NCBI GenBank assembly: GCA_964550085.1
Contig: CAZJXR010000005.1
Location: 1 to 53,945, forward strand
Direction of reading: 5' to 3'
Length of the DNA stretch: 53,945 bases
DNA from: an uncultured Gemmatimonadota bacterium
GTDB taxonomy: Bacteria; Gemmatimonadota; Gemmatimonadetes; Palauibacterales; Palauibacteraceae
Positions 1-53,945 of this stretch are shown here, piece after piece. Position numbers and translations under genes: made by a program. The notes beneath the pieces were generated by a model, which made no database searches, was not told where the DNA came from, and saw only the letters and a program-made list of their open reading frames with translations. How positions within the stretch are numbered: position 1 is the first letter of the stretch; each line of letters begins with the position of its first letter.

Positions 1-2
1 TG

Positions 3-380
3 TTTTGCGCGGCCCTGGCCGGTGCAGCGATCTGCTTTCTGTGGTTCAACGCGCCGCCGGCCCAAGTCTTCATGGGTGATACGGGGTCATTGGCCCTCGG
101 GGGGGCGATCGGGATCGTCGCCGTTCTGCTCAAGTCGGAGTTTCTGCTCCTCATCGTGGGCGGCGTCTTCGTGGCCGAGGCACTGTCCGTGCTGCTGCAA
201 ACGGGCGTGTTCAAGCTGTTCAGATGGCGGACCGGAACCGGCCGCCGCCTGTTCCGGATGGCACCGCTTCACCACCATTTCGAGCAGTCGGGGTGGCCGG
301 AGACACGGGTGGTGATTCGTTTTTACATCGTGGCGATCATGTGTGCCCTGATGGGACTCGCGACCCTGAAGATCCGATGA
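3..380 (+). CDS. mraY: Phospho-N-acetylmuramoyl-pentapeptide transferase, C-terminal part (5' truncated by window edge)
   Basis: Frame is open from base 3: [22 protein letters not shown] ... [13 protein letters not shown], which are MraY signature motifs. Followed by murD. Confidence 0.97.
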
Positions 381-407
381 GGATGAGAGAGAGGTCGGCA
401 GGCACCG

Positions 408-1796
408 ATGAATGAAACCCGCCCGCGCCTCAGTTCGGGAATACGCGTGGCGATTCTCGGAATCGCGCGCTCCGGCGCGGCCGCTGCGAGACTGGCCCAC
501 GCGCGCGGAGCGAAGGTGTTCGTCAGCGAAGCGGCGGCGGGTCCCGAGCAGCTGGCGGCGTCCGAGCGGCTTCAGGCCGAGGGGATCGAGGTGGAAACGG
601 GCGGCCATGACACGGAGCGCATCCTGGCCAGCGACCTGGTGGTCGTCAGTCCCGGGATCGATCCGGCCACCGAGATCCGACGCGCGCTGCGCAACGCCGG
701 AGTCCGTCCGATCGCGGAGATCGAGCTCGCCTTTCGCGAGCTGGATTCGCGCGTGATCGGGATCACGGGCACGAACGGCAAGACGACGACTTCGGCCATG
801 TGCGGCCACTTGCTGTCGTCGGCGGGGCTCTCCGCGGTCACTGCCGGGAACATCGGTCGACCGCTGTCGGAAGTGCCACTGATGGACGAGCAGCCCGATT
901 GGGTCGTGGTCGAGCTCAGCTCCTTCCAGCTGGCCGACATCGACACGTTCGCGTCCGATATCGGCCTGGTGCTCAACCTCGCACCCGACCATCTCGATCG
1001 CTACCGGAGTCTCGACAGTTATTACGAGGACAAGGGGCAGCTGTTTGCCAACGCGAGCGAGCGGAGTCAGTGGGTGATCAACGCCGATGATGCTGCTGTC
1101 ATGGCAATCGCCGAAGGCTGCCCCGGGGACCACTTTCAGTTCTCGACCACCGGCAAGGTGAAGCTCGGCGCATACCGGGATGGGAAGGGCTTCCTTCGCC
1201 TGTCCCTCCCGGGACGGAAGGCCCGCCTGCTGCGCGAACGGGAACTCCTGCTCGTCGGTCGGCACAACGCAGGCAACGCGCTGGCCGCGAGTCTGGCGGC
1301 TGCCCTCGCCGGCTGCACCGACGGCCAGATCAAGGACGGTCTTGCCAGCTTTCAACCGCTTCCGCACCGGCTCCAGCCGGTCGGCGTGCACGATGAGGTG
1401 CTGTGGGTAAATGATTCTAAGTCGACCAACGTGTCGGCCACTTCCGTTGCCATCCAGTCCTTCGATCGGCCCATCGTCCTCTTGCTCGGCGGTCGTCACA
1501 AGGGGGAGAGCTACGCGCGTCTCGGTTCGCTCCTCGGCGAGCATGTGCGCGCCGTTATCGCCTACGGCGAGGCTGCGCCGCAGATCGTAACCGAGCTCGA
1601 GCCGCACGCACCACGGCTCGAGATCGCGAGCGGAATGGACTCGATCGTTCGCAAGGCCGCCGAACTGGCCGCCGCCGGAGACGTTGTCCTGCTCTCGCCG
1701 GCCTGCTCGAGCTACGACATGTTCCCGAATTACGAGGCTCGCGGGCGAGCGTTCGAAGCTGCCGTCCGCGACCTGTACGCGGTCGCGCCCTCATGA
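408..1796 (+). CDS. murD: UDP-N-acetylmuramoyl-L-alanine:D-glutamate ligase
   Basis: GIARSG Rossmann start, GTNGKTTT P-loop, ELSSFQL, DHLDRY, NDSKSTN, LSPACSSYDMF. dcw position. Confidence 0.97.
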   Translation: MNETRPRLSSGIRVAILGIARSGAAAARLAHARGAKVFVSEAAAGPEQLAASERLQAEGIEVETGGHDTERILASDLVVVSPGIDPATEIRRALRNAGVRPIAEIELAFRELDSRVIGITGTNGKTTTSAMCGHLLSSAGLSAVTAGNIGRPLSEVPLMDEQPDWVVVELSSFQLADIDTFASDIGLVLNLAPDHLDRYRSLDSYYEDKGQLFANASERSQWVINADDAAVMAIAEGCPGDHFQFSTTGKVKLGAYRDGKGFLRLSLPGRKARLLRERELLLVGRHNAGNALAASLAAALAGCTDGQIKDGLASFQPLPHRLQPVGVHDEVLWVNDSKSTNVSATSVAIQSFDRPIVLLLGGRHKGESYARLGSLLGEHVRAVIAYGEAAPQIVTELEPHAPRLEIASGMDSIVRKAAELAAAGDVVLLSPACSSYDMFPNYEARGRAFEAAVRDLYAVAPS

Positions 1797-2944
1797 GCGC
1801 TTCCCTCCGAACCCTGCGAACCGTCGGCCTGGTGCGGTCGCGATCCGGAGCCGCCTGGGAGGGGAGGACACTGCTCATCCTCACCCTCGTGTTGGTGATG
1901 TTCGGGCTCCTCTCCGTGTACAGCGCCAGCTCGTTCATGGCGCAGGCGGAGGGTCACCCCGACAGCTACTATCTCGTAAACCAGGCGACACGCGTCGCGA
2001 TCGGCCTCGTCGCGCTGTGGCTGACGAGCCTGATCGACTACCGGGTCTATCGCCGTCTGGCGTGGCCATTGCTCGTCACCGCTGCGCTCCTGCTGCTCAT
2101 CCTCCTGCTCCCTGTAGGCGACGCGCTCGCCCCGCCGGTGAACGGAGCCCGGCGCTGGCTCGATGTCGGCGTCACCTTCCAGCCGTCGGAAGTGGCTAAG
2201 CTGGCGGTGATCGTGTGGACCGCGGCTCTCGCTGTGCGCAAGCAGGACCGGTTGCGCAGCCTGCGCAAGGGCCTGCTTCCTTTCCTGGTCATCGTGGGGC
2301 CGATCTGCCTGCTGATCCTCGCCGAGCCCCACTTTTCGGCGGCCCTGCTCACGGCGACGGTCGCGGCCACCCTCATCTTCTGCGCCGGCGGTCGGGTCGG
2401 CCACTTCGCCTTCCTCGGCTTGCTTTCTCTTCCGGTCCTGTGGGATCAGGTCATGAACACCGGATATCGGACCAACCGTGTCATGGCGTTCCTCAACCCG
2501 AGCACCACCGCGTCTGATATCGGATACCAGCTCAACCAGTCGTTGATCGCGGTCGGGTCGGGCGGCTTATTCGGAGTCGGCTACGGGAAGAGCACCCAGA
2601 AGCTCTTCTATCTGCCCGAACCCCACAACGACTTCATCTTCTCGATCATCGCCGAGGAATGGGGCCTGGTGGGCGCGGGGATCCTGATCCTGCTTTTCGC
2701 CGGCTGGGTCCTGATCGGACTTCGCATCGCCGACGCCGCTCCCGACCTGTTCGGCCGGCTCGTCGCTATCGGAATCACCATGCTGATCGGAGTGGGTGCC
2801 TTCGCCCATGTCGGGGTGGCGATCGGCCTGCTGCCCACCACCGGCGTGAACCTCCCGTTCGTTTCCGCTGGCGGGACCAACCTGGTTCTCGCACTGGGGG
2901 CAACCGGGATCCTCCTCAACATCGCCAGGCGACGGAGATGTTGA
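1793..2944 (+). CDS. ftsW: SEDS peptidoglycan polymerase FtsW
   Basis: Multi-TM protein with GARRW, FQPSEVAK, YLPEPHNDFIF, PTTGVNLPFVSAGG. ATGA overlap with murD. Confidence 0.95.
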   Translation: MSASLRTLRTVGLVRSRSGAAWEGRTLLILTLVLVMFGLLSVYSASSFMAQAEGHPDSYYLVNQATRVAIGLVALWLTSLIDYRVYRRLAWPLLVTAALLLLILLLPVGDALAPPVNGARRWLDVGVTFQPSEVAKLAVIVWTAALAVRKQDRLRSLRKGLLPFLVIVGPICLLILAEPHFSAALLTATVAATLIFCAGGRVGHFAFLGLLSLPVLWDQVMNTGYRTNRVMAFLNPSTTASDIGYQLNQSLIAVGSGGLFGVGYGKSTQKLFYLPEPHNDFIFSIIAEEWGLVGAGILILLFAGWVLIGLRIADAAPDLFGRLVAIGITMLIGVGAFAHVGVAIGLLPTTGVNLPFVSAGGTNLVLALGATGILLNIARRRRC

Positions 2945-2947
2945 CCA

Positions 2948-4156
2948 ATGAGCGCCCCCCGGGTCCTTCTGTGTGGAGGAGGGACAGGCGGTCACCTGTA
3001 CCCGGCCCTCAACCTGGCCGCCGCCATCCGACGGGCGGAGCCGGGGACGAGGATTCTGCTCGTCGGCGCCCGGCGAGGGGTGGAGGCGAGGGTCCTGCCA
3101 GGACGCGAGTTCGAGTACCGGCTGCTTCCGGTGCAGCCGCTGTGGCGACAGCGTCCCGGGCGCAACTGGCGCACCATCGTGTCGGCGCCGGTCGTGGCGT
3201 GGGGTCTGGCCGCGATCTTCCGCGATTTCCGGCCTCAGCTGGTGGTGGGGACGGGTGGGTACGCCGCCGCACCCGCCCTGGCCTGGGCCATGCTGCGCCG
3301 CATCCCGACCGCGCTCCAGGAGCAGAACGCTTATCCCGGTTTGGTCACGCGCTGGTTCGCGCAGCGGGTCGACCAGCTCCATGTCGGCTATCCGGAGGCG
3401 CTCCGGCACTTGCGGCCCGGGCCACACACGGAAGTGCGAACGTACGGGAACCCGGTGGCCAGCGGGCCGACGCGGCCGTCGAGTGGCGAAGTGCATCGCG
3501 CGGGCGGCTCCGCGTTCGAATGGCCCGAGGGACGTGTGGTTCTGGTCACCGGCGGCAGCCAGGGCGCCCGCGCGCTGAACGAGGCCATGCTGACGGGACT
3601 CCAGGCGGCCGCCGACGCATGGCCCGCGGACGTATCGGTGGTGTGGGTGACCGGTCCGGAGCACTTCGAGCGGATCGCGGCCGCGATCCGGACTCTCGAC
3701 CGGGCGGATCGGGTGCGAGTGGTAGAGTACATCGACGATCTCGGTTCGCACCTGCACCGGGTGACCCTGGCCATATCGCGCGCCGGGGCGATGTCGCTGT
3801 CCGAGCTCACCTCGGCCGGCGTGCCTGCCATCCTGGTCCCTTTGCCGGCCGCCGCCGCCGGGCATCAGCTTGCCAACGCGCGGGCGCTGGCGCGGGCGGG
3901 AGCAGCCGAAGTGCGCGAGGAGGGGAACGAGCTCGCCGGCGAGCTCTGGTCGCTGGCCGTGGAGCTGCTGGGCGATCGAGCCCGACTCTCCGCGATGGCG
4001 GCGGCGGCGCGCGCCCGGGGAGCTCCCGATGCGGCAGCGCGCATCGCGGCCGACCTGCTTCGCCTCGCCAGGGAAGGACGTGGCGCGGCGCGGGCAGAAC
4101 AGTGGGAGGGTGGCCGGCCCGCGAGCCGAAGCTCCGGAACGGAGGGCGCTGAGTGA
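2948..4156 (+). CDS. murG: Lipid II GlcNAc transferase MurG
   Basis: GGGTGGHLYP, GTGGY, QEQN, GGSQGA, SRAGA, HQLANA motifs. Confidence 0.97.
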   Translation: MSAPRVLLCGGGTGGHLYPALNLAAAIRRAEPGTRILLVGARRGVEARVLPGREFEYRLLPVQPLWRQRPGRNWRTIVSAPVVAWGLAAIFRDFRPQLVVGTGGYAAAPALAWAMLRRIPTALQEQNAYPGLVTRWFAQRVDQLHVGYPEALRHLRPGPHTEVRTYGNPVASGPTRPSSGEVHRAGGSAFEWPEGRVVLVTGGSQGARALNEAMLTGLQAAADAWPADVSVVWVTGPEHFERIAAAIRTLDRADRVRVVEYIDDLGSHLHRVTLAISRAGAMSLSELTSAGVPAILVPLPAAAAGHQLANARALARAGAAEVREEGNELAGELWSLAVELLGDRARLSAMAAAARARGAPDAAARIAADLLRLAREGRGAARAEQWEGGRPASRSSGTEGAE

Positions 4157-5556
4157 CGGCGAGCGGGAGCATTCCGCGGCTGGACGAGCTGCCGATGGAG
4201 GGCGCGGCGGTGCACCTGATGGGCATAAGCGGCGCCGGGATGCGCGGTCTCGCCGTCCTCCTGACCGGCGCCGGATACCGCGTGAGCGGCTGCGATCAGC
4301 GGCCGGCTCAGGTCGAAGAGCTGAGTCGGCTCGGCATCGCCGTGGTGGAGGGCCACGACGCGGGTCACCTGAGCGGGGTCGAGGCTCTGATCTACACGGC
4401 GGCGGTGCCGGAAGATCAGGCGGAGCTGCAAGCGGGCCGGCAGCGCGGAATCCCGATCCTGAAGCGGGGGCGGGTGCTCGGCGCGCTTCTGAACGAGCGA
4501 CGATTGGTTGGAATCACCGGCACACACGGAAAGACCACCATCACCGCCATGACGGGACTCGCTTGCATCGCGGCCGGGCTCGATCCGACGGTCGCCGTCG
4601 GCGGCCGGGTGCCCGAGCTGCAGGGCTTCGCGCGCTCCGGAGCGAGCGAGGTGGCGATCGTCGAGGCCGACGAATTCGATCAATCGTTCCTTCAGCTCGA
4701 TCCGTCGCTGGCCGTGATCAGCTCCGTGGAGGCGGAGCACCTGGAAAGCTACGGCACCATGTCGGCGCTCGAAGAAGCGTACCTCGAGTTCGGGCGGCGC
4801 GCGGCAAATCGGGACGGCGTGCTGGTGTGTGCCGACGACCCGGGCGCGGCTGCGGTGGGGAGACGCATCCCGGGCAGCCTCACGTACGGGCTGTCGTCGG
4901 CCGCGGACTACCAGGTATCCGTTGTGGAACGGACCGCTTCCCACACCCGGTGCCGGTTGCGGGCCCCCAGCGGGCGGGTCGACTTCGGGCTCCGCGTTAC
5001 CGGGGAGCACAATGTACAGAACGCGGCGGCGGCCCTGGCCGTCCCGCTTCGATTCGGCGTCGATCCATCCCGCCTGACCGACGCGCTGGCGAGCTTCGGT
5101 GGCGTGGAGCGCCGACTGGAACGCATCACGGTGCGCGGCGGGGTAACGCTGGTGGACGACTACGCGCACCACCCGACCGAGGTCATCGCTTCGCTTCGCA
5201 GTCTGCGCGAAAGTCGGTCCGGCGATCGACTGGTCGTCGTGTTTCAGCCGCACCTGTTCAGCCGCACGCAGGCCTTCGCCCGCCAGTTCGGCGCGGCGCT
5301 TGGAGACGCGGATGAAGCGCTGGTGCTGCCCGTGTATCCGGCGCGCGAGGCACCGATTCCCGGTGTGACGTCCGAGCTGATCGCCGATGCAGGCGGCGCC
5401 GACGTGCGCACCGGTACGGCCGACGAGGCGCTGGAGCTGGTTGCCGGGGCGGCGGAGCAGGGTCCTACAACGATCGTGTTCATGGGAGCGGGTGACGTGA
5501 CGGAGCTCGCGCGACGCGCGGCACGACGGCTAATGGAAGATGCGGTGGGAGCCTGA
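4153..5556 (+). CDS. murC: UDP-N-acetylmuramate:L-alanine ligase
   Basis: GISGAGM, GTHGKTT, EADEFD, DDYAHHPTE, FQPHLFSRT. GTG start overlaps the murG stop. Confidence 0.97.
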   Translation: MTASGSIPRLDELPMEGAAVHLMGISGAGMRGLAVLLTGAGYRVSGCDQRPAQVEELSRLGIAVVEGHDAGHLSGVEALIYTAAVPEDQAELQAGRQRGIPILKRGRVLGALLNERRLVGITGTHGKTTITAMTGLACIAAGLDPTVAVGGRVPELQGFARSGASEVAIVEADEFDQSFLQLDPSLAVISSVEAEHLESYGTMSALEEAYLEFGRRAANRDGVLVCADDPGAAAVGRRIPGSLTYGLSSAADYQVSVVERTASHTRCRLRAPSGRVDFGLRVTGEHNVQNAAAALAVPLRFGVDPSRLTDALASFGGVERRLERITVRGGVTLVDDYAHHPTEVIASLRSLRESRSGDRLVVVFQPHLFSRTQAFARQFGAALGDADEALVLPVYPAREAPIPGVTSELIADAGGADVRTGTADEALELVAGAAEQGPTTIVFMGAGDVTELARRAARRLMEDAVGA

Positions 5557-6436
5557 CGTGACGCTGGCCGAGCACACGCGTTATCAGGTCGGCGGTCCCA
5601 CGCCGCGCTTCGCGCGCATCGGCGGCCGCGAGGAGCTGCGGCGTGTGGTTCGTGAGCTCGATGGGACGGCATTCAGGGTGCTCGGATGGGGCGCGAACAT
5701 CGTGGTCGCGGACGAAGGGGTCCCCGAGCCGGTGATCGTGCTCCGAGACGACTTCACCTTCGTGCGCACGGGAGACGAAGCGCTGGAGGCAGGAGCCGGA
5801 GCGTCGATTCCCGCCTTCGTGGGGACGGCCAGGCGCTCGGCTCGCCGCGGCTGGGCGTTTCTCGAAGCGGTCCCGGGAACGATCGGTGGTGCGCTTCGAA
5901 TGAATGCGGGATCGACGGACACCGGCATCTGGGATCGGACGGAATGGGCGGAAGCGATGACGGCCGAAGGAGACGTTGTCCGCCTCACTCCCGTCGAGGC
6001 GCGGGCGGCGTACCGCGCGACGGGTGTACCGTCCGACTGGGTTTTCCTGAGCGGCGCCTTCCGGGCCCCGGCCGGTGACCTGGCCGCGATCCAGCAGGAG
6101 CACCTGACCCGGAGGCGCGCCAAAGTCGAGTCGCAGGTCTACGATCTGCCATCGTGCGGATCCACTTGGAAGAACCCGGGAGAGCCGCTCGGTTCGGCCT
6201 GGCAGATCGTCGAGCGGGTGGGAATGCGCGGCGCCCGGCGCGGCCGGGCGCAGATTGCAGAGAAGCACGCGAACTTCATCGTCAACCTGGGCGGGGCGCG
6301 CGCCGAGGACATCGTGTGGTTGATGGCCACCACGCGCCGCCGGGCCTTCGAACAACTCGGTGTGCGACTGGAGCCCGAGATCCAGCTGTGGGGCTTCGCG
6401 CCGGAGCAGCTGCAGGCGGTTGGTGCGGCTCCATGA
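5540..6436 (+). CDS. murB: UDP-N-acetylenolpyruvoylglucosamine reductase
   Basis: PGTIGGALRMNAG, PSCGSTWKNP, KHANFIVN, LEPEI. 17-bp overlap with murC. Confidence 0.95.
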   Translation: MRWEPDVTLAEHTRYQVGGPTPRFARIGGREELRRVVRELDGTAFRVLGWGANIVVADEGVPEPVIVLRDDFTFVRTGDEALEAGAGASIPAFVGTARRSARRGWAFLEAVPGTIGGALRMNAGSTDTGIWDRTEWAEAMTAEGDVVRLTPVEARAAYRATGVPSDWVFLSGAFRAPAGDLAAIQQEHLTRRRAKVESQVYDLPSCGSTWKNPGEPLGSAWQIVERVGMRGARRGRAQIAEKHANFIVNLGGARAEDIVWLMATTRRRAFEQLGVRLEPEIQLWGFAPEQLQAVGAAP

Positions 6437-7170
6437 CGCGCCGTCTGTTGCGCCGCGTGTACGTGGTCGGCAGTATCGCGGCGGTCGCTGCCGCCTCGCC
6501 GTACTGGGGGCCGGTCCTGCTGGGGGAACTGCCCGGCAGTAGGGTCGAGCGGATCGGGGTGGTGGGAACCCGATTCGTCGCTCCCGACCAGGTGATGGAG
6601 CTGGCAGCCGTACCCTCCGACGCATCGGTGTGGGACGATGTCTCCGTCTTCGAACGGCGAGTGTCGAGCCATCCTCTCATCGAGCGTGCCCGCGTGCGGC
6701 GAGCGGGTCTGCACGCGCTCGAGATCGCCGTCACCGAGGTCGAACCGATCGCCTTCGTGATCAGCCCCGATCTGGTGGCTGTCGATGCGCGAGGACGCGT
6801 TCTGCCGCTCGACCCGGCCGAGGCGCGGCTCGACCTGCCGATCCTCGGTGGTCGCACGGCGATCGCCTCGGGGCGGGTCACGGATCCCCAGACCCTCGCG
6901 GTTCTGAACGCGCTGGCGCGGCTCGGCAGCTACAGTCCGGGTTTCATCAGCCAGGTGTCCGAAGTGCGCTACCGGGCCCCCGGGGCGATCGATGTGTGGC
7001 TGATGGAAAAGACGTACGTGGCCCGCATCAAACTGCGAGTCGACGAGCCGGTGCGCGGCCTGGCGAGAATCGAGCAGGCACTTGCGGCTTACGCCGGCAA
7101 AGCCCCGGTACGAGAAGCCGACGCCCGTTTCCGGGACCAGGTGGTTCTCGCCCTGGGAGAGGGACGATGA
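6433..7170 (+). CDS. ftsQ: Cell division protein FtsQ/DivIB (TM + POTRA + beta domain)
   Basis: ATG at 6433 overlaps the murB stop (ATGA). Single N-terminal TM, POTRA-like segment, C-terminal DARFRDQVV (cf. DLRY motif). Lies between murB and ftsA. Confidence 0.88.
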   Translation: MTRRLLRRVYVVGSIAAVAAASPYWGPVLLGELPGSRVERIGVVGTRFVAPDQVMELAAVPSDASVWDDVSVFERRVSSHPLIERARVRRAGLHALEIAVTEVEPIAFVISPDLVAVDARGRVLPLDPAEARLDLPILGGRTAIASGRVTDPQTLAVLNALARLGSYSPGFISQVSEVRYRAPGAIDVWLMEKTYVARIKLRVDEPVRGLARIEQALAAYAGKAPVREADARFRDQVVLALGEGR

Positions 7171-8399
7171 TCCGGGGCGCGCGTTACGCGGTGGGACTGG
7201 ACATCGGGTCGGCGACGACCAACGCGGTGATCCTGGAACCGGTGCCGGGCTGGGAGGCGGAGGGAGGGGCGGCCCGTGTGCTCGGGGTGGGCGAGGCGCG
7301 AACCGAAGGAATCCGACGTGAGGCGATCGCCAACCTTGAGGCCACCACCGCGTCCATCCGGCATTCGGTTCGCGAAGCGGAATTGACCGCTGGCGTGGAG
7401 GTGGACGGAGTCTTAGTCGGCTTTCCGGCGGCGCACGTGGAGAGCCGATACTCGAACGGAGTCGTGGCGGTCGGTCGCGAGGAGGTAAGGGAAGACGATG
7501 TGAAGCGGGTGCACGACGTTGCCCGCGCAGTGGTGATTCCTCCGGACCGTGAAATCCTGCACGCGATTCCGCAGGACTACACGATCGATGGTCGGTCCGG
7601 GATCCAATTCCCGGTCGGGATGGCGGCCACCCGCCTCGAGACCGAGCTGTTCATCGTGACGGCGGCATCGGTGCGGTGCCGGAATCTCCGGCGGTGTGTC
7701 GATCGGGCGGGCTATCGGCTGGAGGAGCTCGTTTTGCAGCCACTCGCCACCAGCATCGCTCTGCTCGGAGAAGCGGAGCGGGACGCTGGGGTGGCGCTCG
7801 TCGAGGTGCGGGACTCGGGAACCGACGTGTCAGCCTTTCGCGATGGCAAGATTCGGCAGCTTACCGCGATACACTGGGGCGAGGCAGCAGTGACCAGCGA
7901 CGTCATGAAGGGGCTCGGAGTACCGCTCGAGGAGGCGGACCGCCTCAAGCGCCTATACGGCGCGGCGCGGACGGCGGACGTAGATCCCGGCGAACAGATC
8001 GAGATCACGGGCCCGGTGCCGGGGTCGGCGCGTCGCGTATCGCGCGAGCTGCTCGTGCACATCATCGAGCAGCGAATGGACGAAATCCTCGGCCTCGCCT
8101 ACGAACGTCTCGAAGAGGAGCGACTGCTCGACGATATCACGGCCGGCATCGTTCTGTCCGGGAGCGGTACTTCGTTGCCCGGCCTGTCAACGTTGGCGCA
8201 ACACGTGTTCGGCCGACCGGTCCGGATCGGAGCGCCGGACAGGCGTCTCACCGGGGCGGCGGATTCCGTCCGTGATCCGCGGTTCGCGACCGCGGTCGGT
8301 CTGGCGCTGTACGGCGCGATGCGGGAGAACGGACGTGGGAGTCACGCGGCGGGGCGGGTGATCGCCCGCATGACCGAGTGGTTGAAGGAGTTTTTCTAG
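7167..8399 (+). CDS. ftsA: Cell division protein FtsA
   Basis: ATG at 7167 (ATGA overlap). GLDIGS, HAIPQDYTIDG, ATAVGL, C-terminal amphipathic helix RMTEWLKEFF. Nucleotide-binding loops are atypical (see findings). Confidence 0.95.
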   Translation: MIRGARYAVGLDIGSATTNAVILEPVPGWEAEGGAARVLGVGEARTEGIRREAIANLEATTASIRHSVREAELTAGVEVDGVLVGFPAAHVESRYSNGVVAVGREEVREDDVKRVHDVARAVVIPPDREILHAIPQDYTIDGRSGIQFPVGMAATRLETELFIVTAASVRCRNLRRCVDRAGYRLEELVLQPLATSIALLGEAERDAGVALVEVRDSGTDVSAFRDGKIRQLTAIHWGEAAVTSDVMKGLGVPLEEADRLKRLYGAARTADVDPGEQIEITGPVPGSARRVSRELLVHIIEQRMDEILGLAYERLEEERLLDDITAGIVLSGSGTSLPGLSTLAQHVFGRPVRIGAPDRRLTGAADSVRDPRFATAVGLALYGAMRENGRGSHAAGRVIARMTEWLKEFF

Positions 8400-8450
8400 C
8401 AGGCGAGAGGAGGGAACGTCGTCACCGGGAGCGGGCAAGTGAAGCGGCTG

Positions 8451-8459
8451 TTATCCACA
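8451..8459 (+). promoter_or_regulatory. Perfect DnaA box TTATCCACA upstream of ftsZ
   Basis: Exact match to the canonical R-type 9-mer, in the 90-bp ftsA-ftsZ spacer, 30 nt before the ftsZ ATG. Confidence 0.6.
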
Positions 8460-8489
8460 GGGGGCGCAGGGAAACGTCGGGAGGAGCAG

Positions 8490-9629
8490 ATGATCTTCGA
8501 GTTTGATGAGGGTGTGGCGAGGAACGCGCGGATGAAGGTCGTCGGGGTTGGTGGCGCCGGAGGCAACGCGGTCAACCGGATGATCGACGAGGCGCTCGAC
8601 GGAGTCGAGTTCATCGCGATCAATACGGACGCGCAGGCCCTGAAGAAGTCCAACTCACACATAAAGATCCAGATCGGCAAGAAGCTGACGCGCGGGCTTG
8701 GAGCCGGTGCGAGACCGGAGATCGGGCGTCAGGCCATTGTCGAGAACGAGGAGGAAGTGGCGCGAGCGCTGGAAGGTGCGGATCTCGTGTTCGTGACCGC
8801 CGGCATGGGGGGCGGAACGGGAACCGGTGCCGCGCCTCGGATCGGTCAGCTCGCCCGCGAGAGCGGAGCGCTGTGCATCGGGATCGTGTCGAAACCGTTT
8901 CATTTCGAGGGCAAGAAGCGCATGCGGCACGCCGAGCTCGGCATGAGGGAGCTGAGGCAGGCAGTCGACACGATGATCGTTGTTCCCAATGAGCGCTTGC
9001 TGGCCGTGGTCGGCAAGGGCACGAGCTTCCGCGACGCCCTGAAAAAGGCGGACGAGGTGCTTCTTCACGCCACCCAGGGGATCTCGGACCTGATCAGCGT
9101 GACCGGGGAAGTGAACGTCGACTTCGCCGATGTCCGTACAATCATGTCGAACCGTGGCTCGGCCCTGATGGGGACCGGAGTAGCGGTCGGTGAGGATCGG
9201 GCGGTCGACGCCGCGCAGCAGGCGATCTGTTCGCCGCTCCTCGACAACGTGTCGATCAACGGTGCCACCGGCGTCCTGGTCAACATCACGGGTGGACTCG
9301 ACCTGGCGATCGACGAGGTGACGGCGATCAACTCGATCGTGCAGGAATCGGCCGGAGATGAAGCCGAGATGATCTTCGGTGCCGTGCACGATCCAGAGTT
9401 GGATGGCACGATCCGCGTAACCGTGATCGCCACCGGTTTCGGCGCCCACGATTCGGAAGAGGTGCCGGTGGAGGTGGAAAGCCGCTCGGACTTCGCGGGA
9501 CCGCGTCTCGTCCGGACCCCGGGGGATCCACCGCGGCCGGCGCAGGTGACTCGCACGGTCGGCGTTCCGCCGCGCAGCGGGCTCGAAGATCTCGAGATCC
9601 CAACGTTCATTCGGCGGCAGATGGACTAG
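8490..9629 (+). CDS. ftsZ: Cell division GTPase FtsZ
   Basis: GGAGGAG Shine-Dalgarno then ATG at 8490. [20 protein letters not shown] tubulin signature, NVDFADV T7 loop, C-terminal [12 protein letters not shown]. Confidence 0.99.
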
Positions 9630-9645
9630 CAGGATTGCGGCTTCG

Positions 9646-9765
9646 CCCTCGCCGGGGGAGCGGGTCTCCCCTCCTCACCACGCGCTTTAGGTGAGGAGCC
9701 TCCTCGCTCCGCTGCGGGGTCTCCTCACCGTCGCGCCAAAGGCTCGTCGGAGAGATCCCGCTCCC
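9646..9765. repeat. ~120-bp palindromic dispersed element (REP/MITE-like), copy 1
   Basis: Aligns to 46375-46495 with 19 differences in 121 columns by my manual alignment. Terminal inverted repeat GGGAGCGGG(A)TCTC / GAGATCCCGCTCCC. Internal stem GGTGAGGAG/CTCCTCACC. Confidence 0.85.
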
Positions 9766-9874
9766 TGAAGGAGTAGGCTGTGGTCGTCGCGCGAAGGGCG
9801 CTGGGGCGATGCCGCTCCCCGAAGCGATGGGCTGAGGGGTCCTCAGCGTCGCGCGAACGGTCGCTTCAGGGGGT

Positions 9875-9906
9875 GGGAACGTAAGGCACGGGGAACGTAG
9901 GGCACG
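9875..9906 (+). repeat. 16-bp tandem direct repeat (2 copies, 1 mismatch)
   Basis: GGGAACGTAAGGCACG (9875-9890) followed by GGGAACGTAGGGCACG (9891-9906). Confidence 0.8.
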
Positions 9907-9915
9907 TTTCGTGCT
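9901..9915 (+). promoter_or_regulatory. Possible sigma-54 (-24/-12) promoter for the M23 peptidase gene
   Basis: GGCACG-TTTC-GTGCT has the exact GG-N10-GC spacing, with two mismatches to TGGCACG-N4-TTGCW. Confidence 0.35.
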
Positions 9916-10040
9916 CAAGGCGACGCGCGAGGCTTCGCATCCTGCCCAGTGGCGCGGAAGGGGTTTCGGGCGTCATCATTGGGGAGTCACGTGCGTTTGC
10001 ACGTCGGCGGGACGGGGCAGGGACACGAACGGAACGGATA

Positions 10041-11408
10041 TTGAGCGAAACCGGACGGGATCCGAACGAGGCCGTGAGCCGAGTCGTCGCGGAGAGGCGG
10101 AACAAGCCGGATCGGTCGAAAGGCTACGGGTGGTCAGGCGCGGTTGCCGTCGTCGCCGTGATACTCCTCGCCGGCCTCCCCCCTCGGTTGACCGACCCTC
10201 GGGTCGAAGAGATTCCGACTGTGTTTGTTCCCACCCCGCCTCCCCTTTCCGCGACCGTGGACACGCTTCGCAGCGGCGAGACGCTGGCCGAATTGCTGTC
10301 GCGCGCCGGATTCGACCCGACCGAAATCCACCGCCTCGTTAGCGACCTTCGCCTGCACATCAGCCCGCGCCGCCTTCGGCCGGGCGTGATAGTCGGCGTG
10401 TACTCGCGGCCCGGCGTCGCGCCGCACCGCGTGTCGATCCAACCCGACCGGGATCACGTTCTCCACCTTCTGGCCGCCGGAGATAGCTGGGAGGCGGCGA
10501 TCGACTCCGTGCCGATCGTTGTGGACACGGTGCTGATCGGGGGAGTCATCGCGACGAGCCTGTACGAGGCAAGGCTGACCGGGGACGTGGACCGGCTGGC
10601 CCCCCGCGAGGACGTCGAGATCGTGTGGGAGCTCACGCGCCTGTTCGCGTGGCAGATCGACTTTCATCGCGATCTGCGGACCGGCGACGGCTTCCGGGTC
10701 GCTATTCGTCGCGAGGTGCGGCCGGACGGGAGCGTTCGGTCGGGTGCCCAGGTGCTGGCGGCCGAGTTCGTGAATCAAGAGCGCACGTTCAGCGCCGTCC
10801 GCTTCGTCGCGGATGGTGACCGGGCGGCGTACTACGACCGGGACGGGGAGTCGTTGCAGCGAATGTTCCTGCGTGCGCCACTGGAATTCGCCCGGGTCAC
10901 GAGCCGCTTCAACCCACGTCGCTTTCATCCGGTGCTGAAGCGCAGAAAGGCCCATCTGGGGACGGACTACCACGCGCCGACGGGTACCCCTGTGCTGGCG
11001 GTCGGCAACGGAACGGTCACCCGCGCGGGCACCTGGGGTGGTTACGGACGCATGGTCGAGATTCGTCATACCGGCACCTACACGACCCGTTACGCCCACT
11101 TGAGTCGGCTCGGTACGGCCATCCGGACGGGCACTCGCGTGCGCCAGGGCCAGGTGATCGGGTATTCGGGCGCCACGGGCCTGGTCAACGCGCCGCACCT
11201 CCATTACGAGTTCATGAAGAACGGGCGGGCGACCGATCCGCGGCTACTGCAGCTCCCGCCCGGCCGGGCAGTGGCTGTGGAGTTGATGCCCGACTTCGAA
11301 CGGCAGCGGGATGCCGTCCTCCCGCTCCTTGATGCGCTGCCCGTGCCGGGTATCTTCGATGAGCCGACTCGAATGGTCGGAGCCGACGCGCCTTCGAGCG
11401 CCGGTTGA
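10041..11408 (+). CDS. M23 family peptidoglycan DD-endopeptidase (MepM/Csd3-like)
   Basis: N-terminal TM, LysM/OapA-like segment (LRSGETLAELL), Csd3-like middle (FAWQIDF), Zn motifs HLGTD and HLH. TTG start is uncertain. Confidence 0.9.
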   Translation: MSETGRDPNEAVSRVVAERRNKPDRSKGYGWSGAVAVVAVILLAGLPPRLTDPRVEEIPTVFVPTPPPLSATVDTLRSGETLAELLSRAGFDPTEIHRLVSDLRLHISPRRLRPGVIVGVYSRPGVAPHRVSIQPDRDHVLHLLAAGDSWEAAIDSVPIVVDTVLIGGVIATSLYEARLTGDVDRLAPREDVEIVWELTRLFAWQIDFHRDLRTGDGFRVAIRREVRPDGSVRSGAQVLAAEFVNQERTFSAVRFVADGDRAAYYDRDGESLQRMFLRAPLEFARVTSRFNPRRFHPVLKRRKAHLGTDYHAPTGTPVLAVGNGTVTRAGTWGGYGRMVEIRHTGTYTTRYAHLSRLGTAIRTGTRVRQGQVIGYSGATGLVNAPHLHYEFMKNGRATDPRLLQLPPGRAVAVELMPDFERQRDAVLPLLDALPVPGIFDEPTRMVGADAPSSAG

Positions 11409-11433
11409 CCTTCGTTTCCTCCGCTGGGTACGG

Positions 11434-11464
11434 ACCCCCGGTCGGCGACGACCGGGGGTTTTTT
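11434..11464 (+). terminator. Rho-independent terminator
   Basis: ACCCCCGGTCG-GCGA-CGACCGGGGGT perfect 11-bp stem with a GNRA loop, followed by a T tract, 25 nt after the M23 stop. Confidence 0.9.
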
Positions 11465-11515
11465 GATTGCCCCGATCGGAGTCGGCTCGCATCCTGACGG
11501 AGACGAGGAGAGAGC

Positions 11516-13447
11516 GTGCCCGTACAACTGTGGCTGTTGGCGGCGGCGGCGGCGGCCGCGTTGATTGCGTTCGCCTGGTACGCCCGGCGGGAGGAACGAG
11601 TGCGAGGACGTGTCGTGGCCGGCATTCTGCGGGCAGCCGCCCTGTTTCTACTCTTCGCAGGCCTCGCGCTTCCGGCCATCAGTCGGGGAGAAGCCGGGGA
11701 AGACGGCCCCACCGTGCTCCTCGACCTGTCGAACAGCATGACTCTCCCGGCGTCACCAACGACGACCCGTCTCGATTCCGCGCGGACCCTGCTGGCCGAG
11801 ATGCGGGGTTCGGTGGTGATCGGTTTCGGGACCGAGGCGAGGATACTGCAGGACGCCGCCATCGACACAGCAACCGCGTCTGGCGGGGCCAGTCGGCTGC
11901 TTCCGGCCCTCGAGGCGGCACGCCGCTTGGGCGCGGACAGCGTCGTGGTACTCACCGATGGGGAGTGGGACGACCGGCGCGCGGCGTCGGAGGCTGCGCA
12001 ACTGTCGGGCATGAACGTGCAGGAAGTTCGCGTAGCCAGGGGCTCGGATCGGCTCGGTCTCGGAGCGCTGAATGCGCCGGCCCGGGTGCGCTCGGGCGAC
12101 TCGGCCCGGATCACGATCGAGCTGTTGTCCGGTGCCGTGACAGGGCGAGACAGCGTGATGCTCGAGCTCCTCGAGGACGGGCGACGGATCGCGGAGGTAC
12201 GGACCGGAGTTCCCGCGGCCGGCCGCAGTGCCCGATTGTCGCTCGGTTTCCTGCCAGCGGCTCCTGGTGGTAACGCGCAGTGGCGGCAGTACGAGGTGCG
12301 GCTCGAGGCGGGTGCGGATCCTCTCGGCGTCGCCGATCGGAAGCGAACCTGGATCGAAGTGACGCGCGAGGCGACCGGTGTCGTCCTGATCGATCTCGAT
12401 CCCGGTTGGGAGTCTCGTTTCCTGATCCCGATTCTGCGTCGGTCCGCGACCGGTGGAGCGGTAGGATATGTGCGTCTGGCGCCGGAGCGCTTCGTCGCGA
12501 TGGGACCGGAGCCGACCGCTGTGCCGGCGAGCACGGTGGCGCGCGATGCGCAGGCCGCCGAGCTGCTGGTGCTGGTCGGAGACGATGGGGAGACCTCCCA
12601 GGCCCTGCGCAGTGCCGCGCGCAACCACCCCCGGGTACTCGCGCTGCCGAGTACCGTCGGGTCGGTGGCGGGAACGCGCGTGGAGTTGGCACGCGCCGCG
12701 CCGGGTGACTGGTACATCGACCAGTCCATCGCGGCAAGTCCGGTGTCGCTGCTGCTCGCCGGCCTCGACGTCGAGCACGTGCCGCCGCTACCGGTCGTGT
12801 TCGAGGTGGAGGGCTCGTACGGTTGGGCGCCGCTGCTCGCGCGCCGCGACCGACAGGGAACCGCGCGACCGGTGATCGTCGGCGGTATCGAGGGAGAACG
12901 ACGGTGGGCAGCTGCGAGCGCCAGAGGCTACTGGCGCTGGGCCTTCCGCGGCGGTGCGGCAGCCCAGCTGCACGAGCGTTTGTTCACCGGTATCGCGGGG
13001 TGGTTGCTCGAGAACCGCGCCGTTCGCGAGGTGCAGCTCGGACGCGACCCCGTCGCCGCCGATGAACCGGTGGAGCTGCTGATCGCCTCGGGGAGCTCCG
13101 GCGTGACGGTCGCCATCAGCGACTCCACGGGAGCGGCGGTGTGGACCGACACGGTGGCGGACGAAGTCTCGGTGCTGGGACCCGCTCTCGATCCCGGTAG
13201 CTATCACCTCGAAGCGGTAGGGAGCCGCGGTGGCCAGGCGTTTCGCGTGCAGCGGCCGTTCGAGGTCCAGCCGGGTGGGCGGGAGCTCGTTCCGCGCGAG
13301 GGGGCGGCTCCGCTCGCCGTGTCGGCCGAGAGACGGTCGAGGACGGATCCTGCGGTGCCGGCTCGCCGACCGCTGTGGCCGTTCGCGGTCGCCGCCCTCC
13401 TGCTGTGTGCCGAGTGGGGCTGGCGGCGAATGATCGGACTGCGGTGA
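11516..13447 (+). CDS. Membrane protein with vWA-like (MIDAS) domain and Ig-like domains
   Basis: Two N-terminal TMs (BatA-like), DLSNS (DxSxS) and LTDG MIDAS motifs, C-terminal TM ending LLCAEWGWRRMIGLR. Confidence 0.7.
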   Translation: MPVQLWLLAAAAAAALIAFAWYARREERVRGRVVAGILRAAALFLLFAGLALPAISRGEAGEDGPTVLLDLSNSMTLPASPTTTRLDSARTLLAEMRGSVVIGFGTEARILQDAAIDTATASGGASRLLPALEAARRLGADSVVVLTDGEWDDRRAASEAAQLSGMNVQEVRVARGSDRLGLGALNAPARVRSGDSARITIELLSGAVTGRDSVMLELLEDGRRIAEVRTGVPAAGRSARLSLGFLPAAPGGNAQWRQYEVRLEAGADPLGVADRKRTWIEVTREATGVVLIDLDPGWESRFLIPILRRSATGGAVGYVRLAPERFVAMGPEPTAVPASTVARDAQAAELLVLVGDDGETSQALRSAARNHPRVLALPSTVGSVAGTRVELARAAPGDWYIDQSIAASPVSLLLAGLDVEHVPPLPVVFEVEGSYGWAPLLARRDRQGTARPVIVGGIEGERRWAAASARGYWRWAFRGGAAAQLHERLFTGIAGWLLENRAVREVQLGRDPVAADEPVELLIASGSSGVTVAISDSTGAAVWTDTVADEVSVLGPALDPGSYHLEAVGSRGGQAFRVQRPFEVQPGGRELVPREGAAPLAVSAERRSRTDPAVPARRPLWPFAVAALLLCAEWGWRRMIGLR

Positions 13448-13454
13448 GGAAAAG

Positions 13455-14387
13455 GTGACCCGCGAGCAACTGAACCTACGGACGGAGCGTCCGAAGCGGT
13501 CGCTGTGGCGACGAATCGTCGATCTCGCGCTCACCGACGTGACCAGCCTGGTCCGCGGGATCGACCAGGATTCGATCGGCGAGCTCGAGCAACTGCTGCT
13601 GGAGGCGGATTTCGGCGTGGACGCCACTTTGTACCTGGTCGATGAGCTGGAGCGCGCGGCGCGCCGCGATGAGGTCAGGACGGAGACCGAACTCCGCGCC
13701 CTGCTGGAGGATCGGATCTGTCATATCCTGGATGTGGTGTCGGGACCTGCCGAACTCTTCACACCTTCCACCGGTCCGGCGGTCTACCTGATCCTCGGTG
13801 TGAACGGAACCGGCAAGACGACCACGGCCGCCAAGATCGGATTTCGGTTCCGGCAGCGGGGAGAATCAGTCACGCTGGCGGCCGCCGACACGTTTCGGGC
13901 CGGGGCACAGGAGCAGCTCCGGCTGTGGGCGGATCGATTGGGGGCCGGGTTCGTCGGCGGCGCAGAGGGCGCGGATCCGGCCGCCGTAGCCTTCGATGCC
14001 GTGCAATCCGCCGTGCATCGCGGCGTGGATCGGCTCCTCATCGATACGGCCGGCCGTCTGCACACCCAGCGCGGCCTGCTCGAGGAGCTTCGCAAGATCG
14101 ACCGCGTCGTTGCTCGGCGTCTCGATGGGGCGCCGCACGAGCGCATTCTGATCGTCGATGCGACTACAGGACAGAACGTGCTCAATCAGGCACGTGAGTT
14201 CGGAGAGGCGCTGGAACTCACCGGCATCATCCTGTCCAAGGTCGACAGCACCGCCCGAGGTGGAACGATGGTCGCCGTCGCGAAGGAGCTCGGGATACCG
14301 GTGCGCTTCATCGGGACGGGTGAAGGACCGGAAGACCTGGAGCCGTTCGATTCACGGGCGCTCGCCGCTCGGGTGTTGGAAGGCTGA
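13455..14387 (+). CDS. ftsY: SRP receptor GTPase FtsY (NG domain only)
   Basis: GVNGTGKTTT, DTFRAGA, DTAGR, DATTGQN, KVDSTARGG, GTGE. Confidence 0.97.
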   Translation: MTREQLNLRTERPKRSLWRRIVDLALTDVTSLVRGIDQDSIGELEQLLLEADFGVDATLYLVDELERAARRDEVRTETELRALLEDRICHILDVVSGPAELFTPSTGPAVYLILGVNGTGKTTTAAKIGFRFRQRGESVTLAAADTFRAGAQEQLRLWADRLGAGFVGGAEGADPAAVAFDAVQSAVHRGVDRLLIDTAGRLHTQRGLLEELRKIDRVVARRLDGAPHERILIVDATTGQNVLNQAREFGEALELTGIILSKVDSTARGGTMVAVAKELGIPVRFIGTGEGPEDLEPFDSRALAARVLEG

Positions 14388-14408
14388 CGGTCCGCCTCGA
14401 GAGAGAGC

Positions 14409-16493
14409 ATGAGCGCGCGTTCCCGGTTGCTGTCGAGCTCCGTCCAGTACCTGAAGGGCGTCGGCCCTCGGCGCGCGGAGAAGCTGGCGCGGCTCGACGT
14501 GCGTACGGGACGCGACCTGCTCTACCACCTGCCGCACCGCTACGAGGATGCGACCTCGGTGACCGGAGCAGCGCGGTTGAAGCCGGGCGACGATGCGACC
14601 GTGATCGGGCGCGTCGTCTCCAAGGGCGTGCTTCCGACCCGAAAGGGACTTCGAATCTTCCACGTGGTGCTGCGCGACGGCACCGGGATGATCGAATGCG
14701 CGTGGCCGGGCCAGCCGTGGCTGGACCGGGTTGTCCAGCGCGGAGACCTGCTCCTGGTGGCCGGTCCGGTTCGGTTCTTTCATGGCCGCCAGTTGCAACC
14801 GCGCGAGTTTACGGTGCTGGCCCGCGGAGATGATGGAGCGTCGAACGGCGAAGCGGGTCGGATCTTCTCCATCTATCCGGCCACCGAGGGTCTGAGCCAC
14901 CGACAGATCCGCTCGTTGGTGGTGGCCAATCTGCCCCGCCTGCTGGAGGAGATCGGACGGCACGAGATTCTCGACGACGCATGGCGTCGAGAGCTCGACC
15001 TGCCCCCGCTGTCGCAGGCATTGGCCACTCTGCACGCACCGCCACAGCTTTCGGCCATCGAACCGGCCCGCCGGCGTCTCGCGTATGAAGAGCTGTTCTT
15101 CGTCCAGCTGCTGCACGCGCGGGCTCGCCACCGCGCGCGCGAGGCTGGGCCAGGATTCGCTTTCACGGCACCATCGAGCCTCGTCGACCCGTTCATCGAC
15201 CGCCTCCCATTCGTGCTCACCCCGGCACAGCAACGTGCGTGGGCCGAGATCCGAGAGGACATGGAGGCTCCGATCCGGATGTACCGGTTGCTGCAGGGAG
15301 ACGTCGGCAGCGGCAAGACGGTGGTCGCCGCCGCGGCCATGCTCAAGGCGGTGGAGAACGGCCAGCAGGCGGCCTTCATGGCTCCGACTGAGCTGCTGGC
15401 CGAGCAGCACTTCCGCACCCTCACGGATCTCACCGGACCGCTCACGATCGAGCCCACCATCCTCACCGGCTCGGTGACCGGTGCGGCGCGGGATCGAGCC
15501 CTGTCGGCGATCGAGTCCGGATCCGCGTCGCTCCTCGTCGGGACGCACGCTCTGATCCAGGAGGGAGTCCGTTTCGCCAGCCTCGGCCTGGTGGTAATCG
15601 ACGAACAGCATCGCTTCGGTGTCGAACAACGGCGACTGTTGCGGGATGCCGGAACGGCCGCGGATGCGCTGGTCATGTCGGCCACGCCGATTCCTCGCTC
15701 CCTGGCGCTTACCCTGTACGGCGACCTCGATCTGTCGGTGATCGACGAGGCGCCTCCGGGACGCGCCCCGGTGGTTACGGCGATTCGCGGCCCCGGGGCG
15801 CGGGAGGGCGCCTTCGACTTCGTGCGGCAGAAGCTGGAGGAGGGGCGCCAGGCGTACGTCGTGTACCCGCTTATCGACGATTCGGAAGTCATCGATGCAC
15901 GTGCCGCGACTGCCGCGCACGCGGAACTGGTCGAGCGCTTCGCCGGCTGGGAGGTGGGCCTCCTTCACGGTCGCCTCGGGGCGGCGGAGAAAGACGCGGT
16001 CATGCGACGCTTCCTTGCCGGAGAGCTCCACCTGCTGGTAACCACCACGGTGATCGAGGTCGGGATCGACGTTTCGAACGCCACCGTAATGCTGATCGAG
16101 CATGCGGAGAGGTTCGGACTCGCGCAGCTGCACCAACTGCGGGGACGGGTGGGCCGCGGCACCGAGCAGAGCTATTGTGTGGCCTTTCATCCGGGGGACG
16201 TACCGCCGGAGCGGCTTCGGGCCTTCGCCTCGACCACGGATGGGTTTCAGATCGCACGTGCCGACCTGCGTCTTCGGGGTCAGGGGAACTTGTTCGGCAT
16301 GGAGCAGCACGGGGTGCCCGCGCTTCGTTTTGCCGACCTCGAGCGGGACGCGGACCTGATCGAGCACGCGCGCCTGCGGGCGGTCCGGATCGTCGCCGAG
16401 GATCCGGAGCTGGAGCTGCTGGCCCACCGTGACATCGGTCGCGTACTACGCGAACGGTACGGGGAGGTCGAGCGACTGTACGAAGTGGGATAG
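14409..16493 (+). CDS. recG: ATP-dependent DNA helicase RecG
   Basis: LKGVGP N-terminus, wedge/OB domain, QGDVGSGKT, DEQHRFG, SATPIPR, QLRGRVGR. Confidence 0.98.
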   Translation: MSARSRLLSSSVQYLKGVGPRRAEKLARLDVRTGRDLLYHLPHRYEDATSVTGAARLKPGDDATVIGRVVSKGVLPTRKGLRIFHVVLRDGTGMIECAWPGQPWLDRVVQRGDLLLVAGPVRFFHGRQLQPREFTVLARGDDGASNGEAGRIFSIYPATEGLSHRQIRSLVVANLPRLLEEIGRHEILDDAWRRELDLPPLSQALATLHAPPQLSAIEPARRRLAYEELFFVQLLHARARHRAREAGPGFAFTAPSSLVDPFIDRLPFVLTPAQQRAWAEIREDMEAPIRMYRLLQGDVGSGKTVVAAAAMLKAVENGQQAAFMAPTELLAEQHFRTLTDLTGPLTIEPTILTGSVTGAARDRALSAIESGSASLLVGTHALIQEGVRFASLGLVVIDEQHRFGVEQRRLLRDAGTAADALVMSATPIPRSLALTLYGDLDLSVIDEAPPGRAPVVTAIRGPGAREGAFDFVRQKLEEGRQAYVVYPLIDDSEVIDARAATAAHAELVERFAGWEVGLLHGRLGAAEKDAVMRRFLAGELHLLVTTTVIEVGIDVSNATVMLIEHAERFGLAQLHQLRGRVGRGTEQSYCVAFHPGDVPPERLRAFASTTDGFQIARADLRLRGQGNLFGMEQHGVPALRFADLERDADLIEHARLRAVRIVAEDPELELLAHRDIGRVLRERYGEVERLYEVG

Positions 16494-16503
16494 GAACGGG
16501 TCA

Positions 16504-17826
16504 ATGACACGGTCAGCGAGTGAGACGAGCACGAGAACGTGTACGGTGCTGGAGCTCCCGGATCACGTCGGACACGTCGTGTCGGTTCGCGGCTGGGTAC
16601 GCCAGTTTCGATCGAGCGGCGGGATTCGCTTTTTAGTGGTCCGCGACGGGACCGGCGACCTCCAGGTAGTGCTAGCCCGCGGCGAGGTCGATGACGACAG
16701 CTGGACGACCAGCGAACAGCTCGGGTACGAGGCGAGTATCCTGGTCGAGGGCCAGATCCGGTCCGACCGGCGCGCACCCGGAGGATACGAAATGACTGCC
16801 AGTCGGTTGACGCTGATCGGCAGCTCGCCCGACTACCCGATCCAACCGAAGGAGCACGGAGTCGACTTTCTGCTCGACCTGCGTCACCTGTGGCTCCGCA
16901 GCCCCCGCCAGACGGCGATCATGCGGGTGCGCGATGAGATCGTGAAGGCGATTCGCGACTTCTTCTACGACCGGGGCTTCGTGCTGGTGGACACCCCGAT
17001 CCTCACCGGTGCGATCGGCGAGTCCGCGGGAACGCTGTTCGAAACCGACTACTTCGATCTGGGTCGGGCATACCTGGCGCAGACCGGACAACTGTACGTG
17101 GAGGCAGCCGCGGCTGCGCTCGGCAAAGTTTACTGTTTCGGTCCGACCTTCCGGGCCGAGAAGTCGAAGACGCGGCGGCATCTGACCGAGTTCTGGATGA
17201 TCGAGCCCGAGGTCGCGTGGCTGGATAGCGACGGCAACATGGAGCTTCAGGAAGACTTCGTATGCTACATCATCGGGCGCGTGCTCGAGCGACAGCGTGT
17301 GCAGCTGGAGCTGCTCGACCGCGATATCGGACGACTGGAAGAGGTCCGGGCACCGTTCGATCGCCTCAGCTACACGGAAGCGGTGGCGTACCTGCAGGAG
17401 CAGGGGAGCGACATCGAATGGGGCCAGGACCTGGGCGGCCGCGACGAGACAACGATCGCCGAAGGGCGCGGCCGCCCCGTGTTCGTCTACGACTATCCGC
17501 GCCAGGCCAAGGCGTTCTATATGAAGGAAAATCCCGAAGACCCCCGGACGGTCAAATGCAACGACCTCATCGCGCCGGACGGGTACGGAGAGATTATCGG
17601 CGGGAGCCAGCGCGAGGACGACTACGAAAAGCTACTGCATCGGATTCGAGAGGAGGGTCTGCCGGAGGATGCCTACCAGTGGTACCTGGATCTGCGGCGT
17701 TACGGGACCTTTCCGCACAGCGGATTCGGTCTGGGCCTCGAGCGCGTGGTGAGCTGGATCTGCGGGCTGGATCACCTGCGGGAGGCGATCGCCTTCCCCC
17801 GCTTGATGACCCGTCTGTACCCGTAA
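16504..17826 (+). CDS. asnS: Asparagine--tRNA ligase
   Basis: OB anticodon domain (RGWV...RDGTG), QTGQLY, FRAEKSKTRRHLTEF motif 2, GGSQRE, GLGLER motif 3. ATG at 16504. Confidence 0.93.
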   Translation: MTRSASETSTRTCTVLELPDHVGHVVSVRGWVRQFRSSGGIRFLVVRDGTGDLQVVLARGEVDDDSWTTSEQLGYEASILVEGQIRSDRRAPGGYEMTASRLTLIGSSPDYPIQPKEHGVDFLLDLRHLWLRSPRQTAIMRVRDEIVKAIRDFFYDRGFVLVDTPILTGAIGESAGTLFETDYFDLGRAYLAQTGQLYVEAAAAALGKVYCFGPTFRAEKSKTRRHLTEFWMIEPEVAWLDSDGNMELQEDFVCYIIGRVLERQRVQLELLDRDIGRLEEVRAPFDRLSYTEAVAYLQEQGSDIEWGQDLGGRDETTIAEGRGRPVFVYDYPRQAKAFYMKENPEDPRTVKCNDLIAPDGYGEIIGGSQREDDYEKLLHRIREEGLPEDAYQWYLDLRRYGTFPHSGFGLGLERVVSWICGLDHLREAIAFPRLMTRLYP

Positions 17827-17902
17827 CAGATCGCTGACAACCCCGGCCGGTCGCCGCGCACCACTGCTTGCGCGGTGCCCTATCGAGCGGAGGTCGTTCT
17901 GC

Positions 17903-18775
17903 CTATCCCAGCATTCGCTTCGCCCGCTCCCACAGGGCATCCAGCTCGGCCAGCGATGAGGATCGCATGTCGCGCCCGTCCTGCTCGGCGAGCTCGACGA
18001 GACGGGCGAAACGGCGCTCGAACTTGGCCGTCGCCGCCGACAGCGCCACGGACGGGTGGGCGCCCACCAGCCGCGCCGCGTTGACGACGGCAAACAGGAG
18101 GTCGCCGACCTCATCCTCGATCACTCGCGCCGCGCCTTCACCCGATTCGGGATCGCCCGCCCCTCGCGGAGGAGGTCGACGCCGGCCCGCGGCGGTTCCC
18201 CTCCATGCATCCCGGAGCTCACCGGCCTCTTCCTCGACCTTGTCGAGAGCGCCGTTCGCGTCCGGCCAGTCAAAATGACACGCTGCGGCTCTCTGCTGGA
18301 TTCGGAGCGCACGGTCGAGGGGCTCCAGCCCGGCGGCCACGCCGCTGAACGCGCCGCCAGGGTCCCGGTGTCGAAGCCGTTCTTCCGCCTTCAGTCGCTC
18401 CCAGTCCGGCGGCTGCTCGGCGTCGCCGTACACGTGGGGATGCCGGGCCCGCATCTTCTGCTCCAGCTTCTCGATCACATCCGTCGCGTCGAAGCTCCCG
18501 CGCTCCTCGGCGATCGCGATCTGGAACGCCAGGTTCAGCAGCAGGTCGCCCAGCTCCTCGAGCAGTGCCGCGTCATCTCCGGAGTCGATCGCCGCGGCCG
18601 TTTCGTACGCTTCCTCGAGAAGGTAAGGTCGCAGACTGCGCGAGGTCTGCCGCGCGTCCCACGGACATCCGGCGCGCAGGTACCGGACTAGGGCCAGGGC
18701 GCGGCCCAGGTCGACATCGGAGCCGCGGCCGCTCTCAAGGTGGCGCGGGGCTGAACTATCGGTGGATTCGGGCAA
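17903..18775 (-). CDS. mazG: Nucleoside triphosphate pyrophosphohydrolase MazG
   Basis: GCPWDARQT, LLEEAYE, EELGDLL, RHPHVY, second domain EVGDLLFAVVN. TTG start preceded by GGAG. Confidence 0.95.
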   Translation of the reverse strand: MPESTDSSAPRHLESGRGSDVDLGRALALVRYLRAGCPWDARQTSRSLRPYLLEEAYETAAAIDSGDDAALLEELGDLLLNLAFQIAIAEERGSFDATDVIEKLEQKMRARHPHVYGDAEQPPDWERLKAEERLRHRDPGGAFSGVAAGLEPLDRALRIQQRAAACHFDWPDANGALDKVEEEAGELRDAWRGTAAGRRRPPPRGAGDPESGEGAARVIEDEVGDLLFAVVNAARLVGAHPSVALSAATAKFERRFARLVELAEQDGRDMRSSSLAELDALWERAKRMLG

Positions 18776-18781
18776 ATTCTG

Positions 18782-18810
18782 TTGCTCCGTAGTCAGGGGG
18801 AAGGTATACT
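18782..18810 (+). promoter_or_regulatory. Sigma-70-type promoter for the alr operon
   Basis: TTGCTC-N17-TATACT. The -10 ends 9 nt before the alr TTG. Confidence 0.6.
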
Positions 18811-18835
18811 AGGCCGGCCTTGAAAACAGTGTCAA
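18806..18835 (-). promoter_or_regulatory. Sigma-70-type promoter for mazG
   Basis: On the minus strand: TTGACA (18835-18830), N18, TAGTAT (18811-18806). Confidence 0.6.
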
Positions 18836-19986
18836 TCGAAGCCACGCGACGCGCGTGGGTGGAAGTCGATCTCACCGCGCTTCGCCGCAACCTGGCCGCG
18901 CTCCGTGGCAGGTTGACGCCCGGCTGCCGCGTTCTCCCCATGGTAAAGGCCGATGGCTACGGGTTCGGCGCGACTCGCGTCGTGCGGGCACTGGCGTCTC
19001 AACGACCATGGGGCTTCGGGGTAGCGACGCTGGAAGAGGGGATGGCACTGCGCCGCGATGGCTACCGCGGTCGAATCATCGTGTTCTCTCCCTCCGCACA
19101 GCGGGACACCGAGGCGTTTATCGAATCGGAGCTCGAGCCGGTCGCGACGAGTGCGGAGACGTTCTACGCCCTGTCTGCGACGGCCAAGGCGTCGGACTCG
19201 CGGCTCGGAGTGCACCTCGAGATCGATACCGGAATGGCGCGCAGCGGATTGCCCGATTCGGAGGTGGAGAAATGGGCCCCCGACATCGCCAAGCGTCTGA
19301 CCCGCTCGCCGCTGCGGCTGATCAGCACCTTCACCCATTTCCACTCGGCGGACGCGGACGCGGAAGCCACGGGGGTCCAGTGGCGACGCTTTGTCCGCGC
19401 GGTGGATCGACTGCGGGTGCACGGGATCGAGCCCGGACTGTTGCACGCGGCGAACAGCGCCGCGGTCATGCGGTATGACGACTACTGCGCCGACCTCGTG
19501 CGGCCCGGAATCCATCTCTACGGAGGCGGCCGGTGGGCGCCGCCACCGGCGCCCGTGGCCCGGCTTCGGGCGCGCGTGCTGGAATTGCGGAGCGTGCCTC
19601 CGGGCACCACGGTGAGCTATGGGGCGACCTTTACAACAAATCGGCCCACCCGTCTGGCGACGCTCGCAATCGGCTACGGCGACGGCCTCCGTCACGACCT
19701 GGGCAATCGGAGCGTCGTGCTGTTCGGAGGGCGTCGGGCGCCGATCGTCGGAGCGGTGTGTATGGACGTAACCGTAGTCGACGTAACCGACGCGGGCGGG
19801 GTGGAGGTGGGAGACGTCGCGACTCTGCTTGGTTCGGATGGCGATGCCCGAATCGAGCTCGAAGACATGGCGAGCATGTGTGGGACGATTTCGTATGAGA
19901 TTCTCACCGGCCTGGGAATCCGGCTCCCGCGGGTGGAGCACCCGGGAGCCGACGCGTCGAACGGTGGTGGACGCGGTGAGGGGTGA
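18820..19986 (+). CDS. alr: Alanine racemase
   Basis: VKADGYG PLP-lysine motif, IDTGMAR, HAANSA, VRPGI, VSYG catalytic Tyr, GAVCMD, TISYE. Confidence 0.96.
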   Translation: MKTVSIEATRRAWVEVDLTALRRNLAALRGRLTPGCRVLPMVKADGYGFGATRVVRALASQRPWGFGVATLEEGMALRRDGYRGRIIVFSPSAQRDTEAFIESELEPVATSAETFYALSATAKASDSRLGVHLEIDTGMARSGLPDSEVEKWAPDIAKRLTRSPLRLISTFTHFHSADADAEATGVQWRRFVRAVDRLRVHGIEPGLLHAANSAAVMRYDDYCADLVRPGIHLYGGGRWAPPPAPVARLRARVLELRSVPPGTTVSYGATFTTNRPTRLATLAIGYGDGLRHDLGNRSVVLFGGRRAPIVGAVCMDVTVVDVTDAGGVEVGDVATLLGSDGDARIELEDMASMCGTISYEILTGLGIRLPRVEHPGADASNGGGRGEG

Positions 19987-19992
19987 AAGCCG

Positions 19993-20412
19993 ATGAGCGA
20001 CCCTGCGTCCGAGCTCCTCGCCCTGGCCCGCGCGGCGCGCTCCAATGCGCACGCGCCGTACTCCCGATATGCGGTTGGTGCGGCGCTCGAGACCCGGAGT
20101 GGGCGTCGGTTCCCGGGCTGCAACGTCGAGAACGCATCGTTCCCGGTCGGTGTGTGTGCGGAGCGCCTCGCGCTCGGGGCCGCGGTGTGCGCAGGCGAAC
20201 GGAGCTTTCGGCGAATCGTCATCTGCACCGGGGGCTCGAGCCCGGCGCCGCCGTGTGGAGCCTGCCTCCAGGCTCTGGCCGAGTTCGGTGACCTGGACGT
20301 GATCAGTCACGCGGCCAGCGGGGCAAGTCGGGAATGGCGTCTGAGCGCCCTGTTGCCCGAGGCGTTCTCCTTGCCGGCCGGGGATGCGGACAGGAGACAG
20401 ACGTCCGCATGA
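19993..20412 (+). CDS. cdd: Cytidine deaminase (tetrameric type)
   Basis: APYSRYAVGAA, GCNVENAS, CAER, PCGAC zinc ligands. Confidence 0.96.
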   Translation: MSDPASELLALARAARSNAHAPYSRYAVGAALETRSGRRFPGCNVENASFPVGVCAERLALGAAVCAGERSFRRIVICTGGSSPAPPCGACLQALAEFGDLDVISHAASGASREWRLSALLPEAFSLPAGDADRRQTSA

Positions 20413-21683
20413 CACGTGTTTCGTTGCGGAGGGAGGCGCGCATCTCGCTCCAGCTGTGCGCGCTCCTTCCCCTGGTCGCCTGCGGCGCCGACAGCTTGCT
20501 CACCGAGGCCGATCCTCGCACGGCACCACTCCTCGGCACCGAGACCGTCGAGGTACGGATCCGGGCCAGCGAAATGGTCGAGTGGCGCGATACGACGTAC
20601 TCGGGATACGCGGTCGCTCAGGATGCGGGATTCCTGCTCATCTCCGCCCGCCCGGACCTCGAGGCGCACACGCTCGCGCGTTTTCCGAACATCCCGGCCA
20701 CGTTCGAGATCGACACGCTGGAGTTCGGTGTCGACTCGTTTGTCAACGCCGCGATTCGTCTGGTGGTCGACACGGCTGCATCGCAGGTGGACACAACGGA
20801 GTACGAGGTCGAGGTCTATTCTCTGTTGCAGAGCTTCGACGCCGGCACGGTCAGCTGGGAGGAAGCAAGATCCGGCGAGCCCTGGTTCACTCCCGGCGGG
20901 AGTCTGGGCGACCTGCTGGCGAGGGTGAAGGTGGCAGTCGACGACACGCTCGGGCCGCCCGATACTCTTCTCGCCCGCATCCAGGTGAACGCGGACTCCC
21001 TCCTCAAGTCGTGGAGGGACAACCAGGGAGAGCCGGGGGTAGCCGTGCTGGTCTCGAGCCCAGTCGAGCTGCGAGTAACCAGCGTCGCCCTTCGGATGCG
21101 AGCGACGCTGGCGGAGCGGGACACGGTCGTCACCTTCTTCCGCAGCCCGGATCCACGCACCTTCATATACGACCCGCCTCCTCCGCCGGTTGGATCCGAT
21201 CTGCGCGTGGCGGGGATTCCGGCGGACCGCTTCTATTTCGACTTCGTGATGCCCGACACCTTCGAAGGCGTACCGCTGCGCGGCTCCACAATAAACCTGG
21301 CCGAGCTGCTGTTCTATCCGCTGCCGCCGGTGCCGCCGCCTTTCGCCCTCGAGCGCGCCATCCCCGGGGCGGCGTTCATTCTGCTCGCCAATCCCTTCAT
21401 CTTCGGCCCCAATACCCCGATCGGGCCCACGATCGACAACCTCACCTTCAACCCCGACTCCCTGGTCGCCGGCGACCCGGTCGCGGTCACGGTGACGGCA
21501 TCGCTCGTAAACTGGGCGCTGTCTCCGCCGGACTCGACCCCGCCCCTCCGCTTCGGGGTGAGGGCGAGCCCGGACGGACAGACGATTCAGCTCTGGGACT
21601 TCGGCTCCGTGGAGCGTCCGCGCCCCCGTGAGCCCGAACTCCGCATGTTGGTCACTCCCAACGCCCGGTTCCGACTCCCGTGA
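20409..21683 (+). CDS. Hypothetical lipoprotein (beta-rich)
   Basis: ATG at 20409 overlaps the cdd stop. Basic N-terminus, hydrophobic stretch and lipobox LVA-C. Coding-like codon pattern. No family recognised with certainty. Confidence 0.75.
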   Translation: MTRVSLRREARISLQLCALLPLVACGADSLLTEADPRTAPLLGTETVEVRIRASEMVEWRDTTYSGYAVAQDAGFLLISARPDLEAHTLARFPNIPATFEIDTLEFGVDSFVNAAIRLVVDTAASQVDTTEYEVEVYSLLQSFDAGTVSWEEARSGEPWFTPGGSLGDLLARVKVAVDDTLGPPDTLLARIQVNADSLLKSWRDNQGEPGVAVLVSSPVELRVTSVALRMRATLAERDTVVTFFRSPDPRTFIYDPPPPPVGSDLRVAGIPADRFYFDFVMPDTFEGVPLRGSTINLAELLFYPLPPVPPPFALERAIPGAAFILLANPFIFGPNTPIGPTIDNLTFNPDSLVAGDPVAVTVTASLVNWALSPPDSTPPLRFGVRASPDGQTIQLWDFGSVERPRPREPELRMLVTPNARFRLP

Positions 21684-22879
21684 CGATGAGGATCTTCGCC
21701 TCGGGCCGGAGCGCGCGTGCACGGCTGGCGTTGCTCGCGGCCGCCGGCGCGCTGCCGCTCCTACCCGCCGCCGGCGCCGGCCAGACCCCGTTCACCGCCA
21801 TCGGCTTCGGCTATCCGACCGTCGCCACCGATGCCCGGGCGGCGGCCCTCGGCTCTGCCGGGGTAGCCTTGCTGGGCGGAACCTACTCGTTGATCAACCC
21901 GGCCGGCGTCACCGATTTCCGCGGGTTGTCGATCAACCTGTCGCTCACTCCCGAGCAGGTGAGCGTCAAATTCCCCGACGCGAGCGAGGGCATTCGACGA
22001 GCGTGGGTTCCGGTCGCCCGAGCCATCATTCCCCTCGCCTCCAACACCTCGCTCGCCTTCGGCATCGGGGCCGATCTCAATCAGAACTGGGGCGTCGTGT
22101 TCAGCGACACGCTGGAGTCGACGCTCGGTACCTTTCCGTTCGACGAACGGCGGGAGAACGACGGCGGCCTGAGCTCGCTGGATGGCACCCTGGCTCGCCG
22201 CATCGGGCCGATCTCGGTCGGGGTCGGAGTGCAAAGGCTGATTGGCAACCTGCGTCAGACGGTAGCCCGTCTGTACCAGCCCGACACGGCCGGGAGTGGT
22301 CGTCAACTGCTTCCGGTGCGAGATTTCGGCGAGGTGAGCTACACCGCCTGGCGTTTCCTGGGCGGTGCCATGGCCAGCTTCGAGAACCGCTTCAGGGTGG
22401 GAGCGTCGTTCGGCGTCTCGACGGATCTCGACGCGACGAACGACACGACCGGCGTGACGGTGTCGTTCGATATGCCGGCGACGGCGGCACTCGGGGCCAG
22501 CGTTCGGGTCACACCGCGGTTGCTGCTCGCTGCCAGCGGAATCTGGCAGAACTGGTCTGCCACCAACAGGAGCTTCAGCACCGTGCGCACGGCGGACAGC
22601 TACCAGATCGGCGGAGGCCTCGAATACATCGGCACCCGCTTTATCGGCCTCGGGGTCCCGCTTCGTCTCGGCTACCGTTGGGCGAAGCTACCCTTCATTA
22701 TTCGGGACAAACAGCAATCGACGGAATGGGCCGTTACCCTCGGGTTCGGCGCCGCCCTCGCCAGCGGTCTGGCCAACTTCGACTTCGGATTCGATATCGG
22801 GAGTCGTGGCGATCTCGAAACGACCGGGGCGGAAGAGTCGTTTTTCCGCTCCACGCTCTCCATCAGCCTGCGGCAGTGA
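21680..22879 (+). CDS. Outer membrane beta-barrel protein (FadL/PorV-like)
   Basis: Signal peptide ending AGAG|Q, ARAAALGSAG and INPAG plug motifs typical of FadL/PorV-type barrels, alternating beta strands, C-terminal strand STLSISLRQ. Confidence 0.7.
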   Translation: MTMRIFASGRSARARLALLAAAGALPLLPAAGAGQTPFTAIGFGYPTVATDARAAALGSAGVALLGGTYSLINPAGVTDFRGLSINLSLTPEQVSVKFPDASEGIRRAWVPVARAIIPLASNTSLAFGIGADLNQNWGVVFSDTLESTLGTFPFDERRENDGGLSSLDGTLARRIGPISVGVGVQRLIGNLRQTVARLYQPDTAGSGRQLLPVRDFGEVSYTAWRFLGGAMASFENRFRVGASFGVSTDLDATNDTTGVTVSFDMPATAALGASVRVTPRLLLAASGIWQNWSATNRSFSTVRTADSYQIGGGLEYIGTRFIGLGVPLRLGYRWAKLPFIIRDKQQSTEWAVTLGFGAALASGLANFDFGFDIGSRGDLETTGAEESFFRSTLSISLRQ

Positions 22880-22955
22880 GTGGCGGGAGCCGCCCGCAGA
22901 TGATCGTACGGTGAGCTGCGATCCGACTGTTGACCCGGGAACATGAACTGGGACG

Positions 22956-24332
22956 ATGAACGAACTGCTCGCACTGAGACGTAACCGGCCGGGTGCCGGA
23001 TCGGTGCCGCGGCCGTTCCAGAGCCGAGTCTACATCGAGACGTACGGCTGTCAGATGAATATCAACGACACCGAGCTCATGGCTGGTGTGTTGGCCGACG
23101 CCGGGTACGTGACCGTGGAGGAACCCGACCGGGCGGACGTGATCCTGCTCAACACGTGTGCGATCCGTGAGCATGCCGAACGGCGTGTGCTCGGTCGCAT
23201 CGGCGAGCTGCAACGTCACCGTCGCCGCCGTCCCGACCTGGTGCTGGGGGTGACGGGCTGCATGGCACAGCGGCTCGGTCGCACGCTGCTCGGGCCGGGC
23301 GCGGGAGTCGACCTCGTTGCCGGGCCCGACGCGTACCGCAGGTTGGGCGAGGTCATCGAGACGATGCGTGCGGGAGGCGTCGCGCGGGGCCAAGCGCTGC
23401 TCGAGCTCGATGCGAGCGAGGGGTACGAAGGGCTGAACGCCGTCCGTCGGGCGGGTGTGACGGCGTGGGTCACCGTGCAACGCGGATGCGATCACCGCTG
23501 CACCTTCTGCATCGTGCCCTACGTCCGGGGCCCGGAAAAGAACCGCTCCCCAGAGGTTATTCTCGATGAGGTGACCAATGTCGTCGCCGGCGGTTTCAAC
23601 GCCGTCACCCTGCTCGGACAAACCGTCAACTCGTACCGCTGGGAGGAATGGGACTTTGCCCGACTGCTCCAGGCGGTCGCGCGCGCCCCGGGGCTCCGAC
23701 GCTTGACCTTCACCTCGCCGCACCCGAACGACGTAGGCGAGCGGCTGCTGGAGGTGATGGCCGCCGAGCCAGTCGTGTGTCGGCAGCTCCACCTGCCCGC
23801 CCAGTCCGGGGCTAACCGCATCCTCAAACGCATGGTTCGCCGCTACACGGTCGAGGAGTTCATGGATACGGTGGAGCGGACGCGAACGACGATTCCGGGC
23901 ATCGCCCTGAGCACCGACCTCATTGTGGGGTTTCCGGGTGAGACCGAGGCAGATTTCGAGGCGACGCTCGATCTCGTGCGCACGGTCCGTTTTGATGACG
24001 CGTTTCTGTATCGCTACTCGGCGCGAAACGGAACGCCCGCCACCCGATTCCCAGCGGCCGACTTCGTTCCCGATGCCGTGGCCCAGCGAAGGCTCGAGAC
24101 GCTGATCGAAGTGCACCGGGAGATTCAGCGCGAGATCAACCAAAGCGAGGTCGGTTCGGTGCAGGAGGTGCACGTCGAGCGCGAGGCGCGTTCGTCGGGC
24201 GATATGCTGGGCCGAACGGAGCGTAACAAAGTGGTCGCGTTCCCGGGCGAGCCCGATCTGGTCGGCCGGTTCCTCGACGTGCGACTCATCGCCACCACGG
24301 GCGCAACCTTCGTCGGCGAGCGAGCAGCGTGA
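22956..24332 (+). CDS. miaB: tRNA-i6A37 methylthiotransferase
   Basis: ETYGCQMN, NTCAIRE, GCMAQ, radical SAM CDHRCTFC, FTSPHP, C-terminal TRAM domain. True start may be slightly downstream. Confidence 0.96.
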   Translation: MNELLALRRNRPGAGSVPRPFQSRVYIETYGCQMNINDTELMAGVLADAGYVTVEEPDRADVILLNTCAIREHAERRVLGRIGELQRHRRRRPDLVLGVTGCMAQRLGRTLLGPGAGVDLVAGPDAYRRLGEVIETMRAGGVARGQALLELDASEGYEGLNAVRRAGVTAWVTVQRGCDHRCTFCIVPYVRGPEKNRSPEVILDEVTNVVAGGFNAVTLLGQTVNSYRWEEWDFARLLQAVARAPGLRRLTFTSPHPNDVGERLLEVMAAEPVVCRQLHLPAQSGANRILKRMVRRYTVEEFMDTVERTRTTIPGIALSTDLIVGFPGETEADFEATLDLVRTVRFDDAFLYRYSARNGTPATRFPAADFVPDAVAQRRLETLIEVHREIQREINQSEVGSVQEVHVEREARSSGDMLGRTERNKVVAFPGEPDLVGRFLDVRLIATTGATFVGERAA

Positions 24333-24583
24333 AGCTGTGGTCCCGCCTCATCACCTTCCTGCTGGCCGCAACCGCCGCGTTCATCTTCGCCGTTCAGAAC
24401 GGGAGAGAGTTCGTGACCGTTCGCTTTCCGGGTCTCACGCTGCGATCGGTCTCCCTTCCGGTAGTGGTGTTCGGAGCGGCCCTTGTCGGCATGCTGCTCG
24501 TGTTTCTGGTCGGGATGCGGGCGGATCTTCGCACGCGGCGCCTCGTGCAACGCTATCGCGATACGGCAAACCACGACAACTGA
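24329..24583 (+). CDS. LapA/DUF1049 family small membrane protein
   Basis: Two TMs with FAVQN motif and SLPVVVFGAALVG. GTGA overlap with miaB. Confidence 0.75.
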   Translation: MKLWSRLITFLLAATAAFIFAVQNGREFVTVRFPGLTLRSVSLPVVVFGAALVGMLLVFLVGMRADLRTRRLVQRYRDTANHDN

Positions 24584-24746
24584 CTCGGACTGGACAACGC
24601 TGCGCCGATTCCAGCCACCTGCTGGGTAGCTTCCACATGATTTGCGATCGGCAGCGCAGCGAACGAAGTGAAGGGCGAACTACCCGCCACCTCGACTCGC
24701 CGCTCCCGATCGCCGACCGACGCTGACCGGTCCGCCGGTCGGGCCG

Positions 24747-27206
24747 GTGGTGCGGATCGGTGTCGCGCTCGCGGTGGGCGAGCTCGCCGCCTTGTGGCTC
24801 GGTGATCGCGTCCCCGCCCCGGCCTTGGTTCCGTGGCTGCTCGCCTTGATTCTCCTGGCTGTCGGCCTTCTGCGATGGTGGTGCGGTGCGGAAAGGGCGG
24901 TCACGGAGGTTACCTCCCGCCATCGCGGCGGCGGGCGCCGGGGCAGGGGCGGGTCGGCAGGTGGCGGAGTGGTCAGCGGCTGTATCGCCGCCGCGCTGCT
25001 GGCGGGGTTGGCGCTCGGCATCTCTGCCGGCGGCAGCTCGGAGGCCTCGTGCACCGCGGCTCTGTCGACGGGCGACCGAGTGGCGGCGGTCGGCGTTCCG
25101 GAGGCGCCGGAGGCGCCCGTGAAAGACGCGGGCGGTCGGTCGCGCGGCGTCTCCACCCGCTACCTCTATCTCCGTGGGGTGGAACTCCGCCGGGGCGGCC
25201 GCGTGTGTCGATTGCCGCGGCTGGCGGTTCGGCTGCGCGGCGAACCACCCGGAGCAGCTGGCGCCCGCGGGATCGAGTGGAGTCTCGACGGCGTCTGGCG
25301 TCGCACGGGCGCTCCCGAAGACGGGTGGCCGCGCTCGCCCGTTCGCTACGGCTACCTCTATGCTTCCGGTGCCGGAGTGAAGGACGCCACCGGGCAGGCG
25401 CCGGCCGCTCGTGACGGCCGGGCGCGGCTGCAGCGCGCGCTGCGATCCTTTCGCGAGCGAGCCGGGAGCAGGCTTCGACGGCTTCTGCCGCGGGATGTGG
25501 AGGGGATCGCCGTGGCCATGGTGTTGGCGGAGCGGGGCGACGTCGATCCCGGCGTGTCGCGCCGTTTCGCCGAGTCTGGCCTGGCCCATCTGTTGGCCAT
25601 CTCGGGCCTGCACGTGGGCATTCTGGCCGCTCTCGCCGCCTCTCTGTTTGGCCTGCTGGTCTCGTTTCGCTTTCGCCTTCCCCTCGCCGCGGGAGTAGTC
25701 CTCGGGTACGTAACGGCCATCGGCGCCCCCCCGGCGGCCCTCCGCGCCGGCTTGCTGTTCGCCGCCTACGCCACAGCCCGGCTGCAGGGGAGCCCGCGCC
25801 GGCTGTCCGACATGGTCGGCTTGGCCGCCATCGTGGCTCTCCTCATCGAGCCGATCCATCTACTCGAAGCGAGCTTTCAGCTTTCCTTCGCCGGTTTCGT
25901 CGGGGTGGTGGCTGGCGCCCGCGCCGGGGATCGTCTGACGGGCCCGCGAGGGGGTCGACTTGCTCGTCGGGGACCGGGGTGGCGGGCCGCGCGCTGGCTG
26001 GCCGCCAGCACGGGAGCCTTTTTGTTCACGGCCCCGTTTTCCGCCATGCATTTTCAACGTTCGGCCCCGATCGCCGTCGCGTCGAGCATGGTCGGAACTC
26101 CACTCGTCGGTCTTATCCTGCCGGCGCTGGTCGGTGCGCTGCTCCTGCCCGGACCGCTCGCCACCCTGAGCGCGGGCGCGGCGACGGCGCTGGTCCGGTT
26201 CCTGTACCGAGCGGTGTCCCTGTTTGCCGCCCTCCCGTTCGGTCACGGGGCGATCGCACCTCCGCGCGCGCACCACTGGATCGCGTTTCTTCTCCTCGCC
26301 CTCGCTCTGGCCGCTGCGGCGCACGGGCTGCGGGGCCGCGCCCTGCTGCGTGCCGGCGCGGCGCTGGCGCTGCTGGTCGCCGGCCCCGGGCTGTCCGGCC
26401 TGCCGCTGCGTGGAATGACGCTGCTCTGCACCCTGTCGGTGGGACAGGGCGACGCGGCGGTCGTGCGGACGCGGCGGGGGAACTGGATCGTCCTCGATGT
26501 CGGTCCGGGTGGTGGACGTTCCGACCCTGTGGTCCGCTTCCTCCGCGCGCACGGTGCACGCGGTGTCGAGCTGTTCTCGCTCAGTCATCCGCATCTGGAC
26601 CACATGGGAGGCGCGACCGAGCTGTTCGACGCCTTTCGGGTGCGGCGCGTGCTGGACGCCGGGAATCCACTGGCCAGCTCCCGGTACGGGGAATTCCTCG
26701 ATGCGGTCGAGGCCGAAGGGGCGGAGTGGCTACGTGCTCGAACCGGCACCCGACTTCGCCTCGACGAGATCCGGATCGCCGTGTTGGGACCCGATGACTG
26801 GCAGGCCGACGACGGTGCGGACAGCTTCCTGGAGGCGAATGAGGCGAGCCTGGCAATGCGAATCGGCGTGCACGAGCATTTCGCGTATATCAACACGGGC
26901 GATGCATCGCGCGCCGAGGAAGACGCCATGCTAGCGCGCTGGCCGCCGGACTTCCTGCGCGCACAGGTGCTGAAGCTGGGGCACCACGGTAGCCGGACGT
27001 CGTCCGGGTTACCGTGGCTGCGGGCGACGCGGCCCGAGGTGGCCATCATCTCTGCCGGAATCGGCAATCGCTACGGGCACCCTCATCCGGAGACCCTGGC
27101 GCGCCTCGACTCCGCCGGCCCGATCCGCGTGTGGCGAACCGATCGCCAGGGAACCCTGTGCATCCAAGTCGAGCGCGACGGAGCGTGGCGGCTGCGGGAT
27201 CCCTGA
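24747..27206 (+). CDS. comEC: DNA uptake channel ComEC/Rec2
   Basis: HLLAISGLHV competence domain, SFQLSF, metallo-beta-lactamase domain with VGQGDA, SHPHLDHMGG, GHHGS, NRYGHPHP. Confidence 0.95.
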   Translation: MVRIGVALAVGELAALWLGDRVPAPALVPWLLALILLAVGLLRWWCGAERAVTEVTSRHRGGGRRGRGGSAGGGVVSGCIAAALLAGLALGISAGGSSEASCTAALSTGDRVAAVGVPEAPEAPVKDAGGRSRGVSTRYLYLRGVELRRGGRVCRLPRLAVRLRGEPPGAAGARGIEWSLDGVWRRTGAPEDGWPRSPVRYGYLYASGAGVKDATGQAPAARDGRARLQRALRSFRERAGSRLRRLLPRDVEGIAVAMVLAERGDVDPGVSRRFAESGLAHLLAISGLHVGILAALAASLFGLLVSFRFRLPLAAGVVLGYVTAIGAPPAALRAGLLFAAYATARLQGSPRRLSDMVGLAAIVALLIEPIHLLEASFQLSFAGFVGVVAGARAGDRLTGPRGGRLARRGPGWRAARWLAASTGAFLFTAPFSAMHFQRSAPIAVASSMVGTPLVGLILPALVGALLLPGPLATLSAGAATALVRFLYRAVSLFAALPFGHGAIAPPRAHHWIAFLLLALALAAAAHGLRGRALLRAGAALALLVAGPGLSGLPLRGMTLLCTLSVGQGDAAVVRTRRGNWIVLDVGPGGGRSDPVVRFLRAHGARGVELFSLSHPHLDHMGGATELFDAFRVRRVLDAGNPLASSRYGEFLDAVEAEGAEWLRARTGTRLRLDEIRIAVLGPDDWQADDGADSFLEANEASLAMRIGVHEHFAYINTGDASRAEEDAMLARWPPDFLRAQVLKLGHHGSRTSSGLPWLRATRPEVAIISAGIGNRYGHPHPETLARLDSAGPIRVWRTDRQGTLCIQVERDGAWRLRDP

Positions 27207-27366
27207 CGGTCCTGGCAGGTCGCTGGGTGGCTCGATGCTTGACCGCCGCCGCACCGCGATCCAAAGTGTAATCTGCACGGACCGCTCGCCCGTGGCGCTC
27301 GGGGAAGCGCGTGGTGCGAGACTGCCGGACCGGCGCCCTCAAATACGGTCGAACCGGGAGACACGC

Positions 27367-28377
27367 ATGGACAAGTCCGTTGTCACCATCGAGCGCTTCA
27401 TCATCGGACAGGAGCGCAGGTACCCGCAGGCGCGTGGCGCCCTGTCATCGATCCTGTACGACCTCACCCTGGCGGCCAAGCTCATCAGCCGAGAGGTAAA
27501 CAAGGCAGGGCTGGTGGATATCCTCGGCAAGACCGGTCACGAGAATATCCATGGCGAGGAAGTCCGCAAGCTCGACGACTACGCCAACGAGGTGATCTTT
27601 CGCGCTCTCGATCACACCGGCCTGCTGTGCCTCATGGCGTCCGAGGAGGAAGACGAGGTGATTCTCATTCCGGAGCGCTTCGACGTCGGCGACTACGTTC
27701 TCCTGTACGATCCGCTCGACGGCAGCTCCAACATCGACGCCAACATCTCGATCGGAACCATATTCTCCATTCATCGCCGCGTAACATCCGGTCGTGACGG
27801 CACGCTCCAGGACTGCCTTCAGAAAGGGAGCAAGCAGGTGGCGGCCGGATACGTGATGTACGGATCTTCCACCATGCTCGTGTACACGACGGGCAGCGGC
27901 GTGCACGCCTTTACTCTCGATCCCTCCATCGGCGAGTTCCTCCTCTCGAACCCCGACATCCGGATCCCTTCACCGGGTAAGCGGATCTACAGCGTGAACG
28001 AAGGAAACTTCCGCCGCTGGAGCGAGCCTCAGAGGCGGCTCGCCCGCTATCTGCGGGGCGAGGAAGGGGACGGCGAAGCTTTTTCGATGCGGTACGTCGG
28101 ATCGCTGGTGGCAGACTTCCACCGCACGCTGTCCTATGGTGGGCTGTTCATGTATCCGGGCGACTCGAGCTCACCCGACGGGAAGCTCCGCCTCCTGTAT
28201 GAGGCGGCACCTCTGGCCCTGATCTGCGAACAGGCGGGCGGACGGGCGACGAACGGAAAGCAGGACATCCTTTCGATCCGGCCTCGGGCACTGCACGAGC
28301 GTACGCCGCTATTCATCGGCAGCGCCGAGTTCGTCGACATCGCGCACAGTTTCCTGGATGGTGGTCGCCCCGCTTGA
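27367..28377 (+). CDS. fbp: Fructose-1,6-bisphosphatase class 1
   Basis: GGAG then ATG at 27367. SEEE, DPLDGSSN, GTIFSI, RYVGSLVAD, GKLRLLYE. Confidence 0.97.
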   Translation: MDKSVVTIERFIIGQERRYPQARGALSSILYDLTLAAKLISREVNKAGLVDILGKTGHENIHGEEVRKLDDYANEVIFRALDHTGLLCLMASEEEDEVILIPERFDVGDYVLLYDPLDGSSNIDANISIGTIFSIHRRVTSGRDGTLQDCLQKGSKQVAAGYVMYGSSTMLVYTTGSGVHAFTLDPSIGEFLLSNPDIRIPSPGKRIYSVNEGNFRRWSEPQRRLARYLRGEEGDGEAFSMRYVGSLVADFHRTLSYGGLFMYPGDSSSPDGKLRLLYEAAPLALICEQAGGRATNGKQDILSIRPRALHERTPLFIGSAEFVDIAHSFLDGGRPA

Positions 28378-28399
28378 ACCCGCACCGGTTCGTGGTGAC

Positions 28400-28426
28400 A
28401 GCAGGTCGCTGAAGAAGGGACCTGCT
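28400..28426. terminator. Hairpin between convergent fbp and ppdK (possible bidirectional terminator)
   Basis: AGCAGGTC...GACCTGCT 8-bp stem. No U tract on either side. Confidence 0.3.
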
Positions 28427-31037
28427 AGTCGACGAGCGCCGCGTGCGCGGCGGCGAGACGAGCGATCGGTACCCGGAACGGCGAGCAGGAGACGTAATCA
28501 ATTCCCAACCGCTCGCAGAACTCGACCGAGTCGGGATCGCCGCCGTGCTCCCCGCAGATGCCGATCTTGAGCGCCAGGTTGCCGCTTCGCCCCTCATCGA
28601 CTGCCACCTGCATCAGCCTTCCGACGCCTTTGCGGTCGATGGTCTGGAACGGGTTGGCGGGGTAGATCCCGGCCTCCAGATACGCGGGCAGGAAGCTGCC
28701 CGAATCGTCTCGGGAGACGCCGAGCGTGGTCTGGGTGAGGTCGTTGGTGCCGAACGAGAAGAACTGTGCGGCGGCGGCGATCTCCCGTGCCGCCAGGCAG
28801 GCGCGCGGAAGCTCGATCATCGTCCCGACGGTGTATGGCACCCGCTCGCCCGCTGAATCGAACACCTCCTCTGCCACGCGGTCGATGATGGCTCTCTGAT
28901 TCAGTAGTTCGCCGGCGTCCGCGACCAGAGGAACCATGATCTCCGGTTGCACGCCGATCCCCTCGCGCTTTACCTCCAGGGCCGCCTCCAAAATCGCGCG
29001 TACCTGCATCGCAGTGACCTCGGGATAGGTGAACCCGAGGCGACAGCCGCGGTGCCCGAGCATCGGGTTGGCCTCGGTCAATCGCCGGATGACCGAGCGA
29101 ACCTCATCCGTGTCGATCGCCATTGCGCGGGCCACGGCCTCGATATCCTCGTCTTCCTGCGGCAGGAACTCGTGCATGGGCGGATCGAGCAGGCGAATAG
29201 TGACCGGGAGATCGGACATAGCGCGGTATATCCCCTCGAAATCCGACCGTTGCAGCGGAAGCAGCTTGTCAGCCGCTCGCTGGCGCTCGGCGGCGTCCTT
29301 GGCCAGAATCAGCTCCCGCATCACGCCGATGCGGTCCTCCCCGAAAAACATGTGTTCCGTTCGACACAACCCGATGCCTTGCGCTCCGTTCTTGCGAGCC
29401 CGTTCCGCGTCGGGCGGAGTATCGGCGTTCGCCCGCACCCGGAGCCGACGGAACTCATCCGCCCACGCCATCAAGGTGTAAAAGTCGTCACCCAGCTTCG
29501 GCTCCACGGTCGGAACCTGGCCCGCCAGCACCCGGCCACGCGTGCCATCGACCGTGATCCACTCACCTTCCCGAATCGTGTTCTCGCCCACCCGGAACAA
29601 GCGCCGCGCTGCATCGACGGACAGATCCTTAGCGCCGACGACGCAGCATTTGCCCATCCCGCGCGCCACCACCGCCGCGTGGCTGGTGAGACCACCACGG
29701 GCGGTGACGATAGCAGCGGCGGCGACCATTCCCTCGAAGTCGTCGGGGGATGTCTCCCGGCGTACCAGGATGAGCCGCTCGCCCCGTGCCGCGCGCTCCA
29801 CAGCTTCATCGGCGCTGAACACCACCTTGCCCGCGGCGGCACCGGGAGAGGCGGGCAGGCCGACGGCGATGACCGTGCTGTCCGCATTCGGATCGACCAT
29901 TGGGTGAAGCAGCTGGTCGAGGGCCGCAGGATCGACACGACGAATGGCCGTTCGTCGATCGATCAACTCTTCCTCCACCATGTCGATCGCGATGCGCACC
30001 GCGGCCGGGACGGTACGTTTTCCGGTCCGGGTCTGAAGGAGGAACAGCACCCCGTCTTCGACCGTAAACTCGAGGTCCTGCATGTCCGTGTAGTGGCGCT
30101 CGAGGCGGTTGGCTGTATCCGAAAGCTGTTCGTACGCTTCGGGCATTCGCTTCTTCATCTCGTCGATGGAGAGCGGATCGCGGATGCCGGCCACCACGTC
30201 CTCGCCCTGTGCGTTGACGAGAAACTCGCCGTACAGACGCCGTTCCCCGGTGGTCGGATCGCGGGTGAACGCGACGCCGGTCCCGCTTCGCTCTCCGCGG
30301 TTCCCGTACACCATGGTAACGATGTTGACGGCGGTGCCGAGGTCGTGAGGGATGCCGTTTACCTTGCGGTAGGCGCGTGCGCGGTCGTTGTGCCAGCTGC
30401 GGAACACCGCTTCGATCGCTCCCCACAGCTGCGCTTCGGCTTCCTCGGGAAACGGTCTTCCGCTCCCATCGGTCACCAGCCTCTTGAACTCGGTCGTGAT
30501 CCGCTGCAAGCGGTCGGCCGGCAGCTTCGAATCCTGTTCCACCCCGGCTTCGCGCTTCACCGCCTCAAACACCTCGTCGAACGCGCCGTGATCGACTCCG
30601 CACACGACGCTGCCGTACATCTGCACGAAGCGGCGATAGCTGTCGTACGCGAAGCGCTCATCCCCCGAGGTCCGGGCCAGCGCCTGCACGGTGTGATCGT
30701 TGAGGCCGAGGTTCAGGATGCTGTCCATCATTCCCGGCATCGAAACGGCTGCTCCCGAGCGCACGGAGACGAGCAGCGGGACGTCGCCTCCAAACCGCTT
30801 GTTCGTCAGCTTCTCGAGCCTCCGGAGGTTGTCGGAGACTTCCTCGTGCAGCCCTTCAGGGAAGCGGTTGAGGCGCAGATAGTCCCGGCAGGCGCCGGTG
30901 GAGATGGTGAAGCCGGGAGGAACGGGAACGCCGAGTCGCGTCATCTCGGCCAGGTTGGCTCCTTTGCCGCCCAGAACGTCGCGCATGTCCCGGCTGCCGG
31001 CGGCGTCGCCGGCTCCGAAGAAGAAGACTCGCTGCAT
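28425..31037 (-). CDS. ppdK: Pyruvate, phosphate dikinase
   Basis: LGGKGANL, SVRSGA, SMPGMMD, GGLTSHAAVVAR phospho-His motif, GLCRTEHM, GTNDLTQ, GICGEHGG. Confidence 0.98.
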   Translation of the reverse strand: MQRVFFFGAGDAAGSRDMRDVLGGKGANLAEMTRLGVPVPPGFTISTGACRDYLRLNRFPEGLHEEVSDNLRRLEKLTNKRFGGDVPLLVSVRSGAAVSMPGMMDSILNLGLNDHTVQALARTSGDERFAYDSYRRFVQMYGSVVCGVDHGAFDEVFEAVKREAGVEQDSKLPADRLQRITTEFKRLVTDGSGRPFPEEAEAQLWGAIEAVFRSWHNDRARAYRKVNGIPHDLGTAVNIVTMVYGNRGERSGTGVAFTRDPTTGERRLYGEFLVNAQGEDVVAGIRDPLSIDEMKKRMPEAYEQLSDTANRLERHYTDMQDLEFTVEDGVLFLLQTRTGKRTVPAAVRIAIDMVEEELIDRRTAIRRVDPAALDQLLHPMVDPNADSTVIAVGLPASPGAAAGKVVFSADEAVERAARGERLILVRRETSPDDFEGMVAAAAIVTARGGLTSHAAVVARGMGKCCVVGAKDLSVDAARRLFRVGENTIREGEWITVDGTRGRVLAGQVPTVEPKLGDDFYTLMAWADEFRRLRVRANADTPPDAERARKNGAQGIGLCRTEHMFFGEDRIGVMRELILAKDAAERQRAADKLLPLQRSDFEGIYRAMSDLPVTIRLLDPPMHEFLPQEDEDIEAVARAMAIDTDEVRSVIRRLTEANPMLGHRGCRLGFTYPEVTAMQVRAILEAALEVKREGIGVQPEIMVPLVADAGELLNQRAIIDRVAEEVFDSAGERVPYTVGTMIELPRACLAAREIAAAAQFFSFGTNDLTQTTLGVSRDDSGSFLPAYLEAGIYPANPFQTIDRKGVGRLMQVAVDEGRSGNLALKIGICGEHGGDPDSVEFCERLGIDYVSCSPFRVPIARLAAAHAALVD

Positions 31038-32464
31038 TAGCAGCTGCAGCTCGTCGGCGCGTACCCCAGCTCGAGATCGACCAGCGGAGCCTGGTATTGG
31101 CCGGTCCAGCAGGCATCGCAGAACGGTCCCGTTTCGGCCACCGCTCCCATCATCCCTTCCAGCGACAGGTAGCCGAGCGAGTCCACACCGAGAAGAGTGC
31201 GGATCTCGTCCACGCTGTGGTTGGCACCGATCAGTTCCTCCTTCGTCGGCATGTCGACCCCATAGTAGCAGGGGAAACGAATCGGGGGCGAGGCGACGCG
31301 GAAATGGATCTCGCGTGCGCCCGTCTCACGCAGCATCCGCACCAGCCCGCTGCTGGTGGTGCCTCGTACGAGGGAGTCATCCACCACCACCACCCGGCGG
31401 CCTCGGATCGCCTCGGCAACCGGGTTGTACTTCACCCGCACCTTGAAGTCGCGGCCGGACTGGGTCGGGTGGATGAAGGTGCGGCCCACGTAGTGGTTCC
31501 GGATGAGGGCGAGCTCGAACGGGATTCCCGACTCTTCGGCGTAGCCGAGGGCGGCCGAGTTCGACGAATCGGGCACCGAAAAGACACAGTCCGCCTCGGC
31601 CGGGTGCTCGCGCGCGAGCTGCCGGCCGAAGGCACGCCGGGCCGCGTCCACGCTGACGCCCCACACGGTCGAATCCGGCCGCGAGAAATACACCAGCTCG
31701 AACATGCACGGCGCGGGTGTCGCCGGCTCGAGCCAACCGGCCGCCTCGACGACGCCGTGCTTGATTCGCACGATCTCACCGGGCGCGATGTCGCGCACGA
31801 AATCGGCGCCGATGATATCGAGGCCGCAGGTCTCGGACGAGAGGATCGCCGAGTCTCCGAGACGTCCCAGCACGAGCGGGCGAAAACCGCGCGGATCCCG
31901 CGCCGCGTACAACGTATCGTCGGCGGCCAGGACGAGAGCAAACGCTCCGGTGATTCGCGACAGCGCTTCCAGGATCCGCTCCGCCTCGTCGGCGCTCGAA
32001 GAGCGCGCGATCAGGTGGATGACGACCTCCGAGTCGCTGTCTGTCTGAAAGATCGCGCCGGCCTCCGTCAGTTCGTCGCGCAGGGTGGACGCGTTGGTGA
32101 AGTTGCCATTATGGGCCAGAGCCAGAGCGCCGTGGCGGTAGTTGACCAGCACGGGCTGAGCATTGCGCAGGTCCGATGCTCCGGCCGTCGAGTAGCGCAC
32201 GTGCCCGATCGCGGTGTCCCCCGTAAGCCTTTCGATCGTCTCGTCCTCGAACACTTCGCTGACCAGACCCATGCCACGGTGTGAACGGGTGTGTCGGTCG
32301 CGGTCGATGGCCACCAGGCCCGCTGACTCCTGCCCGCGGTGCTGAAGCGCGTACAGACCCAGGAAGGTGAGTCTCGCCGCGTTGCTGGAGCCACTCACGG
32401 CGAACACACCACACTCCTCGCGGAGCCGTTCGGGTCGGGGATGGAGGGGAAGCTGTCGTCTCAT
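31037..32464 (-). CDS. purF: Amidophosphoribosyltransferase (Fe-S type, with propeptide)
   Basis: REE|CGVF N-terminal nucleophile, LQHRGQE, GHVRYST, VDDSLVRGTT PRT motif, Fe-S cysteines in CMFE/CYYG/CDAC. Alternative ATG at 32521. Confidence 0.97.
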   Translation of the reverse strand: MRRQLPLHPRPERLREECGVFAVSGSSNAARLTFLGLYALQHRGQESAGLVAIDRDRHTRSHRGMGLVSEVFEDETIERLTGDTAIGHVRYSTAGASDLRNAQPVLVNYRHGALALAHNGNFTNASTLRDELTEAGAIFQTDSDSEVVIHLIARSSSADEAERILEALSRITGAFALVLAADDTLYAARDPRGFRPLVLGRLGDSAILSSETCGLDIIGADFVRDIAPGEIVRIKHGVVEAAGWLEPATPAPCMFELVYFSRPDSTVWGVSVDAARRAFGRQLAREHPAEADCVFSVPDSSNSAALGYAEESGIPFELALIRNHYVGRTFIHPTQSGRDFKVRVKYNPVAEAIRGRRVVVVDDSLVRGTTSSGLVRMLRETGAREIHFRVASPPIRFPCYYGVDMPTKEELIGANHSVDEIRTLLGVDSLGYLSLEGMMGAVAETGPFCDACWTGQYQAPLVDLELGYAPTSCSC

Positions 32465-32522
32465 GTGTGCATCTTTCCGATGCCGCCCAGAGCGAAGAGG
32501 TTCGCGCTCTGACGACGGCATG

Positions 32523-34808
32523 TCAGGCCGTGAGGCCGGCCTCGCCTCGCATTCGGCGCGGCAGGGCGGCCTCGTACACCTGTGCCAGCCGGCGTGGATC
32601 CGCCTCGATCGAAACACCTCCGGCACGAAGCGTGAACGGCTCTCCGCTCGCTCGAACGGTGCCGATGCGCCGGGCGGCCACACCGGAGGCGTCGGCGAGC
32701 GCCAGAATCGAGTCCACTGCCTCCGGCGTGCAGCTCAGAATCACGCGCGATTGTGACTCGCCGAACAGGGCCGCGGCCGCGGCGACATCGACATCGATGC
32801 TCGCCTCCACGCCGAGCGGACCGCCGGTCGCGAGGATGGCACATTCCGCCAGCGCCACCGCGAGGCCACCCTCGGAGCAATCGTGGGCCGACAGGGTGAG
32901 CCCGCGATCGTTCGCCGCCAGCAGAAACTCCACCAGTCGGGCGGCCTCGCCCACATCGAGCGCCGGCGGCGGCCCCGCCACCACGCCGTGGCAGGCTGCC
33001 AGGTACTCGCTCCCTCCGAGTTCGTTGCGCGTCCGACCGATGAGAACGACCGCGGTCCCCGGACGCTGAAAATAGGCCGGCACTCTGCGGTCGATCGAGT
33101 CGAGGATGCCGAGCATGCCGATCACCGGGGTCGGATAGACGGGACCGGACGGCGTCTCGTTGTAGAGAGATACGTTGCCCCCCGTGACCGGCGTGCCGAG
33201 CGCCCGGCACGCCTCTCCGATCCCGGCCACCGCCTCCCGTAGCTGGTAGTACACCGCAGGCCCGAGCGGATTCCCGAAATTCAGACAGTTGGTGATCGCC
33301 AGCGGACGGGCCCCGACGCACGCCACGTTGCGGGCCGCCTCGGCGACGGCGATTCGCGCGCCGGTGCGCGGCTCCAGAAAAACGTATCGGCCGTTGCCGT
33401 CCACCGCCGCGGCGATGGCGCGGGATGTATCGTCCAAGCGCAGCACGGCCGCGTCTCCGCCCGGACCGACCGCGGTGTTCGTCCGCACGCTGGTGTCGTA
33501 CTGTTCGTAGATCCAGCGCCGTGAGGCGATGGTGGGCGTGTCGAGCAGCGTGAGCAGCGCTCGCGTCGCCATTTCATCGTCATCGAGCCGCTCGTAAGGC
33601 GTCAGGTCCGCCGCGCGCCGGGAGACTGCTTCCGGGTCCTCGACCCCTTCCCGCGTGTACGTCGGGCACCCGTCGATGAGCGGCCGGACAGGGATCTCCG
33701 CCACGACCTGGTCCCCTTCCCGCACGCGAAACATGCCGTCGCCGGTCACCCGACCGATGGTCACTGCTTGCAGGTCCCACTTGTCGAGAACGGCCATCAC
33801 CTCCTCCTCCGCATCCGGCCGCGCCACGACCAGCATGCGCTCCTGCGATTCCGAGAGGAGGATTTCGTACGGTGTCATGCCGCTCTCGCGGGTCGGGACG
33901 CGGGCCACGTCGAGCTCGATTCCGGTGTCGGCTCGTGCCGCCATCTCCGTCGCGCTGGAGGTGAGACCGGCCGCACCCATGTCCTGGATCCCGACCAGCA
34001 GGCCGCGCTCGATCAACTCGAGGCTGGCCTCGAGCAGCAGCTTCTCGGTGAACGGATCGCCCACCTGCACTTGCGGACGTCGGTCAAGCGCCGCGTCGTC
34101 GAGTTCCGCCGATGCGAAGGTCGCGCCATGGATGCCGTCTCGTCCGGTGCGGGCGCCTACCGCCATCACCGCATTGCCCTCGCCCTCGGCCGTCCCTCGC
34201 GTGAGCGACTCGGCGCGCAGAGTGCCTATGCACATCACGTTGACCAGGGGGTTCCTCTCGTACACCGGATCGAACACTGTCTCGCCCCCGACGGTCGGGA
34301 TTCCCACGCAGTTTCCGTAGTCCCCGACTCCTCGCACGACACCGTCGAGCAGGTAGCGCGAGCGGGGTGAGTCGAGCGTCCCGAATCGCAGGCTGTCGAG
34401 CACAGCAATCGGGCGGGCGCCCATGGTGAACACATCGCGCAGAATGCCGCCGACCCCGGTCGCCGCCCCCTGGTACGGCTCGACGGCGGAGGGGTGGTTG
34501 TGCGACTCCATCTTGAAGGCGACCGCCCAGCCCTTTCCTGCGTCGATCACCCCCGCGTTCTCTCCTGGGCCCTGGAGCACCTGGGGCCCCTCGGTTGGCA
34601 GGGTGCGCAGCAGCGGTTTGGAGTTCTTGTAGCCGCAGTGCTCCGACCACATGGCGCTGAACACCCCGAGCTCGGCGATCGTCGGCTGGCGACCGAGGAT
34701 GACGAGGATCTGTTCGTACTCTTCGGCCGACAGCCCGTGCTGTTCGACCAGCTCGCGGGTGATCTCCACCGGCGGCTCGGCGACCGTCGTTCCTGCGTCG
34801 TTGCGCAT
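32523..34808 (-). CDS. purL: Phosphoribosylformylglycinamidine synthase subunit PurL (small type)
   Basis: [50 protein letters not shown] at 34808 overlaps the purQ TGA. Confidence 0.98.
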
Positions 34809-35506
34809 CAACCTGCCTGCACAGTCGCTCCCATCGCGGAGCGAAACACGCCCAGGCCATCCGTCGAGCCGAGCATGTCGGCCACCGCACGCTCGGGATG
34901 CGGCATCAGGCCGACCACGTTGCGCTCCCGATTGCAGATTCCCGCGATGTTGTTGGCGGACCCGTTCGGATTTGCCTCGGCCGTGACCGCGCCGCCCTCG
35001 CTCACGTAGCGGAACACGACCCGGCTCTCATCTTCCAGCTCGTCGAGCGCGCCCGAATCGGCCACATACTGGCCTTCGCCGTGCGCGATCGGCATGGCGA
35101 GAATCTGTCCCGGCGTGTAGGCGGAAGTGAAGGGCGTATCGGTGGACTCGACCCCCACGTACACGCGGTGGCAGTGAAAGCGCAGGTCACGATTCCGGAC
35201 CAGCGCGCCCGGCAGCAAGCGCGCCTCGCACAGCACCTGAAAGCCGTTGCAGATGCCGAGCACCGGTCCGCCCTCGCGGGCGAAGGCGATCACCTCGCGC
35301 ATGATCGGGCTGAAGCGCGCGATCGCCCCGGCCCGCAGGTAGTCACCGTACGAGAATCCTCCCGGCAGAATGATCACATCCGCCCCCCGGAGGTCGTGCG
35401 ATTTGTGCCACAAGAACTCCGCCTCGCCCGACAGCCGCTCGCCCACCGCCCGGTGACAATCCTCGTCACAGTTGGAACCGGGGAAGCGCACGATCCCGAT
35501 CTTCAT
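34808..35506 (-). CDS. purQ: FGAM synthase glutaminase subunit PurQ
   Basis: [41 protein letters not shown] overlap with purS. Confidence 0.98.
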
Positions 35507-35778
35507 GCGATCTCCGCCTCCCGACTGGCCGGCTCGATCGCGATCGCGTAGTCCTCGATTACCGGATTGGCGATCAACTCCTCGCACATTCTGGTCGCTG
35601 TCGCGCGCGCGTCCTTCTCGTTCGCCGCTTCGAGCTCGAAACGGATCAGCCGACCCGCGTGAACCCGCGCTACGCCTGCGTACCCGAGATCGCGCAGCGC
35701 GCGTTCGATCGTCGCCCCTTCCGGGTCGAGGATGCCGCTGCGCGGCGTGATCCGGACCTCCACTGCAAAGACGCGAAT
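35503..35778 (-). CDS. purS: FGAM synthase subunit PurS (probable ATT start at 35778; first canonical start is GTG at 35763)
   Basis: [21 protein letters not shown] strong SD, GAGGAGGT, lies 4 nt before the in-frame ATT. Confidence 0.93.
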
Positions 35779-35801
35779 CGGTACCTCCTCTGGTGGTCTG
35801 T

Positions 35802-36716
35802 TCAGAAGTGCGGCAGCTCGCTGCCGGTGATGCGCCGGTACGCTTCCAGGTATCGCTCGCTGGTGGCCTGGACGACCTCGTCGGGCAGGTCGGGGGCCGG
35901 AGGCAACCGGTCCCAGACACCCGACTGCACGAGGCCTTCCAGGTAGTCGCGCACCGGCTGCTTGTCCAGCGAGGGCTGGCTTCGTCCCGGCGCGTACTCG
36001 GACTCGGGCCAGAAGCGGGAAGAATCCGGCGTCAGAGCTTCATCGATGAGCAGGATCTCGCCCGATCCGGCTCCCCCGAACTCGAACTTCGTGTCCGCTA
36101 TGATGATACCCCGCTGTCGCGCAAAGTCCCGCGCGAACGTGTACAGCTCGAGGCTGTACCCTCGAAGCAGATCGGCGACCTTCAGTCCGACCAACCGCTT
36201 CATGTGCTCGAACCGGATGTTCTCGTCGTGTCCCTCCGCCGCCTTGGTCGCCGGCGAAAACAGAGGCTCGAGCAGCGCCTCGGACTCGACCAGTCCCTCG
36301 GGCATCGACTCGCCGGCCAGGGTGCCTGAGTCACGGTACTCCTTCCACATCGAGCCGGCGAGGTAGCCACGCACGACGCATTCCACCGGAAAGGGCTCGG
36401 TCCTGCGAACCAGCATGCCGCGACCCGCCCACACGTTCCGGGTGTCGGCCAACTCCGGCACCTCGACCACGATCGTGTCGGGATCCGCGCTCACCACGTG
36501 GTTCTGCACGATTCTTCTCGTGCGCTCGAACCAGAACCGCGACAGCTGGGTCAGGACGGTTCCCTTGTACGGAATCGGCTGCGGCAGGACGCAGTCGAAG
36601 GCGCTGATCCGGTCGCTGGCGACCATCAGGATCCGGTCGCCCACATCGTACATCTCCCGTACCTTCCCGCGCCGAAGCAGCGGAAGGGGAAGGGCGCTCT
36701 CCCGCAGGGTCTTCAT
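35802..36716 (-). CDS. purC: SAICAR synthetase
   Basis: [46 protein letters not shown]. Confidence 0.98.
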
Positions 36717-38152
36717 ACGCGGATCTCTTCCGTGTCGATGACGTCGGCGACCCGTTCGGCGAGCATCGGATCGACCACCTCCTCCAGATATCTGTCCACC
36801 TGCTCGGGAGCTCGACCGATCAGCCGCTTCGGAGCGACGAGCTGCTCGAGCCGTTTCGCGTCGAGGCCGATCTCGTCGTCCTCTGCCACCCGGTGTAGAA
36901 AGTCGTTGTCCGGCGCTCCCTCATCGAGCCGATCGCGGGCCGCCATCGCGTGTCGCCGGATGCGCTCGTGCAGAGTCTGCCGGTCGCCGCCCCCCCGCAC
37001 CCCGGCGATGAGGATGTCCTCGGTGGCCAGGAAGGGAAGCTCGCGCCGCAGGCGATTCTCGATCACGCGTGGATGAAGCACCAGGCCACGCACGACGTTG
37101 AGGACGAGCTGAAGGATCGCGTCGGCCGCCAGGTACGCCTCCGGGATGGCGACGCGCCGCACGGCCGAATCGTCCAGGGTCCGCTCGAGCGATTGGACCG
37201 ACGCCGTCCATGCCGCATCGAGCTCCAGCGCGCACAGGTGTCGGGCCAGGCTGCAGATGCGCTCCGAGCGCATCGGGTTCCGCTTGTACGGCATGGCGGA
37301 AGAGCCGATCTGACGCTCGCCGAACGGTTCCTCCAGTTCGCCAAAGCTCTGCAGCAGCCGAACGTCGTAGCCGAAGCGTGCCGCGCTGGCGCCTACCCCG
37401 GAGAGCGCCGCCAGGCACGCCTGATCGACCTTGCGGGGGTACGTCTGTCCCACCACCGGGTAGACGCCGGAAAAGCAGAACCGTCCCGCCAGGCGCGCGT
37501 TTAGCCGCTCCACCTTGGCGCCGTCACCGTCGAACAGCTCCAGAAAGGTCGCCTCGGTTCCCGTGGTGCCACGGGCTCCGCGCAGACGGAGGGCGGCCGA
37601 GACTGTTTCCACCGCCTCGACATCGGCAACGAAATCCTGCAGCCACAGGGTGGCGCGCTTTCCGACCGTGGTCGGCTGCGCGGGTTGAAGGTGTGTGTAT
37701 CCGAGCGTCGGAAGGGCGCGGTGCTTGTGCGCGAAATCCCGCAGCGCCCGCACCACACCGAGCAACCGCCGACGCACCAGCGCGAGGGCGTCCCGGTGTT
37801 GGATGAGTGCGGTGTTGTCGGCCACGAAGGCGCTCGTCGCCCCGAGGTGGATGAAGCCCCGCGCCGCCGGCGCCACCTCCCCGAAGTGCATCACGTGCGA
37901 CATCACGTCGTGTCGCAGCTCGCGCTCGTGTTCCGCCACTCGCGCCAGGTCGATGGAGTCGCGTGCCGCCCGCATCGCATCCACGGCCTCGGCTGGGATG
38001 TCGACGCCAAGCTCCCGCTCCGTTTCGGCGAGGGCGATCCACAAATCACGCCACACGCGGGCCTGATGGTGAGGAGAAAAAATCTCCGCCATCTCCGCCG
38101 ACGCGTACCGGTCGGTGAGAGGATTCGCGTATTGTCTGTTTTTGGTTGCCAA
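36713..38152 (-). CDS. purB: Adenylosuccinate lyase
   Basis: HDVMSHV, HLGATS, GYTHLQPAQPTTVGKR, GSSAMPYKRNP signature. TTG start. Confidence 0.97.
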   Translation of the reverse strand: MATKNRQYANPLTDRYASAEMAEIFSPHHQARVWRDLWIALAETERELGVDIPAEAVDAMRAARDSIDLARVAEHERELRHDVMSHVMHFGEVAPAARGFIHLGATSAFVADNTALIQHRDALALVRRRLLGVVRALRDFAHKHRALPTLGYTHLQPAQPTTVGKRATLWLQDFVADVEAVETVSAALRLRGARGTTGTEATFLELFDGDGAKVERLNARLAGRFCFSGVYPVVGQTYPRKVDQACLAALSGVGASAARFGYDVRLLQSFGELEEPFGERQIGSSAMPYKRNPMRSERICSLARHLCALELDAAWTASVQSLERTLDDSAVRRVAIPEAYLAADAILQLVLNVVRGLVLHPRVIENRLRRELPFLATEDILIAGVRGGGDRQTLHERIRRHAMAARDRLDEGAPDNDFLHRVAEDDEIGLDAKRLEQLVAPKRLIGRAPEQVDRYLEEVVDPMLAERVADVIDTEEIRV

Positions 38153-38242
38153 GTCTGCCGGGCGGCCCGTTATCAGTCGGGCGGTGTTTCGGCCGTTCGT
38201 CTCGCTAGCCGTGTATGCGCGAGCGACGGTCGAGCGCTCCTC

Positions 38243-39787
38243 TTAGCCGATCACGAAGGCGCTCGCCCCCGTGCGGCCCTCGCGGTAGAAAGTGACCACA
38301 ATACGGCCGCCCGAGTAATAACGCACGAGTTCCGCCACCTGGGCGGCGTCGCTCACCTCGCTCCGGTTGATGGCCAGGATGACGTCGCGCTCGCGCAGAC
38401 CGGTCGCGGCCCGCGCGCGGCTGTCGATCCGCACGATGAGGGCGCCGTGCTCGATCGGCACCCCGCGCTCGATGGCGATCTCCGCTGTCAGCGTGATAAG
38501 CTCCAGGCCGGCGAGCGCCTCGATGCGCTCTGCACCCGCGGAGGGGATCTCCGCCACTCGGAGTCGGGCGGTGCGGGGCGATCCACCCCTCAGGTAAGCG
38601 AGGGCGACCTCCGCTCCGACCTCGGTGTCGTAGAGGGCTACGGTCCAATCCACCGCCCCGTCGATCAACTCGTCGTCGAGCCGAGTGATGATGTCGTTCG
38701 CCCGAAGGCCCGCACCTGCCGCCGGCGAGTTGGGTGCCACCCGTCGCACTACCGGTCCACGGGTCGAGTCGGACTCGGTGACGTCAAGACCGAGCCACGG
38801 GCGACGGATGCGACCGTACGCAATGAGCTCGCGCGCGATCCGCATCGCGCGATCGATCGGAATCGCGAAGCCGAGGCCTTCCGATCCCCCGGAGCGAGAG
38901 AAGATAGAAGAGTTGATTCCGACCACCTGGCCGTCCGCATTCAACAGCGGGCCGCCCGAGTTGCCGGGGTTGATCGAGGCGTCGGTCTGAATCATGTCGC
39001 CGTAAAGGCGCTCCTGCGGATCCTCGGGCAGGATGTTGCGCCCGACGCCGGAGATGACGCCGGTAGTCACCGTCGCTTCGGAGTTGGCCAGCAGGTAGCC
39101 GAACGGGTTTCCGATCGCGATCGCCGGCTCGCCCACCATCAGATCGGTGGAGGTGCCGAGCGGTGCCGGCGGGACCGCGCCCGGTTCGATCTTGATCAGG
39201 GCCACGTCCGAGAGGATGTCCTCCCCGACCAGCTCGGCGGGGTAGGTGCGTCCCTGGGCGTCGGCGACCACGATCTCGAGCGCATTGTGGACGACATGCT
39301 GATTGGTGAGGACGTGCCCGTCGTCGTCGATCGCGATGCCGGAGCCAAGTCCCTTGACGGTGCGCTCGTAACCGCGCGGAACGAAGAACTGCTCGAACAG
39401 GGAGGTGCCCCGAACCTCCTCGCGCCGGAGTACGTTGACGCTGACGACGGATGGGATGACGCCCGAGACGGCCGCCACGATCGGGGTATAACGGCGGCTG
39501 CTGCCCTGCTGGGGTCGTGATTGAGGCAGGTCGGTCGGCAGCGGTTTGAGCGGCGCGGCCGTATTGGCAATCGCTTGCGGGTCAGTCGGTGCCGCTCCGC
39601 CGTCTGCCACCTCGATCGCCCGCGCTTCGCGGGCGGCAACGGCGTCGGACCGCGCTGGGGCCAGGTAACCGATGGCGATGCCGGCGACCGACGCGACCGC
39701 CAACACCGCTACCAGCCATCCGAGGACCGGTCGCATTCCGGTCCGCGGTACCGCACGCGGGGGTCGACCCGCGTCTCTAGGGGTCAT
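38243..39787 (-). CDS. HtrA/DegP-like serine protease with two PDZ domains
   Basis: N-terminal TM, GLGSG, TNQHVV, SDVAL, QTDASINPGNSGG, two PDZ-like segments. ATG at 39787 overlaps the truA TGA. Confidence 0.93.
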   Translation of the reverse strand: MTPRDAGRPPRAVPRTGMRPVLGWLVAVLAVASVAGIAIGYLAPARSDAVAAREARAIEVADGGAAPTDPQAIANTAAPLKPLPTDLPQSRPQQGSSRRYTPIVAAVSGVIPSVVSVNVLRREEVRGTSLFEQFFVPRGYERTVKGLGSGIAIDDDGHVLTNQHVVHNALEIVVADAQGRTYPAELVGEDILSDVALIKIEPGAVPPAPLGTSTDLMVGEPAIAIGNPFGYLLANSEATVTTGVISGVGRNILPEDPQERLYGDMIQTDASINPGNSGGPLLNADGQVVGINSSIFSRSGGSEGLGFAIPIDRAMRIARELIAYGRIRRPWLGLDVTESDSTRGPVVRRVAPNSPAAGAGLRANDIITRLDDELIDGAVDWTVALYDTEVGAEVALAYLRGGSPRTARLRVAEIPSAGAERIEALAGLELITLTAEIAIERGVPIEHGALIVRIDSRARAATGLRERDVILAINRSEVSDAAQVAELVRYYSGGRIVVTFYREGRTGASAFVIG

Positions 39788-40614
39788 GCTTCCAGGTGCG
39801 AAGAGTACTCCGGCTGCAATCGCTTGCCGAGCACACGATCCGGTCGGTTCCATTCAGAGCCGAACCGAACGCCCGTCAGATACAGCCCGCACGCCGGGGC
39901 AGGGACCGGCGGTCGCACGCCTGAGGCTCCGGCCACGAGCAGCTCGACCTCGTGCGCCGACCGCCGGCCGAGCGTCACCTCGACGAGCGTGCCCACGACG
40001 TATCGTACCATGTGGTGCAGGAATCGGTCCGCGACCATGGTGAATCGCAGGTGGGCGTCGGGATCGCGGGTCCAGTCGGCCCGTTCCACGCGGCATCTCG
40101 TTCCGCGCTCCGGCTGCCCCGACTTAGCGAGCGCCCGAAAGTCGTGTTCCCCGATGAGGACGCTCGCGCACTCAACCAGCGTGCGCTCGTCCAGCGGTCG
40201 GGCGATCGCCCATAGCCGCTTCGACCAGATTGGCGAAGCGGAGTCCGGCAGCACACCCAGCACGTACTCGTAGCGTCGGGCGGAGGCGTCGAACCGTGGA
40301 TGAAAGGTGGGAGGAGCCGGGTTCACGGCCTCCACCCACACGTCGTTGGGAAGCAGGGCGTTGAGCGCTCCGCGCAGCTCTCCCGCGGTCCAGCGGTGCG
40401 TCGCGTTGAAGGCGATCTCCTGTGCGGTCGCGTGGACGCCCGTGTCGGTTCTTCCGGCCGCATCGACTCGCGTCGGGTGGCCGAACAATCGAGTGAGGCG
40501 GGTCTCGATCTCTCCCTGGACGGTTCGATGATGTGGCTGGACCTGCCAACCGTGAAAGTTGGATCCCTCGAAATGAACCGTCGCGCGGAACCGTATGCTG
40601 GGGGGTGTCGCCAC
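39784..40614 (-). CDS. truA: tRNA pseudouridine(38-40) synthase
   Basis: GWQVQ, AGRTDTGVHA catalytic Asp, FHPRFDA, FLHHMVR, APACGLYL. Confidence 0.97.
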   Translation of the reverse strand: MATPPSIRFRATVHFEGSNFHGWQVQPHHRTVQGEIETRLTRLFGHPTRVDAAGRTDTGVHATAQEIAFNATHRWTAGELRGALNALLPNDVWVEAVNPAPPTFHPRFDASARRYEYVLGVLPDSASPIWSKRLWAIARPLDERTLVECASVLIGEHDFRALAKSGQPERGTRCRVERADWTRDPDAHLRFTMVADRFLHHMVRYVVGTLVEVTLGRRSAHEVELLVAGASGVRPPVPAPACGLYLTGVRFGSEWNRPDRVLGKRLQPEYSSHLEA

Positions 40615-40712
40615 GGCGCCAAGCTACCGGCGTCTCGTTCGGGGTGTCAAGGACGAGAGATTGGCGCGTCCGAACCCTCCGCTTTCGGCCCCTCGATGGT
40701 CCCTGAACCCGG

Positions 40713-41324
40713 TCAATATCGGCGGATCACGCCGACCACGATCCCGCGCACGCGCACGCGTGACTCGGGATACAGCATCGGGGAAAGATCCGGGTTGGCC
40801 GGCTGCAGTCTCACCATGCCGTTCGCCTCGCGGTAATACTTCTTCATGGTGGCGTTTTCCCCATCAGTGAGTGCGATCACCATCTCTCCGTTGTGGGCCA
40901 CGTCCCGGGTCTGCACGATGACGTAGTCCCCGTCGCGGATCTGTTCGTCGATCATCGAGTCTCCGCGAACCCGGAGCACGTAGTGGGCTCCGGGAGAGCC
41001 GGCGACGAGGTCCTCCGGAACCGAAATCGCCTCCGGGGTCTCGATCGCCTCGATTGGCTCGCCGGCCGCGACCGTGCCGAGCAGCGACAGCTCGACCGCT
41101 GCGAGTCGCATGTCGGCGCGCACGAGCTCGATCGAGCGGCTCTCGTTGTAGCTCTTCCGGATGTACCCCTTCATTTCGAGGTTGGAGAGGTGCTCGTGGA
41201 CGGTAGCCAACGACCGGTAGCCGAAGTACCCGGCGATCTCTTCGAAGCTGGGAGAGTAGCCGTTCGCTTCGAGAAAACTCTCGACGTAATCGAGGATCTC
41301 TTTCTGTCGCCGGGTCAGCGCCAT
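40713..41324 (-). CDS. lexA: SOS repressor LexA
   Basis: GGAG then ATG at 41324. LTRRQ winged HTH, VAAG cleavage site, GDSM catalytic Ser, TMKK catalytic Lys. Confidence 0.98.
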   Translation of the reverse strand: MALTRRQKEILDYVESFLEANGYSPSFEEIAGYFGYRSLATVHEHLSNLEMKGYIRKSYNESRSIELVRADMRLAAVELSLLGTVAAGEPIEAIETPEAISVPEDLVAGSPGAHYVLRVRGDSMIDEQIRDGDYVIVQTRDVAHNGEMVIALTDGENATMKKYYREANGMVRLQPANPDLSPMLYPESRVRVRGIVVGVIRRY

Positions 41325-41348
41325 CTCCGCTCCCCTCCGGGGTCGGTA

Positions 41349-41390
41349 CCGAATGGAAACCGAAAGAAAGGTACCCGAACAGGAACCGAA
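41349..41390 (-). promoter_or_regulatory. Two candidate LexA operators, TTCGG-N6-TTCGG (41349-41364 and 41375-41390)
   Basis: Plus strand reads CCGAA-TGGAAA-CCGAA and CCGAA-CAGGAA-CCGAA, 25-66 bp upstream of lexA, overlapping its predicted promoter. Confidence 0.75.
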
Positions 41391-41396
41391 AAACAA
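41368..41396 (-). promoter_or_regulatory. Sigma-70-type promoter of lexA
   Basis: Minus strand TTGTTT (41396-41391), N17, TACCTT (41373-41368). Confidence 0.6.
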
Positions 41397-41550
41397 GGCC
41401 CCGTGGATTCACCGAGGGGGGCCGCGTAACTTCGCCCCTGGGCTGACCGGTCGGTTCGCCCGGGTGCGGCGGGCGCATCTGGACGGACGGGCCGAGCCCG
41501 GCCCGCGAATCGTGGAGAGAGGGGGTTCGGCGACCAATGGGTGACTGTTG

Positions 41551-44505
41551 ATGACACGCGGGGCGATGCGGGCACGGAGCAGCGCCATCGCGAAGCTGGT
41601 CGGCGGAATCGCCATCCTGGCCCCGTGGGGCGTCGGCTGCCTGCGTGCCCAAGAGCCGGACCGTGCCGTCCGCATGACGCCCGCCCTCCGCTCGGCGCTC
41701 TTCGACCTCCGAAGCGGGGAGCGGCTCTCCGTCATCGTGGAGCTGGAGCGGGTCGCGCCAGCCGGAGGCGAGATCGTGGCGTTGCGGAGTCAGGCGGCGC
41801 TACTGCTGGCGCCGATCACCGAGGAGGCCGATCGCGGCGAGTTTACTCTCCTCGAGCGCTGGTGGGTGGTTCCGGCCGCGCTGGTGGAAGCCGACTCGGC
41901 CGCGATCGAGGCGCTGGCGATGCGGCCGGACGTCCGCCGCATCTACTTGGACGACCGCATTCCGGTCTCGCTCGAGCCGTCCCGTTCCGTGGCGGCGAAC
42001 GCCAGCTTCGTCTCGGCGGCCATGCAGACCGTCGGCGCCGACGCGGTGTGGCCCGCGGGGGTGACGGGTGAAGGGGTAACGGTCGCCATATTCGACAGCG
42101 GGGTCGAGGTCGACAACGCCATGCTCGGCGGTCGGTGGCGCGGTCACCGCACCTCCATACGAGCGAGCTGGTTCGACCCCTTCTACGGCGCGTCGAAACC
42201 GGTCGATCGCATCGGGCACGGCAGCCAGGTAGCGGCGGCGGCGGTCGGCGCGCTGGCGACCGGCGATTCCCTCCTCATGCCCGACGGCTCCGTCGTCGTG
42301 GCTGCCAGCGACATCGATGTGGTGACGGGGACCGCACCCCGCGCCGAGTGGATCGCGGCTCGCATCTTCGACCTTTTCGGCGGAGCGGTGTACACGCGGC
42401 GCTCGGTGATCCTGCAAGCGTTCCAGTGGGCCCTCGATCCGGATGGCGATCCGCGCACCGACGACGCGCCCGCGGTGATCAACAACAGCTGGGGCGCGCT
42501 CGATCCGCAGGACTTCGATGTGTGCAATGACATCGTCTACACGGCCATCGATGCGGCGGAAGCGGCCGGAATCGCGGTCGTGTTCGCTGCCGGCAACTTC
42601 GGGCCGGATCCGGAGACGGTGATCGCCCCCGCCGCCCGCGACGACCCCGAACTGGTCAGCTTCGCCGTCGGGGCGACCGAGGGCACCGGGTCCTCGGTCA
42701 CGGTCGCGGACTTCAGCTCGCGCGGCCCCTCGCCGTGCGGGGGTGGCATCAAGCCGAACATGGTGGCGCCCGGTCGCGTGCCCGAGGTGCGAACGGCGAC
42801 CGCGGGGGCGGCCCGGTTGACAGGGTTTTCCCTCACCGGAACCTCGTTCTCGACCGCCATCGTCTCTGGGGCGTTGGCACTGGTGCGGCAGGCACGTCCC
42901 GGGGCCACGCCGAAGCAGGCCAAGGAGATTTTGCTCGCCACCGCGCGCAGCGTCGACCCGCCCGAGCCTAACAACAACTCGGGCGCAGGGCTGCTGGACG
43001 TGCCGGCCGCGGTCCAGCAGGCGAATCCGGGCTTCGCCGGCCCGCTGGTCCAGATCGAGGCAGTCGAGCGGGAGGCCGGCGCCTTGCACGTCACGCTCGC
43101 CAACCGCGGCACGCTTCTGTTCGAGGGCGGTCGCTTGGCGGCGGAGGTGGGGGCTCGTCCGGTGGCCTCGGTTGCCGTCGGCCGGCTCGATCCGGGCGAG
43201 CGGCGCACGGTCGGCCTCGAGATCGGCAACGCGCACAGCCGGCGGGCCATCCGCCTGCTGGTCGCCGACGGCACCGGCCGCCCTCTGGTGACGCGCACCC
43301 TGCTCGGTGCTCCGCCCGATCTCACTGGCGGGTTCGTGCTCACCGCGGGTGGGCTGGAAGCGGGTGGAAACGACTTCGGTCGCCTGGGGCAGATCGCGGC
43401 CCCGCGGGGATTCGTGTTCCGGGGCCAAGACCTCCTCACCGGAGGCTCCTTCTTTTTGGCCGCCAATGGCAGGATCTCGGATGGAATCTACCTGACCGTA
43501 GAGGGGCTGCCGGGGCTCAAGGCCGAGCCGCCCGCCGCCGAGACGGATTGGGCCCCCGTGCGCCACCTTACCGATGTGAGCGCGGCCGAAGTCACCTTCC
43601 AGTTCGACGACGGCGAGGCGCTCGTCCCGCTCGGCGTCTCGGTGGACGTCCGCATGCAGGCTTCCGAGCAGAGCGGGGTGGCGGCGCTCGAGGTCGTGGC
43701 CGTGGTGCGCAACACGGGCACGCGGGCTCTGTCCAACGTTTCGCCGGGCGTGTTCGCAGATTGGGACCTGGCGGGTGGGGAGACGGTCGAGTACTCGGTC
43801 GAGAACGAAGCCCTTATCGCCCGCCCGTTGGCGGGCGGCCCCGAGGTTGCGATCCTCGCCGGCGAGGGAGCTCCTCGCGGTTTCGCCGCGGTGCCGCTCG
43901 GCACGCCCGATCCGTTCGGGTCGTATGTGGCGGGCAGCGGGGTGCTGGCCGACGGTGAGTTCGCGGATTCGACCAAGGCCAGACTGGCCGAAGGTGGCAC
44001 AGCCGCCAATCTGCCCGGCGCGGGAACGGCGGAGGATCAGTCGCAGCTCTTGAGCGTGGGTCCGCTCGCGATCGCCATCGGCGCCAGCGAGCTGGTGCGC
44101 TTCTGGCTGCTGGTGGCGGACGACGAGAGCGCGGCCGTCGCGCGGCTGACCGAGCTTCGCGCCGCGGCTCCGATCCCCCCGCCCACGCCGGGGCCGGGGC
44201 TGGGTCTGGTCCTGTTGCCGCCCTTTCCCAACCCGCTCACCATCGGGCAGGGAAGCGTCAGTTTTCCGTACACGGTGTCCGATCGGCTGCGGCGACCGGG
44301 GGCGGAGATCGTGTTCGAGATCTACGATGTGTCGGGCCGGCGGCTCGTCTCGCAGACCCTCCCGATCGGTGGAGCCGGTCCCCTGACCGTCCCCACCTGG
44401 GACGGGATGCTCGGCGGCTCCCGGCCGGCGGCGGCCGGCGTGTATCCGTATGTCTTCCGTCTCGGTGACCAGACGCAGTCGGGTCGAATCATGCTTCTGC
44501 ACTGA
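41551..44505 (+). CDS. Secreted S8 (subtilisin-like) serine protease with C-terminal FlgD-Ig/T9SS-CTD-like domain
   Basis: Signal peptide, prodomain, triad FDSG / GHGS / GTSF, oxyanion AAGN, INNSWG. Tail PFPNP...IYDVSGR...WDG...GVY. Start could be 41548, 41551 or 41566. Confidence 0.9.
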   Translation: MTRGAMRARSSAIAKLVGGIAILAPWGVGCLRAQEPDRAVRMTPALRSALFDLRSGERLSVIVELERVAPAGGEIVALRSQAALLLAPITEEADRGEFTLLERWWVVPAALVEADSAAIEALAMRPDVRRIYLDDRIPVSLEPSRSVAANASFVSAAMQTVGADAVWPAGVTGEGVTVAIFDSGVEVDNAMLGGRWRGHRTSIRASWFDPFYGASKPVDRIGHGSQVAAAAVGALATGDSLLMPDGSVVVAASDIDVVTGTAPRAEWIAARIFDLFGGAVYTRRSVILQAFQWALDPDGDPRTDDAPAVINNSWGALDPQDFDVCNDIVYTAIDAAEAAGIAVVFAAGNFGPDPETVIAPAARDDPELVSFAVGATEGTGSSVTVADFSSRGPSPCGGGIKPNMVAPGRVPEVRTATAGAARLTGFSLTGTSFSTAIVSGALALVRQARPGATPKQAKEILLATARSVDPPEPNNNSGAGLLDVPAAVQQANPGFAGPLVQIEAVEREAGALHVTLANRGTLLFEGGRLAAEVGARPVASVAVGRLDPGERRTVGLEIGNAHSRRAIRLLVADGTGRPLVTRTLLGAPPDLTGGFVLTAGGLEAGGNDFGRLGQIAAPRGFVFRGQDLLTGGSFFLAANGRISDGIYLTVEGLPGLKAEPPAAETDWAPVRHLTDVSAAEVTFQFDDGEALVPLGVSVDVRMQASEQSGVAALEVVAVVRNTGTRALSNVSPGVFADWDLAGGETVEYSVENEALIARPLAGGPEVAILAGEGAPRGFAAVPLGTPDPFGSYVAGSGVLADGEFADSTKARLAEGGTAANLPGAGTAEDQSQLLSVGPLAIAIGASELVRFWLLVADDESAAVARLTELRAAAPIPPPTPGPGLGLVLLPPFPNPLTIGQGSVSFPYTVSDRLRRPGAEIVFEIYDVSGRRLVSQTLPIGGAGPLTVPTWDGMLGGSRPAAAGVYPYVFRLGDQTQSGRIMLLH

Positions 44506-46246
44506 GGGCGGGGTCGTCGCCCGACCGCCCCAACCCGCGCAGTAGGTCCTCGTCCGGCTCCACGAACAGCGTCGTCACCCGGTCGGGTGTCACCGCGCCC
44601 GGCGCCGCCTTGCGCGGCTTCCGCACGTACTTTCGACGCGTCCAGTCGACCGCAACCGTGCCGCTGTGCCGTGCCTCGCTGTGAACGGCAGCCGCGACGG
44701 CAGCCTCCAGGAGGTCGCGCTGCGGGGGGTTCGCGTCCGCGCGGCCCCAACGGAGGATGACGTGTGCGCCCTTCGACTGACGGGCGTGGAGCCAGATGTC
44801 CTCCGGTGCCGAATGGTGAAAGGTGAGCGCGTCGTTGTGGCGCGCTCCGCGGCCGACCCGGATCTCCAGCCCGCCGCTCGACGCGTAGGTCCGGTACGGA
44901 AGGGACGGGGAGCGTCGGGGCTGTCGGCGCGTCCTCTCGTGTCGTCCTCCTGCCAATCGCCACGACGCTTCGAGCAGGCTCGGGTCTCGACCCGCGTCGT
45001 CTGCCACCCGGACCGCCTGCTCGCGCACCCGCCGGATCTTCGAGTCCAAACGAGCGATGCGGGCCGGAAGATCGGCTTCGGCGCGCCGCCGACGCCCCGC
45101 CTGCTGGTAGTAGCGCTCCGCGTTGGCCGCCGGCGCGAGCCGTGGGTCGAGCTCGATGTCGCGCTCTCGGCCCTCGAAGTCGCGCACCCGGGCAACCGAA
45201 TCCCCTCGTCGCACTTCGTTCAAGCGGGCCAGGATCAGGTCGCCGATCGACTGCAGCTCCGCCGCGTCCGGGCCCCGCCGCAGCTCTCGTTCGAGCGCCG
45301 CCCGCCGCCGCTCGAGGTGCCGTGCGCGCCGCTCGAGCGCGTCGATCACCGCCGCACGATCGAGGTCTGTCCCTCGGTCGAGCACCCGAAGCCGCTCGAC
45401 ACGGCCGGCGTCTTCGCCCGAGCCGACGGCGCGCTCCGTGATGCCCGGCCGCGCGTCGTCGAAGGCGAGACGCATGGCTGCGAGCAAAGAGGCGGCGGAC
45501 GTCGCGCCCGGGTCAAATAGAGAGAAGGGATACGGCTGGCGTCCCCACTTGCGGGGTACCAGCCACCCCTCCGCGCCGGGGTCCGCGCGCAGAGAAGCAT
45601 AACGCGTGTGCGCGTGCTCGAGACGTGTTGCTTCTCTCTCCGTCGTCCCCTCGCCCAGAACGTAATCCACGTTGATGGCGCTGGTGTAAGCGATCTCCCG
45701 CAGAAGAAAGCCACGCAGCGCGTCGGGCGGAACACCGCCCAGCACGTCCCGCCACTCCGTCACCGTCGGCGGAGCCTGCGCGAACCGACGCGCCCCGGAG
45801 CGGCGCTCGTACGTCGAGCCGGGTCGCACGGGGCGTCGACCAGCGACGCGCACCGACAGGACGGCCTGCGCCCGGTCGTCCGTGGAATCGACGAGGATCG
45901 CGTTCCGTCGATTGGCGGGCAGCTCGAAGACGAGGCGCTGTCGCACGCCGCCACGCCGCCCCGCAAGCTCGACCTCCAGCTGCCGCTCGTCGGGCGGCGC
46001 GATCACGCGACCGATCGAAAGGCCGCGCAGCGGTGTGAACGAGCCGGCCGCGAGGGGGCCGTCGAGGAGCACATAGCCGTCTTCGGGGTGCAGGAACACC
46101 ACCAAAGTGGCGCCATCGTCGAACGCGAGGCCGACCACCTGCCGCTTCCGGTCGATCACCAGCCGTCGGGCACGGCGATCGCAGAGAGCTTCGCTCAGCT
46201 CCTGCGCCAGAGCTCGACACAACACCGGATCGAAGCGAACGCTCAC
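44489..46246 (-). CDS. rqcH: NFACT family protein, RqcH/FbpA-like ribosome quality control factor
   Basis: GTG at 46246 (MSVRFDPVL). NFACT-N, coiled coils, IELDPRLAPAANAERYY, NFACT-R with VGRGARHND and WLHARQSKGAHV, VDWTRRKYVRKP. 3' end overlaps the S8 gene by 17 bp. Confidence 0.88.
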   Translation of the reverse strand: MSVRFDPVLCRALAQELSEALCDRRARRLVIDRKRQVVGLAFDDGATLVVFLHPEDGYVLLDGPLAAGSFTPLRGLSIGRVIAPPDERQLEVELAGRRGGVRQRLVFELPANRRNAILVDSTDDRAQAVLSVRVAGRRPVRPGSTYERRSGARRFAQAPPTVTEWRDVLGGVPPDALRGFLLREIAYTSAINVDYVLGEGTTEREATRLEHAHTRYASLRADPGAEGWLVPRKWGRQPYPFSLFDPGATSAASLLAAMRLAFDDARPGITERAVGSGEDAGRVERLRVLDRGTDLDRAAVIDALERRARHLERRRAALERELRRGPDAAELQSIGDLILARLNEVRRGDSVARVRDFEGRERDIELDPRLAPAANAERYYQQAGRRRRAEADLPARIARLDSKIRRVREQAVRVADDAGRDPSLLEASWRLAGGRHERTRRQPRRSPSLPYRTYASSGGLEIRVGRGARHNDALTFHHSAPEDIWLHARQSKGAHVILRWGRADANPPQRDLLEAAVAAAVHSEARHSGTVAVDWTRRKYVRKPRKAAPGAVTPDRVTTLFVEPDEDLLRGLGRSGDDPALSAEA

Positions 46247-46374
46247 CGGACACCCCGAACGAGCTGTTCGCGCGACGAGAGGTCTCGGCACATCTTCGGC
46301 TCGGTAACAGCCCCTCCCAGCGAGTGGGAGCTCGGCGACGAGAAGGGTCCGCACCTCATATTCGGCTCGGCGTC

Positions 46375-46495
46375 CCCTCACCGTGGTAGCGGGATCTCCT
46401 CTCCTCACCACGCGCTTTGGGCGCGGAGCCTCCTCGCTTTGCTGTGGGGTCTCCGCGCCGTCGCGCGAACGGTTCGTCGCGGAGATCCTGCTCCC
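46375..46495. repeat. ~120-bp palindromic dispersed element (REP/MITE-like), copy 2
   Basis: Same orientation as 9646-9765. Termini GGTAGCGGGATCTCC / GGAGATCCTGCTCCC. Internal stem GGCGCGGAG/CTCCGCGCC. Confidence 0.85.
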
Positions 46496-46543
46496 ACTGG
46501 GCACGCCGGCGACCGCCAGCGAGGGCGAACCCGCGGCCCTGCA

Positions 46544-48562
46544 CTAGCTGCTCGGCCCGGGCGCGGCGTCCCGCGACGCGAGCTCGATCTCGACCGCGGC
46601 GTCGCCGACCGTGGATGCCCAGCGCGGCGTGATCGACTCGCCCTGGACGGTGGTCTCGAGGCCGCGCTCCGATCGGGTCACGGTCTCGATAGGATACCGC
46701 CACAGCTCGGCATCCGGCGAGCACCGAACGAACACCGCCCGGGCCACCGACAGCTCGGGTGCGAAAATGGAGTTGGCCGGCAGCGTACCCGGCTCCCACC
46801 AGTAGGTGGCAGACAGCTCCCCCCGATGTCCGAATCGGAGACACTTCTCGACCGCGCCGCCGCTCGTCGTCCGACATACGACCTCGATGCCGTTTCCGGC
46901 GAGGCGAACATCGCACCCCCAGGCGACGGTGGCCAGCGAACGGATCGGCGCGTAATCGCCCGCGGCGTACGGGTCGGGCTCGAGTTCGGCGGCCAGGAAC
47001 CGCTCGACCAGCAGTGCGCGCGGTTCCGGGTCGCGAGGCGGAAGCTCGGCCAGCGTGGCGCGACGTTCGATGTGGTGGATGCTCAAACCGCCCCGCGCGC
47101 CGCCCGCGCGCCGCCGGCTCTTTCCCGTGCGGCCACCCGTTTCGGCCGGGGCGCGCGCGGTCCGCCGCTCCACCGCCCGGCGGTGATAGGCTTCGATCCG
47201 TCGAGTCAGCACGTCGGCCAGGTTGGCGCCGTCGTCGAACAGGGTGTACTCCTCGATGGCGGCGCCGCGATACGGGGAGATAATGGCCGAGAATCGATTC
47301 GAGTGGAGCCAGATCTCCGTGTGGCCGTCGGCGTCGATGTCGAGCCACTCGTATCCGGGCGGTTCGTCCTGACGCAGGATCCGCTCCCCGATCGCCAGCT
47401 GACGCCACACGGCGGCGCGCAGGTGCGGCAGGTACAGACCCCCGAAGACGCCGTGCCAGTACGCGTCGTTGCACTGCGCTCGACCGATTGCCCGGCGCGC
47501 TTCCGGAGGGTCACCGCGCTGTCTGGACAGCCGCGACAGCGCCGTCATCTTCTTGTGCATCCGGTTCGCTTCCGGATACTTGACGAGGAAGTTGAGCCAG
47601 TGCCCTCCGCGCACGAGGGCGCCATCTGGACCGGCGGACCGTTCCTCGCCGAGCTCTTCGCGAAGAGCAGCCAGTCGAGCCGAGGCGGTCGGAGGCAGCG
47701 CCCACTCCTCCATCTCCCGATACGAGGCCGTCGGGAGGTAGGCCAGCCCGCCACCGGGCAGAGTCTCGAGCGCGGCGGCGAACGTCGTCAGCTCCAGCTC
47801 GCCGCGCTCGAGCAGGCGCGCCATCGCTCGCAGGAACCGGTCGAGCCAGCCGCTTCCGTACACCCGTTTCCTCGTTCCGGGCCAGCCACCGAACTTCTCT
47901 CCATCGTCGGCCAGCACGGCCAGCGAACGGCCGTTCTGGCGCAATCTACGCAGGTAGCGCACGATGTCGCGCGGGGCGCGAAACGGGATCAGGTATCGGA
48001 GACGCTCGTCGATCGCGAACAGTCCGAGCCGACGGCCGTCGCTCTCCGTCCAGAACGGCCGGTCGAGCGCGGCGCGCTCGAAGCCGTTGACCAGGAAGTG
48101 CCGGTCATCGACCAGGGCGAAGGCCACTCCGGCGCGTGTCAGATCCTCCACCAGCGACGGATCCCACACCCGTTCGGTGAGCCACAAGCCGCGGGCCTCG
48201 ACGCCGAAGCGGTCCCGGATCCGCTCGCGCATCCACTCGATCTGCTCCAGGCGGTCGGCGCGTGGAATGCCGACCAGGATCGGCTCGTACATCCCCGCCA
48301 GCAGCAGCTCCGCGTGACCGGATGCGGCCAGCGAACCGATCAGATCGAGCAGGGCGGTATCATGCGCCTCCAGCCACTCGAGCAGCGGTCCCGACAGGTG
48401 CACCGCGATCGGCAGGAAGTCGCGTTCTGCGAGCCGGGTGAGGAACGGCAGGTACACCCGCCGCACGTGCTCCTCGATGACGCGGTCAAAGTTGCCGACC
48501 GGTTGGTGCAGGTGGACGCCGAACGCGAACCGGAGCGGTGGTCCGGGGCTGGACGCCTTCAT
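46544..48562 (-). CDS. GH57 alpha-amylase / 4-alpha-glucanotransferase (AmyA type, DUF1925/DUF1926-like C-terminus)
   Basis: HLHQPVGN, WLTERVW (nucleophile E), DDGEKFGGWP (acid/base D), AQCNDAYWHGVFGGLYLPHLR. Confidence 0.92.
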   Translation of the reverse strand: MKASSPGPPLRFAFGVHLHQPVGNFDRVIEEHVRRVYLPFLTRLAERDFLPIAVHLSGPLLEWLEAHDTALLDLIGSLAASGHAELLLAGMYEPILVGIPRADRLEQIEWMRERIRDRFGVEARGLWLTERVWDPSLVEDLTRAGVAFALVDDRHFLVNGFERAALDRPFWTESDGRRLGLFAIDERLRYLIPFRAPRDIVRYLRRLRQNGRSLAVLADDGEKFGGWPGTRKRVYGSGWLDRFLRAMARLLERGELELTTFAAALETLPGGGLAYLPTASYREMEEWALPPTASARLAALREELGEERSAGPDGALVRGGHWLNFLVKYPEANRMHKKMTALSRLSRQRGDPPEARRAIGRAQCNDAYWHGVFGGLYLPHLRAAVWRQLAIGERILRQDEPPGYEWLDIDADGHTEIWLHSNRFSAIISPYRGAAIEEYTLFDDGANLADVLTRRIEAYHRRAVERRTARAPAETGGRTGKSRRRAGGARGGLSIHHIERRATLAELPPRDPEPRALLVERFLAAELEPDPYAAGDYAPIRSLATVAWGCDVRLAGNGIEVVCRTTSGGAVEKCLRFGHRGELSATYWWEPGTLPANSIFAPELSVARAVFVRCSPDAELWRYPIETVTRSERGLETTVQGESITPRWASTVGDAAVEIELASRDAAPGPSS

Positions 48563-50655
48563 CCTTCGATCCGGCTGACCGTCCCGCCTTCCGGGATCGA
48601 TCGGCTATCGGTGCCCGGGGCGGCCAGGCCGAGCCGCACTGCCAGGCGCGAAAGGCCGGGCCCGGGCGACTCGAGATCCTGCGTGACCAGGAGGCCGAGC
48701 TCGGTGACCGCGTCGAACGGTACCGGTTCGCCCAGCAGGTCCAGCAGGTCGACGAGGTCCTCGACCCGGCGCATGGCGTCGGCCGACGGATCGGCTCGCA
48801 GTGCCCGGGCGCCGTCCACCAGCGCGCCGACGGCGGCTCCCGCGAACGTTTCCGTGCCGTCGGCGACCGCGGCCCGCCGCTCGGTGCTGAACCAGCGGCC
48901 CGCCACCTCGCCACGCAGCACCCGAACCACGGCCTCCCGGTACCGCTCGGGCAGATCGTCGAGCCCGAGGGCCAGCGGCGCGCCGTCGGGCGGCCGGACC
49001 TCGACCTGCATACGGGCGAGCGCTGGCCGCACCACGCGGACCTCGAATATCAGGCTCCGCCCGGTGCGTCGGAGGACGAGGCGAACCGAATCCCCGCTCA
49101 CCTCCGCCAGGCACGCCCGGTCCGGCGGCACCGCGGCCCCCACGCGGTCGGCAGCTGCAATCCCCGCGGCCAGGTGGGCGAAGGGAGGTGTAACCGGCCG
49201 CGCCTCGCGCAGATATACGTCACGTCCGGTGCCGGATTCGGGGTCGTTGCTTACCGCTCCGGCCAGCGTCTCTAGCAGTCTGGTCTCGAACCGCGCCGCG
49301 GCGGGGCCGGCGAGGGCCAGAGCCCGGGCGGCGTATCGCATCACCTGCACCGCCTCGAGACCCGCAATGTCGTCGAAGAACCAGCCGCACGAGGTGAAGC
49401 TGCGGAGCACGTTCCTTTCCATCTCGAGCAGCTCCTGCGCCCGAATCCGTCGCTCATCGTCCGCGCCCTCTCGCAGGTGGGTGGCCACGAAGGGGTCCGT
49501 AGCCGGGCCGCGCTCCTGCCGGCCATCCGCGGGCGGCAGCTCGCCCCACGCGTCGCGGGCGGCCCACGGATCGTGAAACAACCGGCCGCCCTCCGTCTCA
49601 AAAACTCCGTTCAGACCCGCAGCCAGCCGATCGAGCGCCTTCCGCAGCGGCGCCCGCCACGCCTGGCTGGATTTCCGCTCCGGCGCCATACGACACCCGC
49701 AGTCGGACCGCCACCGCTCCACCCCGTGAGCGCAGCTCCACGAGCTCGGTCCAACCAACCGGACTTCCTGCCGGGGAACGTGGCGGCTGAGGAACGACTC
49801 GAAGTTTTCGACCACCACGTCCTCGCGGGCCGCCAGCTTCTCGAGCACCGCAGCCAAGGCCATGTCGCCGAACCGATGATGGTGACCGAACGTCTCCCCA
49901 TCCGTTGCCACGCTGATCAGCCGCGGTTCGTTGGCCGCACCGGCCGCGGCCCGAGCCGCCATCCGCTCGGCCCACAGCCCCGCGTCACCGAGCAACGAGC
50001 CGAAGGCCACGTCGTGCGAGATCTCCCCATCGTACACGAAGATGGCGAGCTCATCGCCGGAGGCGGATCGGTATACGCCCGGCAACCCCGCCTCGGGAAC
50101 GACATCGACCTGTCCCGGCGCCAGAATGGTGAACGCGATTCCCTCGCCCGCCAGCACCTCGAGTGTTTCATCGTCTGCGGCTGTTTCGGGCAGCCACATG
50201 CCGCGGGGATGGCGGCCGAACCGACGCCGGAAATCGGCCACGCCCCACCGGACCTCGGTGATCTTGTCCCGCCGGGTCGCGAGCGGGAGGATCGAGTGGT
50301 GGAACGGCATGGCGAGCGCGTTGCCGTATCCCCCGGTCCGCTGCCGACTTCGTCGATCTCCCTCGAGCATGGCGGCGTACGTTCGGGGGGCTTGTCGCTC
50401 GAGCCATTCCAGCAGCGTGGGTCCGACGTCGAAGCTGATCGATTCGAGGGTGTTGGCGATCCGTCGAATCCGGCCGCTCGGATCGATGCTACGGGCGGCC
50501 ACTACTGCCCGGTAGCACTCCTGCTCGATGCGCTCGTTCCAATCGTGAAACGGCGCGGCCGACGGCTCCCGCTCCACCTCCTCTAGCCACGGATCCTCCC
50601 GTGGGGGCTGATAGAAGTGTCCATGAATGATGATGGAGCGTGGCGAGTGGCTCAT
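48559..50655 (-). CDS. GH57 family protein with DUF3536-like domain
   Basis: HGHFYQPPREDPW, GMWLPET, ATDGETFGHH, SWSCAHGVERW, FTSCGWFFDD. ATGA overlap with the downstream GH57. Confidence 0.9.
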   Translation of the reverse strand: MSHSPRSIIIHGHFYQPPREDPWLEEVEREPSAAPFHDWNERIEQECYRAVVAARSIDPSGRIRRIANTLESISFDVGPTLLEWLERQAPRTYAAMLEGDRRSRQRTGGYGNALAMPFHHSILPLATRRDKITEVRWGVADFRRRFGRHPRGMWLPETAADDETLEVLAGEGIAFTILAPGQVDVVPEAGLPGVYRSASGDELAIFVYDGEISHDVAFGSLLGDAGLWAERMAARAAAGAANEPRLISVATDGETFGHHHRFGDMALAAVLEKLAAREDVVVENFESFLSRHVPRQEVRLVGPSSWSCAHGVERWRSDCGCRMAPERKSSQAWRAPLRKALDRLAAGLNGVFETEGGRLFHDPWAARDAWGELPPADGRQERGPATDPFVATHLREGADDERRIRAQELLEMERNVLRSFTSCGWFFDDIAGLEAVQVMRYAARALALAGPAAARFETRLLETLAGAVSNDPESGTGRDVYLREARPVTPPFAHLAAGIAAADRVGAAVPPDRACLAEVSGDSVRLVLRRTGRSLIFEVRVVRPALARMQVEVRPPDGAPLALGLDDLPERYREAVVRVLRGEVAGRWFSTERRAAVADGTETFAGAAVGALVDGARALRADPSADAMRRVEDLVDLLDLLGEPVPFDAVTELGLLVTQDLESPGPGLSRLAVRLGLAAPGTDSRSIPEGGTVSRIEG

Positions 50656-50790
50656 GGTGTTACGGACGGGTTCTCAACGGGAGCGCCGGTTTTCTGCGGT
50701 GCCCGCTCCCGGGGCTGTGAAGCCGCGGCGACCGACGATGCGATGGGTCGGCGCCACTACTGCCCCGGGTGGACGCGTGCTTCAGGGCCG

Positions 50791-52311
50791 TCAGTCGGAG
50801 GCCGAGCGGGACGCCAGAACCTGCCGGTACAGTTGCAGGTACTTCTGCGCCGAGCGCTCCCATCCGAAGTCGCGTTTCATCGCCTCGCGCATGTGTCCCG
50901 TCCACGCCTCTTGATCGGCGTAGACGAGGAGGGCGCGCTGGATCGCGAGCTCGAGCTCGGCGGTCGAGTAATCATCGAAAAGAAAACCGGTCGTCTGGTC
51001 CTCGATCGTGTCGGCGAGGCCACCGACCCGGCGCGCGACGGGGAGGGCACCGTACCGTTGGGCCCGCATCTGAGTCAGCCCGCACGGTTCGTACAGGGAG
51101 GGCATCAGAAGAATGTCGGCGCCCGCCAGCAGCAGGTGCTCCTTGTGCTCGTCGAAGTCGAGATCGACGGCGACGCGATCCGGAGCGGAGGCCGCGATCT
51201 CGGTGAGGGCCTTCTGGAACCGCTCCTCGCCGCTTCCGAGGAATACGAACTGTGCCTCGGTCCGTCGGAGGAGATCGTCACCCAGCAGCAGGTCGATCCC
51301 CTTTTGTACGACCAGACGCGCGGTCATTCCGAACAGCGGCGTGCGGTCGCTGAGGTGGAGACCGTAGGCCTTCTGGAGTGCCGCCTTGCACTTCTGCTTC
51401 CCCGACAGGTCGCTCTCGGAGTAACGAGCCGCGATCTCGCGGTCGGTCGCCGGATCCCATATCGACACATCGATGCCGTTCAGGATGCCGACGAAACGGT
51501 CGCCCTTGAGGATGAAGGAATCGTGCAGCCCGAAGCCGCCGGCGGGCGTGCGCAGCTCGTGCGCGTGCGTGGGGCTGACCGTCGTCGCCACTTCGCTGAA
51601 AACCAGTCCCCCCTTGAGCCAGTTCGCCCGGCCGTACCATTCGAGCCATTTCCAATGATAAAGCTCGCGCGGGAGTCCGACGTCGATCAGCGACTCCGGG
51701 CCGAAGTGGCCCTGGTACCCGGCATTGTGGACCGAGAGCACGGTCGCCAGCCGATCGTAATAGGGTTGCCCGGCGAACATTGTCCGCAGATACACGGGTG
51801 CCAGCGCGGTATGCCAGTCGTGGGCGTGCAGCACGGCGGGCGGCAGAGCGAGTTCCGGCAGCACGCGTAACACCGCCTGCGCGAAGAACGCGAAGCGCCG
51901 GGCATTGTCGGGGTAGTCGGCCTGATTCTCCCCGTAGATGCCGGCACGGTCGAAGTAACCCGGATGATCGACGAAAAGCACACGCGGGTCACCGCGTCGT
52001 CCTGGCGCCTGATGCAGCCGCGCTTCCTCCGTCCGGGTGCCGATCTGCACCGTGAACGGCCCGGTGAGTGGCGTGATATTGGGGAAGTGCTCTCGGACCG
52101 AGCGATAGAACGGCATGAACACCGCGGTCGGGACTCCCGAGGCGGACTGGAAGCGCGCGATCCCGCGCACCGCCTCGGCCAGGCCACCGGTGCGCGCGTA
52201 CGGCCAGAACTCGGCCACCAGGTGCACGACGCCGACGCCTTCGCCGCTCGCCCGTTGCGTCGGAGGTCGCACGGTCTTGAGCGGAGACGCGCGCACACGC
52301 GTAGCCGCCAT
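50791..52311 (-). CDS. glgA: Glycogen synthase (GT5)
   Basis: RTGGLA, HAHDWH, HNAGYQG, GILNGID, RLVVQKG, PSLYEPCGLTQM, VGGLADT. Confidence 0.96.
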   Translation of the reverse strand: MAATRVRASPLKTVRPPTQRASGEGVGVVHLVAEFWPYARTGGLAEAVRGIARFQSASGVPTAVFMPFYRSVREHFPNITPLTGPFTVQIGTRTEEARLHQAPGRRGDPRVLFVDHPGYFDRAGIYGENQADYPDNARRFAFFAQAVLRVLPELALPPAVLHAHDWHTALAPVYLRTMFAGQPYYDRLATVLSVHNAGYQGHFGPESLIDVGLPRELYHWKWLEWYGRANWLKGGLVFSEVATTVSPTHAHELRTPAGGFGLHDSFILKGDRFVGILNGIDVSIWDPATDREIAARYSESDLSGKQKCKAALQKAYGLHLSDRTPLFGMTARLVVQKGIDLLLGDDLLRRTEAQFVFLGSGEERFQKALTEIAASAPDRVAVDLDFDEHKEHLLLAGADILLMPSLYEPCGLTQMRAQRYGALPVARRVGGLADTIEDQTTGFLFDDYSTAELELAIQRALLVYADQEAWTGHMREAMKRDFGWERSAQKYLQLYRQVLASRSASD

Positions 52312-52506
52312 CCGGTTCCCTCGCTGTTTGAGTCACCCGATCGCGGACAGTCCGCGAGACCGGGAAGGAAAGCTAGCGCTTTGCTCTCCGGACTGCATCT
52401 GCGCCGATTTGACCACGGACGGCTCTGCGTCGTCACCTGGGTTCACTTACGGCTCCTGCCACGCGGGTGTATCATGCGGCCGAACCGCTCCAGATCCGGA
52501 GGCTGC

Positions 52507-53945
52507 GTGGCTGCTGTCGAGCACGAGACCCTCACCGCCATCGTCGCGGGTCGGTATCCGACCCCCTTCGACACCCTCGGCATCCATCCGCTCCCGGAGG
52601 AGGCAGGGAAGGGTTGGGTGGTGCGCGCGTTCCTCCCGCGTGCCGAGGAGGCGGCTGTCATCCGCGACGGCGCTGTCCCGATGCGCCGCGTCCACCCGGA
52701 GGGAGTGTTCGAGGCGAGCATCCCCGGGCCGACGGAGCCGTTCCCGTACCGGCTCCGGATCCGGGAAGGCGACGGCACGGAGCGCGACATCGAGGATCCA
52801 TACCGCTTTCCGCCCGTCCTCGATGAGAGCAGGATCGCTCGCATGCAACGGGGCGAAGAGCACCGCCTGTACCAGCTGCTCGGAGCTCGTCCCCTGGACC
52901 TGAGCGGGGTGGTGGGCGCCCATTTCGCGGTGTGGGCCCCGCACGCCCACAACGTGACTCTCACCGGCAGCTTCAACAACTGGGACCAGCGCACCCATCC
53001 GATGCGACCGCGGGGCTCGACCGGCGTGTGGGAGCTGTTCGTGCCCGGCGTTGGGGCCGGGGTGCTGTACAAGTACGCGATCCACACCCCCCGCGGGGGC
53101 ACGATCGAGAAGACCGATCCCCTCGGCTTCGCCATGGAGCTGCGGCCCAACACCGCGTCGATGGTATGGGACCTGTCGGCCTACGAGTGGTCGGACGAGG
53201 AGTGGATGCGATCGCGCCGGCAGTCGCCACCCGCCTCCGGGCCGGTCGCCATCTACGAACTGCACCTCGGCTCGTGGCGCCGGCACGCGGGCGTTTCGGG
53301 GGCAGAGGCGTGGCTCAGTTACCGCGAGCTCGCAGAACGCCTGCTCCCCTACGTCAAGGAGCTCGGTTTCACCCACGTCGAGCTGCTCCCCATCACCGAG
53401 CACCCTCTGGACCGGAGCTGGGGATATCAGACGCTCGGCTACTTCGCGCCCACATCCCGCTTTGGAACCCCCGATGACTTCCGGTATTTCGTGGACCGCG
53501 CGCACGCGCTCGGCGTAGGCGTGATCCTGGACTGGGTGCCGGCCCACTTTCCGCGGGACGCACACGGGCTTGCGCAGTTCGACGGAACGCACCTGTACGA
53601 GCACGCCGATCCGCGGCGAGGTGCCCACCCCGATTGGGGAACGGCCATTTACGACTACGGCCGCCCCGAGGTGCGCAGCTTTCTGACATCCAGCGCTCTG
53701 TTCTGGCTCGAGGAGTACCACATCGACGGCCTGCGGATCGATGCCGTCGCCTCGATGCTCTACCTGGACTACTCGCGCGGCCCCGGCGACTGGCTGCCTA
53801 ATGTGTACGGTGGGCGCGAGAACCTCGAGGCGATCGAGTTCATCCGGAGTCTCAACGACGCCCTTCACGCCGCGCGCCCCGACGTGCTGCTGTGTGCCGA
53901 GGAATCGACCGCCTGGCCCGGGGTGACGAAGCCGACCCGGGAGGG
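52507..53945 (+). CDS. glgB: 1,4-alpha-glucan branching enzyme (GH13), 3' truncated by window edge
   Basis: Absent from the ORF track because it has no stop. GGAGG then GTG at 52507; frame reads FAVWAP, YELHLGSW, SWGYQ, DWVPAHFP, DGLRIDAVASMLY, AEESTAWPG. An in-frame ATG at 52474 is an alternative start. Confidence 0.96.
   Translation, partial: MAAVEHETLTAIVAGRYPTPFDTLGIHPLPEEAGKGWVVRAFLPRAEEAAVIRDGAVPMRRVHPEGVFEASIPGPTEPFPYRLRIREGDGTERDIEDPYRFPPVLDESRIARMQRGEEHRLYQLLGARPLDLSGVVGAHFAVWAPHAHNVTLTGSFNNWDQRTHPMRPRGSTGVWELFVPGVGAGVLYKYAIHTPRGGTIEKTDPLGFAMELRPNTASMVWDLSAYEWSDEEWMRSRRQSPPASGPVAIYELHLGSWRRHAGVSGAEAWLSYRELAERLLPYVKELGFTHVELLPITEHPLDRSWGYQTLGYFAPTSRFGTPDDFRYFVDRAHALGVGVILDWVPAHFPRDAHGLAQFDGTHLYEHADPRRGAHPDWGTAIYDYGRPEVRSFLTSSALFWLEEYHIDGLRIDAVASMLYLDYSRGPGDWLPNVYGGRENLEAIEFIRSLNDALHAARPDVLLCAEESTAWPGVTKPTRE

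Follow-up and report, generated by a model that had tools for sequence, protein, structure and literature searches.

Dispersed palindromic repeats are a known kind of bacterial element. To our knowledge, neither the spread nor the host effect of most short palindromic repeats has been explained, and they count among the least understood parts of genomes. The REP and BIME sequences of enterobacteria are GC-rich imperfect palindromes that are extragenic, lie mostly at the 3' ends of genes or between cistrons, are co-transcribed and form mosaics with linker motifs. Rickettsia palindromic elements (RPE) are ~100-150 nt long and can sit in-frame in conserved genes, where they are translated as an extra surface segment. 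The Correia/NEMIS, ERIC/IRU and BOX elements are MITE-like: they form long hairpins in intergenic DNA that is transcribed, their terminal repeats are conserved and they have target duplications. REPINs are REP doublets that form hairpins (PMC3116915, PMC3337134 and the RAREFAN preprint, in the sections of each that were available). The available sections of PMC3116915 describe them as having two highly conserved inverted ends and a variable spacer, as placed at random in extragenic DNA, as tied to a RAYT and as commonly showing compensatory changes.

The repeat considered here came to light in a window of 53,945 nt (the whole stretch of DNA that was analysed), which is contig C5 of a draft Gemmatimonadota genome of 3.55 Mb in 283 contigs with 67% G+C. 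A sequence-only reading had pointed to two copies of a 120-bp structured element, and realignment of 9646-9765 with 46375-46495 gave 84.3% identity with 19 differences in 121 columns, in agreement with its manual count (~84%). In the inner stem GGTGAGGAG/CTCCTCACC of copy 1 becomes GGCGCGGAG/CTCCGCGCC in copy 2, and the two compensatory pairs that had been reported can be read off both copies as two double changes that leave the 9-bp stem perfect in each. The closing inverted repeat of ~14 bp corresponds to an outer stem of ~14-17 bp in both copies. On either strand both copies form one long rod-like hairpin (plus strand -66.6 and -73.2 kcal/mol, minus strand -76.5 and -73.2 kcal/mol; z -3.4 to -5.9) and none of 200 shuffles was as stable. 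The gene contexts, taken from ORFs and Pfam, were also as described: copy 1 lies between plus-strand genes, ftsZ, which closes a mur/fts cluster, and an M23 peptidase gene, and copy 2 between minus-strand genes for a GH57 enzyme and an NFACT-type protein. The statement that the window holds no transposase was borne out by a Pfam scan of its 34 ORFs, which found none.

Other parts of that reading had to be revised. The extent of 120 bp was too short, as copy 1 is a composite that runs from the ftsZ stop codon to ~9880 and copy 2 is layered in the same way (~46361-46538), with its right end six bases from the GH57 stop codon; and the supposed pair belongs to a family with many more than two copies. 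The core of copy 2 is antisense relative to both neighbouring genes, and its position still follows the stop-codon rule described below. No sigma-70-like promoter was predicted at either window copy. The features of the window are as follows, where type A and type B are the two arm types found in the source genome and R1 is a covariance model (CM) built from the element alignment.

9627..9629, plus strand: TAG stop codon of ftsZ (ORF 8439..9629, Tubulin/FtsZ_C domains); the repeat block begins at the next base.
9630..9653, plus strand: outermost layer of the composite, a degenerate left-arm fragment of type B, CAGGATTGCGGCTTCGCCCTCGCC, matching the left arm GGGGTCGCGGGTTCGCCCTCGCTGG of C182, C113, C35, C134 and C180.
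9654..9765, plus strand: full type A unit, the reported copy 1 (fold; R1 125 bits; consensus structure).
9654-9669 with 9749-9765, plus strand: outer stem of copy 1 (fold).
9682-9685/9732-9735, plus strand: GCGC stem of copy 1 (fold).
9690-9698/9721-9729, plus strand: inner stem of copy 1 (fold).
9695..9724, plus strand: core of copy 1, GGAGCCTCCTCG-CTCCG-CTGCGGGGTCTCC, with a fixed U-G pair and C/U mismatches; its columns are invariant in 32 elements from several genera and are found also in Bacillaceae MITEs.
9766..9820, plus strand: linker TGAAGGAGTAGGCTGTG and type B right half-unit GTCGTCGCGCGAAGGGCGCTGGGGCGATGCCGCTCCCC; linker plus right-half units also stand in tandem at C182, C15, C138 and C35.
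9821..9879, plus strand: second, more decayed right half-unit (weak nhmmer match at 9828-9861, E=0.16; direct reading).
46361..46382, plus strand: left-arm-like fragment TTCGGCTCGGCGTCCCCTCACC beside copy 2, aligning with the fragment left of other type A copies.
46383..46497, plus strand: full type A unit, the reported copy 2 (fold; R1 119.7 bits).
46383-46399 with 46480-46497, plus strand: outer stem of copy 2 (fold).
46420-46428/46451-46459, plus strand: inner stem of copy 2, with the core at 46425-46454 (fold).
46516..46538, plus strand: type B arm CCAGCGAGGGCGAACCCGCGGCC; on the minus strand it is a left arm that starts 6 nt after the GH57 stop codon.
46544..46546, minus strand: TAG stop codon of the GH57-family gene (46544..48562).

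A search of the source genome by nhmmer with a profile of eight copies returned 35 matches, 31 of them at E<0.01, at 19 loci. Nine copies are near full length, two on C5 and one each on C4, C63, C241, C68, C182, C113 and C35, and the remaining matches (more than 20) are partial copies and halves, so that the copy number, which the sequence-only reading had proposed to establish, is far above two. At least 11 contig ends of this metagenome-assembled genome (MAG) stop within a copy; the copies break assemblies and the true copy number must lie above the census. The analysis as a whole draws on draft genomes and crude gene calls. Contigs from two DNA runs break within copy 1 (records end at 9636 and start at 9697), and other contigs of those runs match ~9695-9727 only, with unlike arms. 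No joint that skips the element was found among the contigs of the two runs, which says nothing on excision. Mosaic loci (C182, C138, C35, C15 and C113) are built of stacked left halves, a full unit and tandems of linker plus right half; the order L_B L_A core R_A R_B was seen in composites, and at some loci one unit is nested in the apical loop of another. Copies within the genome are 77-89% alike from end to end, and this whole-length likeness points to recent amplification.

The unit is an imperfect GC-rich hairpin of about 115-125 nt. Its centre of ~30 nt is nearly invariant and consists of GGAGCCTCCTCG, a short variable hairpin and CTGCGGGGTCTCC, and its arms vary by locus with their complementarity retained. 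RNAalifold applied to the nine full copies of the source genome gave 38 pairs with 95.3% of cells paired. Eleven pairs were double-changed, compared with a shuffled mean of 4.8 and a count equalled by none of 500 shuffles; 22 cells were changed on both sides as against one on a single side, and pairing was 44-64% in controls with the partner slid by 1-3 columns. For 32 elements (the nine above and 23 from other genomes), the alignment of which was fitted to the model, a caveat on its pairing statistics, 92.7% of cells were paired compared with 75.4% in shuffles. Double changes occurred at 26 of the 38 pairs (0/500 shuffles as good; slid controls 45-53%), and changes were two-sided in 186 cells and one-sided in 10. 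The covariance modelling suggested by the sequence-only reading thus revealed covariation that exceeds every control, shuffled or slid. Seven core pairs, the fixed U-G pair included, never vary among the 32 elements, an invariance that is partly a search effect because the model and the core pattern both reward the core. Position-anchored information falls from 0.55-0.57 bits per position beside the core to 0.05-0.08 at 50-60 nt outward. By folding energy the minus strand was the more stable in 30 of 46 elements, which lends no support to a fold confined to the sense strand.

Searches against named families were without a match. Rfam 15 gave none at gathering score over the entire window, and with E up to 10 for eight loci there was nothing on either window element. 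The literature searched (ISfinder, Dfam and subscription journals lay outside the search) contained no paper on this repeat, what the core words matched there being primers and unrelated genes, and the family is apparently undescribed. The sequence-only reading had described a structure-conserving dispersed family that it could match to no named one, a description upheld by the many copies, the covariation above controls and the lack of an Rfam 15 match. The one notable Rfam match below threshold was that of a Neobacillus copy, on its minus strand, to tsr24 (33 bits against a cut-off of 50); it led nowhere, the available part of the tsr24 paper (PMC4752604) giving coordinates and RT-PCR validation only.

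The distribution of the element is patchy. Matches by BLAST were found in 8 of 24 genomes of the same family, mostly to the centre only, and in 0/16 of the sister family. R1 found matches in 23 of 101 family genomes and 8 of 20 genera (g15 10/12, g13 6/16, g16 0/23, g7 0/11, g11 0/8); carriers hold 1-11 matches each, the window genome the most. Across the phylum the exact core pattern was present in 10 of 401 sampled genomes and 2 of 12 families (5/29 and 4/4), and was absent from the three large families (0/166, 0/94, 0/70), absence from MAGs being weak evidence because repeats are often left unassembled. The reversed control pattern gave no match in the 401 genomes. Public records with the same elements are labelled as Gemmatimonadota or Gemmatimonadales MAGs, and one element (L152) is identical to another (L207) of the relative G102.

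Placement follows a simple rule. With gene context taken from a crude GC3-based ORF caller for the 42 CM matches in the family, a co-oriented ORF ended from 16 nt inside to 82 nt before the match in 27. The other 15 comprised one with a divergent neighbour at 189 nt, two that were co-oriented but farther away, three with a distant opposite ORF and nine uncalled, among which five are coding-region copies and one is window copy 2. The 27 stop-adjacent matches belong to 19 gene families, including ftsZ, dnaJ, FBPase, ribonucleotide reductase, RNase E/G, yebC, secA, rpsG, TonB and SufBD, and their downstream neighbours are co-oriented in 13 cases and convergent in 14. In the source genome the first arm begins 0-8 nt past the stop codon at 9 of 11 loci. 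In this phylum, then, nearly all elements have their core in sense and stand within 0-80 nt downstream of a stop codon. A role as an intrinsic (Rho-independent) terminator was considered and rejected: no T run follows the copies read (the window copies and others of the source genome) and no hairpin-plus-T-run terminator was predicted at either window copy. At three loci (L190/L295, L053 and L292) a canonical terminator is already present between the stop codon and the element, which is therefore not required for termination there.

Comparison of related genomes revealed filled, empty and altered sites. The same-genus genome G001, with an ftsZ of 78% DNA identity and the same C-terminus, is without the entire block of ~235 nt (9630-~9870), the kind of empty site that the sequence-only reading had proposed to look for. 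In genus g15 a full element follows the FBPase stop codon in three species and a decayed or truncated one in two, with none in the complete genome G055; in G055 and G080 the sites behind yebC, RNase E/G and FBPase are empty, and other species of the genus have them filled. Sister species carry at the yebC and RNase E/G sites differing arm subtypes round the same core, composites, left halves only, or nothing, and the RNase E/G locus keeps an outer stem of its own, CGGCCGCC/GGCGGCCG, round inner subtypes that differ. As 18 loci in G075 and G089 show, arms differ from locus to locus in one genome, and orthologues in two species have the same arms. These shared arms, and the swapped and decayed forms at the same sites, mean that the g15 copies are old and locus-bound, yet turned over. 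Loci conserved across the species of a genus (FBPase, yebC, RNase E/G and SecA) fit a selected cis-element as well as an old insertion.

Further evidence came from a coding sequence. Five matches lie within one long open frame with Pfam matches to DNA_pol3_alpha, its finger domain and HHH_6 on both sides, and orthologue alignment places inserts of 42-76 aa between the motifs WDCTLE and PALRLGLR, where they split the HHH_6 domain. The carriers are G013, G074 and G106, of one genus, together with G018 and G006, making five genomes in three genera. The same position is occupied by 3 aa in G001 and 9 aa in G055, which marks the element as inserted DNA that a gene can carry without loss of its frame. 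The core has the sense orientation in four genomes, where it reads ..SEPPR..AGSP.., and the antisense one in G106. The occurrence of both orientations in a single genus suggests that the element can flip, or insert twice, at one site.

The empty sites, the in-frame polymerase inserts, the nested and tandem half-units, the assembly breaks at copies and the patchy distribution show that the elements are inserted DNA. Junctions of source-genome and g15 copies were read for target duplications and terminal repeats and none was seen, though composites and old diverged sites could hide them. With no enzyme, target duplication or conserved terminus found in this phylum, we infer movement there from its outcomes only. 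The family is probably a GC-rich palindromic insertion element, REP/BIME- and RPE-like, that is co-transcribed as a 3' hairpin. It shares with REP/BIME sequences the many GC-rich palindromes, the mosaics of units and linkers and the lack of a transposase adjoining the copies. It differs in that its units are three times longer, in its invariant centre where REP/BIME conserve the whole unit, in its strict sense orientation right behind the stop codon, in the lack of a RAYT link and in having some copies in coding sequence. The likeness to RPE, drawn by description only, lies in the in-frame copies, here the 42-76 aa in HHH_6 of Pol III alpha in five relatives and not in the window; unlike RPE, the element belongs to an unrelated phylum, most of its copies are intergenic at stop codons, and the in-frame copies are in one gene only.

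A possible but unlikely alternative is a dedicated cis-acting 3'-UTR RNA motif, with apical loops or bulges bound by a protein or RNase, which would set mRNA 3' ends, stability or termination and whose copies would be parts of genes, rarely duplicated. Such a motif would account for the sense, stop-proximal position of the 27/42 matches, with a single divergent neighbour, for the same housekeeping genes carrying the element in several species and for the lack of both a U-tract and a sigma-70-like promoter nearby; moreover, stems that covary freely round invariant core nucleotides, unpaired or in wobble pairs, are the classic mark of structured RNAs. It accords poorly with the in-frame polymerase copies, one of them antisense, and with window copy 2, antisense to its neighbours, as well as with the nested and tandem half-units and contig breaks of the source genome, the lack of the element in most of the phylum and the rarity of one-sided G-U intermediates (10 cells compared with 186). 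The core-bearing MITE of Neobacillus, described below, also lies mostly antisense. Wobble pairs numbered 138 on the sense strand and 88 on the other (sign test 38 vs 15), but their share of 0.611 compares with 0.615 expected from base composition, which makes the count uninformative as a sign of sense-strand bias and gives this alternative no help.

A relative of the element was found outside the phylum. A scan with the core pattern, taking one genome per species, found at least 126 loci; among the matches listed most are from Neobacillus, Peribacillus, Sutcliffiella, Priestia and other Bacillaceae, together with Gemmatimonadota MAGs. One Phycisphaerae match among those listed looks like chance or coding sequence, and one from a Galbibacter MAG looks Bacillaceae-like. 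In the Bacillaceae the core, identical in its 22 specified bases to that of the Gemmatimonadota, lies at the midpoint of a 184-nt palindrome whose terminal repeats, GGCTGTGTTAAAC..., are conserved and which has AT-rich 8-bp target duplications. A complete Neobacillus genome has at least 40 left-arm matches out of 119 candidates, and in 24 copies with both ends the duplication is 8/8 in eight, 7/8 in eight and poorer in eight. The Bacillaceae element is thus a genuine transposed MITE. By crude ORF calls, in which two copies were ambiguous, it lies mostly antisense to its neighbours in Neobacillus (17 vs 6 upstream, 14 vs 8 downstream), an orientation rule that differs from the sense placement in Gemmatimonadota. 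Matches on plasmids are either unannotated or a partial copy inside a Tn3-family transposon with pentose-phosphate/RuMP genes; these plasmid matches revealed no IS end or autonomous partner, and no core-less ancestor was seen, only deletion or insertion variants.

The sequence-only reading had offered a MITE-like element as one option, and a classical MITE is what the distant Bacillaceae relative alone proved to be; in the present phylum the ends vary. That the Gemmatimonadota family is itself a classical MITE, an IS deletion derivative moved in trans by a DDE transposase via terminal inverted repeats, gains from the same core occurring in the 184-nt Bacillaceae elements with their terminal repeats and 8-bp duplications. 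We nevertheless consider it quite improbable, as the outermost arms are the least conserved part in this phylum and are locus-specific, no direct repeats flank the copies read and the window holds no transposase. R1 aligns with Bacillaceae copies mainly at model positions ~41-80, its highest full-length score there being 26.5 bits, and on comparison of the sequences only the core and the general hairpin build are common to both phyla. Correia/NEMIS, ERIC/IRU and BOX elements resemble the family in being long hairpins of modular build, and BOX, like the units here, has repeated sub-modules; they differ from it, as does the Bacillaceae MITE, in their terminal repeats and target duplications, neither of which was found in this phylum.

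The source genome has one Y1_Tnp-family gene, in which an HUH-like HVH motif is present. A Phe occupies what we take to be the place of the catalytic Tyr motif, so that the protein appears to be without the catalytic Tyr. No repeat copy flanks this gene, the only one of its kind in the genome, whereas the REPIN/RAYT option of the sequence-only reading had called for a RAYT flanked by repeats. Y1_Tnp genes were found in 13 of 23 element carriers and 35 of 78 non-carriers, showing no association with the element, and are missing in its richest carriers, G075, G089 and G070. For all that the genome has one such gene and that the elements recall REPINs, as far as the available sections of PMC3116915 describe them, in being ~100-nt hairpins with common compensatory changes that occur as populations within a genome and in higher-order tandem clusters, the idea that a single-copy RAYT replicates a REPIN population here is barely credible, given the gene just described, a conservation pattern that is inverse (here the centre is conserved and the ends vary), placement at stop codons where that source has random extragenic placement, and the lack of a RAYT correlation.

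A link to TnpB of the IS200/IS605 type was likewise tried and dropped: PF07282 had no match in the source genome and did not co-occur with the element among the 101 family genomes. Only one long PF07282 ORF was found among these (617 aa, in G103 of the element-free genus g16); the other matches are small zinc-ribbon ORFs, all but three of them shorter than 120 aa.

If the family is a co-transcribed palindromic insertion element, as we think probable, its position 0-80 nt behind the stop codon, in sense, implies that it would be part of the upstream mRNA, either at its 3' end or between two cistrons. A hairpin of -60 to -80 kcal/mol without a U-tract could then act as a barrier to 3' exonucleases or to read-through and would protect or delimit the upstream mRNA. 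Beginning within ~15 nt of the stop codon, inside the ribosome footprint, it could by analogy hinder terminating ribosomes, as E. coli REPs near stop codons reportedly do. The invariant centre, and not the ends, would be the site recognised by a putative copying or recombining activity, and recombination between copies would swap arm subtypes and flip the centre, which accounts for the swapped arms and the flipped cores. Complementarity of the arms may be restored by templated repair within the hairpin as well as by selection. Quasipalindrome template switching is a templated correction within a palindrome, and double changes almost without one-sided intermediates fit such correction as well as they fit selection. 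The sense orientation is not explained by insertion alone, as both strands fold equally well.

A further, rather doubtful suggestion is that the 30-nt centre is a self-contained module with the arms as its carrier, and that the hairpin homes into 3'-end hairpin loops or is recognised by a host or mobile enzyme. Were this true, the family would represent a class of bacterial repeats that is recognised by its conserved centre and not by its ends, and the module could pass between phyla, ride differing carriers, flip in place and be tolerated in-frame in an essential-type polymerase gene. Set against the literature searched, ISfinder excepted, the build of conserved centre and variable ends, the placement behind stop codons in one fixed orientation, the in-frame copies in a polymerase gene of this phylum and the core held in common with a Bacillaceae MITE appear to be new. 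The fixed 30-nt centre, the placement rule, the filled, empty, swapped and decayed sister sites, the in-frame copies and the cross-phylum MITE are all handles for study, and make it testable what recognises the centre, whether a stop-proximal hairpin affects mRNA stability or translation termination and how such elements cross phyla.

Two minor observations concern the margins of the element. The stop codon beside it is TAG at 7 of 11 loci in the source genome, and at an eighth a TAG comes right after the TGA stop, as against a genome-wide TAG share of 28.7% in 2133 crude ORFs (enrichment P = 0.017 and 0.003). The ftsZ stop, TAG in the window genome, is TGA in G001. These observations hint that a TAG belongs to the edge or the target of the element; no such enrichment was seen in genus g15. 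The repeats also let ORF callers extend start codons through element copies, an example being the mechanical ORF 44489..46504, which reads through copy 2.

The sequence at the edge of the element, the hairpin-forming palindromic repeat, hints that a TAG trinucleotide is part of either the element's edge or its target, because at one site elsewhere in the genome that holds the window (G000:C38:79-90, minus strand) the upstream gene stops with TGA, which is followed directly by TAG and then by the first arm of the element, and because the stop codon of ftsZ is TGA in G001, the same-genus relative with an empty site at this position, whereas it is TAG in the window genome. Tandem duplications were also observed at element edges. 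At the right edge of the repeat block that contains copy 1, a 16-nt sequence is duplicated in tandem at window positions 9875-9906, GGGAACGTAAGGCACG being followed by GGGAACGTAGGGCACG, and the left edge of the block has no counterpart of this duplication. In locus L248 of genome G097 the last ~22 nt of the RNase E/G gene, including its TAG stop codon, are tandemly duplicated just after the gene and directly in front of the element (TACGCGGTTGCGTAGCGGGTCG / TACGCGGTGGCGTAGCGGCCGCC).

For the NFACT-type gene, the mechanically called ORF (window 44489-46504, minus strand) spans copy 2 and reaches a GTG at 46504, with the NFACT domains beginning far downstream, so that automatic annotation could put the start codon of this gene within the repeat. 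The window's own FBPase gene (26974-28374) is without an element behind it, since nhmmer matched nothing in the window apart from the two copies and 9828-9861. In five species of g15, a genus of the same family, FBPase is followed by the element.

A single-copy Y1_Tnp-family ORF of 141 aa in the window genome (G000:C7:6743-7072; 1459-1884 of locus L031, minus strand) is unrelated to the repeat. It has an HVH motif, with RFIGRQQ in what we take to be the place of the catalytic tyrosine motif, and it resembles an HUH protein that has been domesticated or is inactive. Comparable single-copy genes were found in 48 of the 101 family genomes.

Among copies of the Bacillaceae MITE, which has the same core, a partial one running from the left end through the core was found on plasmids of Bacillus subtilis and Paenibacillus urinalis (L235/L236, 3501-3619). 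There it is flanked by a hypothetical gene and gnd, within the cargo of a Tn3-family transposon with pgi, gnd and zwf. One copy in the Neobacillus genome G486 (L278, C1 around 1808412) is 308 nt long because an extra ~125-nt sequence is inserted in the core, between GGAGC and CTCCTCG.

Follow-up and report, generated by a model that had tools for sequence, protein, structure and literature searches.

The promoter of the lexA gene encoded in the 53,945-nucleotide stretch of Gemmatimonadota DNA analyzed here (the window) contains two copies of the direct repeat TTCGG-N6-TTCGG, which we interpret, with a probability of roughly 0.85, as the LexA operators (SOS boxes) of this organism. This interpretation draws on the sequence and geometry of the repeats, their conservation in related genomes, their reappearance at other core SOS genes, and a residue of the LexA recognition helix that varies along with the spelling of the box.

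The window gene itself scores 192.6 bits against the TIGR00498 lexA equivalog profile (cut-off 110.95), and its product can be aligned over its full length to LexA chains of solved structure. The VAAG cleavage-site, GDSM and MKK stretches are in register in these alignments, which indicates that the self-cleavage apparatus (Ala-Gly site, Ser, Lys) encoded by the window lexA is intact. We take the Ser and Lys within the GDSM and MKK stretches to be the catalytic pair. In E. coli LexA, this pair is Ser119 and Lys156 (PMC3091678, in excerpt). The lexA ORF as listed extends upstream to a TTG at position 41396, an extension that overlaps the putative operator. The gene and its promoter are laid out as follows:

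40713..41324, minus strand: lexA coding sequence, 203 aa, starting at the ATG at 41324, TIGR00498 match
41325..41338, minus strand: candidate ribosome-binding region (from the sequence), directly 5' of the ATG, sense strand GGAGGGGAGCGGAG
41349..41364, minus strand: proximal LexA box (predicted), TTCGGTTTCCATTCGG, 27.3 bits, genome rank 3
41368..41373, minus strand: candidate -10 hexamer TACCTT, TAnnnT frame conserved in relatives
41375..41390, minus strand: distal LexA box (predicted), TTCGGTTCCTGTTCGG, 28.2 bits, genome rank 1
41391..41396, minus strand: candidate -35 hexamer TTGTTT, TTG conserved in relatives (which read TTGCGy)

Read in the sense direction of lexA, the region comprises, in turn, TTGTTT, TTCGGTTCCTGTTCGG, a single G (41374), TACCTT, TCT, TTCGGTTTCCATTCGG, 24 nt including GGAGG, and the ATG at 41324. 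Exactly 17 nt separate TTGTTT from TACCTT, and these are made up by the distal box and the single G. TACCTT is followed, after 3 nt, by the proximal box, which therefore covers the expected transcription start, and both boxes lie at most 72 nt from the lexA start. On the plus strand, the repeats appear as four CCGAA words (41349-41353, 41360-41364, 41375-41379 and 41386-41390), paired two by two at a period of 11 bp, with 26 bp from the start of one pair to that of the next. A first-pass annotation, made from the letters of the window, had described precisely this arrangement, i.e., four CCGAA pentamers in two pairs of 11-bp period, one filling the 17-bp spacer and the other covering the expected transcription start, and the sequence bears it out on every point. 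The spellings given there for the two sites (TTTC-N7-GTTC and TTTC-N7-ATTC) and for the recognition helix (SLATVHEHL, residues 38-46) are likewise correct.

A simple sigma-70 scan called no promoter at lexA, because TTGTTT and TACCTT each match the consensus at only three of six positions, and our assignment of the two hexamers as candidate -35 and -10 elements is based instead on the conservation of these flanks in relatives (see below). A search against Rfam yielded no RNA around lexA, nor at the predicted site on contig C218 that is listed further on. Both window boxes are followed by GGTACC, which raised the possibility of a Geobacter-like GGTT...ACC palindrome instead; this candidate was rejected, as relatives show no conservation of the bases that follow the proximal box.

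Conservation was evaluated on two sets of genomes: the best 80 lexA loci of a species-level genome collection, mostly labeled Gemmatimonadota with a tail of Vicinamibacteria / Acidobacteriota, and an even sample of the phylum with 81 genomes, of which 77 had a lexA, with the upstream sequence read for 75 primary copies of the gene. These relatives are kin and not independent, so that the counts given here overstate their statistical weight, and some counts take in one locus each from the unpublished genomes G057, G088 and G093, whose removal would shift each count by at most one. Of the 59 Gemmatimonadota-type loci, 57 have two exact TTCGG-N6-TTCGG copies in the 250 nt preceding lexA, and the other two have one copy. 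Start-to-start spacing of the two boxes was 24 to 27 bp in 52 of these 57 loci, and 26 bp in 33. On the 5' side of the distal box, the three letters of TTG were found at 56, 57 and 56 of the 57 loci (consensus TTG(CGy)), and on its 3' side, within G-TAnnnT, the T was found at 54, the A at 53 and the sixth-position T at 54, while the 6-nt spacer inside the distal box varies freely among relatives. Judged from these aligned promoters, conserved flanks around a free spacer are the pattern of a putative protein-binding site laid into a -35/-10 promoter.

The even sample gave a similar picture within the window's class, where 56 of 61 genomes had two exact boxes at lexA and the remaining five had one exact box together with a one-mismatch or an inverted box, so that the comparison of lexA upstream regions across the phylum, as proposed with the first-pass annotation, found two copies conserved throughout the class. 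The TTCGG box was not found at lexA in any of the 14 genomes from other Gemmatimonadota classes, which carry TTCGC-N6-TTCGC instead (usually as two boxes in family f8). The earlier suggestion that the repeat defines the LexA operator of this lineage is thus very probably right for the window's class, but too broad for the phylum as a whole. A second, lower-scoring lexA paralogue occurs in 19 genomes of the sample (families f2, f4, f5 and f6; regions L255-L269). The 15 of these 19 paralogues whose upstream regions were examined all lacked a TTCGG box, and therefore probably read another motif or are not autoregulated.

As a cross-validation, the whole genome was scanned with a 19-column matrix built from the lexA sites alone, the core columns of which are invariant because only exact matches had been collected. 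The nine best matches (at least 19.7 bits) all fall outside coding sequence, and matches below 19.7 bits are mostly intragenic, with coding status taken from rough gene calls in which three over-long ORF starts were corrected by hand. Beyond the lexA promoter, the high-scoring matches include:

C32:15453, 27.7 bits: imuA-imuB-dnaE2 cassette 85 nt downstream
C25:19450-19468 (L082:2450-2468), 26.5 bits: acylphosphatase, then an Fpg/Nei-like DNA glycosylase
C9:22336-22351 (L083:4336-4351), 26.1 bits: about 50 nt upstream of the gene for a 468-aa secreted protein
C218 (L084:1143-1161), 22.8 bits: 117 nt upstream of an SLT-domain (lytic transglycosylase) gene, 343-1026, minus strand
C31, 22.3 bits: intein-containing radical-SAM gene, PA0069/Rv2578c family
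C3:57926-57944 (L086:3926-3944), 21.9 bits: about 58 nt upstream of a GyrA-like gene, L086:1334-3868, minus strand

The cassette on C32 encodes a weakly RecA-like 240-aa protein, a Y-family (IMS) protein and DnaE2 (NF004225, 1360 bits), and its box overlaps a TATCTT hexamer located 17 nt after TTGATC. The recA gene is preceded by a one-mismatch site, TTCGC-N6-TTCGG (16.2 bits), which is inverted and overlaps the -35 element of a TTGCGA-N17-TATAGT promoter. No site was found at either of the two uvrA or the two ssb genes of this genome, with a best score of -0.2 bits. Among the repair genes at which the first-pass annotation had expected further copies, the prediction therefore held for imuA-imuB-dnaE2 and, with one mismatch, for recA, but not for uvrA and ssb. 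A separate feature of the imuA promoter (L081:1453-1482; C32:15453-15482) is a third, degenerate half-site, TACGG, again 11 bp on, which gives a second matrix match of 18.2 bits and suggests that more than one LexA dimer may load there.

For two of the other predicted targets, the box does not extend to related genes. Orthologues of the Fpg/Nei-like gene had a box within 900 nt in 0 of 11 cases in relatives, and a box was seen at 0 of 29 homologues of the 468-aa protein, so that neither target is conserved. The 468-aa protein (447 aa from its likely start) is secreted, His-rich and without a family match, and a third TTCGG occurs 6 nt beyond its box; on this evidence the C9 site could be either a lineage-specific target or a chance site. 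Near the C218 site, a 547-aa plus-strand ORF (L084:1271-2914) was discarded as spurious: it runs antisense to real genes, namely a moaC-like gene (1213-1713, minus strand) and a DNA polymerase III delta'-like (holB-like) gene (1772-2887, minus strand), and the matches in relatives contain stop codons. The radical-SAM gene on C31 (L085:3109-5397, plus strand) is split by an intein that carries a LAGLIDADG domain (NF038136, 477 bits; Pfam intein and LAGLIDADG_3), and its box is inverted and overlaps the -35. The GyrA-like gene on C3 is a second paralogue (TIGR01063, 914 bits), the higher-scoring primary gyrA being split over C108 and C94. Of the 19 relatives that have this second paralogue, 5 carry a box ahead of it, inverted in the same way, vs. 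0 of 30 for the primary gyrA, and a second type-II topoisomerase subunit that is possibly under damage control would be unusual. Further down the list, a site on C21 (L088:2333-2351, 18.1 bits) lies 93 nt upstream of a NudE-like Nudix hydrolase gene and reads TTGATC-box-T-TAAATT, an arrangement like that of the distal lexA box.

Recurrence at SOS genes was also assessed in relatives, using a 14-bit threshold that was chosen after viewing the score distribution of this genome. Sites of at least 14 bits were detected upstream of recA in 19 of 30 relatives (24 of 30 at 11.5 bits or more), compared to 0 of 178 same-size windows of the recA loci. The recA site is spelled TTCGT-N6-TTCGG in family f4, and three in-class relatives that have lexA (G027, G059 and G049) showed no site at recA. 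Upstream of the SplB-like radical-SAM gene, sites were present in all 29 relatives (vs. 1 of 141 same-size windows), often as two opposed boxes about 25 bp apart. Genes for ImuB-like or Y-family polymerases had a site of 22 to 27 bits in five of six cases, and the sixth sits behind a radical-SAM gene with its own box. These six stem from a narrow search, in which the ImuB-like protein used as a probe matched only 7 of the 81 genomes. The ImuA-like protein was dropped as a probe, as its matches beyond its own gene were weak (E-values 3.5e-7 to 8.5e-4) and most covered residues 32-122 only, coinciding with recA genes. In five relatives (G004, G040, G046, G054 and G067), the radical-SAM gene is located 0.4 to 5 kb upstream of an ImuA- or ImuB-like gene on the same strand, and one box may control a radical-SAM-plus-polymerase operon there.

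Control promoters were free of such sites. Primary gyrA promoters gave 0 of 30 (best score 10.2 bits) and 0 of 240 other windows, and the control promoters together (primary gyrA, second lexA paralogues and homologues of the 468-aa protein) gave 0 of 74, with same-size windows in total scoring as high in 1 of 559 cases. A count of dyads made without any preset pattern found TTCG-N7-TTCG in 51 of 59 recA and radical-SAM upstream regions vs. 3 of 30 controls, and the top-ranked dyads at these two genes are sub-words of TTCGG-N6-TTCGG. Taken at sequence level, the conserved targets predicted for the class are lexA, recA, the SplB-like radical-SAM gene and error-prone polymerases. Recurrent LexA targets listed in the literature include lexA, recA, error-prone polymerases, imuA-imuB-dnaE2 and SplB (PMC8565304, in excerpt).

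The lexA promoters outside the window's class offered a second spelling of the box, TTCGC-N6-TT(C/T)GC, which was found at Vicinamibacteria-type loci (L048-L079) and in other Gemmatimonadota classes (families f8, f9 and f10; regions L180-L198, L208, L212, L217, L218, L230 and L235). We compared the LexA helix-turn-helix between proteins whose own promoter is of the TTCGG type (n = 60) and of the TTCGC type (n = 29, i.e., 21 Acidobacteriota-type loci and 8 from Gemmatimonadota families f8 and f10). At position 44, all 60 proteins of the TTCGG type have Glu and all 29 of the TTCGC type have Lys, position 36 is Tyr or Phe in 60/60 vs. Leu in 29/29, and position 61 is Glu in 51/60 vs. Arg in 28/29. 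The rest of helix 3, S-x-A-T-V-H-x-H-L (S38, A40, T41, V42, H43, H45), is invariant in both groups. A Glu facing a C, and a Lys facing the G of the opposite strand, make chemical sense as partners of the two spellings. Position 44 aligns with Glu45 of E. coli LexA, one of the DNA-contacting residues of helix III (PMC3091678, in excerpt).

This co-variation between residue 44 and the box is suggestive, being what is expected if LexA reads the box. It is not statistical evidence, since the Glu/Lys switch was probably a single evolutionary event. A more far-reaching reading would be that residue 44 alone sets the fifth base of the half-site, with Glu reading TTCGG and Lys reading TTCGC, and that the Gemmatimonadota and Vicinamibacteria boxes form one evolving family connected by small steps, to which the direct-repeat boxes of Patescibacteria and Alphaproteobacteria might belong as well. 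We regard the idea of a one-residue rule within one evolving family as tentative, and somewhat more likely to be wrong than right, and it contrasts with the several independent origins suggested for direct-repeat LexA motifs (PMC7739468, in excerpt). If true, it would provide a natural recognition code for LexA that can be tested by swaps.

How far could the two repeats be explained without LexA as their reader? An origin by chance, or from the base composition of a T-rich intergenic region, would fit the observation that the bare TTCGG-N6-TTCGG pattern is not enriched genome-wide, with 25 copies in the 3.55-Mb assembly vs. 11 to 37 for N3 to N10. As other spacings give similar counts in the assembly, this bare count is no argument, and the significance of the box comes from the positions of the T-rich-spacer copies and from conservation in relatives. 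Within the window, two copies were observed, both at lexA, vs. 0.14 expected, and only 1 of 100 shuffles of the window reached two. Two exact copies occur at the same place in 57/59 and 56/61 related lexA promoters although their spacers vary, and the 74 control promoters had none, which refutes chance as an explanation and leaves it with a negligible probability.

The repeat could also be the operator of another damage regulator, of the DdrO/IrrE or PafBC type, with lexA merely one of its targets. Systems of these types control recA and repair genes in other phyla. LexA-independent damage regulons are known (PMC8072749, PMC8682763, both in excerpt), but it is precisely at lexA that nearly all genomes carry the box twice, which is the signature of autoregulation, the gene set is the classical LexA core, and the recognition-helix residue of LexA changes with the fifth base of the half-site (60/60 vs. 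29/29). We consider a different damage regulator improbable on these grounds, and slightly more so a positive promoter element, i.e., an alternative sigma factor site or a built-in activator site. The latter would account for the position of the box between a conserved TTG... and TAnnnT at lexA, and at recA of several relatives, as well as for the lack of a consensus sigma-70 promoter called at lexA. However, neither the orientation of the box nor its place with respect to the hexamers is constant: it lies within the spacer at lexA, over the transcription start in the case of the second lexA box, and inverted over the -35 of the recA and radical-SAM genes of this genome. Its 11-bp period is also unlike that of a -35/-10 pair. 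Such varied orientation and position fit an operator and not a fixed promoter element, and the interpretation of the repeats as LexA operators remains the one that we favor.

A box of the form GTTC-N7-GTTC is reportedly used by Acidobacterium capsulatum. The same GTTC-N7-GTTC direct repeat is the LexA box of Alphaproteobacteria (PMC8565304, in excerpt), and the Gemmatimonadota box resembles it in being a direct repeat with an 11-bp period and a TTC core (nTTC-N7-nTTC is readable in every site), and in its placement in lexA, recA and imuA-imuB-dnaE2 promoters. It differs in its invariant word, which is TTCGG here, with a G before the first TTC in 14 of 114 sites and before the second in 64 of 114. 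GTTC-N7-GTTC is also absent from the 25 most enriched dyads of the recA and radical-SAM upstream regions. The likeness to GTTC-N7-GTTC drawn in the first-pass annotation thus stands for the direct repeat and the period, but not for the conserved word, and a literal GTTC definition failed because the G is missing from the first half-site in most sites. On sequence grounds, the Gemmatimonadota box would appear to be the known direct-repeat LexA box in a new spelling, likely working the same way.

Closer at hand is the TTCGC-N6-TT(C/T)GC box of Vicinamibacteria and other Gemmatimonadota classes, which shares the period and the placement between a -35 (TTGAC) and a -10 (TAnnnT). The LexA proteins of the 21 Acidobacteriota-type loci are 53 to 61% identical to that of the window, and the recognition helix differs at one residue. 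The TTCGC type is distinguished by the fifth base of its half-site, C and not G, and by Lys in place of Glu at LexA residue 44, and it usually comes as a single box in Vicinamibacteria-type loci, vs. two in Gemmatimonadota family f8. We know of no published description of TTCGC-N6-TT(C/T)GC boxes at lexA. The direct repeat described for Balneolaeota, TTACACATATTTTWTACATA (PMC7739468, in excerpt), belongs to a regulon with lexA, recA, translesion polymerases and a radical-SAM protein, but its half-site sequence is unrelated to that of the present box.

The first-pass annotation had further held that this operator was not characterized before. Searches of titles and abstract openings, with most subscription journals outside their coverage, returned no published LexA motif for Gemmatimonadetes, Gemmatimonas or Gemmatimonadota, which agrees with that view as far as the phylum is concerned. 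A direct-repeat LexA-binding motif had nonetheless been published in 2017 for Patescibacteria (Sanchez-Osuna, Barbe and Erill, Environ Microbiol 2017;19:3465), a paper that is cited among the independent origins of direct-repeat LexA motifs (PMC7739468, in excerpt). That motif is likewise a direct-repeat LexA site, from a different phylum. If its consensus were TTCGG-N6-TTCGG, the present box would be the same spelling in a second phylum and not a new one.

Under the favored interpretation, each 16-bp box would be bound by one LexA dimer, whose two winged-helix domains would be arranged head to tail, with one helical turn (11 bp) between their half-sites, as is assumed for the alphaproteobacterial GTTC-N7-GTTC box. 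At lexA, one dimer would occupy the promoter spacer and the other the transcription start, and with one box in the spacer and one over the start, bound LexA would exclude RNA polymerase, which amounts to autorepression. Upon DNA damage, RecA-stimulated self-cleavage of LexA would then free the lexA promoter, and the same cleavage would jointly release imuA-imuB-dnaE2, recA, the SplB-like radical-SAM gene and a few lineage-specific genes.

LexA is a textbook regulator whose binding motif drifts widely between phyla, and each newly defined motif is a data point on how this drift happens. The predicted operator, together with a first regulon, would cover a major class of soil and sediment bacteria for which there is almost no genetics, and the matrix allows damage-inducible genes to be predicted in metagenome-assembled Gemmatimonadota genomes. 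The split between TTCGG and TTCGC, with its Glu/Lys partner in LexA, is the most useful new lead, as it may represent a specificity switch that is testable with two proteins and two oligonucleotides.
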